Translations under genes and position numbers: made by a program | Part shown: positions 1 through 45,982 of the stretch, one piece after another | Layout: the number at the start of each line of letters is the position of its first letter | Position numbering within the stretch: the first letter of the stretch is position 1 | Origin: Chloroflexota bacterium | GTDB lineage: Bacteria; Chloroflexota; Dormibacteria; Dormibacterales; Dormibacteraceae | Direction of reading: 5' to 3' | DNA: 45,982 nt | NCBI GenBank assembly: GCA_005881335.1 | Contig: VBFV01000070.1 | Coordinates: forward strand, 1-45,982 | Notes under the pieces: generated by a model | Database searches by the model: none | Seen by the model: only the letters and a program-made list of their open reading frames with translations | What the model was told of the DNA's origin: nothing

Positions 1-15
1 TTGGATAGTTAAGAG

Positions 16-489
16 TTGGTGATAAGATCAATGGGTGTGAAGACAGACGAAAGGCGGTTTGAGCCTGGATTCGTGGCCCTGGTCACGCAGCTCAACAAGG
101 CGATCCACAGGCGCTCCTCGGAGGAGCTCCTGGGCATGCGCCTGAAGCCTTATGTGACCCTCGGCTACATCCGCGACCACCCGGGCGTGGCCCAGGGTGA
201 CCTCGAAGCGGCGATGTTCATGGATGCCAACGCCGTCGTGCTGCTGCTGAACGAGCTGGAAACGGCTCGCTACGTGGTCAGGAGGCGGGACCCGCAGGAT
301 CGCCGCCGACACATCGTCGAGCTGACCACGGCAGGCAGACACGCGCGGGAGCGGGCAGACAGGGCACGTGAAGGGCTCGAGGACGAGGTTCTGTCCGGCA
401 TCTCACCCGAGGAGCGAAAGACGCTGCGTCGCCTGCTGGAGAGGATCCTCGACAGTCTGCTGCAACCGGCGTCCGAAGCCCGAGCCTGA
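16..489 (+). CDS. MarR family transcriptional regulator
   Basis: 157-aa ORF with a MarR-type winged-helix pattern (LGYIRDHPGVAQGDLEAAMFMDANAVVLLLNELETARYVVRRRDPQDRRR..VELTTAG). The ORF opens with TTG at 16. ATG at 31 is an equally plausible start. Confidence 0.8.
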   Translation: MVIRSMGVKTDERRFEPGFVALVTQLNKAIHRRSSEELLGMRLKPYVTLGYIRDHPGVAQGDLEAAMFMDANAVVLLLNELETARYVVRRRDPQDRRRHIVELTTAGRHARERADRAREGLEDEVLSGISPEERKTLRRLLERILDSLLQPASEARA

Positions 490-493
490 CCTG

Positions 494-1084
494 CTAGCGC
501 CCTGCAAAGGCGGGGATGACGTAGACGAGAAGGACGACGAAGATCACGGCCATGTAGACGTAGACGCCCGGGCGCTGGAAAAGCCCTAGCCCTGGGTCCG
601 CCGGGGGCCTGACACTTGACCCAGGTTCGGGCGCGGGCAGTGACGTGAGCTTGCGGAGGTTGATCAGGTTGACCAGCGCCGTGACCGGCGCGATGAAGAA
701 CGAGAACACGCCGAGCCAGCCCCGGAGCAGCGTCGCGTTGGTCATCTGCCGCCACACGTGCAGGCCACAGTCGTGGCAAAACGGGCCCTTCACGTTCTTG
801 AAGGTCATCAGGATCAGATAGCCGTTGTGCTCGTACACCGTCATCGGGACCGCCGGGGTCGATCCGCAGAAACGGCACCGTATGACCCCGGGCTGCGCGT
901 AAGGCACATATGGCATGGCCGGCGCGCCCGCCGCCGCGCGCGCCGCGGCGGACGCCTCGTCGGGGGTGCGACCGGCCTCGAGCGCCTGCATCGCGGCGTC
1001 GAGAGCCATACGCCGGCGCGACTCATCGCCGCCAATCTGAGTCGCAACCCACTCCGCCCACAGGCGGCGGTTGTCCTCGCCCAC
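494..1084 (-). CDS. hypothetical membrane protein with a CxxC...CxxC zinc-ribbon
   Basis: 196-aa ORF with CRFCG...CHDCG motifs followed by two hydrophobic helices (GWLGVFSFFIAPVTALVNLI and VYVYMAVIFVVLLVYVIPAF). I do not recognise a named family. Confidence 0.5.
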   Translation of the reverse strand: MGEDNRRLWAEWVATQIGGDESRRRMALDAAMQALEAGRTPDEASAAARAAAGAPAMPYVPYAQPGVIRCRFCGSTPAVPMTVYEHNGYLILMTFKNVKGPFCHDCGLHVWRQMTNATLLRGWLGVFSFFIAPVTALVNLINLRKLTSLPAPEPGSSVRPPADPGLGLFQRPGVYVYMAVIFVVLLVYVIPAFAGR

Positions 1085-1104
1085 CGCTTGCTAGCTTAAT
1101 TCGA

Positions 1105-2268
1105 CTAGTTGAGACGCTCCACGATCATGGCCATGCCCTGGCCGCCGCCCACGCACATCGTCTCCAGGCCGAACGTCTTGTCCCGCTCGCGCAGGCCGTT
1201 GAGCAGCGTGCACAGGATGCGGGCGCCGGTCATGCCAAATGGGTGACCGAGCGCGATCGCGCCTCCGTGAGGGTTCAGCTTGTCGCCGAATGGGTCGACG
1301 CCGATGCCCCGCGCGGATGGGATGACCTGGGCAGCGAAGGCCTCGTTGATCTCCACGATGTCGATGTCGTCGATCGTCATCTTCGCTCGCTTCAACGCCT
1401 GCTTGGAAGCATCGATCGGACCAAGGCCCATGAATTCCGGCTCGAGCGCGGACAGGCCCGTCGCGACGACACGCGCGATCGGCTTGAGACCGAGCTCCTT
1501 GGCTCGACGGTCGGACATCACGACCACCGCCGCGGCTCCATCGTTGAGCGGGCATGAATTGCCCGCCGTGACGGTCCCGTTCTCCCGAAATGCGGGCTGC
1601 AGCGTGGCGAGGACTTCCACCGTCGTGCCCGCCCTCGGCCCATCGTCCTTGGTGAACACCTGGCCGTTGGGCAGCGGCACCGGGATGATCTCGCGCTCGA
1701 AAAATCCGTCGTCGCGCGCTTTGACCGCTGCGGTCTGGCTCTTGACCGCGTAGCGGTCCTGCTCCTCGCGGCTGATCTTCTCCCTCGCAGCGACGTTCTC
1801 GGCGGTCTGGCCCATGGCGATGTAGATGTCGGGATACTCCTCGGTGTTCCCGGGCACGAGCTTTGGGTTGTAGGTGTCCGGCGGGTCGGGATAGCCGCTG
1901 CCGTAGCGCGAGACGCACTCGACCCCGACCGAAAGAAACGCGTCACCTTCGCCCGCTTCGATTGCATGCGCAGCCATGCGCGTGGTCATCAGCGAGGAGG
2001 AGCAGTAGCGGTTGACCGTCACCCCGGGGACGTCCAGCCGGGCGAGGATGGAGACCACCCGCCCGATGTTGTGTCCCTGCTCGCCACCCGGGAGGCCGCA
2101 TCCGCAGATGAGGTCTTCGATCTGCGTCGGGTCCAGCGCGGGGACCTTGTCGAGGACTTTGGTGACCACGTGGGCAGCCAGGTCGTCTGGGCGGATGTCG
2201 ACCAGGGAACCCTTCCGAGCCCGCCCGATGGGGGAGCGGCCATACGCCACGATCACGGCTTCGATCAT
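1105..2268 (-). CDS. acetyl-CoA C-acetyltransferase (thiolase)
   Basis: 387 aa. Thiolase hallmarks: active-site Cys context NRYCSSSL, NEAFAAQ, and C-terminal CVGGGQGMAMIVE. Confidence 0.9.
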   Translation of the reverse strand: MIEAVIVAYGRSPIGRARKGSLVDIRPDDLAAHVVTKVLDKVPALDPTQIEDLICGCGLPGGEQGHNIGRVVSILARLDVPGVTVNRYCSSSLMTTRMAAHAIEAGEGDAFLSVGVECVSRYGSGYPDPPDTYNPKLVPGNTEEYPDIYIAMGQTAENVAAREKISREEQDRYAVKSQTAAVKARDDGFFEREIIPVPLPNGQVFTKDDGPRAGTTVEVLATLQPAFRENGTVTAGNSCPLNDGAAAVVVMSDRRAKELGLKPIARVVATGLSALEPEFMGLGPIDASKQALKRAKMTIDDIDIVEINEAFAAQVIPSARGIGVDPFGDKLNPHGGAIALGHPFGMTGARILCTLLNGLRERDKTFGLETMCVGGGQGMAMIVERLN

Positions 2269-2293
2269 GGGACGGTTATACGCCGAACGAGCA

Positions 2294-2593
2294 CTAGCGA
2301 TCTCTGGCGGAAAGAACGTAAATGAGGAAGGCGCCGAACAGCGTCGCCATGGCGACGAACCCGAAGATCGGGTTCACGTGCATCGAGCCCAGCACGATCA
2401 TGACCACCATCAGCACCGGCAGGTACAGCGCGCCGGTGATCTCGAGCACGCGGATCTCGCACATCCGTTGCCGCCATCCTTCCTGGATCAATTCGCGCGG
2501 CAGCGGCTCGTCGACGTCGAGCGGATGGAAGATCGAGTACATGCTCCTTCGCTCGAGGCTGCGAAGGTCCCTCTCCTGCAGGTGACGTCCCAT
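2294..2593 (-). CDS. hypothetical small membrane protein
   Basis: 99-aa ORF in the same orientation as its neighbours, with two hydrophobic segments (ALYLPVLMVVMIVLGS and GFVAMATLFGAFLIYVL). The start is uncertain; an internal Met at residue 18 is also possible. Confidence 0.4.
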   Translation of the reverse strand: MGRHLQERDLRSLERRSMYSIFHPLDVDEPLPRELIQEGWRQRMCEIRVLEITGALYLPVLMVVMIVLGSMHVNPIFGFVAMATLFGAFLIYVLSARDR

Positions 2594-2626
2594 CGCTACT
2601 GATAACAGTCTGCCACCGTGGGCCGG

Positions 2627-3763
2627 TTACGAGCGGATCAGAAGCGCCTCTCTGGTGAAGAGCCTCAACGCCGCGTAAAAGCACAGCGCCCCGAGGAGAA
2701 GGAGGCTGGCCGAGGTCACGATCAGGGAGCTCCAGGCGACCGCGCTGTGGACGATCGCATCGCGCAGCACCAGCACGGCGTTGAGGATCGGGATCAGGTA
2801 GTAAGCGAGACTCGGATTGAAATCCGGGATGAACAGCACGATCGAGGCGGGGAAGATGGTGATGAAGTAGAGAGGCGTCGCGTATGCCTGACCCTGCCGA
2901 AAGTTGCGAGCCAGGGTCCCGAGTGCGATGGTCACCGAGCTGAACGATGCCGCCAGCAGCACGGCGAGCCAGATCATCACGATGGCCGCCAGCGGGCTGA
3001 GGTCGACCGGGAAGGCGCTGCCCTCACGCCCCCCAAACTGGATCTGGCTGAGCGCCACCAGCATCGAGGCGATGGCGGCCAGGGCTGCTGTCAGGCTGAT
3101 CACCGAAACGGCCAGGATCTTGCCGACCAGCACATGGCTGCGGGGCGCGGGGGTCAGGAGCAGGCTCTCCAGCGTCCTTCGCTCGCGTTCGCCGGCGGAG
3201 GTATCGAGCGCCGCGGACAGTCCGCCGGTCAGGCTCATCGTGATCAGGATGTAAGGCAGGAAGAAGCTCAGGAAAGAGTTCCCGGCCGCTTTGACCGGCG
3301 AGCTCAGCGGATGCACGTTGACGGGAAGAGGGTTGAGGATCGAAGGGTCGACTCCCTTCTGCTGCAGCGAGGCGGCGATCTTCGCGGCGTCGTACTTGGC
3401 CAGGATCGTCTGGACCCTGATGTCGGCGATCTGGGCGCTTTGCCGAGTCGGGTCGTAGTACTCATCGATCCCTGCCGGTGTGAAAACGATCCCGATGTCG
3501 ACCTGCCGCTTGGCCGCCGCCGCGGGGTCGTCGACGCGTTCGAGCCTGAGTCCCGTGGCGCCGAACAGGACGTCCAGGCCGGCTGGAATGTCGCCCGAGT
3601 AGCCGACGGTATAGGTCTGGGTCGCCGTTCGTGTCGAAACCTGGGAGATCACAAACAGCACGGTTGGTGTCGCCAGGACTGCGAGTGCAATCGCGATCAG
3701 CGTGCGGCGGTCGCGGAGGATCTCGCGGATCTCCTTCCTGAACACGATGCCCACCGAGCTCAC
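2627..3763 (-). CDS. ABC-2 type transporter permease (NatB-like)
   Basis: ORF 2627..3883 trimmed to a GTG at 3763 that overlaps the upstream ATPase stop (GTGA). N-terminus VSSVGIVFRKEIREILRDRRTLI, ABC-2 motif ERERRTLESLLLTPAP, a large extracytoplasmic loop and C-terminal TM helices. Confidence 0.8.
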   Translation of the reverse strand: MSSVGIVFRKEIREILRDRRTLIAIALAVLATPTVLFVISQVSTRTATQTYTVGYSGDIPAGLDVLFGATGLRLERVDDPAAAAKRQVDIGIVFTPAGIDEYYDPTRQSAQIADIRVQTILAKYDAAKIAASLQQKGVDPSILNPLPVNVHPLSSPVKAAGNSFLSFFLPYILITMSLTGGLSAALDTSAGERERRTLESLLLTPAPRSHVLVGKILAVSVISLTAALAAIASMLVALSQIQFGGREGSAFPVDLSPLAAIVMIWLAVLLAASFSSVTIALGTLARNFRQGQAYATPLYFITIFPASIVLFIPDFNPSLAYYLIPILNAVLVLRDAIVHSAVAWSSLIVTSASLLLLGALCFYAALRLFTREALLIRS

Positions 3764-4488
3764 GTCGCCGCCTCGACGAGGGAGAGAAATGCGTCCTCGA
3801 GGTCGCGGTATTTGCCGCGCACCTCCTCGGTCTTGCCGTTCGCGACGACGCGCCCCTGGTGGATGATCGTGATCCTGTCGCATAACCGCTCAGCGTCGTG
3901 CAGCACGTGTGTCGAGAAGATGACGCATTTGCCGCGGCCCTTCGATTCGACCATGAACTCGCGGATCTCGCGCGAGGCGAGGACATCGAGGTTGGAGGTT
4001 GGCTCGTCGAACATCAACACAGGTGGGTCGTGCACGATCGCCCGCGCGATGGCGACTTTCTGTTTCTGGCCCGACGACAGACTTTCGGCCCTCTGCCGCG
4101 CGAATGAGCTCATATCGAGACGCTCGATGACTGCGTCGACTTTCCGGTTGAGCTCACCGTCCATCACGCCGCTCAGCTCGGCGAAGTAGGCGATGTTCTC
4201 GCGTGCCGTCAGGCGTGGGTAGACGCCGAACTCCGCGGTCACGACGCCGACCCTGCGCCGCACCTCTTGGGGCGCCATTCGGGTGTCGTGGCCCAGCACG
4301 CCGACCGAGCCGGCGTCCGGTGCAAGCAGCGTGCAGATGACACGCAGGGTGGTGGTCTTGCCCGCGCCGTTGGGTCCGAGGAGGCCGAAGATCTCGCCCG
4401 CGGCCGCCTCGAACGAGATGCCGCGGAGCACCTTGTTGGTCTGGAGGGTCTTTTCGAGGCGGTCAACCTTGACCGCCGGATCGGTCAC
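3760..4488 (-). CDS. ABC transporter ATP-binding protein (NatA-like)
   Basis: ORF 3760..4779 trimmed to the GTG at 4488 (VTDPAVKVDRLEKT...), which overlaps the upstream gene stop as GTGA. Walker A GPNGAGKTT, signature LSSGQKQKV, Walker B VLMFDEPTS. The ORF residues upstream of this GTG are the alternate-frame reading of the neighbouring repeat. Confidence 0.9.
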   Translation of the reverse strand: MTDPAVKVDRLEKTLQTNKVLRGISFEAAAGEIFGLLGPNGAGKTTTLRVICTLLAPDAGSVGVLGHDTRMAPQEVRRRVGVVTAEFGVYPRLTARENIAYFAELSGVMDGELNRKVDAVIERLDMSSFARQRAESLSSGQKQKVAIARAIVHDPPVLMFDEPTSNLDVLASREIREFMVESKGRGKCVIFSTHVLHDAERLCDRITIIHQGRVVANGKTEEVRGKYRDLEDAFLSLVEAAT

Positions 4489-4904
4489 TTCTTTTTGGGG
4501 ACTCGCCTCGTCGCGGTGGACGTCGGTTTGCCGCCTCTCGCGGCAGGCTTGGCGGTCTTCTTGGCACGCGCGGGTTTTGGCCTGGCGGGCGCGGCCTTTG
4601 GCTTGGCGGGCGCGGCCTTTGGCTTGGCGGGCGCGGCCTTTGGCTTGGCGGGCGCTTTTGCCTTGACCGGCGCAGCCGTCTCGACCGGCTCTTCCACCGC
4701 GACGGGTGCCTCGACGGCGACGGGTTCGGCGGACGCGACGCCGACTGAGCTCGACAGGGTCCGGTGGCAGGTTTCGCACGTCACGATGCTTCGGACCAGG
4801 GTGCCGAGCTGGTGCTCTTCCCGGCGGAGGTTGCGGGGTCGACCGCAGAACGAGCAGTAGCCCGTCTCGATCGTGACCCTCACCTGGCCAGGTCGCTTGT
4901 TCAT
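4485..4904 (-). CDS. zinc-ribbon protein with a Lys/Ala/Pro-rich repeat tail (histone-H1-like)
   Basis: 139 aa. Two CxxC pairs (CSFCG, CETCH). The C-terminal tail reads AKAPAKPKAAPAKPKAAPAKPKAAPARPKPARAKKTAKPAARGGKP...VPKKK. First gene of a minus-strand string coupled to the ABC ATPase by a GTGA overlap. Confidence 0.65.
   Translation of the reverse strand: MNKRPGQVRVTIETGYCSFCGRPRNLRREEHQLGTLVRSIVTCETCHRTLSSSVGVASAEPVAVEAPVAVEEPVETAAPVKAKAPAKPKAAPAKPKAAPAKPKAAPARPKPARAKKTAKPAARGGKPTSTATRRVPKKK
4570..4653. repeat. 21-bp in-frame tandem repeat (3 perfect copies plus 1 degenerate copy)
   Basis: The unit gcggcctttggcttggcgggc starts at 4591, 4612 and 4633 (period 21). A degenerate copy lies at 4570-4590. 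On the minus strand it encodes AKPKAAP x3 in the zinc-ribbon protein. Confidence 0.9.
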
Positions 4905-4990
4905 CGCCCGCCTAAGTTACCGGTTGTTGCTAGACTTTCGCCCGAAGTCCTTTAAGTCCGGGCCGGTGAGCCTGGGAAGGAGGTTTTTTC

Positions 4991-5917
4991 ATGGCCGTCG
5001 GGTCCCGACTCCGTCATGTAGTCGAGAGTCAGCAGTTCTCACGCGCTCTCCTGGAAGAGCTTTTCGTTCGCTCCGAGGAGATGAAGCGCGAGCCGCACCA
5101 CTTCATTGGACGGCTCGCGGGCCAGGTGATGGCCGCTCTTTTCTACGAACCCTCGACCAGGACCCGACTCTCTTTCGAGGCGGCCATGCTGCGCCTCGGT
5201 GGGACGACGATGGGTACCGACAACGCCCGCGAATTCTCATCCGCGGCGAAGGGCGAGACGCTCGAGGACACGATCCGCATCGTCAGCGGATACGCCGACG
5301 TCATTGTGGTGCGGCACAAAGAGGAAGGCGCCGCCAAGCGCGCTGCAGCGGTGAGCGCGGTGCCGATCATCAACGCGGGTGACGGCCCTGGCCAGCACCC
5401 GACGCAGGCGCTGCTGGACCTCTACACGATCCGTGACGAGCTCAGCAAGATCGACGGCGTCCGTGTGGCGATGGTCGGCGACCTGGCCAACGGCCGGACC
5501 GTGCGCTCGCTGACCTACCTGCTCAGCAAGTTCAAGGACATCAAGCTCTGGTTTGTAGCTCCGCCCCAGGTTGCGATGGGCGACGACCTGAAAGCGCATC
5601 TGGACGAGCACCATGTGCCGTGGGTCGAGACAGAGGATCTCAACGCGGTGCTGCCGGACGTCGACGTGGTGTACATGACCCGGATCCAGAAGGAGCGATT
5701 CACAGACCCCGAGGCGTACAACGCGGTGAAGGGTGTCTACCGGATGGACAAGGCGTCGATGACGCTGATGCGCAAGTACGCGATCCTCATGCACCCGCTG
5801 CCGCGGGTCGACGAGATCGCGCCCGAGGTCGATGAGGATCCGCGAGCGGCATATTTCCGGCAGGCCCGCAATGGCCTGCACATCCGCATGGCCCTCCTCG
5901 ACAAGCTTCTGTCGTGA
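4991..5917 (+). CDS. pyrB: aspartate carbamoyltransferase catalytic subunit
   Basis: 308 aa with motifs STRTR, HPTQALLD and HPLPRV. A strong SD (GGAAGGAGG) lies 7 nt upstream of the ATG. Confidence 0.95.
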   Translation: MAVGSRLRHVVESQQFSRALLEELFVRSEEMKREPHHFIGRLAGQVMAALFYEPSTRTRLSFEAAMLRLGGTTMGTDNAREFSSAAKGETLEDTIRIVSGYADVIVVRHKEEGAAKRAAAVSAVPIINAGDGPGQHPTQALLDLYTIRDELSKIDGVRVAMVGDLANGRTVRSLTYLLSKFKDIKLWFVAPPQVAMGDDLKAHLDEHHVPWVETEDLNAVLPDVDVVYMTRIQKERFTDPEAYNAVKGVYRMDKASMTLMRKYAILMHPLPRVDEIAPEVDEDPRAAYFRQARNGLHIRMALLDKLLS

Positions 5918-6462
5918 GCGTCACCGAAGGACGCCTCAAAGCCACGGTCATGGACGCGGACCAGATCCGCCGCTCGCTTTCGCGCATCGCCCATGAGATC
6001 GTGGAGCGCAATCGCGGCGTCGAGGGCGTGGTGCTCGTCGGCGTCGTCAGCAAGGGCGACGTTCTAGCGCAGCGCCTCGCCCAGATCCTGACCACGCTCG
6101 AGAAGAGTCCGGTCCTTTTCGGCCGGCTCGACGTGACGCTGCACCGCGACGATCTGCACCTCCGGCCGCACGACGGCCACCGGTCGGGAAGCGACCTGCC
6201 CGACATCGGCGGCAAGGTCGTGGTGCTGGTCGACGATGTGATCCATCACGGCCGCACAGCGCGAGCGGCGATGGATGCGCTGATGGACTTCGGGCGTCCC
6301 CGCGCGATCCAGCTGGCGGTCCTGGTCGACAGGGGCCACCGCGAGCTGCCGATCCGGCCCGACTATGTCGGCAAAAACGTCCCGACCGCCGATTCAGAGC
6401 GAATCGAAGTCCTCATGGCCGAGGAAGACGGAATCGACCAGGCGGTGATCGTTGCCGGCTGA
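5914..6462 (+). CDS. pyrR: bifunctional pyr operon regulator / uracil phosphoribosyltransferase PyrR
   Basis: 182 aa. PyrR-like N-terminus ([21 protein letters not shown]) and a PRPP-binding loop [17 protein letters not shown]. The GTG start overlaps the pyrB stop (GTGA). Confidence 0.9.
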
Positions 6463-9400
6463 GAAGACGTTTGCGGTACTCGTGCTCGAGGACGGCCGCT
6501 CCTTCGTCGGTGTGCCGCTCGGGGCCGATGCCCTGGGTCAAGGAGAGGTCGTATTCAACACCGCCATGACGGGTTACCAGGAGGTGCTGACCGACCCTTC
6601 GTATGCCGGTCAGATGGTCTGTATGACATACCCGCTGCAGGGCAACTACGGCGTGCGCGACGCCGACGCCGAATCGGCGCGTCCGTGGGCGCGCGCGCTG
6701 ATCGTGCGCTGGGCTTGCCCCGCGCCCAGCCATCACTCGAGCGAAGCGTCGCTCGACGAGTACCTGCGACGGTGGAACGTTCCGGCGATCACGGAGATCG
6801 ACACCCGTGCTCTCACGCGCCATATCCGAATCAATGGAGCGCAGCGGGCGGTCCTGGTCCATGAGCCCGCCGCCCCGACGCAGGCACGGCTCGACGAGCT
6901 CGTGGCCGCCGCGAAACGCGTGACGCCGCTTGCGGAGCAGGACCTGGTCGCCGAGACCTCGCGGACGAAACAGGAAGAGTGGCTCGAGCCGCTGCCGCCC
7001 GAGCTGCGGACCCGCCGGCGGAGCGACGGCGCCGGCCTGCTCGTGGCCGTCGTCGACTACGGCGTCAAGACCAACATCCTGCGCTCGCTTCGCGAGCGAG
7101 GCTGCCGGGTGGTCGTGATGCCTCACACCGCCACATGGGCGGACGTGCAGGCGAGCGGCGCCGACGGCCTGGTGCTGTCGAACGGACCTGGCGACCCGGC
7201 GGTGCTGGACGGGCCCGTGGAGCTGGCCCGCGCGGCGCTCGGCCGGATCCCGATGTTCGGGATCTGCCTCGGCCACCAGATCATGGGTCGGGCCGCCGGC
7301 GCGACCACGTCGCGCCTGCCGTACGGCCACCACGGGGTCAACCACCCTGTCAAAGACGCCGACACCGGCCGCGTGCACATCACCAGCCAGAACCACGAGT
7401 TCCAGGTGGACGCGGTGTCAATCCCGGCCGGCGACTTCTACGTGTCCCAGCGCAACCTCAACGACAGCTCGGTCGAGGGCCTCGGCCACCGTCGGCTGCC
7501 GGCTTTCAGCGTGCAATATCACCCCGAAGGCTGTCCTGGTCCCCAGGACAACCAGCATCTCTATGACCGGTTCATCGACATGGTGCGCAGCGGCGCGCCG
7601 GTCGCCAAGGCTGTCGCGGGAATGAAGGAGCAGCCACGGCCTCGCAAAGTACTCATCCTCGGCTCGGGGCCGATCGTGATCGGCCAAGCGGCCGAGTTTG
7701 ACTACGCCGGGACTCAGGCTTGTAAAGCGCTGCGCGAGGAAGGCATCGAGACCGTGCTCGTGAACTCCAACCCCGCGACCATCATGACCGACGAGGACGT
7801 CGCCGACCGCGTTTACCTGGAGCCGCTCACGGTCGAGGCGGTGGAAAGGATCATCGCGCGCGAGCAGCCAGACGCTCTGCTCCCCACGCTCGGTGGACAG
7901 ACCGGGCTCAACCTTGCGACCGACCTGGCCAACGCGGGCGTCCTCGAGCGGCATCACGTCCGGCTGCTGGGCGCGACCATCGACACGATTCGCAAGGCGG
8001 AAGACCGCCAGGCTTTCAAGCAGATGCTGGAAGAGATCGGCGAGCCGGTCCCGATCTCGCGGGTGTGCGAGTCGATGGAAGAAGTCAGGGACTTCGCTTT
8101 GGCGAACGGGCTTCCGCTCGTCATCCGGCCGGCCTACACGCTGGGCGGCACCGGCGGCGGTTTCGTCACCACGAAGGCCGACCTCGAGCGCGTGGCCGTC
8201 CGAGGCCTTGCCGCATCACCAATCCACCAGGTGCTCATCGAGCGCTCGCTTTGGGGCTGGAAGGAGATCGAGTACGAGGTGATGCGCGACGGCGCGGACA
8301 CGTGCATCACGGTCTGCAACATGGAGAACCTCGACCCCATGGGAGTGCATACGGGCGATTCGATCGTCGTCGCGCCGGCGCAGACGCTGTCCGACCGCGA
8401 CCACCAGATGCTGCGCTCGTCGGCGATCCGCATCATCCGCGCGCTCGGCATCGAGGGCGGCTGCAACGTGCAGTTCGCGCTGGATCCGAAGAGCTCGGAT
8501 TACTACGTGATCGAGGTGAACCCACGGGTCAGCCGCTCGTCGGCGTTGGCGTCGAAGGCGACCGGTTACCCGATCGCGCGCGTGGCCGCCAAGGTCGCCG
8601 TCGGCAGGCGGCTGGAGGAAATCCGCAACGAGGTCACCGGCCGCACCTTCGCGGCCTTCGAGCCCGCGCTCGACTACTGCGTCGTCAAGATCCCGCGCTG
8701 GCCGTTCGACAAGTTCCCCGCGGGTGACCGCAGGCTCGGCACTCAGATGGCGTCGACGGGCGAGGTGATGGCGGTCGAGCGCACTTTCGAGGCGGCGCTC
8801 ATCAAAGCCATGAGGTCGCTCGAGCAGAAGCCGCCGGTGGCGTGGGAGCTCGGCCCGGAGACGATCGACCAGCCCAACGACCGCCGCCTGTTCGCCCTCC
8901 TGGACGCGCTGCGCAACGGCGCCGATGCGGAGTCACTGGCGGAAAGGAGCCGCATCGACAGGTGGTTCATCGACCGGCTGGCCAGCCTCGTGCGGCTGGA
9001 GGTCGAAGGCGACGTTCGCGAGCTCAGGCGGGCCGGATTCTCCGACTCCATGATCGCGGCGCTGCGCGGCGATGCCGTTCCACCATCCACACCAACCTAC
9101 AAGCTCGTCGATACGTGCGCCGGCGAGTTCGAGGCGGCGACGCCCTACTACTACTCGTGCTGGGAGGAGGAGACTGAATCGACCCCGGTCGCGACGCAGA
9201 CCGTGATCGTCATCGGATCGGGCCCGATTCGGATCGGCCAGGGAATCGAGTTCGACTACTGCTCCGTCCACGCCGCATGGGCCTTGCGCGACTCCGGCGT
9301 GCGCGCCGTGCTCGTCAACTCCAACCCCGAGACGGTGTCGACCGACTTCGACACCTCCGACCGCCTTTACTTCGAGCCGCTCGACCTCGACGGCGCTCTG

Positions 9401-10786
9401 AACGTCGCGCGGACCGAGCGGGTGGCTGGCGCGCTGGTCCAGTTCGGCGGCCAGACCGCGATCAACCTGGCCGAGCAGCTCGACCAGCACGGCATCCCGA
9501 TCATGGGTTCGAGCGTCGAGGCCATCGACCTGGCGGAGGACCGCCGAGCGTTTGCGCGCTCGCTGGATGCGATCGGCATCCCACAACCGATGGGGGGCAC
9601 CACGACCACGGTCGAAGAAGCCGAAGCCATCGCGGATCGCGCCGGCTATCCGGTGCTGGTCCGGCCGAGCTACGTGCTTGGCGGGCGAGCGATGGAGATC
9701 GTGCGCAACCGCGACGAGCTTCGGCGTTACATGGTGTGGGCGATCAGCGCCATGCCGCGCGGCCAGGTGCTCGTCGACAAGTACCTGCAGGGCACCGAGG
9801 TGGAGGTCGACGCGATCTCCGACGGAGACACGGTCGTCATCCCGGGCGTCATGCAGCACGTCGAGCGGGCGGGCGTGCATTCTGGGGACTCATACGCGGT
9901 CTATCCGGCGCAAGGCCTGGAGCGTGCTGAGATCGACCGCATCGTCGACTACACGGTCCGCATCGCGCGCCACCTGCGTCTGCGCGGCCTGGTCAACGTG
10001 CAGTACGTGGTGCACCGCGGCCATGTCTACGTGCTGGAGGTCAACCCGCGCGCGTCGCGCACGGTGCCATTCCTGTCCAAGGTCACCGGCGTGCCGATGG
10101 TCAAGCTCGCGACCAGCGTGATGCTGGGCGAAAAGCTGGCCGATCGCGGCTGGGCGACGGGGCTTGTGCCGCCGCGGGACCTGGTGGCGGTGAAGGCCCC
10201 GGTCTTCTCCATGAACAAGCTGCCGGCCGTGGATTCCTACCTCGGTCCCGAGATGAAATCGACGGGCGAAGCGATCGGCATCGCGGGCACGTTGAACGAG
10301 GCGCTGCGCAAAGCCTTTGCCGCGTCGGGCATGCACGTCGAGCGCGGAAGCGCGGCGCTGCTCACGATCGCCGACGCGGACAAGCCCGAGCTGTTCCCGA
10401 TCGTGTCTCGCCTCATCCAGCTCGGGTGTCGTTTGGTCGCGACTGATGGCACCGCGCGGGCGCTGCGCGCGGCGGGCTTCTCGCCTCGCGTCGTCGCCAA
10501 GATCGGCGAGGAGGGCCCGACCGTCCTGGACGTCATCGTCCGCGGTGAGGTGCAGCTCGTCATCAACACGATGTCGAACATCTATGAAGACCCCGGCGAT
10601 GGCAATCCGGTCTTCAAGGACGGCTTCGAGATCCGCCGGGCCGCCGTCGAGCGGCGCATCCCGTGCCTCACCTCATTGGACACCGCCACCGCCCTGCTCG
10701 AGTCCGCCGTCGTCGCGGCCGACGAGCTGGAGGTGCGAACCATCGACGAATGGCGCGCGGGGAGGACTGATCCTGTTCGTGCTTGA
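6452..10786 (+). CDS. carAB: carbamoyl-phosphate synthase, small (glutaminase) and large subunits fused in one ORF
   Basis: 1444-aa uninterrupted ORF. Residues 1-390 are CarA-like ([25 protein letters not shown], active-site HH...HPE). From Met391 (ATG at 7622) onward it is CarB-like ([24 protein letters not shown], two ATP-grasp halves, MGS-like C-terminus). TTG start at 6452. Confidence 0.85.
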
Positions 10787-11531
10787 CACGCCGGTGACCG
10801 GCAAACGCCAGGTCGCCCGGGGCATGTTCGTGATCGGCATGCACGCCCCGGAGATCGCATCTGCCGTGCGTGCGGGCCAGTTCGTCAACCTCGGATGGTC
10901 TGGAGGTCCAATTCTGCGCCGCCCCTTCTCGGTCTACCGCGCGGAAGGCGAGCACATCGAGGTGGTCTTGAAGGCGGTCGGCAGCGGCACCGGGCAGATG
11001 CTCGCGATGGAGGTCGGCGACCGGCTCAGCTGCCTCGGCCCGCTGGGACGCGGATTCGAATTCGGTGGCGGCGCCAGGGAAGCCGTGCTGGTCAGCGGCG
11101 GTCTCGGTGTCGCGCCGATGCTGCTCGCGGCCCGCGACGCGAGGGTCGCGGGCATGAAGGTCACATGGGTCCATGGCGCTCGCACGGCCGCCGAGCTGTG
11201 CTCCGAGATGGACGGGGACACGGTGATCTGGGCCACCGACGACGGCTCACAGGGCACCCCCGGCTCCGCGGTCGCGGCGGCGCCGGACGCGGACCTCGTG
11301 ATCGCCTGCGGGCCGAACCGCATGCTCGCCGCGGCCGCCGAGCGATGGCCGGAGGCGCAGGTGGCGGTCGAGACTTACATGGGCTGCGGGACCGGCGTAT
11401 GCCTTGGGTGCGCGGTGCCGCTCAAACGCGGCGGCTACGACCGCGCGTGCAAGGAAGGCCCGGTCTATCGCGCCGCGGACATCGATTGGGACGCGCTGCC
11501 GTCGCATCTCCCTTACGCGGTGGTCGCATGA
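10779..11531 (+). CDS. pyrK: dihydroorotate dehydrogenase electron-transfer subunit
   Basis: ORF 10317..11531 trimmed to the GTG at 10779, which overlaps the carAB stop by 8 nt. Motifs: FAD/NAD-binding fold ([22 protein letters not shown]) and C-terminal 2Fe-2S cysteines [10 protein letters not shown]. Confidence 0.85.
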
Positions 11532-12442
11532 GCACGGACATGTCGGTCGCGGTCGGCGGCATGAAGCTGCGCGGCCCGGTGCTTGCGGCCTCGGGCACGT
11601 TCGGTTATGGCACGGAGGTGCCGTTGCTGGAGCGTCGCGCATTGGGCGCGATGGTGTCGAAAGGCATCTTCCTTCGCCCGAGGGAGGGCACCGCCCCGCC
11701 ACGCATCGCCGAAACGCCGAGCGGGATGCTCAACGCGATCGGCTTGCAGGGGCCGGGCGCCGACGCGCTGGTGCGCGATTACGCGCCTCAGTGGGCGGAG
11801 TGGGATTTCCCGGTGCTGGTCAACATCAACGGCGAGTCCGTCTCGGAGTACGCGGAGCTGACCTCGCGCTTGGACGGCGTCCCGGGCGTCGCCGGCTTCG
11901 AGATCAACATCTCGTGCCCGAACGTCGAGCAGGGGGGCATGTTCTTCGGCAACGACCCCCGCGCCGCGGCCACGGTTACCGAGGCGGTGCGCAAGCGGAC
12001 GAAGCTGCCGGTCTGGGTGAAGCTGACGCCGATGGTCAGCGATATCGGAGTCATCGCGCGGGCGGTCGAGTCGGCCGGTGCCGACGCGCTCTGCGCGATC
12101 AACACTTTCGTCGGCATGTCGATCGACCTGAACGCGTACCGGCCGCGTCTGAGCTTCAGGACAGGCGGCCTGTCCGGACCGGCGATCCGTCCGCTTGCGG
12201 TTCACCTCGCGCACCAGGCCGCGCGCGCAGTCCGCATCCCGGTGATCGGGATTGGCGGGATCGCGCGAGCCGAGGACGCGCTGGAGTTCCTGGTCGCCGG
12301 CTGCACCGCGGTCCAGGTCGGCACAGCGACGTTCGTCAACCCGAAGGCGATCGCCGAGGTCCACGATGGGATTGCATCGTTCCTCGAAGCTCGCGCGTTC
12401 AGATCGCTTGCCGACCTGCCCCGCTACTTGCCTCGAGACTAG
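11528..12442 (+). CDS. pyrD: dihydroorotate dehydrogenase, class 1B catalytic subunit
   Basis: ORF trimmed to the ATG at 11528 (ATGA overlap with the pyrK stop). Motifs: LRGPVLAASGTFGYG, NISCPNV (active-site Cys), GLSGPAIRP and GIGGI. Confidence 0.9.
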   Translation: MSTDMSVAVGGMKLRGPVLAASGTFGYGTEVPLLERRALGAMVSKGIFLRPREGTAPPRIAETPSGMLNAIGLQGPGADALVRDYAPQWAEWDFPVLVNINGESVSEYAELTSRLDGVPGVAGFEINISCPNVEQGGMFFGNDPRAAATVTEAVRKRTKLPVWVKLTPMVSDIGVIARAVESAGADALCAINTFVGMSIDLNAYRPRLSFRTGGLSGPAIRPLAVHLAHQAARAVRIPVIGIGGIARAEDALEFLVAGCTAVQVGTATFVNPKAIAEVHDGIASFLEARAFRSLADLPRYLPRD

Positions 12443-12451
12443 GAGGAAAGA

Positions 12452-13153
12452 ATGTCGACAGAGATTCCGCCGGTCCGGGACGCATCGACCGCATCCAAGC
12501 TCCAGGTCCTCGCCACCGAGCACTGGAGCCTGCTTGCGACGCGTTCGCTGACGTACACCGAGTCGCTCGGGCGAATCAACATGTTCTTGGCGATCCTGTC
12601 GGGTGCGGTGATCGCGCTCGCGCTCGTCGCGCAGGCCGATCACTTCGGGCCGGCGTTCATCTCCATCGCCGTCTTCATGCTCTCGGTCGTTTTGCTGGTG
12701 GGCGTTTTCACGATCGCCCGGCTCACGTCGCTCAACGGCGACGACTTCCGATGGGTGCTCGGGATGAATCGCCTGCGGAGCGCGTATCTCGAGCTCCATC
12801 CAGAGCTCGAGCCGCACTTCATCACGAGCCCTTACGACGATTTGCCTGGCGCCCTCCAAACCCTGGGCATCGACGCCACCGGCGCTGATCGTCTCGGATC
12901 GCTGTTCCACGGCCTGCAGACGCTGCCAGGGATGCTTTCGTTGATCGTGGCGTCGGTCGCCGGGGCGCTCGGTGGCCTGATCGCTCTTGGTTTCGGCGGT
13001 GATCCCGTAGTCGTCGTGATCGCAGGCATTATCTCGTTCGCGGTGCTCTGGGTTTTGACCGCCGTCTGGGGCCGGCGTTCCGTCCGGCGCCTCGACCCGC
13101 AGCTTCAACCGAGGTTTCCTTCGCCGCCAAAACCGCCAACTTCAAGGGGATAG
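12452..13153 (+). CDS. hypothetical integral membrane protein
   Basis: 233 aa with about 4 predicted TM helices. An SD (TAGGAGGAAAG) lies directly upstream of the ATG. I do not recognise a family. Confidence 0.55.
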   Translation: MSTEIPPVRDASTASKLQVLATEHWSLLATRSLTYTESLGRINMFLAILSGAVIALALVAQADHFGPAFISIAVFMLSVVLLVGVFTIARLTSLNGDDFRWVLGMNRLRSAYLELHPELEPHFITSPYDDLPGALQTLGIDATGADRLGSLFHGLQTLPGMLSLIVASVAGALGGLIALGFGGDPVVVVIAGIISFAVLWVLTAVWGRRSVRRLDPQLQPRFPSPPKPPTSRG

Positions 13154-13174
13154 CCCGTCAGAATCCAGTAGCCC

Positions 13175-13948
13175 ATGCTGGAAGTCGAAGGTCTCGCCAA
13201 GCGCTACGGCGACGTGCTCGCGCTCCAGGACCTGACCGTCAGCGTCGAGGAAGGCCAATGCCTGGTCCTGCTCGGCCGCAACGGTGCAGGGAAGACGACC
13301 GCATTGCGCTGTATGGCGGGAGTCCTGCTGCCCAGCGGTGGAATGGTGAAGGTCGACGGCATCGACGCCGCCGACGATCCCGCTGCGGTCCGCGCGCGAG
13401 TCGGCCTCATGCCCGAGGTCCCCGGCCTCTACGAGCGCATGTCCGTCAAGGCGTACCTGGACTACTTCGGGGCGATCTACGACATCGAGCCCAACACTCG
13501 CCGGAGCCGGATCGACGAGTTGCTCGAGGTCTTCGAGCTCACCGACGCCGGCGACCGGTGGCTGGGCACCTTCTCGAAAGGCATGCGCCAGAAAGTGGCA
13601 CTCATACGCGCCACGCTCCACCGGCCGAGACTCGTGCTCGCCGACGAACCGACCTCGGCGCTGGATCCGGACAGCGCCAGGCGTGCGTGGATCTATCTCA
13701 AGGATCTGCAGAGGAAAGGCAGCGCGCTCGTCATCTGCACCCACAGCATGGAAGAGGCCGAGCACCTTGCTGGAGACATCGGGATCATGTCCGCCGGCCG
13801 CGCGCTTGCGATCGGCAACCTGGTCGAGCTACGCCGCCGCTCCGGTTTGAAGATGCGCCAAGAGGTGCGCGAGATGCCGACGCTGCAGGACATCTACCTC
13901 GCGATTGTGGACAACCATCGTGATCTGGCCGAAGTTAGAACGGCGTAA
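13175..13948 (+). CDS. ABC transporter ATP-binding protein
   Basis: 257 aa with Walker A GRNGAGKTT, signature variant FSKGMRQKV and Walker B LVLADEPTS. It is a paralogue of the NBD at 30396. Confidence 0.9.
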   Translation: MLEVEGLAKRYGDVLALQDLTVSVEEGQCLVLLGRNGAGKTTALRCMAGVLLPSGGMVKVDGIDAADDPAAVRARVGLMPEVPGLYERMSVKAYLDYFGAIYDIEPNTRRSRIDELLEVFELTDAGDRWLGTFSKGMRQKVALIRATLHRPRLVLADEPTSALDPDSARRAWIYLKDLQRKGSALVICTHSMEEAEHLAGDIGIMSAGRALAIGNLVELRRRSGLKMRQEVREMPTLQDIYLAIVDNHRDLAEVRTA

Positions 13949-15251
13949 AGCCGCGCTGGTCGCCGCGCGCGACCTGCGTGACGCCGTGAGCGAGCTCCGT
14001 CTCATCCTGGCAATGGTCGGGCTCACGCTTGCGATCCCCATGGGCGCGGGGTCGGGCGTCCGCGCGCTCGCGGCATTCGGCGGCGGCACAGCGGTCGTGG
14101 ACCGGCTCTCGTTGGTCGGCGCCTTTTTCGTGGTCTTCATCCCGGCCAGCTTCTCGTTGGTGCTCGCCCTGGAGTCGTTTGTCGGCGAGCGCGAACGCAC
14201 GACGCTCGAGGTGCTGCTTTCGACTCCTCTTCGCGAGGCGGAGATCTATGCGGGCAAGGTCGTGGCGGTGCTGACCGTCTCGCTCACGCTCTGTTACGGC
14301 GGCCTGATCGTCTACTGCCTCGTCGCTTTTCCAGGCCTCGGCTATTTTCCCCTCGGTATCCTGCTCGCCCTGGCGCTTTCGACGATCTGCCAGGTCGCCG
14401 CGATGGTGGCCGGCGCGGTGATCATCAGCCTCAACGCCCGCACCATGCGCGCGGCCAACGTCATGGCCTCCTTCATCATCCTGCCGATGTCGGTCGTCCT
14501 CCAGGTCGAGGCAGCCCTGATCCTGCTCGGCCGCGCCGAGTTCTTGTGGTGCTTCGCGCTGCTGATGATCGTGGTCGCGATCGTCCTGCTGCGCATGGGC
14601 TTCAACGGCTTCTCGCGCGAGGCCCTCCTGGCGCGGGACGCTGGGCTGGGGCATCCAATGCGGCGCGCGATGGGCGTCGTGCGCGCGAGTTTCGGCCGGC
14701 GGCCGGCTTTTCTGCGGCTTATATGGATGCGGCGCATCCCGGTGCTCATCGCGGCCGCCGGGTTCCCGATCGGCGCGCTGGCCGGGTTCGTGGCCGGTTC
14801 GAGCAGCGCCATCCCGCCGGCCGTGGTGCGACCCGTCCTTTCGAGTCTCGTGCGCTCAGCTGGGGGAGGCGGTGCGGTCGAGGAGGCGATGGCGATCTTC
14901 GCGCACAACCTCCTGGCTTTCCTCCTCGTGGCGCTGCTCGCGGTGCTCACCCTGGGTCTGAGCGGGTTCCTCCTCACCTTCGCGCCAGGGTTCTTGCTGG
15001 GGTTTGCCGCCGCCCTGTCCTCGTGGACCATCGCCCTGTCCGGGATCGTGCCGAACGGCCTGGTGGAGATTCCGGCCGCGATCATCGCGGGCGGGCTGGC
15101 GATACAGGTCGGCGCCACCGCCATGCACATGGACGCCCGGGGCGGCTGGACCGCTCGGGTGCTGGCCGCGCTGGCCGATTATGTCCGGGCGCTCCGCTGG
15201 CTCGTACCGGCGCTGGCTGTGGCCGCAGTGCTTGAGGTCTGGCTGGGCTGA
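13905..15251 (+). CDS. ABC-2 permease fused to a SpoIIM/DUF95-like membrane domain
   Basis: 448 aa. The N-terminal half carries the ABC-2 motif ERERTTLEVLLSTPL. The C-terminal half carries SpoIIM-like motifs IFAHNL and PNGLVEIPAAIIAGGLA. The start is uncertain; the GTG at 13905 overlaps the ATPase gene by 44 nt. Confidence 0.65.
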   Translation: MWTTIVIWPKLERRKAALVAARDLRDAVSELRLILAMVGLTLAIPMGAGSGVRALAAFGGGTAVVDRLSLVGAFFVVFIPASFSLVLALESFVGERERTTLEVLLSTPLREAEIYAGKVVAVLTVSLTLCYGGLIVYCLVAFPGLGYFPLGILLALALSTICQVAAMVAGAVIISLNARTMRAANVMASFIILPMSVVLQVEAALILLGRAEFLWCFALLMIVVAIVLLRMGFNGFSREALLARDAGLGHPMRRAMGVVRASFGRRPAFLRLIWMRRIPVLIAAAGFPIGALAGFVAGSSSAIPPAVVRPVLSSLVRSAGGGGAVEEAMAIFAHNLLAFLLVALLAVLTLGLSGFLLTFAPGFLLGFAAALSSWTIALSGIVPNGLVEIPAAIIAGGLAIQVGATAMHMDARGGWTARVLAALADYVRALRWLVPALAVAAVLEVWLG

Positions 15252-16444
15252 CTGAAGACCTGGGGAGTCAATAGCCGGATCGCGAGCACGACCCCGCCGG
15301 CCACCGTCGCGCCGATCGCCATCGCCCACGGCGCTCCCAACAGCGCGGCCAGCGCGCCCGCCTGGGTGGCGCCAACCGGCCCCACGCCGATCAAGGCCTC
15401 TGCGTAGAGCGCCATCACGCGGCCGCGCAGGTGGTCTGGCGTGATGGTCTGGATGCGGCTGTTGGCGGCCGCGATGAATGAGATCTGGCAGTAGCCGGCC
15501 ACGAAGAGCGTGACCAGCGAGATCACAAACACGCGCGAGAGGGAGAACTCGAGCAGCGCGGCGACCCAGATCGCCGCCATCCACAGCTGGCGTCGCGGGT
15601 CAACGCCGAAACGCGGGAAGAAGGCAAGTGTCAGTGCCCCCGTGAGGGAACCCAGCCCCATCGACGCCAGGAGAAAGCCGAATCCATGCGCGCCGACGTG
15701 GAGCACCTGGTCTGCAAACAGCGGCATCAGGGTGGTGCGGTTCATGGCGAAGAGCGAGAAGACCGCCACCGCAATGAGCAGCATTCCGACGACAGGCTCG
15801 CTCCGCGCGTATGCCAGCCCCTGGGCGAGCCGCACCAGGAGGGACTGTTCCTCCCGTTGCGGCACCTCCGCGGGCAGGTCTCGCATCAACAGCAGGGCCG
15901 CGATCGCGGCGACATAGCTGATCGAGTTGAGAAAGAAGCAGACAGGCACGCCGACAGCCGCGATGAGCAAGCCCGCGATCGACGGACCAATGACCGCGGA
16001 GGCGTTGAAGACCGAGGAGTTGAGCGCGATCGCGTTCATCAAGTCCTGCTTGCCCACCATCTCGACCTGGAAGGCTTGCCGCGTGGGGACGTCGAGGGTG
16101 TTGATCGTGCCGGTCGTCAGGGCGGCGACGATCAGCATCCAGTACTGGGCGTGCCCCGTTGCGCTCATCGCAAAGAGAGCGAGCGGAGGCACGACAAAGG
16201 CTGTTTGCGTGAGAAGCAACACGTTTCGTTTTCGGAAGCGGTCCGCGATCACACCGGCAAATGGGCTGCCGATCAGGACGGGCAGGAACTGCGCCGCCAG
16301 GACGAGCCCGACGAGAAATCCGTTGTGCGTCAACTGCAGCGCGAGCCATGGAAGCGCCACGGTCTGCATCCACGTGCCGACCGTCGAGACGATCTGGCCG
16401 GCGAGGAAGAGCCGGTAGTTGCGATGACGAAGCGCGCCGAGCAT
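15179..16444 (-). CDS. MFS transporter (MFS_3 / EntS-like)
   Basis: ORF 15179..16594 trimmed to the ATG at 16444 (MLGALRHRNYRLFLAGQIVSTVGTWMQTVALPWLAL), with 12 TM-like segments. Its 3' end overlaps the convergent permease gene by 73 nt. Confidence 0.8.
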   Translation of the reverse strand: MLGALRHRNYRLFLAGQIVSTVGTWMQTVALPWLALQLTHNGFLVGLVLAAQFLPVLIGSPFAGVIADRFRKRNVLLLTQTAFVVPPLALFAMSATGHAQYWMLIVAALTTGTINTLDVPTRQAFQVEMVGKQDLMNAIALNSSVFNASAVIGPSIAGLLIAAVGVPVCFFLNSISYVAAIAALLLMRDLPAEVPQREEQSLLVRLAQGLAYARSEPVVGMLLIAVAVFSLFAMNRTTLMPLFADQVLHVGAHGFGFLLASMGLGSLTGALTLAFFPRFGVDPRRQLWMAAIWVAALLEFSLSRVFVISLVTLFVAGYCQISFIAAANSRIQTITPDHLRGRVMALYAEALIGVGPVGATQAGALAALLGAPWAMAIGATVAGGVVLAIRLLTPQVFSQPSQTSSTAATASAGTSQRSART

Positions 16445-16493
16445 GCGTGCGGGCGGCGCGGTCTCGAGAGACACCAGATGCGATGATCGCACC

Positions 16494-16955
16494 GTGGCCA
16501 AGATCCGAGAGTTGGTCGAGATCAAGGCGCCGCCGGAGCGCGTGTGGGCGGTGGTGGCGGAGGATGTGACGAACGCGCCGAAATGGACGTCCAACCTCGA
16601 GAAGGTGGAGAAGCTCGACGACGGGCCACCGGGAAAGGGAACGCGATATCGATATCACCTCGACATCGCCGGTCACAAGGAGAGGCTCGAGGTCGAGCAG
16701 GCGACCTACACCAAGCCGAAGAAGTGCGCCGGCGCCTTCATCAAAGGGCCGTTGAAGGGGACGTGGTCGTACACGTACAAGCAGCTCGACGACGGATCGA
16801 CCCGGCTGGTCTACGAGATGGACTACGAGCTGACCGGGTTGCTGCGTTTCGCGGGCGGTCTGCTGGGACCCCAGTACGCAGAGGGCATCCGCAGGAACAT
16901 GCAGTCGCTGAAGAGGTACGTCGAGTCCGGCAAGGGTCCGAAACCTAAGAAGTAA
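16494..16955 (+). CDS. SRPBCC (polyketide cyclase/dehydrase-like) family protein
   Basis: ORF 16443..16955. VAKIRELVEIKAPPERVWAVVAED..W matches the typical SRPBCC N-terminus, so the GTG at 16494 is preferred. ATG at 16443 is the alternative. Confidence 0.65.
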   Translation: MAKIRELVEIKAPPERVWAVVAEDVTNAPKWTSNLEKVEKLDDGPPGKGTRYRYHLDIAGHKERLEVEQATYTKPKKCAGAFIKGPLKGTWSYTYKQLDDGSTRLVYEMDYELTGLLRFAGGLLGPQYAEGIRRNMQSLKRYVESGKGPKPKK

Positions 16956-17331
16956 TCGCGTCCGCCTCGATCTCGACCTTCCATCGTTCGTCGAGAAGAC
17001 CTTTGACCACGACCATGGTCGCCGCGGGCCGGGCCCTGCTCATCACTTCGCCGTGCGCCCGGCCGACGGCGTCTCCGTAAGCGGCGTCGGTCACGAACAT
17101 GCGCGTGCGCACGACGTCGTCCACGGTGGCTCCGGCTTCGCCGAGAGCGGTGACGATGATCTCGAAGCACCGTCTGGCCTGGATGTACGGATCCGGGTCC
17201 ACCGACCCGTCGGGCCAGACAGGCGCCGTGCCCGACACAACGACCCGCTCGCCGATGCGAATGGCGCGGCAGAAGCCGATCGTCTTTTCGAAGGGCGACC
17301 CGGAGCTGACCCGCCGGCGCTCGGTCTTCAG
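16945..17331 (-). CDS. RidA/YjgF-family protein, apparent CTG start
   Basis: The track ORF (16945..17238) begins inside the conserved domain. The same frame stays open upstream and encodes LKTERRRVSSGSPFEKTIGFCRAIRIGERVVVSGTAP. This conserved N-terminal segment contains no ATG, GTG or TTG. A CTG at 17329-17331 lies 4 nt after the upstream gene stop. Confidence 0.6.
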   Translation of the reverse strand: MKTERRRVSSGSPFEKTIGFCRAIRIGERVVVSGTAPVWPDGSVDPDPYIQARRCFEIIVTALGEAGATVDDVVRTRMFVTDAAYGDAVGRAHGEVMSRARPAATMVVVKGLLDERWKVEIEADAITS

Positions 17332-17335
17332 GGGA

Positions 17336-17794
17336 TCAGGGTCGGCGGAACGGAAGCAGCTCCAGCTGCTCGAATCGATCTTGAACCGCGGTACGAAGCT
17401 CGGCGACGAGCGCCTTCAGCCGCTCCTGGGATGGGCTGTCCGAGATGTTCACGACCCTGATCCGGCGGAGAGTTGTCTGCAGGGCGTACAGGCCGGCCGG
17501 CTCGTTGCCGGTCATCCGGGCGGCCGCGCTGCGAATCTCGCGCGCCACCTCCTCGTGGCCATGCCCACGCATCCAGGTCGCCAGGCGCGCGGCGGCGACG
17601 AGCACGCGCTGCGTCTTCGGGTTGAGCGCCGACGGCATGACCTCTCGTGGCCGTCGCGGCTCGAACAGGGCCGCGATCTTGTTGGGCCGGCGCAACGAGG
17701 CGATCCGTCGGACCACGTTGCGCGGGCCGAGAATGATGAGAACGCCCGCGCCGACGAGCAGGACGACGATCGCTGCAACCACCCCGTCCAGCAT
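17336..17794 (-). CDS. hypothetical protein with an N-terminal membrane anchor
   Basis: 152 aa. One N-terminal TM helix (VVAAIVVLLVGAGVLIIL) followed by a helical soluble part. I do not recognise a family. Confidence 0.5.
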   Translation of the reverse strand: MLDGVVAAIVVLLVGAGVLIILGPRNVVRRIASLRRPNKIAALFEPRRPREVMPSALNPKTQRVLVAAARLATWMRGHGHEEVAREIRSAAARMTGNEPAGLYALQTTLRRIRVVNISDSPSQERLKALVAELRTAVQDRFEQLELLPFRRP

Positions 17795-17838
17795 TCTTTG
17801 CCTAGGTTACGCTTGGTCGGCGTCGGTTGGGCGGCGGT

Positions 17839-18615
17839 ATGACATCAGGGGCGAAGAACGTGACTCAAGTCGCAGTCATCACGGGAGCTTCCTCGGGAAT
17901 CGGCGCCGCGACCGCGATCGCGCTTGGCCGGCATGGCTACCAGGTCGTGGTCGGGGCACGTCGCGTGGAGCGCCTCGAGCGCGTGGCGGGCGAGGAAGGA
18001 GTGGCCCTGCCGCTCGACGTCACGGATGGGCGAAGCATCAAGGATTTCGTCCGCGAGGTAGGTAAGCGATTCGGGCGTATCGATCTGCTGGTCAACAACG
18101 CCGGCGGCGCCGTCGGGCTCAACCCGATCGAGAAGGCGATCGACGACGAGTGGATCACCATGTGGAAGACCAACGTCCTGGGCCTGATGTGGATGACACG
18201 CGCGTGCCTACCCCTTCTGCGTAAGGCGAAGCATGGACACATCGTCAACATCGGCTCGATCGCCGGATTCGAGACTTACAAGGGCGGTGGCGGCTACACA
18301 GCGGCAAAGCACGCGGTGCGCGCGATCACCAAGACGCTCCGGCTCGAGCTGAACGGGGAGCCGATCCGCATCACCGAGATCGCACCGGGGCTCGTCGAGA
18401 CGGAGTTCAGCATCGTCCGCTTCCACGGCGACCGCAAGGCGGCCAAAGCCGTCTACGAGGGACTCAAGCCGCTGACCGCGGAAGATATCGCGGACTGCGT
18501 GGTGTTCGCTGTGACGCGGCCCCCACACGTGGACATCGACGAGATCGTCGTCCGGCCGGTCGCCCAGGCCACGGTCTCGGTGGTGGCCCGCAAAGCGCCG
18601 CGGCGCAAGTCCTAG
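17839..18615 (+). CDS. SDR family oxidoreductase
   Basis: Motifs TGASSGIG, NNAG and catalytic YTAAK. ATG at 17839 is preferred over the TTG at 17827. Confidence 0.9.
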   Translation: MTSGAKNVTQVAVITGASSGIGAATAIALGRHGYQVVVGARRVERLERVAGEEGVALPLDVTDGRSIKDFVREVGKRFGRIDLLVNNAGGAVGLNPIEKAIDDEWITMWKTNVLGLMWMTRACLPLLRKAKHGHIVNIGSIAGFETYKGGGGYTAAKHAVRAITKTLRLELNGEPIRITEIAPGLVETEFSIVRFHGDRKAAKAVYEGLKPLTAEDIADCVVFAVTRPPHVDIDEIVVRPVAQATVSVVARKAPRRKS

Positions 18616-19550
18616 GGGATCAGAAGAATTTTGCCAGTGGTCTTGCGGGCCTGCAGGTCGACGTGGGCCTGCCGCGCCTGGGCCAGCGGGTGGCGCGCTC
18701 CAATCCGCACCTCGAGCTTGCCATGCTCCACGAGCTCGAAGACGCGGCGCGCCCGTTCGCGGAGAAGCTCCGGCGTGCGCGTGTATGTCTTGATGGTCGG
18801 TCGCTGCACGTAGATAGAGCCGTGCTTGGCCAGCAGCGCAACCGGGAGGGGATCGGGCTGGCCGCTCGCCGCGCCGTACAGGATCATCTTGCCGAACGGC
18901 CGGATGGCTTGGAGGCCTTCATAGAAGGTGGTCTTGCCGACGCCGTCGTAGACGGCCGCCACGCCCGCGTCGCCCGTCATCTGGCGGGCCCGGTCCGCAA
19001 AGCCTTCGTATCGAAGCACTTCGTCGGCCCCCGCTTCCCGAGCGAGCGCGGCCTTCTCTTCTGTCGACGTTGTTCCGATCACGTGAGCGCCGCGTAGTTT
19101 TGCCATCTGCGTCAGCAACAGCCCGACTCCGCCGGCGGCCGCGTGGACGACCACCCAATCGCTTTCTTGGATCGGATACGAGTCGAACGCGAGGTAGTGG
19201 GCGGTGATGCCCTGGAGCAGAACAGCCGCCGCGATCTCGGACGAGATTCCGTCGGGGATGGGGACGAGCTTGGCGGGATCGGCCGCGACTCGTTCCGCAT
19301 AGCTGTGTGGCACGTCGATCCACGCCACCCGTTGGCCGGTCTGCGTGACGGTGCCGGCACCCTCGACGCCCACGATTGCCGGCGGCTTCTGGCCGTAGTC
19401 CAGTCCCTCGCGCTCATAGACGTCTCGAAAGTTGATGCCCACCGCCTCGACGTCAACGAGAACCTGGCCGTCGCGCGGCGCCGGATCCGGCACCTCTTTG
19501 TGGTCGAGGACCTCGGGCCCACCATTGCTTTCGAAGACCACCGCGTGCAT
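18612..19550 (-). CDS. qor: NADPH:quinone oxidoreductase (zinc-independent MDR family)
   Basis: 312 aa with the MDR pattern (VAVGINFRDVYEREG, AAAGGVGLLLTQMAK). An SD (GGAGGAG) lies upstream of the ATG. Confidence 0.8.
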   Translation of the reverse strand: MHAVVFESNGGPEVLDHKEVPDPAPRDGQVLVDVEAVGINFRDVYEREGLDYGQKPPAIVGVEGAGTVTQTGQRVAWIDVPHSYAERVAADPAKLVPIPDGISSEIAAAVLLQGITAHYLAFDSYPIQESDWVVVHAAAGGVGLLLTQMAKLRGAHVIGTTSTEEKAALAREAGADEVLRYEGFADRARQMTGDAGVAAVYDGVGKTTFYEGLQAIRPFGKMILYGAASGQPDPLPVALLAKHGSIYVQRPTIKTYTRTPELLRERARRVFELVEHGKLEVRIGARHPLAQARQAHVDLQARKTTGKILLIP

Positions 19551-19608
19551 CAGGTAGCCGCTCCTCCTACTTGATCAAACCGGCCGCACGGGCCTCGTCT
19601 TTGGTCAT

Positions 19609-19767
19609 TCAACAACCGGGCTCGCCGTAGTTGCCGCAGCAGCCACGTCCGCCTCGTTTTCTTCCGATGTTGATGACGATCACGCGCACCCTTTCGAGCG
19701 GGCGGTACGGCCCTCGGAGCAGATTGCGAGTAAAGCTGGATGGCGAGGCGCGGATTCGTCGTCTCAT
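19609..19767 (-). CDS. candidate small Cys-rich peptide ORF (52 codons, possibly 24 from an internal GTG)
   Basis: Not in the ORF track (under 60 aa). My own translation of the otherwise empty 213-bp gap gives MRRRIRASPSSFTRNLLRGPYRPLERVRVIVINIGRKRGGRGCCGNYGEPGC*. The ATG overlaps the DUF3465 gene stop (ATGA). An internal GTG at 19681-19683 has GAAAGGG 6 nt upstream. Confidence 0.25.
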   Translation of the reverse strand: MRRRIRASPSSFTRNLLRGPYRPLERVRVIVINIGRKRGGRGCCGNYGEPGC

Positions 19768-20156
19768 TCGTAATAGGTGTTGTTGTACTCGATCCAGCCT
19801 GGATTCGGGCAGCCGCCCGATGTCTGCGCGTGCGTGCAGTGCACGCCGTAGCGCGGCCCGGGATCGATGTAGAGCTGGCCGTGGATGACGACGCCGTCCC
19901 CTTTGTGGATCGGAACGGCTTGGGCGAGGCTCGTGTTGTGGTCGACCTCGAGGATCTCGCCGGTGGTTGTCTTGACCTGGAATCGCTCGTGGTCGCCGCT
20001 CTGCACCGGGTCGTTCAGGACCGTCCCGTCGAACGTGACCTCCGCGCCGCTGGTGTGGTTCTGGATGTCCTGATGCAGGCCTTGGTCGTCGGCCGCTTCA
20101 CGCCCGCCGCAAGCGATCAGCACGATCGCCATCGCGATCAGCCAGATCCGCCTCAC
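19764..20156 (-). CDS. DUF3465-like lipoprotein
   Basis: ORF 19764..20567 trimmed to the GTG at 20156, which overlaps the hisA stop (GTGA). It has a signal peptide with a lipobox (RRIWLIAMAIVLIAC). The body (GDHERFQVKTTTGEILEVDHN...IHGQLY...HCTH...GWIEY) matches my recollection of DUF3465. Confidence 0.65.
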   Translation of the reverse strand: MRRIWLIAMAIVLIACGGREAADDQGLHQDIQNHTSGAEVTFDGTVLNDPVQSGDHERFQVKTTTGEILEVDHNTSLAQAVPIHKGDGVVIHGQLYIDPGPRYGVHCTHAQTSGGCPNPGWIEYNNTYYE

Positions 20157-20866
20157 GCCTCCTGCGCTTGCTCCAGCGTGATCTTTCCCTCGTAGAGCGC
20201 CTTGCCGAGGATGACCGCTTCGGCGCCGGCCGCGGCCACCTGGCGGAGGTCGTCGACCGAAGCCACGCCTCCTGAATACTGCAGCTCGAGCCTGGTCATC
20301 TTGCGCACCCTGGCCAGGGTCTTGATGTCGGGTCCTGACATCGTGCCGTCGCGGTCGATGCAGGTGAGGATCAGCCCGGCAAGGGGGAGGTCCGCCCAGC
20401 GGCCGACCAACGCCTTGAGGACGACCGGGTCCGTGTCCAGCCACCCACCCACCGCGGCCTTGTCGTCGCGGACATCGAGGGCGGCCAGGATCCGCCCCGG
20501 ATGCTGAAACGCGCAACGCTCGAACAGGTGTGGATCGCGGACTGCGGCTGTAGCCATGACGACCCATTGCGCGCCGCCCTCGAGCAAGGCTGTCACCGCC
20601 TCCGCGCTGCGGACGCCGCCGGCGACCTGGAACTGGATGTCCGAGTGTTCGAGCATCCGCGTGATCACGGGCTTGTTGCTTGCGGAACCTCGCGCGGCAT
20701 CGAGGTCGACGACGTGAATTCGCTTCGCTCCGGCGGCGGCGAATCGCATTGCCACCTCAACCGGGTCGTCTGCATATACCGTCGGCTGGTCGTACTTGCC
20801 CTGCGTCAGGCGAACGCAGCGCCCGCCAAGGATGTCAATCGCGGGAATGACGACCACGCCGCTCAT
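20153..20866 (-). CDS. hisA: ProFAR isomerase HisA (or a bifunctional PriA-type enzyme)
   Basis: 237 aa with motifs VIPAIDILGGRCVRL, VVDLDAA, GGVRS and GKALYEG. It is not embedded in a his operon in this window. Confidence 0.85.
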   Translation of the reverse strand: MSGVVVIPAIDILGGRCVRLTQGKYDQPTVYADDPVEVAMRFAAAGAKRIHVVDLDAARGSASNKPVITRMLEHSDIQFQVAGGVRSAEAVTALLEGGAQWVVMATAAVRDPHLFERCAFQHPGRILAALDVRDDKAAVGGWLDTDPVVLKALVGRWADLPLAGLILTCIDRDGTMSGPDIKTLARVRKMTRLELQYSGGVASVDDLRQVAAAGAEAVILGKALYEGKITLEQAQEA

Positions 20867-20874
20867 GCGGTGAC

Positions 20875-21366
20875 CTAGCGGTAGTTCGTGAACTGGAGCG
20901 GGACGGGAATGTCCTCCGCCTCGCGCAGCGACTTGATCACAAGCTGCAACGTGTCTTTGTCTTTGGAGGTGACACGCAGCTGGTCGCCCTGGATCCGCAC
21001 CTGCGCCTTCGGGGCGACGTTCTGAATCCGCTTGCGGAGGTCCCGAGCGATTTCGTCGGTGATCCCGGCGTTCAGCCGGACCTCGATCTGGCCGCGGCCC
21101 TTGCCAATGGTTTTCGGGTCGCCCGCCTTGAAGAGCTTCGGTGAAAGCTGGCGTCGAGCCGCCTTTTCGCGCAGCACCTGAAGCGCGGCCCTTGCGCGGT
21201 CCTCGCTCGCCGACTCGACGACGATCACGTCTTCGCGGTGGTCGTACGTGGTGGCGGTGTCTTTGAAGTCGTAGCGCGTGCCGACCTCGCGGCGGGCCTG
21301 GTCCACGGCGTTGGTCAGCTCTACCGCCTCGAACTCCGAAACGACGTCGAACGAGTACTCAGCCAC
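20875..21366 (-). CDS. yajQ: YajQ family nucleotide-binding protein (UPF0234)
   Basis: 163 aa matching the YajQ pattern: SFDVVSEF...EL.NAVDQA.RE...RYDFK, ending in PLQFTNYR. Confidence 0.85.
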   Translation of the reverse strand: MAEYSFDVVSEFEAVELTNAVDQARREVGTRYDFKDTATTYDHREDVIVVESASEDRARAALQVLREKAARRQLSPKLFKAGDPKTIGKGRGQIEVRLNAGITDEIARDLRKRIQNVAPKAQVRIQGDQLRVTSKDKDTLQLVIKSLREAEDIPVPLQFTNYR

Positions 21367-21751
21367 TGCCGGAGCTGAAGATTGCGTTCAGTCCCAGGGC
21401 GGCGGCCAAGATCGCCAGCGCGACTCCGGCCAGGGAGGAGATCGCGAGCAGAGCTCCAATCCCAGCCGTACCCTCGTCGAGCGGCTCCAGCGGCGGCTTG
21501 TCATACGGATCAGGGCCGTAATCGAGGTCGTATACGCCTTCCTGACGCGCGCGCTGTACGAGCTCATCGAGCACCGGCTTGCTGCCCGACGGCAGTGGTT
21601 TGTCCTCGAGGTTGGCGACGGCCTCTTTTAGGTTGTCCCGGGTCCCTCCGAGCTCCGCCGTCACCATGTCGAGCGTCTGCATCGCGGCTGGGGTCTGGTG
21701 CTCGCGGCGGAGGTCGGCGATGATGCCGTACAGGCTCACGAGCGGATTCAT
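21359..21751 (-). CDS. hypothetical tail-anchored membrane protein
   Basis: 130 aa. A soluble N-terminal part and one C-terminal TM helix (IGALLAISSLAGVALAILAAALGL). It overlaps the yajQ start by 8 nt. Confidence 0.5.
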   Translation of the reverse strand: MNPLVSLYGIIADLRREHQTPAAMQTLDMVTAELGGTRDNLKEAVANLEDKPLPSGSKPVLDELVQRARQEGVYDLDYGPDPYDKPPLEPLDEGTAGIGALLAISSLAGVALAILAAALGLNAIFSSGSG

Positions 21752-21811
21752 AACAGATGAAGGGACGCCCGTGCAGGTGAGCGACGGTGCGCCCTAATAC
21801 ACTTAAACCCG

Positions 21812-22777
21812 ATGGGTGTGGACGCGAAAGCCAAGGCCGCGGTGAAGAAGCCGGCGGCCCACCCGAACACGTGGGTCTTCTTCGACGGAGATTTCGCGCG
21901 CTACAACGACGTGAAGCTCGGCCTCATGACTCACGCGCTGCACTACGGCACAGCGGTTTTCGAAGGGATCCGCGCCTACTGGAACCAGCAGAAGAACCAG
22001 CTGTACCTGCTCCAGGCCGCCGCTCATTACGACCGGATGAAGCGCTCAGCCAACGTCATGCGCATGACGCTGCCCCACTCGACCGAAGAGCTCGTCAACT
22101 TCACTCTGGATCTGCTCCGGCGCAATGAGTTCAAGTCGGACGTCTACGTCCGGCCGCTGCTCTACACGTCGAGCGAGGAGATCGGCGTCCGGCTGCACAA
22201 CTTGAACCGCGCGTTCTTCATCTACGCGATTCCGTTCGGTAACTACGTCGAGGTCGAGGCCGGCATCAGGTGCATGGTCAGCTCGTGGCGGCGGGTGCCG
22301 GACCAGTCGCTGCCTGCTCGGGCCAAGATCACCGGCTCGTACGCCCAGGCAGCCCTCGCCAAGTCGGAGGCGGTGGAGGGCGGGTTCGACGAGGCGATCG
22401 TGCTGTCGGTCGACGGTCATGTTTCCGAAGGTTCGGCGGAAAACGTCTTCATGCTCAAGGACGGCGCCTTCGTCACGCCGCCCGTGACCGACGACATTCT
22501 CGAAGGCGTCACGCGTCAGTTGCTGATCAAGGTCATCAGCGACGAGCTGAACCTCCCGGTGCTCGAGCGCAGCATCGACCGCACCGAGCTCTACACGTGC
22601 GACGAGCTCCTGCTGTGCGGCACCGGAGCGCAGATCTCACCGGTGATCGAGGTCGACCGGCGGCCCGTAGGCAATGGCAAGGTCGGCGAGTTCACCCAGG
22701 AGCTGCAGAACATCTACTTCAGCGCCGTCCGCGGCGAAACGCCGAAGTACAAGGACTGGACCATCGCGGTCTACTGA
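21812..22777 (+). CDS. ilvE: branched-chain amino acid aminotransferase
   Basis: 321 aa with class IV aminotransferase motifs (HYGTAVFEGIRAY, EGSAENVF, CGTGAQISPV). Confidence 0.9.
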   Translation: MGVDAKAKAAVKKPAAHPNTWVFFDGDFARYNDVKLGLMTHALHYGTAVFEGIRAYWNQQKNQLYLLQAAAHYDRMKRSANVMRMTLPHSTEELVNFTLDLLRRNEFKSDVYVRPLLYTSSEEIGVRLHNLNRAFFIYAIPFGNYVEVEAGIRCMVSSWRRVPDQSLPARAKITGSYAQAALAKSEAVEGGFDEAIVLSVDGHVSEGSAENVFMLKDGAFVTPPVTDDILEGVTRQLLIKVISDELNLPVLERSIDRTELYTCDELLLCGTGAQISPVIEVDRRPVGNGKVGEFTQELQNIYFSAVRGETPKYKDWTIAVY

Positions 22778-22789
22778 GAGCGCCGCCCC

Positions 22790-22819
22790 CCTCCCGGATA
22801 GTCCGGACTATCCGGGGGG
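22790..22819 (+). terminator. GC-rich hairpin built on a perfect 24-bp palindrome (possible intrinsic terminator or operator)
   Basis: cccggatagtccggactatccggg (22793-22816) is its own reverse complement, and flanking C/G runs extend the stem. It starts 13 nt after the ilvE stop. There is no U-tract. The core GTCCGGACTA recurs at 22844-22853. Confidence 0.4.
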
Positions 22820-22874
22820 TTGCGTCTGAGTCCATGTCGCTTCGTCCGGACTAACGGGGTAAGGTGCGTGCGCC

Positions 22875-24014
22875 GTGTACAAAGTGGTGGTCGCGCCGAA
22901 CGCTTTCAAGGGGACGCTGACCGCCTCTGAAGCCGCGTCGGCGATCGCGCGCGGCGTGCGCGAAGTGTTCCCCGAGGCGGAGGTGGTCGAGGTCCCGGTT
23001 GCCGACGGCGGTGATGGCACGGTAGAGGCGCTGGTCTCGGCCAACCACGGCGACTACCGGGCGGCGCAGGTCGAAGGCCCGCTCGGTGATCCCGTCTCGG
23101 CTCAGTACGGTCTGATCGAATCGGGCCGTAAGGCCGTCGTCGAGCTCGCCACCGCCAGCGGCCTGACCCTGATCCCGCTTTCTCGGCGTGACCCACGCCG
23201 GACGTCGACCTACGGATTCGGCCAGTTGCTTGAGGCGGCGCGGCGGGACGGTGCGGAAACGATCATCGCGGGCATCGGGGGATCGGCGACCAACGATGGC
23301 GGAGCCGGCATGGCCCAGGCCCTCGGCTACAGGCTGCTCGATGCGGACGGACGGGACTTGCCCCGGGGCGGCGCCGCGCTCTCCCGGCTGCAGCGAATCG
23401 AATCCGCCGGCTTTGACCGGGGCTGGCGATCGGTGGCCGTCAAGGTGGCGTGCGACGTGACCAACCCTCTGACCGGGCCCTCGGGCGCGAGCGCCATCTA
23501 TGGGCCGCAGAAGGGAGCCGACGAGGCAGCCGTCAGGGAGCTGGATGCGGCGCTCGCCCGCCTGGCCGAAGTCATCGAGCGGGACCTCGGGAAGCGGGTC
23601 GCCGACATTCCTGGGGCGGGGGCTGCAGGCGGAACCGGGGCGGGCCTGGTCGCATTCCTGGAGGCCGACCTGCTTCCCGGCGCACCGCTCGTCGTCGACG
23701 CCGCCGGGCTCGATGCCAAGCTGCGCGGCGCAGACCTGGTGATCACCGGCGAGGGCCGCGCCGACGAGCAGACCGCCTACGGCAAGGCCCCGGGCGAGGT
23801 CGCCAAGCGCGCCCACGCCACCGGCATACCCGTGGTGCTGCTGGCCGGCAGCAAGGGCCCGGGATGGGAGGCGTTGAGCAAGCTGGGCGTCACCTCCGTG
23901 GTGACGCTGACGGAGGAAGGAGTGAACCTGCAGCAGGCCCTAAATGAGCCAGGGCGGATGCTTACGCGCGCCGCCGTAGTAGCCTGCCGCACGCACACAT
24001 GGACGAGGAATTAG
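22875..24014 (+). CDS. glxK: glycerate kinase
   Basis: 379 aa with motifs VVVAPNAFKGTL, PVADGGDGT, ITGEGRADEQTAYGKAP. GTG start. Confidence 0.9.
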   Translation: MYKVVVAPNAFKGTLTASEAASAIARGVREVFPEAEVVEVPVADGGDGTVEALVSANHGDYRAAQVEGPLGDPVSAQYGLIESGRKAVVELATASGLTLIPLSRRDPRRTSTYGFGQLLEAARRDGAETIIAGIGGSATNDGGAGMAQALGYRLLDADGRDLPRGGAALSRLQRIESAGFDRGWRSVAVKVACDVTNPLTGPSGASAIYGPQKGADEAAVRELDAALARLAEVIERDLGKRVADIPGAGAAGGTGAGLVAFLEADLLPGAPLVVDAAGLDAKLRGADLVITGEGRADEQTAYGKAPGEVAKRAHATGIPVVLLAGSKGPGWEALSKLGVTSVVTLTEEGVNLQQALNEPGRMLTRAAVVACRTHTWTRN

Positions 24015-24790
24015 GCGAGGAAGGAGGCTCGAAGCCAGCCGGCAAGGAGAGCCCAACCGACGTCGAGCTGGTCAGGGCTTACCGCGAGGGAGACATCCGA
24101 GCGTTCGAGGAGCTCCACCGGCGCTACGTCGCGTCGATCTACCGGCTGGTCCGCCGCAAGCTGGGGGATGCGCTGCTGGCCGAGGACATCGCCCAAGAGA
24201 CGTTCATGAAGGCCCTCCGCATGATGGACCGGGTCGACGAGTCGTTCAACTTCGGCGGCTGGGTCCACACCGTGGCGAGAAACCTCTGCTACGACGAGCT
24301 GCGCCGGCGCCAGCGCGACCTGCGCGCGGACGGAGCCACCGAAGAGGAAGACAACGAGCTGATGGCCAACCTGCCTTCGACGGCTCGCGCATTCGATCCC
24401 GTCCTCGTCCAGGAGTCGAACGAGACCCGCCGCCAGGTCTGGCATGTGGCGCAGCGCATGCCCGAGAAGTACCGTCTGGTGCTCACCCTGCGCGAGCTCC
24501 AGGACATGAGCTACCGCCAGATCGCCCGCACGCTGAAGATGTCCGAAAGCGCGGTCGAAACGCTGCTGTACCGAGCTCGCCTCCGGTTCAAAGAGGAATA
24601 CCTGGCCTCGCAGCGGGAGGGCGAGCTGAGCCACGAGGAGGCGGTGCCGCTGCTGGCGCCGTACCTCGCCGGCAAGCTCCGCCGGCCGCAGGCCGAGGCC
24701 GTACGGAATCACATCGCCACATGTGCCAAATGCGCCCGCCGGATCGGGCGGCGACGCCTGAAAGTCCAGCGCAGGAGTGAAGCCAGATGA
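23999..24790 (+). CDS. ECF-type RNA polymerase sigma factor with a C-terminal zf-HC2 (ZAS-like) extension
   Basis: 263 aa. Sigma-2 region (LVRAYREGDIRAFEELHRRY...IAQETFMKA...WVHTVARN) and sigma-4 region (LTLRELQDMSYRQIARTLKMSESAVETLLYRAR). These are followed by about 60 aa containing LLAPYLAGKL...VRNHIATCAKCARR (H-x3-C-x2-C). It overlaps the glxK 3' end by 16 nt. Confidence 0.8.
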   Translation: MDEELGEEGGSKPAGKESPTDVELVRAYREGDIRAFEELHRRYVASIYRLVRRKLGDALLAEDIAQETFMKALRMMDRVDESFNFGGWVHTVARNLCYDELRRRQRDLRADGATEEEDNELMANLPSTARAFDPVLVQESNETRRQVWHVAQRMPEKYRLVLTLRELQDMSYRQIARTLKMSESAVETLLYRARLRFKEEYLASQREGELSHEEAVPLLAPYLAGKLRRPQAEAVRNHIATCAKCARRIGRRRLKVQRRSEAR

Positions 24791-24812
24791 GGGTTAGTAC
24801 AGTAGGTGTGAA

Positions 24813-25370
24813 ATGGCTCGGATAGTCGTCCGCTTCTTTGACGACGAGACCGTCGAGGGCGTCGCCCGCGACCTCGATTTCGACGAACCGGACTTCCTGG
24901 TCGAAGTCGATGACGCCGGGGGCCTGGAGAACAACGAGACGGCCTGGATCCCCCTCACCGCGGTGAAGTGGGTCGAGCTTCAGCGGGACAAGGAGCTGGC
25001 CGACACGCCCACCCGCAAGGTGGCGATCCGCTTCCTAGACGGCGAGGTGCTGCGAGGCCATCTCGACGGCACCCTCGAGCGACATCGATACGGCGTGGTG
25101 CTGCACCTGCACGCAGAGCAGAGCGACAGCCCGGTCCGCAAGCTCGGGATTCCATTTTCGGCCGTCAAGGCGCTCTTCTTCGTGCGCGAGTTCGACGCTC
25201 GCGGGGAGGAGGCCGGCTCCGCTTCCGACGCCTACCTCGCGCGGCGGACGATGGCGCCCCTGCTCGACGTGCTCGAGGAGATGGACATGCTGACGCGGCT
25301 TCACCGCGACGGCTTGCTGTCCGACACCGAGTACGCCTCCAAGCGAACCCTGGTACTGGAGAGGCTCTAA
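24813..25370 (+). CDS. hypothetical protein: two tandem beta-rich repeats plus a SHOCT-like C-terminus
   Basis: 185 aa. It has an internal repeat ([14 protein letters not shown]...[10 protein letters not shown] and [14 protein letters not shown]...[11 protein letters not shown]). The C-terminus [23 protein letters not shown] resembles a SHOCT motif. Confidence 0.55.
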
Positions 25371-25395
25371 CTTACCCGGGCGTAGAATTCCGAAC

Positions 25396-26313
25396 GTGGC
25401 CGAACGCAACGGTTCGAGCAACGGAAACGAAGGGGTAAAGGGCAGCTTCAAGGTCAAGGCGGGCCTGGCCCAGATGCTGAAAGGCGGCGTGATCATGGAC
25501 GTCGTCACGCCGGAGCACGCACGCATCGCCCAGGAGGCAGGCGCCTGCGCGGTCATGGCCCTGGAGCGCGTGCCGGCCGACATCCGCAAGGAAGGCGGCG
25601 TCGCGCGCATGGCGGACCCCGAGCTGATCAAGTCGATCATGGCCGCGGTGACCATCCCCGTCATGGCCAAATGCCGGATCGGCCATTTCGTCGAGGCCCA
25701 GATCCTGGAGGCGCTCGGCATCGACTACATCGACGAGTCGGAAGTCCTCACACCCGCGGACGAGGAGAACCACATCGACAAGCACCCGTTCAAGGTTCCG
25801 TTCGTCTGCGGCTGCCGTGACCTGGGGGAGGCGACCCGTCGCATTGCCGAAGGGGCGGCGATGATCCGGACCAAAGGCGAGGCAGGCACCGGGAACGTCG
25901 TCGAAGCCGTTCGCCACGCACGCGCCGTCAACGCCGGCATTCGCAAGCTGAAGGGTATGAACCACGCCGAGCTCGTGCACGAGGCCAAGCTCATCGGCGC
26001 CCCGGTCGAGGTGCTGGTCGAATGCCAGAAGCTCGGCCGGCTTCCGGTCGTCAACTTCGCCGCCGGGGGCATCGCGACGCCCGCCGACGCCGCGCTGATG
26101 ATGCAGCTGGGGGTCGATGGGGTGTTCGTCGGGTCAGGCATCTTCAAGGCCGAGGACCCCTTGAAGCGTGCCAAAGCGATCGTCGCGGCGACCACCTACT
26201 TCGACAAGCCTGAGGTGCTGGCCGAGGTTTCTGCCCACCTGGGCAAAGCCATGCACGGCCTCGAGATCCCAGCCATCCCGAAGGACGAGCTGCTCGCTGC
26301 CCGAGGCTGGTAG
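25396..26313 (+). CDS. pdxS: pyridoxal 5'-phosphate synthase lyase subunit
   Basis: 305 aa with motifs [47 protein letters not shown] start. Confidence 0.95.
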
Positions 26314-26344
26314 CTCCGCCCCGTCGGTAAAGGCTCGGGCGCCA

Positions 26345-26926
26345 CTGATCGGGGTCCTCGCGATGCAGGGTGCGTTCTCCGAGCACGTGCGCGCGCTCGA
26401 GGCAGTTGGTGCGCGGACGCGGCTGGTCCGCACGATTGACGACCTGGACAGTCTCGACGGCCTCGTGCTGCCCGGCGGCGAGAGCACGACGATGGCGATG
26501 CTGATGGAGCGCGCCGGCATGCTCGATTCGGTGCGCGAAGCGATACGCGGCGGGCTCGCGACACTGGCGACGTGCGCGGGAATGATCCTGCTCGCGCGGG
26601 ACATCACGGACGGAATGCCCGGTCAGCACGGCCTCGGCCTACTCGACATCAGCGTGCGTCGCAACGGATACGGCCGCCAGGTCGACAGCTTCGAGGCGCC
26701 CCTTCACATAGACGGTCTCAACGGAAAGACGTTTCCAGGCGTTTTCATCCGCGCTCCCCTGGTCGAACGCGCCGGAGACGTTCACGTGATGGCGAATTAC
26801 GACGGTCATCCGGTGGCGGTGAGGCACGGACGCATCGTCGCGCTCGGTTTTCATCCCGAGCTGAGCGGCGACCTGCGTTTGCATCGAGAGTTCGTGCGCC
26901 TGGCGAACACCGACGCCCACCAATGA
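26345..26926 (+). CDS. pdxT: pyridoxal 5'-phosphate synthase glutaminase subunit, apparent CTG start
   Basis: The conserved N-terminus IGVLAMQGAFSEH begins right after the CTG at 26345. There are three candidate start codons. Of the canonical in-frame ones, GTG at 26168 lies 146 nt inside pdxS. ATG at 26366 would delete strand beta-1. The third is CTG at 26345 itself, which has TAAAGG 11 nt upstream. Further motifs: GLVLPGGEST, catalytic TCAG and FHPE. Confidence 0.75.
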   Translation: MIGVLAMQGAFSEHVRALEAVGARTRLVRTIDDLDSLDGLVLPGGESTTMAMLMERAGMLDSVREAIRGGLATLATCAGMILLARDITDGMPGQHGLGLLDISVRRNGYGRQVDSFEAPLHIDGLNGKTFPGVFIRAPLVERAGDVHVMANYDGHPVAVRHGRIVALGFHPELSGDLRLHREFVRLANTDAHQ

Positions 26927-27870
26927 AGGTGCGAGCCGCCGGCTTGCTCGACCTCGCGCGCATCGAAGAGATGCACCGCTCGTCGGACATTCGCTTGAGC
27001 GAGGCCGAACCGCCCGCCGCGCGACTGTGGTCGCTGCTCAGCTCGACGCTTTCCGCGCTGTTGCCCCTGTCGCAGGAAACCTTGATGTACGTCGCCGAGG
27101 AGAACGGAAAGGTGGTCGGTTTCATCCAGGCTTCCGGGCAGCCGCTCAGCCTCGACCTGCGCCGGGCGCGCGTGCTGCAGGTTCTCAACTTGCAGGTGGC
27201 GGACGAGGCCGACCCGGACGACGTGGCGCCTGCCCTCGTGCAGCACCTGTGCAACCAGGCCCTGGAGCGAGGCGCGCTGCGGTTGTTCGTTCGCCTCCCC
27301 GACCGCGACCCGCTGCTGCCCGCCTTTCGGATCCAGGGCTTTCGCCAGTACGCGACCGAGCAGGTCGTTTACGCGGAAAAGCCCTCCCAGCGTTCGAACC
27401 AGTATCCGGACGGCCTCCGGCCGACCAAGCGCGGCGACGACCGCAAGCTGTACCAGCTGTACCGCAAGGTCACCCCGCAGGGCGTTTCCCAGCTGGAGGC
27501 GCCCACGTACCGCGAGTGGAAGGCGCTTCACTCCAGCGAGTTGACCGGAGGGCACGTCGTCGAGCGCATCGAGGTCGTCGGGTGGGTGAGGATGCAGCGA
27601 GGGAGCGGCGCCAGGCCGCACACGCTCCAGTTCATGGCCTTGCCCGAGAACGCGCTGCCCGCCGAGCTCGCGGACTTCGGAATCTCGCTCTTGGGTGACT
27701 CAGAAGCACCCGCCTGGTCGAGCCTTCGTCACTATGATTCGCACATGATCGACGCCCTTCGCGGGCGTGGGTTCACCGTCTTGCTGACGCAGTTGCTGCT
27801 GGTCAAGGACCTCGCGGTCCGGGTGCCAAAACCGGTGCGGGAGAAAGGACTGGTGCCTTCGTTCGGCTGA
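26923..27870 (+). CDS. GNAT family N-acetyltransferase-like protein (two-domain)
   Basis: ORF 26572..27870 trimmed to the ATG at 26923 (ATGA overlap with the pdxT stop). GNAT-like core: YVAEENGKVVGFIQ...LVQHLCNQALERGALRLFVRLP...GFRQY. It has a second domain of about 150 aa. Confidence 0.6.
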   Translation: MKVRAAGLLDLARIEEMHRSSDIRLSEAEPPAARLWSLLSSTLSALLPLSQETLMYVAEENGKVVGFIQASGQPLSLDLRRARVLQVLNLQVADEADPDDVAPALVQHLCNQALERGALRLFVRLPDRDPLLPAFRIQGFRQYATEQVVYAEKPSQRSNQYPDGLRPTKRGDDRKLYQLYRKVTPQGVSQLEAPTYREWKALHSSELTGGHVVERIEVVGWVRMQRGSGARPHTLQFMALPENALPAELADFGISLLGDSEAPAWSSLRHYDSHMIDALRGRGFTVLLTQLLLVKDLAVRVPKPVREKGLVPSFG

Positions 27871-29414
27871 TGGCAGAGGCAAGACAGCAGTCCCGCACTG
27901 TGAACTGGGACGAAGAGATCGAGCTCCTCGCGCGTGCGCTGCCGCCCGACCTGGCGCGCGCGCTCCACGAGCGCATCCATCCGAGCGAGCTGCTCGAGAT
28001 CGTGCTCGACCTGGGTCGCGAGCCGGAGGCGAGGGTTCCCGGTCGCGAGGTGCTCCTCGCGGACCATCCCGTATCGGCGTCCGACCTCGAGCACGTGGCC
28101 AACAACGTCGGCCAGTTCGGCGACGACAATCGCGCGGGGATCGAGCGAACCCTGCATCGCGTGTCGGCCATTCGCAACCGCTCGGGACGAATCGTCGGTC
28201 TGACCATGCGCGTCGGCCGGGCGGTGACGGGGACCGGCGAGATCATCCGCGATATCGTCATCAGCGGGCAAAGCATCTTGCTGCTCGGCCGGCCCGGCAT
28301 CGGCAAGACCACGATGCTTCGTGAGTGCGCGCGCCTGCTCGCCGATGAGCTGCGGAAGCGGGTCGTGATCGTCGACACGTCAAACGAGATCGGCGGCGAC
28401 GGCGACATTCCGCATCCCGGCATCGGCCGCGCGAGGCGCATGCAGGTGAAGACGCCCCTGCTGCAGCACGCGGTGATGATCGAGGCGGTCGAGAACCATA
28501 TGCCCGAGGTCATCGTCATCGACGAGATCGGGACCGAGCTCGAGGCGGCGGCGGCACGGACGATCGCGGAGCGTGGCGTGCAGCTGATCGCGACGGCGCA
28601 CGGCCAGACGCTGGAAAACCTGCTCGTCAACCCGACCCTCAATGACCTGCTCGGCGGCATCCAGAGCGTCACCCTTTCGGACGAAGAGGCGCGCCGGCGA
28701 GGCACGCAGAAGTCGGTGCTCGAGCGCAAGGCGCCTCCGACTTTCGACGTGTTGATCGAGATCCAGGACCGCGACCGGGTCGCGATCCACATGCCGCTCG
28801 CCGACGTCGTCGACACCGCTTTGAGGGGGCCGATGCAGACGCCAAAGATCCGCGTCCGCACACGCGAGGGGCGCGTGATCTCCAATGTCGACGCACCCAT
28901 CGTCGTCGCGTCCGAGCCGGCATCGGTCTCGAGCTCCCCCAGCAAGCCGCTCGGCATCTTTCCTTACGGCGTGAGCCGGCATCACGTCGAGCAGTCGATC
29001 CGCGAGCTCGACCTGCCGGTGAAGGTGCTGGGCAACCTCGACGGCGCGGGCGCGGTGTTGACCCTGAAGAATCACTATCGCCGCCGACCAGACAGCCTGC
29101 GTCAGGCGGAGAGCCGCGGCCTTCCCATCCACATCCTCAAGAGCAACTCGGCGAGCCAGGTTCGCGACGCGCTCTCGCGCATTTACGGCGTCGACAAGCA
29201 GGACGAGGCGACGACCCGCGCGCTGGCCGAAGCCGCCGCCGCGGTCCGCCAGGTCAAGACGACGCTGCGGCCGGTCGAGATCTCGCCTCAAAACGCCTAC
29301 CTCCGGCGGCTGCAGCACCAGCTCGTGGCTGAAAACGACCTCTCGGCTCGCAGCACGGGCAAGGAGCCCCAGCGCCGGCTGCGCATAACGATGTCGCCCG
29401 AAGAACCCGCTTAG
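27870..29414 (+). CDS. SpoIIIAA/Ycf45-like P-loop ATPase with a C-terminal R3H domain
   Basis: 514 aa with Walker A GRPGIGKTT, Walker B VIVIDEIG and ATAHG. The C-terminal R3H-like motif is LRRLQHQLVAENDLSARSTGKEPQRRLRI. The ATG overlaps the GNAT stop (TGATG). Confidence 0.75.
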   Translation: MAEARQQSRTVNWDEEIELLARALPPDLARALHERIHPSELLEIVLDLGREPEARVPGREVLLADHPVSASDLEHVANNVGQFGDDNRAGIERTLHRVSAIRNRSGRIVGLTMRVGRAVTGTGEIIRDIVISGQSILLLGRPGIGKTTMLRECARLLADELRKRVVIVDTSNEIGGDGDIPHPGIGRARRMQVKTPLLQHAVMIEAVENHMPEVIVIDEIGTELEAAAARTIAERGVQLIATAHGQTLENLLVNPTLNDLLGGIQSVTLSDEEARRRGTQKSVLERKAPPTFDVLIEIQDRDRVAIHMPLADVVDTALRGPMQTPKIRVRTREGRVISNVDAPIVVASEPASVSSSPSKPLGIFPYGVSRHHVEQSIRELDLPVKVLGNLDGAGAVLTLKNHYRRRPDSLRQAESRGLPIHILKSNSASQVRDALSRIYGVDKQDEATTRALAEAAAAVRQVKTTLRPVEISPQNAYLRRLQHQLVAENDLSARSTGKEPQRRLRITMSPEEPA

Positions 29415-29429
29415 TTACAGTTCGCGCTT

Positions 29430-30038
29430 ATGGGTAAGCGCGGGCTGTTCATCACCTTTGAGGGCACCGAGGGCTCGGGCAAGACCACGCAGGCCGAGCT
29501 GCTGGGCGAATGGCTCACCAAGCGAGACCCGGTGGTGGTGCGCGAGCCGGGCGGCACCGAGCTGGGCGAGCAGATCCGCGACGTCCTCCTCTACAAGGGC
29601 CTCGAGATAGACCCCGAAGCCGAGATGTACCTGTTCATGGCTTCCCGCCGCCAGCTCATCGCCGAGGTCATCGCGCCGGCGCTTGCGGCCCGCAACATCG
29701 TGATCGCCGACCGCTACCACGACTCGACGCTCGCCTACCAGGGTGGAGCAAGAGGTTTGCCGACGGTGTGGCCCCCGACCTTCCCACGACCGGACATCAC
29801 CTTCTGGTTGGATGGACCGGTCGAGGCCGGACTCAGCCGCCATGCGGAGGCGGGAAAGAGCAAGGACCGCATGGAGCGCGAATCGATCGAGTTCCACCGC
29901 AAGGTCGCAGAAGCTTATGAGAAGCTCGCGGCGGCCGAGCCGAAGCGTTTCGTGCGCCTGGACGCGACCGGCTCACGGGACAAGATCCACTTCGAGGTGC
30001 GTGACCGGCTGGAGCCGCTGCTCCAAGGAATCGATTGA
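29430..30038 (+). CDS. tmk: dTMP (thymidylate) kinase
   Basis: 202 aa with motifs FITFEGTEGSGKTT, DRY..S..AYQG and the lid region. Confidence 0.9.
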   Translation: MGKRGLFITFEGTEGSGKTTQAELLGEWLTKRDPVVVREPGGTELGEQIRDVLLYKGLEIDPEAEMYLFMASRRQLIAEVIAPALAARNIVIADRYHDSTLAYQGGARGLPTVWPPTFPRPDITFWLDGPVEAGLSRHAEAGKSKDRMERESIEFHRKVAEAYEKLAAAEPKRFVRLDATGSRDKIHFEVRDRLEPLLQGID

Positions 30039-30364
30039 AGCTGATCGTCGCCGTGGTCCAGGGTGAGGACGCCGAGCGCACGGTCGTCGCGCTGACGGAC
30101 AAGGCAATCAACTCGACGCGGATTGCATCAACCGGGGGTTTCCTGCAGCAGGGAAACGTGACGCTGATGATCGGAGTCGACGACGCGCAGGTGGCCGACG
30201 CGCTCCGGATCATCCATGAGAACTGCCACGAGCGGAGCCGCTACCTGACCCCGGTGCCTCCGCTCGCCGAACCGGGCGAATTCTTCCTGTCACATCCGGT
30301 TGAGGTGCAGGTCGGAGGCGCTACCGTCTTCGTCGTTCCAGTGGACTCATTCGAAAAGATCTGA
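30035..30364 (+). CDS. darA: PII-like cyclic-di-AMP receptor (YaaQ/DarA family)
   Basis: 109 aa. MKLIVAVVQGEDAERTVVALTDKAINSTRIASTGGFLQQGNVTLMIGV matches the YaaQ/DUF970 pattern. It sits directly after tmk, as in Bacillus. The TTG start overlaps the tmk stop (TTGA). Confidence 0.8.
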   Translation: MKLIVAVVQGEDAERTVVALTDKAINSTRIASTGGFLQQGNVTLMIGVDDAQVADALRIIHENCHERSRYLTPVPPLAEPGEFFLSHPVEVQVGGATVFVVPVDSFEKI

Positions 30365-30395
30365 TCAACCAGGTGTCCAGGAACCCAGGGATTCC

Positions 30396-32777
30396 ATGAT
30401 CCGCGTCGAAGGCCTGCGCAAGAGCTTTGGCGACGTGCGCGCTGTGGACGGAGTCGACCTGCAGGTCGAACGTGGCGATGTCCTCGTGCTGCTGGGCCAG
30501 AACGGCGCCGGCAAATCGACGACGTTGCGATGCCTCGGGGGCATCCTGCGTCCGGACGCGGGACTGATCGAGCTGGACGGTCTGCGGCTGCCGGAGCGGC
30601 TCGATTCGGTCCGTGCTCGGCTAGGGGTGGTACCGGACCAGGCGCGACTCTACGGCCGCAACACCGCTCCTGAGTACCTCGACCACTTCGGATTCCTCTA
30701 CGGTATTCCGGAGGCGATCCGCCGCCGGCGCATCGCTGATTTGCTCGAGCGCTTCGAGCTCGCGGACCGCAAGAACACGGTCCTCGCCGCGTACTCGCGC
30801 GGCATGGCGCAGAAGGTGGCGCTCATCCGCGCCACGCTTCACGAGCCGGATTGGATCTTCTGCGACGAGCCGACCGCCGGCCTGGACCCGGTGGCCGCGG
30901 CGGACATGCGCCGCTATCTCGACGAGCAGAGGAGTCGCGGTGCGGCGCTGATCGTCACGACGCACGTGCTGAGCGAGGCGGAGCTGATGGCGGATCGGAT
31001 CGCCATCATGCGGCGCGGGGTCGTCGTCACCACCGGTGCACTCGACGATCTTCGCCGGCAGGCTGGGCAGGGCCGGCGCTTCATCGCCCATCTCGCCCGC
31101 CCTGTCCCGAACGCGCAGCCGGTGTCGGATTGGCTTCGCGAGCACGCCCTGGAGCACAGCCTGGGTGACGACTGGCTGCGCTACACCCTGCCGTGGCAGG
31201 CGAACGCCGGAGACCGGGCCGATTTCGCGGCGCGACTTCAAGCCCTGCTCGCACAGCAGGGAGCACCGTTTCACGAGCTCGAGGAAGAGGAGACCACCCT
31301 CGAGTCGGTGTACCTGAAGGCGATGGCGATGCCTGCTGGCGAGCCACGTGACCATCCCGAACCTTCCGCACCGGTTACCTCAGGCATCCGTGCGCCGCGC
31401 ATGTTCGCCTCGATTCGGAACCAGGGCGGCATGCTGCGACATTCGCTTCCTTTCTACGTGAGCTCGTGGTGGCGCCGCGGCGATCTCAGCTGGGTCGGCT
31501 ACCTCAACGCTTTCGTGCTGCTGCTCGTCGTCGGCACGTCGCTGTTCGGGCAATTGCCCGGTATCGCGGGACAGGTGGCCCAGCGTTTTGCGGGCGGCCA
31601 GGCGTTGCAGGCCGGCTTGCTCTTGCCGCTGTTCTTCCTGTCCTTCGCGCTGCTCGAATCGATCAAGAGCTCGATCGGGATCTGGTGGGAGAAAGCGCAG
31701 GGCTCGCTCGAGGTCTTGCTCTACACCCCGATCGACGACCCGTCTCTCATCTGGCTCGAGGTGCTGCCCGGCGCGATCGTCAGCACGGTCTGGGTGACGG
31801 TCTGGACGGCTGCCGGGTTGGCCCTCCTCAGCCTGTTCGGCGAGGCCGCGCCTTGGGACCTGCTGCCTGTCTTCGCCTTCGTCGCAGCCGTCACCTCGTA
31901 CTGGGCGGCGATGGGGCGAATGCTCGGCTTCATGCTTTTCCCCCGCGAGGGCGCCGCCGGTGGCGCCTGGTCGTTCTTGCTCTCGCCGGTCTCGGCGGCC
32001 GTGGCGGATCTGCCCCTCGCCCTCTTCGTCTTTCGCTCTCCGCTCGCACCGGCGTCGCTCCTGCTTCCGATCACCGCTTGCGTTGCGCTGACCATCCTCT
32101 GCGGCGGAACGTTCGACCGCGAGAGGCTGATGGAGACAGGCCTGAGTCGAATCCGGCGCAGGCGGTCGTGGCTGCCGGTCGGGGTGCTGCGTCGCAATGC
32201 CGCAGCGATCGCCGCGGGCGTGTTGCTGGCTGCCGCGCCTGCCGGCATCGCCGGCACGATCAGCGCGAATGCCCACTGGCATTCGTGGTCGGACGTGCGC
32301 GCCGCCGCGGCGGGTCAACCGATCGGTTCGCCGCAGACAACCCTGGTCAGCAGCGAAGCGCCGGCGCAGGCGAACGGCGTGACCGTGGCCGCGGCCGGGC
32401 TGTCGGGAATCGTGGCGACCCTGGCCCTGATGCTTTTCCTCGTTGCGCTCAGCTTCGCCGCATTTTTTCTGCTCGGCTTTCCGGCCCTCGCCGCGCTCGT
32501 TGTGGCCGCGGCCGTGTGGGGAGTGCAGCTTGGCTTTGGGTCAGCGGGCCCGCTACGGGTCTGGCTGGCGGGAGCAGGCGGCATCGCCCTGCTCGCGCTC
32601 GCTCTCAACACGGGCGCGGCGCTGCCGATCTACTGGTCGCTGGCGTTCGGTTCGGGCCGCCGTCTGGATCGGCTGCGAGAGGCCTGGTCGAACTACTGGG
32701 CGCTTTTCCGAGGCCTGGTCATCCCGGCCTGCGCCCTGTTCGGGGTCGTCGTCTTCCGCCTGCTGGCCGGAGGCTAG
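30396..32777 (+). CDS. fused ABC transporter ATP-binding / ABC-2-like permease protein
   Basis: ORF 30300..32777 trimmed to the ATG at 30396 (793 aa). The N-terminal NBD has GQNGAGKST, YSRGMAQKV and IFCDEPTAG. This is followed by roughly 10 hydrophobic segments, including the ABC-2-like motif GSLEVLLYTPIDD. Confidence 0.75.
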   Translation: MIRVEGLRKSFGDVRAVDGVDLQVERGDVLVLLGQNGAGKSTTLRCLGGILRPDAGLIELDGLRLPERLDSVRARLGVVPDQARLYGRNTAPEYLDHFGFLYGIPEAIRRRRIADLLERFELADRKNTVLAAYSRGMAQKVALIRATLHEPDWIFCDEPTAGLDPVAAADMRRYLDEQRSRGAALIVTTHVLSEAELMADRIAIMRRGVVVTTGALDDLRRQAGQGRRFIAHLARPVPNAQPVSDWLREHALEHSLGDDWLRYTLPWQANAGDRADFAARLQALLAQQGAPFHELEEEETTLESVYLKAMAMPAGEPRDHPEPSAPVTSGIRAPRMFASIRNQGGMLRHSLPFYVSSWWRRGDLSWVGYLNAFVLLLVVGTSLFGQLPGIAGQVAQRFAGGQALQAGLLLPLFFLSFALLESIKSSIGIWWEKAQGSLEVLLYTPIDDPSLIWLEVLPGAIVSTVWVTVWTAAGLALLSLFGEAAPWDLLPVFAFVAAVTSYWAAMGRMLGFMLFPREGAAGGAWSFLLSPVSAAVADLPLALFVFRSPLAPASLLLPITACVALTILCGGTFDRERLMETGLSRIRRRRSWLPVGVLRRNAAAIAAGVLLAAAPAGIAGTISANAHWHSWSDVRAAAAGQPIGSPQTTLVSSEAPAQANGVTVAAAGLSGIVATLALMLFLVALSFAAFFLLGFPALAALVVAAAVWGVQLGFGSAGPLRVWLAGAGGIALLALALNTGAALPIYWSLAFGSGRRLDRLREAWSNYWALFRGLVIPACALFGVVVFRLLAGG

Positions 32778-33103
32778 TGTGTCTTTGCGCCTGACGCGCC
32801 GACCAGGGCCACGCCGCCGATGATCAGGATCATGCCCACCATCGCGAGCGGCGGGACCGGGTCGTTGAAGATCAGCTTGCCGAACACGGCGACCAGCGCG
32901 ATGCCGACCGCCGACCAGATCGCGTAGACGATCCCCACCGGCAGCGACTTGAGGACGAGGGCAAGGAGGATGAAGCTGGCGATGTAGCCGACGATCGTGA
33001 TGATCGAAGGGGCCAGCCTGCTGAATCCATCCGAGCCCCGCAGCGCGAGCGTGCTCGCGACCTCGGTGGCGATCGCTGCGATGAGCAGCACCCACGGCAT
33101 CAA
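32774..33103 (-). CDS. SMR family multidrug efflux transporter
   Basis: 109 aa with four TM helices and the conserved membrane Glu context (AIATEVASTLALR). Its stop overlaps the convergent ABC gene stop. Confidence 0.85.
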   Translation of the reverse strand: MMPWVLLIAAIATEVASTLALRGSDGFSRLAPSIITIVGYIASFILLALVLKSLPVGIVYAIWSAVGIALVAVFGKLIFNDPVPPLAMVGMILIIGGVALVGASGAKTH

Positions 33104-33110
33104 TCGGGCT

Positions 33111-34241
33111 TTAGAGATCGAGTGCTTGCGCGACCAGCTCGCGGTGGTAGGTCGCGTCGCCGAGAGTCACCTCCGACGACTTCGCGCGCTTGAAGTAGAG
33201 GTGCATGTCGTGCTCCCACGTGAACCCGATCCCGCCGTGCACCTGGATCCCATCGCCGGCCACCTTCCGGTACGCATCCGACACGTATGCCTTGGCCATC
33301 GATGACGCCAGAGACCGGTCCGGTGCGTCGGCGTCGACCGCCCATGCTGCGTAGTAGGTTGCGGACCGTCCGCTTTCGGACAGCACGAGCATGTCGGCCA
33401 GCTTGTGCGATACCGCCTGGTAGATCCCGATCGGCTTGCCGAACTGCTGCCGCGTCTTGGCGTACTCGGTGGACGTTTCGAGCACCTTCTGCACGCCGCC
33501 GACCATCTCGGCGCACAGCGCCGCGGTCGCCCATTCGAGCGCGCGCTTGAGCCGCGGCCACGCCTTGTCCGGTGCGCCCATCACCGCTTCCGCCCCCAGC
33601 TGCACGCCTTCGAAGTGGACTTCGCTCCAGCGCCGTGTCATGTCGAGCGTCTCGACCGGCTTGACGCTCATGCCTTGCGGCCGGCCCTTGACCAGGAAGA
33701 GCGTGATCCCGTCCTCGCCCTCGCCACGGCTGCGCGCGGCGACCACCATGTAATCGGCGGCGCCGGCGTCTGGCACGAAGAGCTTCACGCCGTCGAGCTG
33801 CCAGCCGCCGCCCATCTGCTTCGCGCTCAGCGCCAGGCTGCCCGCATCCCAGCGCCCCGACGGCTCGGTAAAGGCAAGCGTCGCTCGGGCGGAACCAGCG
33901 GCGATGGCTCCGAGGGCCTCCTTCTTCTGCGCTTCGGTGCCGGCTTCGACCACAACGGGAACCGCAAGGCCCATGGTCGAGAAGAAAGGCAACGGCAGCA
34001 GCGCACGACCCGCTTCTTCGAGCACGACGATCAGGTCGAGAAACGTGCCCACGCCCCCGTATTCCTCGGGGATGCCGAGAGCGGTCCAACCCAGTTCGCT
34101 GATCTTCTTCCAGAGCGCGGCGTCGTAACCGTCGGCGCTCTCCATGAGCCTCCGCACGACCTTGGGGCTGCACTCCTTGCCGAGAAACTCGCGCGCGGAG
34201 GCGCGCAGCATCTCCTGCTCCTCCGAAAACGCGAAGTCCAC
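33111..34241 (-). CDS. acyl-CoA dehydrogenase
   Basis: 376 aa with all three ACAD domains. The C-terminus reads IQVHGGIGFTWEHDMHLYFKRAK. Confidence 0.85.
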   Translation of the reverse strand: MDFAFSEEQEMLRASAREFLGKECSPKVVRRLMESADGYDAALWKKISELGWTALGIPEEYGGVGTFLDLIVVLEEAGRALLPLPFFSTMGLAVPVVVEAGTEAQKKEALGAIAAGSARATLAFTEPSGRWDAGSLALSAKQMGGGWQLDGVKLFVPDAGAADYMVVAARSRGEGEDGITLFLVKGRPQGMSVKPVETLDMTRRWSEVHFEGVQLGAEAVMGAPDKAWPRLKRALEWATAALCAEMVGGVQKVLETSTEYAKTRQQFGKPIGIYQAVSHKLADMLVLSESGRSATYYAAWAVDADAPDRSLASSMAKAYVSDAYRKVAGDGIQVHGGIGFTWEHDMHLYFKRAKSSEVTLGDATYHRELVAQALDL

Positions 34242-34250
34242 GAACCGAGT

Positions 34251-34943
34251 CTAAGTTGTGGGCGGAGCCGACTCGTGAGGCGGAAGCTCGGGCCGCTCTT
34301 CTTCCTCGTGCGCGGGGAGCTCAGGCTCGTCCAATTCGGGGGTCGCGCCGTACTCCGGCGCGGAGGACTGCGGCGAAGCCGCGGCAGGCGGGGCAGGTGA
34401 GGCAGGTGGCGAAGCGGGCGCCGCGACAGGCGGGATCTTGCGCACGGGCGGCGCCGGCGTCGGCAGAGAGCGCCGGCGATAGAGGACGAAGAGCCCGAAG
34501 AAACCGACAAAGATCGACGCGATGGCAAACCCCGCGCCAAAACCCATGCCGGTGTTCTCGGCGACCGTCAAAGGTCGCTGCAGACCGCCGCTGCAGGGTT
34601 GGGGCGGAGCCGGGCACGTCCCGAGGACGGCCTGCTGCAGGGGCAGGGCGAACATGGAGAGGATTCCAAAAACGAGCGCGAGCCCGGCCACGAAATACAG
34701 GGCCGACGTGATCGCTCGCCCGGCTGAGTGGAAGATTGCGCACAGGCCCAGCGCGACGGCGGCGATCCCGAACGGGATGATCACGGTCGCGATCCGGCTC
34801 GAGGTCCCGCCTAACGCAACTGGAAGCACGCCCCCGATCGCCGCCAGCGCGGCGGCCAGCCAGAAGGCCCAGATCAGCTGCCGTTCTTGTCCTGACTCTT
34901 GATTCACGTGCGGAATTCTGTCCTGCGGGCCGCCGCAAAACAA
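34251..34943 (-). CDS. hypothetical membrane protein with a Pro-rich C-terminal tail
   Basis: 230 aa with 4-5 TM helices. The tail reads PTPAPPVRKIPPVAAPASPPASPAPPAAASP... The start is uncertain. Confidence 0.5.
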   Translation of the reverse strand: MFCGGPQDRIPHVNQESGQERQLIWAFWLAAALAAIGGVLPVALGGTSSRIATVIIPFGIAAVALGLCAIFHSAGRAITSALYFVAGLALVFGILSMFALPLQQAVLGTCPAPPQPCSGGLQRPLTVAENTGMGFGAGFAIASIFVGFFGLFVLYRRRSLPTPAPPVRKIPPVAAPASPPASPAPPAAASPQSSAPEYGATPELDEPELPAHEEEERPELPPHESAPPTT

Positions 34944-34950
34944 GCGGATA

Positions 34951-36570
34951 TCAGATCAGAGGCGATTTTTCAGGTTCGGGTAAGGCGTCTGCGTTGCGCC
35001 GCCCGGCCGTGACGTGCGCCGTCTGGCGGAGCGCCACCTCTTTGATGAAGAGGGTGGCGATGAAGCTGACGGCGATGATCGGCAGGCCGGCGAGGAAAAC
35101 GGGATGGAGCGCGTCGGCCAGACCGTGCCGGATGGCCGCCGCGACGGCCGGCGGCAGATGGGCCAGCTGGGACGGGTCGAACACCGCCGTCGCCGTCGCC
35201 CCACGGTCCGACGACTGAAGCTGATGCAGGATCGAGGCGGGCAGGTACTTCGCCATGGCGCTCTGCATGCCCTGGGTGAGGATGGTGCCGAGGATCGCAA
35301 GCCCTATCGCAGCGCCGACGGAGCGAGAAAGTTGCGTCGCCGACGTCGCCACCGCCATGTCTTCGCGACTGACTGAGTTCTGCACCACGAGCGTGAACGT
35401 CTGCATCGTGATGCCAAGGCCTAGACCAATGAGGATCATCGCCTCGATCACAGACTGGTTGGTTGTCTCGACGCTGAAGGTCGCGAGCATGTAGTAGCCC
35501 GCGCCCATCGAGACAAGACCGGCCAGAAGCGGCATCTTGTAACGCCCCGTGTGCGAGATAAACCAGCCTCCGGCGACGCTCGTCACGATCATCGATACCA
35601 ACATCGGGACAAGGATGGCGCCCGAATTGGTGACGCTGTTGCCGATCACGCCCTGGACGAAAACGGGTAGGAAGAAGATGGCGCCGAACATCGACATCGC
35701 TACACCGACGCTCGCAATGTTCGAGAGCGTGAAGATGCCGCTCCGGAAAAGATGCAGCGGCAGCACGGGCTCTGGCGCGTGGCGCTCGACCCAAACGAAC
35801 GCGCCGAGCAGGATCGCGGCCGCTGCGTAGAGGCCGACGATCTGCCACGACGTCCAGGCGAACTGCGTGCCGCCCCAGACCGTTGCGAGGAGCGCCGCGG
35901 CGATTCCAGTGGAGAGCGTCACGCTTCCCCACACGTCGATCGCGTGCTTGCGCCGCTCGTTGGGCACGTGCATGAACAGAGCGACCACCACCAGCGTCAC
36001 GATCGCGACCGGCAGGTTGACGAAGAACAGCCACCGCCACGAGAAGTGTTCGGTTATGAATCCGCCCGCAGCGGGGCCGACGATGGACGCGAGGCCGAAC
36101 GACGCGCCGAGCATGCCCTGGTATTTGCCGCGTTCGCGCGGCGAGATGATGTCGCCGATGATCGCCTGGGACAGCGGCATTATGAAGCCCATGCCGGCAC
36201 CCTGGATGAAGCGCGCGAAAATCAGAAACCAGAAGTTCGGCGCGACCCCGGAGAGCGCCGAGCCGACCGCGAAGACCACGATCCCCGACATGTAGAGCGG
36301 CTTGCGGCCGTAGATATCCGACAGCTTGCCCGCGATCGGAACCACGATGGTCGAAGCGAGCATCGCGGAGATCGGGACCCAGCTGTAGTCGGCGAGCCCG
36401 CCCAGCTCCGAGACGATCGTCGGCAGCGCGGGCGCGACCAGAGTCATGTTGAGCGAGGCGACCAGCGAACCAAGCATGAGACCGGCAAAGACCGCCATCA
36501 CACCGCGATCGACACCAGGCTTGGCGCTTGGGCTGGCCGCCTTGGAGGCGACAGCAGTCACTGCTGCCAA
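34951..36570 (-). CDS. DHA2 (EmrB/QacA) family MFS efflux transporter
   Basis: ORF 34951..36687 trimmed to the TTG at 36570 (GTG at 36561 is an alternative), just after the upstream stop. Motifs: LNMTLVAPALPTIVSELGG and GKLSDIYGRKP. About 14 TM segments. Confidence 0.8.
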   Translation of the reverse strand: MAAVTAVASKAASPSAKPGVDRGVMAVFAGLMLGSLVASLNMTLVAPALPTIVSELGGLADYSWVPISAMLASTIVVPIAGKLSDIYGRKPLYMSGIVVFAVGSALSGVAPNFWFLIFARFIQGAGMGFIMPLSQAIIGDIISPRERGKYQGMLGASFGLASIVGPAAGGFITEHFSWRWLFFVNLPVAIVTLVVVALFMHVPNERRKHAIDVWGSVTLSTGIAAALLATVWGGTQFAWTSWQIVGLYAAAAILLGAFVWVERHAPEPVLPLHLFRSGIFTLSNIASVGVAMSMFGAIFFLPVFVQGVIGNSVTNSGAILVPMLVSMIVTSVAGGWFISHTGRYKMPLLAGLVSMGAGYYMLATFSVETTNQSVIEAMILIGLGLGITMQTFTLVVQNSVSREDMAVATSATQLSRSVGAAIGLAILGTILTQGMQSAMAKYLPASILHQLQSSDRGATATAVFDPSQLAHLPPAVAAAIRHGLADALHPVFLAGLPIIAVSFIATLFIKEVALRQTAHVTAGRRNADALPEPEKSPLI

Positions 36571-36571
36571 T

Positions 36572-37562
36572 TTACCGAGATCGAGGCAGTCCCAGCACCC
36601 GTTCCGCGAGGATGTTGCGCAGCACCTCGGAGCTCCCGGCCTCGATGGTGTTGGCGCGCGAACGCAAGAACTGGTACTTCCAGCCATCGCCGTCGGCGAC
36701 TTGCGACGCGGGCCCGGCGATGTCCATCGCCGTCTCGGTCATGCGCTGGTTGAGCTCGGACCACATCAGCTTGAGGATCGATCCTTCGGGGCCGGGAATC
36801 CCACTGCGCTTGACGGCGGTCACGGCGCGGTAACCGTTGAGCTGCAGCGCGCGCGCCTCGATGGCGTGCTGCGCGATCTTCTGGCGGACCAGCCGGTCGG
36901 AGCCGCGGCCCAGCTTCCGCGCCCGTTCAGCGAGCTCAGATGCCGTGATCTGCGCGCGGGTCGCCAGCGCCAGCCCGAGCGTGCCGCGCTCGTGAAGCAA
37001 AGTCGTCATGGCGACCGCCCATCCACCGCCCGCCTCACCAAGAATCTGTGTCTTCGGCACCTTCACGTCCTTGAAGAAGATCTCGTTGAACTCCGCGTCG
37101 CCTGTGATCTGGACCAGCGGACGGACCTCGACGCCTGGACTCGCCATGTCTACCAGGAGGTAGGTGAGGCCATCCCGCGGGTTGGCTTCCTTGCGTTCGC
37201 GGGCGAGGAGCATGCACCACTTCGCGACGTGAGCGAGCGTCGTCGCTCCCGTGGGCGATCACGACCGGCCCGCCCATCCCGAGGCCGATGACGTTGATCG
37301 GTTCCGGTGCGTGGGCCAGGATCATCTCATCGTTGAAGATCAGCTGGTACATGAAGCTGCGGCCACGGCCCCCGTATTCCTTCGGCCAGGTCATGCCGAC
37401 GTAGCCGGCGCCGTAGAGCTTTCTCTGCCATGCGCGGCGGTTGTTGATGTACCCATCCATATCCGCCCCGCCGTCGTCCGTCGGCGCATTGGCCTTCAGC
37501 CAGGCCCGGACTTCGTCGCGAAATGCCTTCTCGGGTTCGCTCAGATCGAAATCCATATCCAT
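36572..37562 (-). pseudogene. acyl-CoA dehydrogenase disrupted by an internal out-of-frame deletion
   Basis: ORF 37035..37562 encodes an ACAD N-terminal domain up to ...GLGMGGPVVIAHG and then runs out of frame. ORF 36572..37213 resumes in another frame at (TTLAHVAK)WCMLLARERKEANPRDGLTYLLVDM and continues to the ACAD C-terminus. The expected segment of about 60-70 aa (SEPxAGSD ... NGxKxW) is absent. The junction is near 37245. Confidence 0.7.
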
Positions 37563-37578
37563 ACCTTACCCTCGGCTG

Positions 37579-38343
37579 ATGCAGCAGCAAGCCGGACTGG
37601 TTTCGCCGGACGGTTACTGGCTGTGGAACGGGACGGAGTGGGTCCCTAACCCGTATCGACCGCCGGTCGTCACCCAGTGGGCTCCGCCGTTCGAGACGGC
37701 CCGATTCCGAGCCACCATGACGACGGTATTTCTCATCGCGAACGCGATTGCTCTCGGACTCGGAATCCTGTGGACGGTCTTGAACATCGCCTACATCCAG
37801 ACGCCTAACCCGGACCAGGCCTTCACCGCCGTTTGGGGCGTGCTGGCTCTCGCCTACCTTGCGCTCCTCTTCGGCACGCTCATTCCGGCGGGCGTCTTCT
37901 TCAGCATGTGGGTGCACCGTGTCGTGCGGAACATGCCCGCGCTTGGTTCTCCGGACTGGCGGCGCTCGCCAGGCTGGTCGGTCGGGTCGAGCTTCATCCC
38001 GATCCTCAGCCTTTTCTATCCGTACTGGGCGGTGCTCGACGCCTGGCGGGCGTCCGACCCTCGGTGGCGCTGGCTGAACCTGACCGCTCGAAAATCCCTG
38101 GGAGTCCCGGCGCTCCCCGCGGTCTGGTGGACGCTGTACCTGTTGGCGCTGGTGATGAACCGAACTTCCGCCGTGATGGACAGGTCGAGTGATGTCGGCA
38201 TCAGGGTTGCCGGGTCGGCGGTCGACATCGCCAGCTCGGTCGTGCTGATCGGTGCCGCGGTGCTGGCCATCTTCGTCGTGCGAGACCTCACGGCGCGCCA
38301 GGAGCTCAAGAACGAGCTGATCTCGAGCGGCCGGCTCGCCTGA
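37579..38343 (+). CDS. DUF4328-like membrane protein
   Basis: ORF trimmed to the ATG at 37579 (MQQQAGLVSPDGYWLWNGTEWVPN). The body, including RRSPGWSVGSSFIPILSLFYPYWAVLDAWRASDP and TM helices, matches my recollection of DUF4328. Confidence 0.6.
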   Translation: MQQQAGLVSPDGYWLWNGTEWVPNPYRPPVVTQWAPPFETARFRATMTTVFLIANAIALGLGILWTVLNIAYIQTPNPDQAFTAVWGVLALAYLALLFGTLIPAGVFFSMWVHRVVRNMPALGSPDWRRSPGWSVGSSFIPILSLFYPYWAVLDAWRASDPRWRWLNLTARKSLGVPALPAVWWTLYLLALVMNRTSAVMDRSSDVGIRVAGSAVDIASSVVLIGAAVLAIFVVRDLTARQELKNELISSGRLA

Positions 38344-38354
38344 AATCGCCGCCG

Positions 38355-39263
38355 TCAGGCGACGGCCGGGATCACCTCTTTCGCGAGCAGCTCCAATGCA
38401 TCGCGGTCGTCGAGCAGCCAGTGCTGGAGCATGAAAAGGTGAATTCCCAGACGGCCAAACTCGCGCATCCGCTCCGCGATCTGTTCGGGCGTCCCCACCA
38501 GCCAGGCCTCCTTGCGGTTCTCGAGCACCTCCTCAGGGCTCATCTCGTTCAGGTCGTCGACGACCTGACTCACCTGCGCCGCACGTTCCAGCAGCTCGGT
38601 CCGGGTGCGGCCGACAAGAAAACCGGTCATCACGGAGTGCCGAATGCTCGCGGGATCCCGTCCGATATGGCGACAGCGCTGTTCCAGCAGATCGCGTCGC
38701 TGCCTGTAGCCGTCTGCGTCGAGCTTCGAGTAGTTCCATTCCGAAGCCTCGCGGGCAACGAGGGGAAGCGTCCGTTTCACGCCTTTGCCCCCGAGTAGGA
38801 GGGGAATCGGGTTGCGCAGCGGCTTGGGGCTGGATTTGTTCCACGTTTCGCGAATCGTCTTGATGCCGGCCTCCAGCATGTCGAAGCGTTGTGTCTCCGT
38901 ATAGAACGGGATGTCGAACTCCGTGTGCTCGTGTTCGTTCCAGCCCGCGCCGACGCCGAGGATGAGCCGACCGGCGGCGAGAACGTCGACGGCGGCGGCC
39001 ATGCGCGCAAGCAGAGCCGGCGGCCTGAACGTCATCGGGCTGACCATCGGCCCGATCTCGATGTTCTTCGTCCACTCGGCCGCGAGCGCGAGCGAGATCC
39101 ACGTCTCGATGCAGTCCTGGTCCGGGCGTCCGTTGAGCGAAGTGAAATGGTCACTGCGGCGGAGCGACGCGAAACCGAGGCGGTCGGTGTCTAGGCAGAT
39201 CTTGCGCCAGCGGTCCCAGCTGAGACCCTCCTGGCCCTCGATCATGATCCCGACCTGCGCCAT
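38355..39263 (-). CDS. LLM-class (luciferase-like) F420/flavin-dependent oxidoreductase
   Basis: ORF trimmed to the ATG at 39263 (TGATG overlap with the upstream stop). Motifs: MAQVGIMIEGQEGLSWDRW...SDHF and LILGVGAGWNEHE. Confidence 0.75.
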   Translation of the reverse strand: MAQVGIMIEGQEGLSWDRWRKICLDTDRLGFASLRRSDHFTSLNGRPDQDCIETWISLALAAEWTKNIEIGPMVSPMTFRPPALLARMAAAVDVLAAGRLILGVGAGWNEHEHTEFDIPFYTETQRFDMLEAGIKTIRETWNKSSPKPLRNPIPLLLGGKGVKRTLPLVAREASEWNYSKLDADGYRQRRDLLEQRCRHIGRDPASIRHSVMTGFLVGRTRTELLERAAQVSQVVDDLNEMSPEEVLENRKEAWLVGTPEQIAERMREFGRLGIHLFMLQHWLLDDRDALELLAKEVIPAVA

Positions 39264-40267
39264 CAGCGAGTCATCGTAAGTTGATCCAGCGGGCGGAAGT
39301 TCAGGATGCGATCTCGTGGGATGCCCGCCCGGCGGGCCATCCACAACGCCATCGGGACGTATGCGAACTCGGCCGGGGCGTGTGCGTCGGCGTCGATCGC
39401 AAACGAGCATCCGAACTCGAAGGCCAGGCGGGCCATCTCGGGCGAAAGGTCCATGCGGGCCGGGTCGCAGTCGATCTCCAGCGCCACACCCCGCTTGGCG
39501 GCTTCCTTGAAAACCAGCTCGTAGTCGTAAGACGCGCCCTCGCGCGAGCCTGGACGACGCCCGGTCGGATGGCCGATCACGTCGACGTGTGGGTGCGAGA
39601 CGGCACGCATCATCCGCTCCGTCATGGCCGCGGGTTCCTGCCGCAGCTTCACGTGCGGCGAGGCGATGACGATGTCGAGAATCTCAAGCACCGCGTCCGG
39701 CAGGTCCAGCGACCCATCTTCGAGGATGTCGACCTCGATGCCCTGTAGGAGTGTCAGACCGTCGACCTGGCTCTGCACCTCGGCCATCTCGCGCGACTGC
39801 GCGACCAGCCGCTCGGCGTTGAGGCCGTGCACGACGGTGATGCGTGGCGAGTGGTCGGTGATCCCCAGATAGCTGTAGCCGAGCGCCTGCGCTCCCTGAG
39901 CCATCTCCAGCATCGTTGCCCGGCCGTCGCTCCAGTCGGTGTGGGAGTGGACGTCGCCCTGGTAGTCGCCCAGGTCGAGGTCGGATTCGTCGTCGCGGGC
40001 GGGCTGCTTGAACTGCTCGCGGAGCCGGTTGAGATAACGACTCTGTCCGGTCTGAATGACGTCGGCCAGGACCCTGGCGATTCCTTCTCCGACGCCTTCG
40101 ATCGAGGTCAAGTTCTCGGCCCGCTGCAGGTCGACCAGGTTGGGCCGTTGCAGCGTGACGGACCACGCGGCAGTGGAGAACGCCTTGGCGCGAAACCGCT
40201 CCTTGGGATCCTGGCGGAGCAGATAGCCGATCTCGGACAGGACCTGCGCCGCTTCAATCGCATCCAA
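39263..40267 (-). CDS. PolX-like protein: 8-kDa helix-hairpin-helix domain fused directly to a PHP phosphoesterase domain
   Basis: ORF trimmed to the TTG at 40267, giving (M)DAIEAAQVLSEIGYLLRQDPKERFRAKAFSTAA...IEGVGEGIARVL, which is PolX N-terminus-like. About 110 aa later comes the PHP motif GDVHSHTDWSDG, then GITDHS and ASPH. Total length is about 334 aa. Confidence 0.65.
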   Translation of the reverse strand: MDAIEAAQVLSEIGYLLRQDPKERFRAKAFSTAAWSVTLQRPNLVDLQRAENLTSIEGVGEGIARVLADVIQTGQSRYLNRLREQFKQPARDDESDLDLGDYQGDVHSHTDWSDGRATMLEMAQGAQALGYSYLGITDHSPRITVVHGLNAERLVAQSREMAEVQSQVDGLTLLQGIEVDILEDGSLDLPDAVLEILDIVIASPHVKLRQEPAAMTERMMRAVSHPHVDVIGHPTGRRPGSREGASYDYELVFKEAAKRGVALEIDCDPARMDLSPEMARLAFEFGCSFAIDADAHAPAEFAYVPMALWMARRAGIPRDRILNFRPLDQLTMTR

Positions 40268-40289
40268 CCCGTAAATTGTGTGAGCAACG

Positions 40290-40871
40290 ATGGCTACACC
40301 AAAGCCCAAACCGGGCGACCCGATCCCCGAGCTGGTCGAATCGCTGTTGGTCGAGCTGGGCGAGGACCCGGATCGGCAGGGCCTCAGGGCGACGCCCGAC
40401 CGCGTGGCTCGGGCGATGCGCGAGCTCACCAGCGGCTATGGCGTCAAACCGGAGGAGGTCGTCGCCGACGCGGTCTTCGACCAGGACTACGACGAGATGG
40501 TCGTGGTCAAGGACATCGCTTTCTACAGCCTTTGCGAGCATCACATGCTGCCTTTCTTCGGGCACGTCCACGTCGGTTACCTGCCCAAGGGCAAGGTTGT
40601 CGGGCTGAGCAAGATCCCGCGCCTGGTCGAGGTCTTCTCGCATCGGCTCCAGATCCAGGAGAAGCTCACCAACGAGATCGCCGAAGCGCTCAACCAGGCG
40701 GTCGCGCCCAGGGGTGTCGGCGTGGTCGTCGAAGCGCGCCACCTCTGCCTGGAGATGCGCGGCATCGAGACTCCAGGTGGCCGGATGATCACGTCCTGCA
40801 TGCTCGGCACCTTCCGGCGCGACCCGCGGACCCGAGCCGAATTTCTGAACCTAGTCCGTCAGTCCGCCTGA
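40290..40871 (+). CDS. folE: GTP cyclohydrolase I
   Basis: 193 aa with motifs FYSLCEHHMLPFFG, HRLQIQEKLT and CLEMRG. Confidence 0.95.
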   Translation: MATPKPKPGDPIPELVESLLVELGEDPDRQGLRATPDRVARAMRELTSGYGVKPEEVVADAVFDQDYDEMVVVKDIAFYSLCEHHMLPFFGHVHVGYLPKGKVVGLSKIPRLVEVFSHRLQIQEKLTNEIAEALNQAVAPRGVGVVVEARHLCLEMRGIETPGGRMITSCMLGTFRRDPRTRAEFLNLVRQSA

Positions 40872-40887
40872 GCCCGAGCCTCAATAC

Positions 40888-40920
40888 ATAAACCAGCCTT
40901 TATGCTTTAGACTGGCTTAT
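40888..40920. promoter_or_regulatory. imperfect inverted repeat in an AT-rich spacer (candidate ArsR-type operator/promoter)
   Basis: ATAAACCAGCC (40888-40898) and GACTGGCTTAT (40910-40920) match as reverse complements at 9 of 11 positions. CCTTTATG also occurs twice, 30 bp apart. TATAAA lies at 40917-40922, about 11 nt before the arsR ATG, and there is no SD. Confidence 0.35.
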
Positions 40921-40932
40921 AAAGCAACCTTT

Positions 40933-41262
40933 ATGTTTCTTCAGAACCCGCGGAACGAGCTGCCGGACCACTTCCTGGCCTTCGCCAACCCCACGCGCCT
41001 GCGCATCCTGGAGCGCCTGGCCCAGGCAGGCGAGGTCAATGTCAACGACCTGGCCCTGTACCTGCACATGAGCCAGCCCCGTATCTCCTGGCACCTGCGG
41101 ATGCTCCGAGTCGGCGGCGTGATCCGCACCCGCCGTGAGGGTAGGCAGGTCTACTGCTCGCTGGACCTGGAGAACATCCGGCGCTTTCGCCGGCGCCTGG
41201 ATCAACTGCTCGGCATGACACAGATTGAAAAAGCAAAAGTTCGTGAGGAGGTTGGGGCATGA
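40933..41262 (+). CDS. ArsR/SmtB family transcriptional regulator
   Basis: 109 aa with the ArsR helix-turn-helix pattern ([51 protein letters not shown]). It has no CVC-type alpha-3 metal site and only one Cys. Confidence 0.85.
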
Positions 41263-42434
41263 GCGCCCAAAAGAACGGTCATCGCAATGGCAAGGTACGA
41301 GTTGCCGTCGTCGGCGTCGGCAACTGCGCCTCGTCGCTCGTCCAGGGCGTGCACTACTACCGCGACGCATCGCCCAAAGAGTCCGTGCCTGGGCTGATGC
41401 ACGTTGACCTCGGCGGCTATCACATCCGTGACATCGAGTTCGTCGCCGCGTTCGACATCGACAAGAACAAGGTGGGGCTCGACCTCTCCGAGGCCATATT
41501 CGCAAAGCCCAACAACACCGTGAAGTTCGCGGACGTGCCTCGCGCCGGCGTGAAAGTCCAGCGCGGCATGACCCACGACGGCATCGGCAAGTACCTCTCC
41601 GAAGTCGTGCAGAAGGCGCCCGGCGAAACCTCGGACGTAGTCGGCATCCTGAAGAAGACGAAGGCCGACGTGATGGTCAGCTACCTGCCGGTCGGCTCCG
41701 AAGAGGCGACCAAGTGGTACGTCGAGCAGGCACTGACCGCGGGCGTGGGATTCGTCAACTGCATCCCGGTCTTCATCGCGCGCGAGCCGTACTGGCAGAA
41801 GCGTTTCCTCGACAAGAATCTGCCGATCATCGGCGACGACATCAAATCGCAGGTCGGCGCGACCATCATCCACCGCGTCCTGACCCGCCTGTTCCGCGAC
41901 CGCGGCGTGAAGCTCGAGCGCACCTACCAGCTCAACTTCGGCGGCAACACGGACTTCCTGAACATGCTCGAGCGCGAGCGCCTGATGTCCAAGAAGATCT
42001 CCAAGACTCGGTCCGTCACGTCACAGCTCGACTACGACATCGGCAAAGACAACGTGCACATCGGCCCGTCGGACTACGTGCCCTGGCTGAACGACCGCAA
42101 GTGGGCCTACATCCGGCTCGAAGGCCGCTCGTTCGGCGACGTGCCGCTGAACGTCGAGCTGAAGCTCGAGGTGGTGGACTCGCCAAACTCGGCCGGAATC
42201 GTCATCGACGCTGTGCGCTGCGCCAAGCTGGCGCTCGACCGCGGTCTCGGTGGAGCGCTCGAGGGACCCAGCTCCTACTTCATGAAGTCGCCGCCGGTGC
42301 AGTACAGCGACAACGACGCCAGACGGCTGGTGGAGGAGTTCATCGAAGGTGATAAGGCCGGAGTCAATGGGCGCGACGGGCGAGACCGCCGCACCCCCCG
42401 CGTCAAGCCGGCGACCGCGACTGCTCGCCGCTAG
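41259..42434 (+). CDS. ino1: myo-inositol-1-phosphate synthase
   Basis: 391 aa with motifs [38 protein letters not shown] and SKKISKT. The ATG overlaps the arsR stop (ATGA). A basic C-terminal tail of about 25 aa overlaps the next gene. Confidence 0.9.
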
Positions 42435-43263
42435 CTACGCCGCCGGAGCACGCGCGCTGCGTGTGGTGCCGGCCGGGGTCCGGCATGCCGTCGCCGCACC
42501 TGGCGGCGTGGCGTGGTTCTGGCTGAGCCCGGCCCAGCGGAGCGCGGCGCTCGACAACTACGCCACGGCGTTGGGCCGCGACCGGTCCGACCCCGACGTG
42601 GCTCGCGTCGCCAGGCGCGCCTTCCAGAACTACGGCCGGATGCTGATGGACTTCCTGCTCCTCGGCAGCCTCACGCCGGATGAGTTGATCGCCCGCATGT
42701 CCGTCGACGGCCGAGAGCACCTCGACGCCGCGCTCGCTCATGGCCGCGGCGTGATCATGGCCGTGCCGCACATGGGCTCGTGGGACATGGCGGGCTCGTA
42801 CGCCGGCGCGCTGGGGTACCGGATCTCCGCGGTGGCCGAACGCTTTCCCGGCTCTCTCAACGACGCGGTGGTGGCAACCCGCGAGCGTTTCGGCCTGAAC
42901 GTCATCACCCTGGGACGAGCCGCTGTCAGAGGAATCAACGAAGCGCTGGCTGCCAACCATGTCGTCGCTTTGTTGTGCGACCTGGAACAGGGGCCTGGAC
43001 TCAGTGTGAATTTCTTCGGCCGCCGCGCGACGGTACCTGGGGGACCTGCAGCTTTTGCCCTCAAGACGGGCGCGGCGCTCCTCCCCGCCTGCCAGTACGC
43101 GACCGCGGCCGGTCGATATCACGTGCACCTCGACCCGGCGCTGGCGGCGCACGAAGGCGACACAAAAGAGACCCTCATGCAGCGGGTGATCGGCCGATTC
43201 GAGGATTTCATCAAGGAGCGTCCCGACCAGTGGTATGCATTTCGGCCGATGTTCAGTCGCTGA
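42367..43263 (+). CDS. lysophospholipid (HtrB/PatA-like) acyltransferase, copy A
   Basis: ORF 42349..43263. The start is uncertain: ATG at 42367 or GTG at 42349, and both overlap the ino1 3' end. LPLAT motifs: HX4D as PHMGSWD, then DLEQG...[25 protein letters not shown]. Confidence 0.8.
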
Positions 43264-44453
43264 GGGATGGGCGAATGGACATGGCGCGGATTCAAAGTCG
43301 TGCAGTCGCTGGTGGAGCGCTTGCCCCGGTCGTGGGCGTATGCGCTTGCCGTGATGGCGGCGCGTCTGGCATGGCGTTTCTCTCCACTGGCGCGTCCGCG
43401 CCTCGAGTACAACCTCAAGATTGCGTGTCCGGAGCTGCGGGACGACCCGGTGGCGTTGCGGCGTCTGTCCAGGCTGAACTTTCAGAATCACGCCAAGGCT
43501 TACGCCGACCTGATGCAGCTTCCGAGCGCGAGGATCGAGGCCATGCGGCCGCTGCTGAAGGTGACGGGTTTGGAAAATCTCGACGCCGCGCGCAGTCATG
43601 GCCGCGGCGTGATCATGGCCGTGCCGCACATGGGCTCGTGGGACATGGCGGGCTCGTACGCCGGCGCGCTGGGGTACCGGATCTCCGCGGTGGCCGAACG
43701 CTTTCCCGGCTCTCTCAACGACGCGGTGGTGGCAACCCGCGAGCGTTTCGGCCTGAACGTCATCACCGTGGGACGAGCCGCTGTCAGAGGAATCAACGAA
43801 GCGCTGGCTGCCAACCATGTCGTCGCTTTGTTGTGCGACCTGGAACAGGGGCCTGGACTCAGTGTGAATTTCTTCGGCCGCCGCGCGACGGTGCCTGGGG
43901 GACCTGCAGCTTTTGCCCTCAAGACGGGCGCGGCGCTCCTCCCCGCCTGCCAGTACGCGACCGCGGCGGGTCGATATCACGTGCACCTCGACCCGGCGCT
44001 GGCGGCGCACGAAGGCGACACAAAAGAGACCCTCATGCAGCGGGTGATCGGCCGATTCGAGGATTTCATCAAGGAGCGTCCCGACCAGTGGTATGCATTT
44101 CGGCCGATGTTCAGTCGCTGAGGGATGGGCGAATGGACATGGCGCGGATTCAAAGTCGTGCAGTCGCTGGTGGAGCGCTTGCCCCGGTCGTGGGCGTATG
44201 CGCTTGCCGTGATGGCGGCGCGTCTGGCATGGCGTTTCTCTCCACTGGCGCGTCCGCGCCTCGAGTACAACCTCAAGATTGCGTGTCCGGAGCTGCGGGA
44301 CGACCCGGTGGCGTTGCGGCGTCTGTCCAGGCTGAACTTTCAGAATCACGCCAAGGCTTACGCCGACCTGATGCAGCTTCCGAGCGCGAGGATCGAGGCC
44401 ATGCGGCCGCTGCTGAAGGTGACGGGTTTGGAAAATCTCGACGCCGCGCGCAG
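42738..44453 (+). repeat. tandem direct duplication, 2 x 858 bp
   Basis: My base-by-base comparison found unit 1 (42738-43595) and unit 2 (43596-44453) to differ at 3 positions: 42910 C vs 43768 G, 43035 A vs 43893 G, and 43110 C vs 43968 G. ORF-track pairs offset by exactly 858 nt corroborate this (42738..43064 with 43596..43922, and 43119..43418 with 43977..44276). Confidence 0.95.
43267..44121 (+). CDS. lysophospholipid acyltransferase, copy B (chimera: copy C N-terminus plus copy A C-terminus)
   Basis: 284 aa. Residues 1-110 are identical to copy C. Residues 111-284 are identical to copy A residues 131-304 except for one Leu to Val change. It is created by the 858-bp tandem duplication. 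Confidence 0.75.
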   Translation: MGEWTWRGFKVVQSLVERLPRSWAYALAVMAARLAWRFSPLARPRLEYNLKIACPELRDDPVALRRLSRLNFQNHAKAYADLMQLPSARIEAMRPLLKVTGLENLDAARSHGRGVIMAVPHMGSWDMAGSYAGALGYRISAVAERFPGSLNDAVVATRERFGLNVITVGRAAVRGINEALAANHVVALLCDLEQGPGLSVNFFGRRATVPGGPAAFALKTGAALLPACQYATAAGRYHVHLDPALAAHEGDTKETLMQRVIGRFEDFIKERPDQWYAFRPMFSR

Positions 44454-45003
44454 CCTGGGCAGGGGCGTACTGGCCGTGTCCTGCCATATGGGTTCGTACG
44501 AGGTGGTGTCGGCGATCTGGGCCGCGACGCTGGCGCCGGTGAGCTTCTTCGCCGAGGAGCTGGAGCCTCGAGCGCTTTTCGAGTGGTACCGCGACACACG
44601 AGCGCGTCTCGGGATCAGCGTTCTGACGCTCGACATGGGAGGCATCCGCAAGGTGCTCCAGGCTCTGCGCGAGCAGGAGATGGTGATCACAGCGATCGAC
44701 CGCGACATCACGGAAACCGGCTATCTGATGCCTTTCTTCGGCAAGCTGGCGCCGATCCCGCTGGGGCCGGCGTCGATTGCACTGCGTCTCGGCACACCGC
44801 TCTTGCCTGTGTGCGTTTACCGATTGCCGGACGATACGTACATGGCCGAGGCTGCGCCGCACGTGTTCGCGAAGCCGACAGGCAACCCGCGCGCCGACCA
44901 GGTGCGGGCCACGCAGGAGCTCTTGCGCCAGATCGAGGGCTTCATCCGGCAGCATCCGGAGCAGTGGCACGTCCCGCACCGCATCTGGCCTGGCACACCA
45001 TGA
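44125..45003 (+). CDS. lysophospholipid acyltransferase, copy C (diverged paralogue)
   Basis: 292 aa of the same family. The motif is CHMGSYE (HX4E variant), followed by DRDITETG...FFGKLAPIPLGPASIALRLGTPLLP. By eye it is only about 30% identical to copy A in the catalytic half. Confidence 0.8.
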   Translation: MGEWTWRGFKVVQSLVERLPRSWAYALAVMAARLAWRFSPLARPRLEYNLKIACPELRDDPVALRRLSRLNFQNHAKAYADLMQLPSARIEAMRPLLKVTGLENLDAARSLGRGVLAVSCHMGSYEVVSAIWAATLAPVSFFAEELEPRALFEWYRDTRARLGISVLTLDMGGIRKVLQALREQEMVITAIDRDITETGYLMPFFGKLAPIPLGPASIALRLGTPLLPVCVYRLPDDTYMAEAAPHVFAKPTGNPRADQVRATQELLRQIEGFIRQHPEQWHVPHRIWPGTP

Positions 45004-45136
45004 GAAAGAATCGCGGGTGGATCAGGATCCCCCCACGAGCCCCCCTCTCCGGGCAACGTCTGGCAGGCGATTGGTATGGCAACGCTTGGGTGGCGGCCGG
45101 AGTGAAGCCGGCCTACGCGCCGCGTGGGGTTTCTCC

Positions 45137-45982
45137 ATGAAAGTCGGCCTCGTTTCACCGTATGACTTCGCGTCGCCTGGTGGCGTCAACGACCATGTCC
45201 GCCGCCTCGCCGTCCGGCTGCGACAGCTCGGCCATGAGGCGCGCATCTTCGCGCCGTCCAGCCGCGCCGATGTCGACTTCGACAGCGCGCGCTTCTACAG
45301 GATCGGGACGCCGATCGCCATCCCGGTCAACGATTCGGTGGCGCGCATCACGCTCAGCTTTCACCTTGCCAACCAGGTCGCCGCGATCATCGCCGACGAG
45401 GGCTTCGACGTCCTTCATTTCCACGAGCCCTTGATGCCCGCCCTGCCGATCACCATGCTGCGGATGTCGACCACGGCCAACGTCGGAACGTTCCACGCCT
45501 TTGCGCGATCCAACGTCGGTTACTTCTACGGCCGGCCGCTGCTCCAGCCGTACCTCGCGCATCTGCATCGCGGCATCGCGGTCAGCGAGCCGGCCCGCGC
45601 GTTCGTGCAGCGCTACTTCCCCGATTTCCCGCTGCGCGTCATCCCCAACGGTGTCGATCTCAACGTCTACCGTTCGGGCCTGGCGCCCATCCGGCACCTG
45701 CGCGACGAGAACCTCAACGTCCTGTTTGTGGGACGGCTCGAAAAGCGCAAGGGCCTTGGCGATCTGCTGAGGGCGTATCGCGCCATGAGCATGCGCGTCC
45801 CCCAAACCCGGTTGATCATCGTCGGCGACGGCCCGCTCCGCGGCCGGGTCGAGTCGTACGTCGCGCGCCACCGCCTGGCGAACGTGGTCCTAGCGGGTTA
45901 CGTGCCAGAGAGCGTGAAGCCGCGGTACTACAACAGCGCCGACATCTTCTGCGCCCCGGCAACGGGCGCTGAGAGCTTCGGC
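45137..45982 (+). CDS. pimA: phosphatidylinositol alpha-mannosyltransferase-like GT4 glycosyltransferase (3' end cut by the window edge)
   Basis: This ORF is absent from the track because no stop is reached; I translated it by hand from the ATG at 45137. The product MKVGLVSPYDFASPGGVNDHVRRLA...FDVLHFHEP...GTFHAF...IPNGVDL...LFVGRLEKRKG...CAPATGAESFG is collinear with my recollection of mycobacterial PimA. Confidence 0.8.
   Translation, partial: MKVGLVSPYDFASPGGVNDHVRRLAVRLRQLGHEARIFAPSSRADVDFDSARFYRIGTPIAIPVNDSVARITLSFHLANQVAAIIADEGFDVLHFHEPLMPALPITMLRMSTTANVGTFHAFARSNVGYFYGRPLLQPYLAHLHRGIAVSEPARAFVQRYFPDFPLRVIPNGVDLNVYRSGLAPIRHLRDENLNVLFVGRLEKRKGLGDLLRAYRAMSMRVPQTRLIIVGDGPLRGRVESYVARHRLANVVLAGYVPESVKPRYYNSADIFCAPATGAESFG

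Follow-up and report, generated by a model that had tools for sequence, protein, structure and literature searches.

Does the acyltransferase array in this DNA record a single duplication event that placed a new hybrid enzyme gene between its two parents? The window, i.e. the whole stretch of 45,982 nucleotides that was analysed, carries two acyltransferase genes, here called A and C, and between them a gene B that combines parts of both. We consider it probable, at about 0.68, that B arose through a young, lineage-specific tandem duplication in a phosphatidylinositol-mannoside (PIM) type operon of a soil Dormibacterota bacterium, by an in-register exchange between A and C. The three genes are the following:

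42349 to 43263, plus strand: acyltransferase A, PatA-like, motif HMGSWD (Pfam PF03279, E 5.8e-42).
43267 to 44121, plus strand: hybrid gene B, 284 aa, C(1-110) followed by A(131-304) (Pfam PF03279, E 2.8e-38).
44125 to 45003, plus strand: acyltransferase C, PatA-like, motif HMGSYE, 292 aa (Pfam PF03279, E 9.7e-35).

With 144.3 (A), 132.2 (B) and 120.6 bits (C), all three proteins exceed the curated PF03279 cut-off of 22.3 bits, and the match of B is complete. The top-scoring family for A, B and C alike is NCBIfam NF005919, the PIM acyltransferase equivalog; since the scores of 174.8, 174.6 and 150.5 bits do not reach its cut-off of 209, we call the proteins PatA-like and not PatA. A comprises 304 aa if read from the GTG at 42349 and 298 aa if read from the ATG at 42367. 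The 298-aa form is the version on record elsewhere, with the exact protein on six other contigs, and the exact protein C is found on seven. The open reading frames bear out the composition of B proposed in the first-pass annotation, namely an in-frame fusion of C(1-110) with A(131-304) that joins the N-terminal part of C to the HX4D-bearing core of A, with a sole residue change from L to V. At the positions that discriminate the two families, B is C-type at 21 of 22 in its N-terminal region, the exception being an A-type Q at residue 73 that C in the window carries as well, and A-type at 28 of 28 in the core; a C-type block is followed by an A-type block. No older A/C exchange was found in other species, where each of 158 orthologues is cleanly A-type or C-type at the 50 family-discriminating positions.

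At the DNA level, the array resolves into two head-to-tail units with one novel junction:

42738 to 43595, no strand: duplication unit 1, from the last base of A codon 130 to the A stop and on through the GGG spacer into the opening 329 nt of a C-type 5' region, which form the 5' part of B (offset-858 comparison).
43596 to 44453, no strand: duplication unit 2, made up of the 3' portion of B, which is A-type, the spacer and the opening 329 nt of C.
43595/43596, plus strand: novel junction gcgcgcag/tcatggcc, within codon 110 of B (AG/T).

In the offset-858 comparison the units are unlike at 3 of 858 bases (99.65% identity, far beyond chance), and the identity drops at once beyond both unit bounds. 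The differences lie at 42910 (C/G), 43035 (A/G) and 43110 (C/G; unit 1/unit 2, in unit 1 coordinates), with G at all three corresponding positions of unit 2 (43768, 43893 and 43968), i.e. a C-A-C haplotype in unit 1 versus G-G-G in unit 2. The sole amino-acid change between the copies, L to V, comes from CTG to GTG at 42910/43768; the differences at 43035 and 43110 are synonymous and occupy third codon positions. The two adjacent units running from mid-A to mid-C, their three differences (one non-synonymous, two synonymous) and the junction strings of A, C and B were all found exactly as first annotated. A repeat search recovered the 858-nt spacing as well; TRF remained silent on it, because its longest period is only 500. 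A whole-contig repeat comparison detected no repeat of comparable kind in the remainder of the 46-kb contig.

Which arrangement is the older one? The first-pass annotation had proposed a comparison of the locus in related genomes, and this comparison returned A-C without B throughout. The two-gene form is present in 80 of 80 Dormibacterota species loci, in which A and C are the orthologues of the first and second acyltransferase, respectively. Likewise, all 13 conspecific contigs, which come from independent samples and include the NCBI MAG GCA_005883535.1, carry a single unit and align at about 97-99% identity, uninterrupted through both unit boundaries. The alignments thus indicate that A-C is the ancestral state. 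A and C are indeed old paralogues, as had been claimed, with 32% identity (BLASTP) and a pair kept in every one of the 80 loci.

Searches for B itself pointed to this contig. An exact-protein look-up gave no second exact copy, and in a full-length homologue search among about 15 billion proteins B was the singleton of its 90% cluster, the other matches being ordinary A-type proteins. A comparison of an 80-aa junction peptide with a set of 5.8 billion proteins scored only 11 candidates and missed even B, which makes it uninformative. For the junction 23-mer, the JGI metagenome contigs contain no true match; the lone match obtained, on a contig without similarity to the window, was set aside as chance. 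The suggestion that domain shuffling had been caught in the act is possible, but with B nowhere else and A-C in all of the 80 loci and 13 contigs it is unsupported beyond one contig.

The same restriction of B and its junction to one contig, next to 13 of 13 single-unit conspecifics, would be expected if the organism had A-C only and the array were the product of chimeric molecules or reads, of a mistake by the assembler or scaffolder, or of strain haplotypes placed in tandem. For example, in-vitro template switching between A and C during amplification could create the junction, after which the assembler would walk the loop once. An origin of this kind would also fit the fact that two of the three copy differences are population polymorphisms, as from two strain haplotypes threaded through the loop, as well as the position of the duplication close to the contig end, where the repeat ends 1.5 kb short of the last base. 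Moreover, in L001, a contig of the same population, the intergenic stretch that follows C is present in tandem as variant copies of 90% identity, which meet at a hairpin-like repeat of about 31 nt that they share; tandem-variant oddities therefore do arise in these assemblies.

How does the junction bear on such an artefact? Upstream of it lies the longest exact match between A and C:

42721 to 42733 (A), 43579 to 43591 (B) and 44437 to 44449 (C), plus strand: 13-nt block CTCGACGCCGCGC, longest exact A/C match, in register.

The block is embedded in a 32-nt stretch with 24/32 A/C identity and stops 4 nt 5' of the switch point, and exactly at the switch A and C share zero bases. Homologous codons are joined: an ungapped block of the BLASTP alignment pairs A H131 with C L111, and codon 110 of B takes AG from the AGC of C and T from the GCT of A to give AGT, with Ser retained. 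By itself, the length of the match is unremarkable, and 7% of codon shuffles yield a longest A/C match of at least 13 nt. The coincidence lies in a junction that is in register and also beside the longest A/C identity; of the roughly 8x10^5 breakpoint pairs that are possible, about 23 offer this combination (arithmetic from the gene lengths). The earlier statement that the junction shows no extended homology holds in that no long repeat flanks it, but it passes over the perfect 13-nt block that ends 4 nt before the switch. Of the illegitimate or microhomology-mediated event derived from that statement, a homology-free illegitimate join fits poorly with a junction of homologous codons 4 nt from the longest A/C identity. 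A DNA hairpin as a trigger of slippage or cleavage was also considered, given an 8-bp stem around the switch in A, and was rejected, as the folding energies of the junction hairpins are within chance (z = -0.9, -0.85 and -0.25).

Several routes to an artefact lose plausibility at this junction. A cycle in a de Bruijn graph needs a shared exact (k-1)-mer with k of 21 or more; with a shared block of no more than 13 nt and a switch outside that block, a k-mer mis-join appears unlikely, and real junction-bearing molecules would be needed. In-vitro template switching would require priming with three mismatches in the last 4 bases, which should be rare relative to genomic coverage, and random ligation chimeras are not expected in register. 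In addition, the alleles 43290 A, 43341 T and 43422 T occur in both copies and in 0 of the 13 other contigs. Due to these three private alleles in common, the two copies are, as judged from the allele comparison, each other's closest relatives, as would also be expected of a real duplication in a single lineage. We thus regard an artefact as unlikely, if far from negligible, and the duplication as probably real, young and strain-specific, so that it would be present in cells, beyond the assembly.

Can the three differences serve to date the event? The first-pass annotation had read the few substitutions as a sign of a very recent duplication or of copies under homogenisation. Among the 13 conspecific contigs roughly 33 of the 858 sites of the unit are polymorphic, and tri-allelic sites account for two of the three differences (A/G/T at 43035 and G/C/T at 43110), which makes the substitution count an unsafe clock. 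The chance that at least two of three new mutations would fall on polymorphic sites is about 0.4% (arithmetic), and the differences at 43035 and 43110 resemble polymorphisms brought in by import or strain mixing more than they do new mutations. The same two sites would also suit a reading in which the junction is real and the structure misstated, i.e. the junction stems from a minority subpopulation, from an amplified array of at least three units (A-B-B-C) or from an 858-bp circle that was excised. Here, the three differences would be strain polymorphisms phased arbitrarily by the assembler, with no difference between the true copies and an event still younger than it seems. Indeed, the copies are identical over stretches of up to 658 nt (43111-43767), and short-read k-mers alone cannot phase an 858-nt unit. 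The sequence offers no argument against this reading; one of the differences, the G at 43768 (L to V), is found in copy 2 alone and does not match any known allele of the population. We hold such a misstatement to be improbable; it refines the duplication explanation and does not contradict it.

Based on the position of the junction, we propose that the duplication arose by unequal, in-register, short-homology recombination or template switching between the adjacent paralogues. From the A-C arrangement, C would have paired in register with its neighbour paralogue A, either between misaligned sister chromosomes or through a nascent strand. The pairing site would be the best-conserved A/C DNA, the 13-nt identity, which encodes L-D-A-A and closely precedes the strand of the catalytic His, and strand exchange there would yield A - B - C, with a product B that combines the N-terminal helical region of C with the alpha/beta catalytic core of A. 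A simple crossover within the identity block fails as an explanation, as the switch lies 4 nt outside it; the offset would need heteroduplex extension, mismatch segregation or a homology-independent join. Tandem duplications are usually unstable and heterogeneous within bacterial populations. By default, B is expected to be transient and unstable, since homologous recombination easily removes direct repeats of 858 bp.

In which pathway would the hybrid act? Two genes flank the array:

41259 to 42434, plus strand: ino1 (myo-inositol-3-phosphate synthase; Pfam PF01658, E 3.6e-37).
45137 to 45982, plus strand: pimA-like GT4 glycosyltransferase (Pfam PF13439 and PF00534), truncated by the contig end.

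The first biosynthetic gene of the operon is ino1, whose 3' end overlaps the start of A and whose score against NCBIfam TIGR03450 (557.8 bits) is under the cut-off of 638. Among solved structures the pimA-like gene is best matched by PimA (4n9w and 2gej, E 3.5e-37), the next GT4 following at 2e-7. The gene order folE, arsR, ino1, A, (B), C, pimA-like, continued in relatives by a PI-synthase-like gene, suggests a phosphatidylinositol-mannoside type glycolipid operon, and acylation of phosphatidylinositol mannoside by A, B and C is predicted with support from the ino1, pimA-like and PI-synthase-like neighbours. A 3-nt GGG spacer follows each TGA stop and the TGA-GGG-ATG coupling is kept; a scan of 40200-45982 found no promoter consensus or terminator inside the operon. 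Since the duplicated unit includes the spacer, the start context of C and the stop context of A, B is expected to be co-transcribed and coupled in translation in the same way as its parents, and would thus be expressed.

Among the papers covered by a literature search on inositol lipids in Dormibacterota, none pairs dormibacter* with phosphatidylinositol or inositol. The operon of ino1, two PatA-like, PimA-like and PI-synthase-like genes, shared by all sampled Dormibacterota, predicts acylated phosphatidylinositol-mannoside-type lipids outside Actinobacteria and is the more broadly useful by-product of this analysis.

Could the hybrid be a working enzyme? The AF2 model of B (pLDDT 84, pTM 0.84) was compared with solved structures by Foldseek, which placed PatA 5f2z first (E 9e-18, TM 0.75/0.85) and LpxM 5kn7 next. 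B is thus predicted to adopt the PatA/LpxM fold, a prediction that says nothing on the stability of the hybrid. In the model, the junction is located in a loop between the helix of residues 102-109 and the strand of residues 115-119. H121 of B is aligned with the catalytic His of PatA, H126, and D191 with E200; the His and the acid, which is Asp here and Glu in PatA, are kept in at least 90% of the A and C orthologues (80 species). [quoted passage not shown] The PatA Y83-D131 contact was tried as a test of co-adaptation between the halves and was discarded, Y83 being conserved in neither A nor C. An N-terminal region from C on a core from A might confer a new acceptor or chain-length specificity. 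We consider it very improbable, however, that B is a functional, selected new enzyme at high frequency in one strain; if true, it would represent neofunctionalisation through segment shuffling, seen essentially at birth.

A tandem duplication with a hybrid gene at the join point is a known type of event, a textbook kind of mutation that is usually transient, and the duplication opens no new question. What is new here is one further instance, with no other assembly containing B. If reads confirm it, the locus would be a clean natural case of the birth of a hybrid enzyme gene in one step, in which the old, functionally differentiated neighbouring parents are both intact and the exchange took place with almost no DNA homology. 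It would also offer a useful illustration and a ready-made chimera for asking which half of a PatA-type enzyme sets specificity.

How does the array compare with known systems? Haemoglobin anti-Lepore and the red/green opsin hybrids are duplications with a hybrid gene that arise via unequal crossing-over between tandem paralogues. As in those cases, diverged neighbours would have misaligned in register, and the outcome is a parent - hybrid - parent order with an in-frame hybrid of unchanged domain order. In contrast to them, A and C share only 32% protein identity and at most 13 nt of identical DNA, so that pairing would have occurred without long homology, and the event is seen in one contig of an uncultured bacterium. 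A generic literature search for bacterial precedents of chimeric tandem duplicates gave eukaryotic papers only. Short-junction, RecA-independent tandem duplications have reportedly been described by Roth and colleagues in Salmonella and E. coli. The duplication resembles these in its few to about a dozen bases of homology at the join and in being of a kind that should form often, be unstable and disappear through recombination between its copies; it differs in that the switch lies 4 nt past the homology block and that homologous codons are joined into a full-length hybrid enzyme.

According to the passage of PMC4792965 that cites them, squash/spinach GPAT chimeras, of the same acyltransferase superfamily, indicate that segment swaps between homologues can yield active enzymes with altered acyl selectivity, an outcome that B might share; unlike these engineered and assayed proteins, B is natural and has much more divergent parents. 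The best solved-structure match of B by both sequence (E 7e-23) and fold is mycobacterial PatA (MSMEG_2934 / Rv2611c). As in the mycobacterial pgsA1-patA-pimA cluster, the genes adjoin pimA-like and PI-synthase-like genes. However, identity to PatA is about 29%, the host belongs to Dormibacterota and not to Actinobacteria, and the single PatA of mycobacteria stands against two conserved paralogues here, one of the HX4D and one of the HX4E type.

Self-comparison of the contig at an offset of 858 nt resolved two adjacent units, 42738-43595 and 43596-44453, which differ at exactly three positions (42910 C/G, 43035 A/G and 43110 C/G) and whose similarity drops at once beyond 42738 and 44453. The 858-nt spacing was also recovered by a separate repeat search of the window; Tandem Repeats Finder missed the repeat solely because its longest period is 500. 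No second repeat comparable to it was found elsewhere in the 46-kb contig. The units lie within three consecutive acyltransferase genes:

42349-43263, + strand, acyltransferase gene A
43267-44121, + strand, hybrid acyltransferase gene B
44125-45003, + strand, acyltransferase gene C
Upstream neighbours: folE, an ArsR-type regulator and ino1
Downstream neighbour: a GT4 glycosyltransferase, cut by the contig end

The sequence TGA-GGG-ATG separates A from B and, likewise, B from C. In B, the first 110 residues are those of C and the rest correspond to residues 131-304 of A, the only amino-acid replacement being L to V; the remaining two copy differences (43035 and 43110) are synonymous third-position changes. 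The switch lies inside codon 110 of B, which takes AG from the AGC of C and T from the GCT of A. The first-pass annotation is thus upheld in its two units with three differences, one of them non-synonymous and two synonymous, and in its composition of B, and the junction strings that it gave are exact. At the 5' end of A, the gene overlaps the 3' end of ino1 (42349-42434) by 68-86 nt, according to whether GTG 42349 or ATG 42367 is taken as the start, as is also the case in many relatives.

Elsewhere in the window, a fused carbamoyl-phosphate synthetase small and large chain forms one ORF of 1444 aa (6452-10786, + strand), with the CarA domains (CPSase small chain, GATase) at residues 10-376 and the CarB domains from residue 398. 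It lies in a pyrimidine cluster with a pyrB-like gene (4991-5917), a pyrR-type PRTase (5914-6462) and a DHO dehydrogenase (10895-12442); a 98-nt, 73% repeat at 7731/9285 reflects the internal duplication known from CarB. A minus-strand ORF for an ABC-transporter ATPase (3760-4779) has a 21-nt tandem repeat, CTTGGCGGGCGCGGCCTTTGG (4560-4655, 4.6 copies, 92% matching), directly upstream of its conserved part. In the frame of this ORF it reads as KGRARQA repeats, which probably precede the true start.

A, B and C each match Pfam PF03279 (lipid A biosynthesis acyltransferase family) far over threshold. Their best NCBIfam family is NF005919, the phosphatidylinositol-mannoside acyltransferase equivalog, but with 175, 175 and 151 bits, respectively, all three remain under its 209-bit cut-off, and we therefore call them PatA-like rather than PatA. 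By sequence, the best solved structure is mycobacterial PatA (E 7e-23), followed by LpxM (2e-6). The downstream GT4 has PimA 4n9w and 2gej as its closest solved relatives (E 3.5e-37; next GT4 2e-7), and in a close relative, locus L008, a CDP-alcohol phosphatidyltransferase is the next gene after it.

Is the arrangement of three acyltransferases common among relatives? The names borne by homologues and by the retrieved genomes put the contig in Candidatus Dormibacterota, whose MAGs formerly went under 'Chloroflexi bacterium'. We scanned one genome per GTDB species and obtained 80 loci (L008-L087), almost all of them with a Dormibacterota or Chloroflexi label. Each showed the order folE-arsR-ino1-A-C with exactly two acyltransferases, except that the retrieved stretch lacks ino1 or folE in a few. 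In 71 loci, A-C is followed colinearly by the pimA-like and PI-synthase-like genes; the other nine end too early to tell. The complete operon reads as follows:

Window 40290-45982 and loci L008-L087 (e.g. L008 3914-9626): folE, arsR-type regulator, ino1, PatA-like A (HMGSWD), PatA-like C (HMGSYE), PimA-like GT4, CDP-alcohol phosphatidyltransferase

This gene order predicts acylated phosphatidylinositol-mannoside-type glycolipids outside Actinobacteria, made with two differentiated acyltransferases. Our literature search returned no paper connecting Dormibacter* with (phosphatidyl)inositol.

A and C, described at first pass as old, diverged paralogues, are indeed old and differentiated: they are 32% identical, and across the 80 species the two families are separated by 50 positions at which each shows conservation of 90% or more but for different residues, including HMGSWD in A versus HMGSYE in C. 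The comparison of the locus in related genomes that had been proposed yielded A-C only, both in the 80 species loci and in 13 further contigs, ~97-99% identical to the window, which turned up when the C and A proteins were searched for exact matches. Each of these contigs comes from its own sample or assembly (MEGAHIT assemblies of ENA, metagenomes of JGI, or the NCBI MAG GCA_005883535.1). All 13 carry one unit, and their sequence runs straight across both unit boundaries. No other exact copy of the B protein is on record, and B forms a one-member cluster in a collection of 15 billion proteins, where its entry gives the window as a complete contig of 45,982 bp. The junction 23-mer had one match in JGI contigs, unrelated and by chance, and none of the 80 species holds a mosaic A or C orthologue. 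Thus, judged from these sequences, the A-B-C state is derived, and this contig is so far the only one that has it.

We consider a genuine duplication probable (about 0.7), including the variant where the contig misstates copy number or phasing. An artefact of assembly or library is unlikely, even though the event is known from one contig only and lies 1.5 kb from its end. A de Bruijn cycle requires a (k-1)-mer common to both genes; no exact match between A and C exceeds 13 nt, and the join falls outside the 13-nt block, so that the sequenced material must have included junction-bearing molecules. For in-vitro template switching, priming despite three mismatches in the last four bases would have been necessary, and random ligation chimeras would not join in register. 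Tandem oddities do occur in these assemblies: L001, a contig of the same population, has the intergenic stretch after C in tandem variant copies that are 90% identical. There, however, the copies are joined at a hairpin-like repeat of ~31 nt, long enough for a small-k mis-join, unlike A/C. This MEGAHIT contig ends (2500-2842, corresponding to window 45009-45192) with three copies of the element, GAATCGCGGGGGGATCAGGATCCCCCCACGG, and two copies of the intergenic stretch of ~120-190 nt, which represent either genuine local repetition in the strain or the assembler's stringing together of strain variants.

The two units have three alleles in common that occur in 0 of the 13 further contigs, the expected pattern where one copy arose from the other within this lineage. 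The copy differences themselves are less clear-cut, two of the three falling on sites that are tri-allelic in the 13 contigs (43035: A 8, G 4, T 1; 43110: G 8, C 3, T 1), which an artefact would accommodate; L to V is the sole private change. Positions 43035 and 43110 (and 43893 and 43968) are unusually variable third-codon positions in gene A. With ~33 of 858 sites polymorphic, by our arithmetic at least two of three fresh mutations would hit such sites with a probability of ~0.4%, and the differences are therefore more likely recombination imports, or co-occurring strain alleles spread by the assembler over two loop passes. Hence they provide no clock, and the very recent event that had been read from the few substitutions does not follow.

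The join links precisely homologous codons of A and C within an ungapped BLASTP block. A 13-nt block, CTCGACGCCGCGC, is present in register in A, B and C, ends 4 nt upstream of the join and is the longest exact match anywhere between A and C; in the 32 nt around it, A and C are identical at 24. The earlier view of a join lacking extended homology holds as regards long homology, but it overlooked this neighbouring match and the homology of the joined codons. A longest match of 13 nt is not unusual in itself (7% of codon shuffles). Breakpoint pairs both in register and beside the block, however, number ~23 of ~8x10^5 possible by our arithmetic, which favours an unequal exchange or a template switch between the neighbouring paralogues, in register and guided by short homology, and makes a homology-independent join, in register by accident, very improbable. 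On this view, A and C would pair in register at the short homology, and exchange or switching would take place at the paired stretch. Heteroduplex extension and segregation, an inferred last step, would then shift the switch several bases beyond it, into adjoining DNA that is mismatched. A hairpin around the switch was considered as well; its potential structure is no better than chance.

The AlphaFold2 model of B (pLDDT 84, pTM 0.84) matches PatA best (TM 0.75/0.85), then LpxM, a confident predicted fold being no proof of stability or activity for a hybrid of 32%-identical parents. In the model, a loop connects the last N-terminal helix (102-109) to the first core strand (115-119), and the junction falls within this loop, six residues ahead of the strand of the catalytic His; in the B-PatA alignment it maps to D115|A116. 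B is C-type at 21 of 22 discriminating N-terminal positions, the exception being B73 (Q), where C of this contig is also A-type, and A-type at each of the 28 core positions, in agreement with the proposed origin of the catalytic half from A and the N-terminal half from C. It keeps the catalytic His and the acid that aligns with E200. In PatA, helices alpha2-alpha4 have a role in membrane association and the acceptor groove, the alpha5-alpha6 loop plus alpha6 cap the acyl-chain pocket, and H126 and E200 catalyse (PMC4792965). B would accordingly combine membrane and acceptor-groove elements (alpha2-alpha4) from C with the catalytic core and acyl tunnel walls from A. Since engineered GPAT chimeras show altered acyl selectivity (PMC4792965), a functional hybrid is conceivable; that B represents a selected, functional new specificity seems very doubtful. 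Direct repeats of 858 bp are easily lost through homologous recombination, and a transient variant is therefore the default expectation for A-B-C.

In mechanism, the event is a bacterial counterpart of anti-Lepore-type or opsin-type unequal crossing-over, and it is similar to short-junction tandem duplications. Both the mechanism and PatA-like PF03279 genes are known in kind, whereas this instance is new and unconfirmed.
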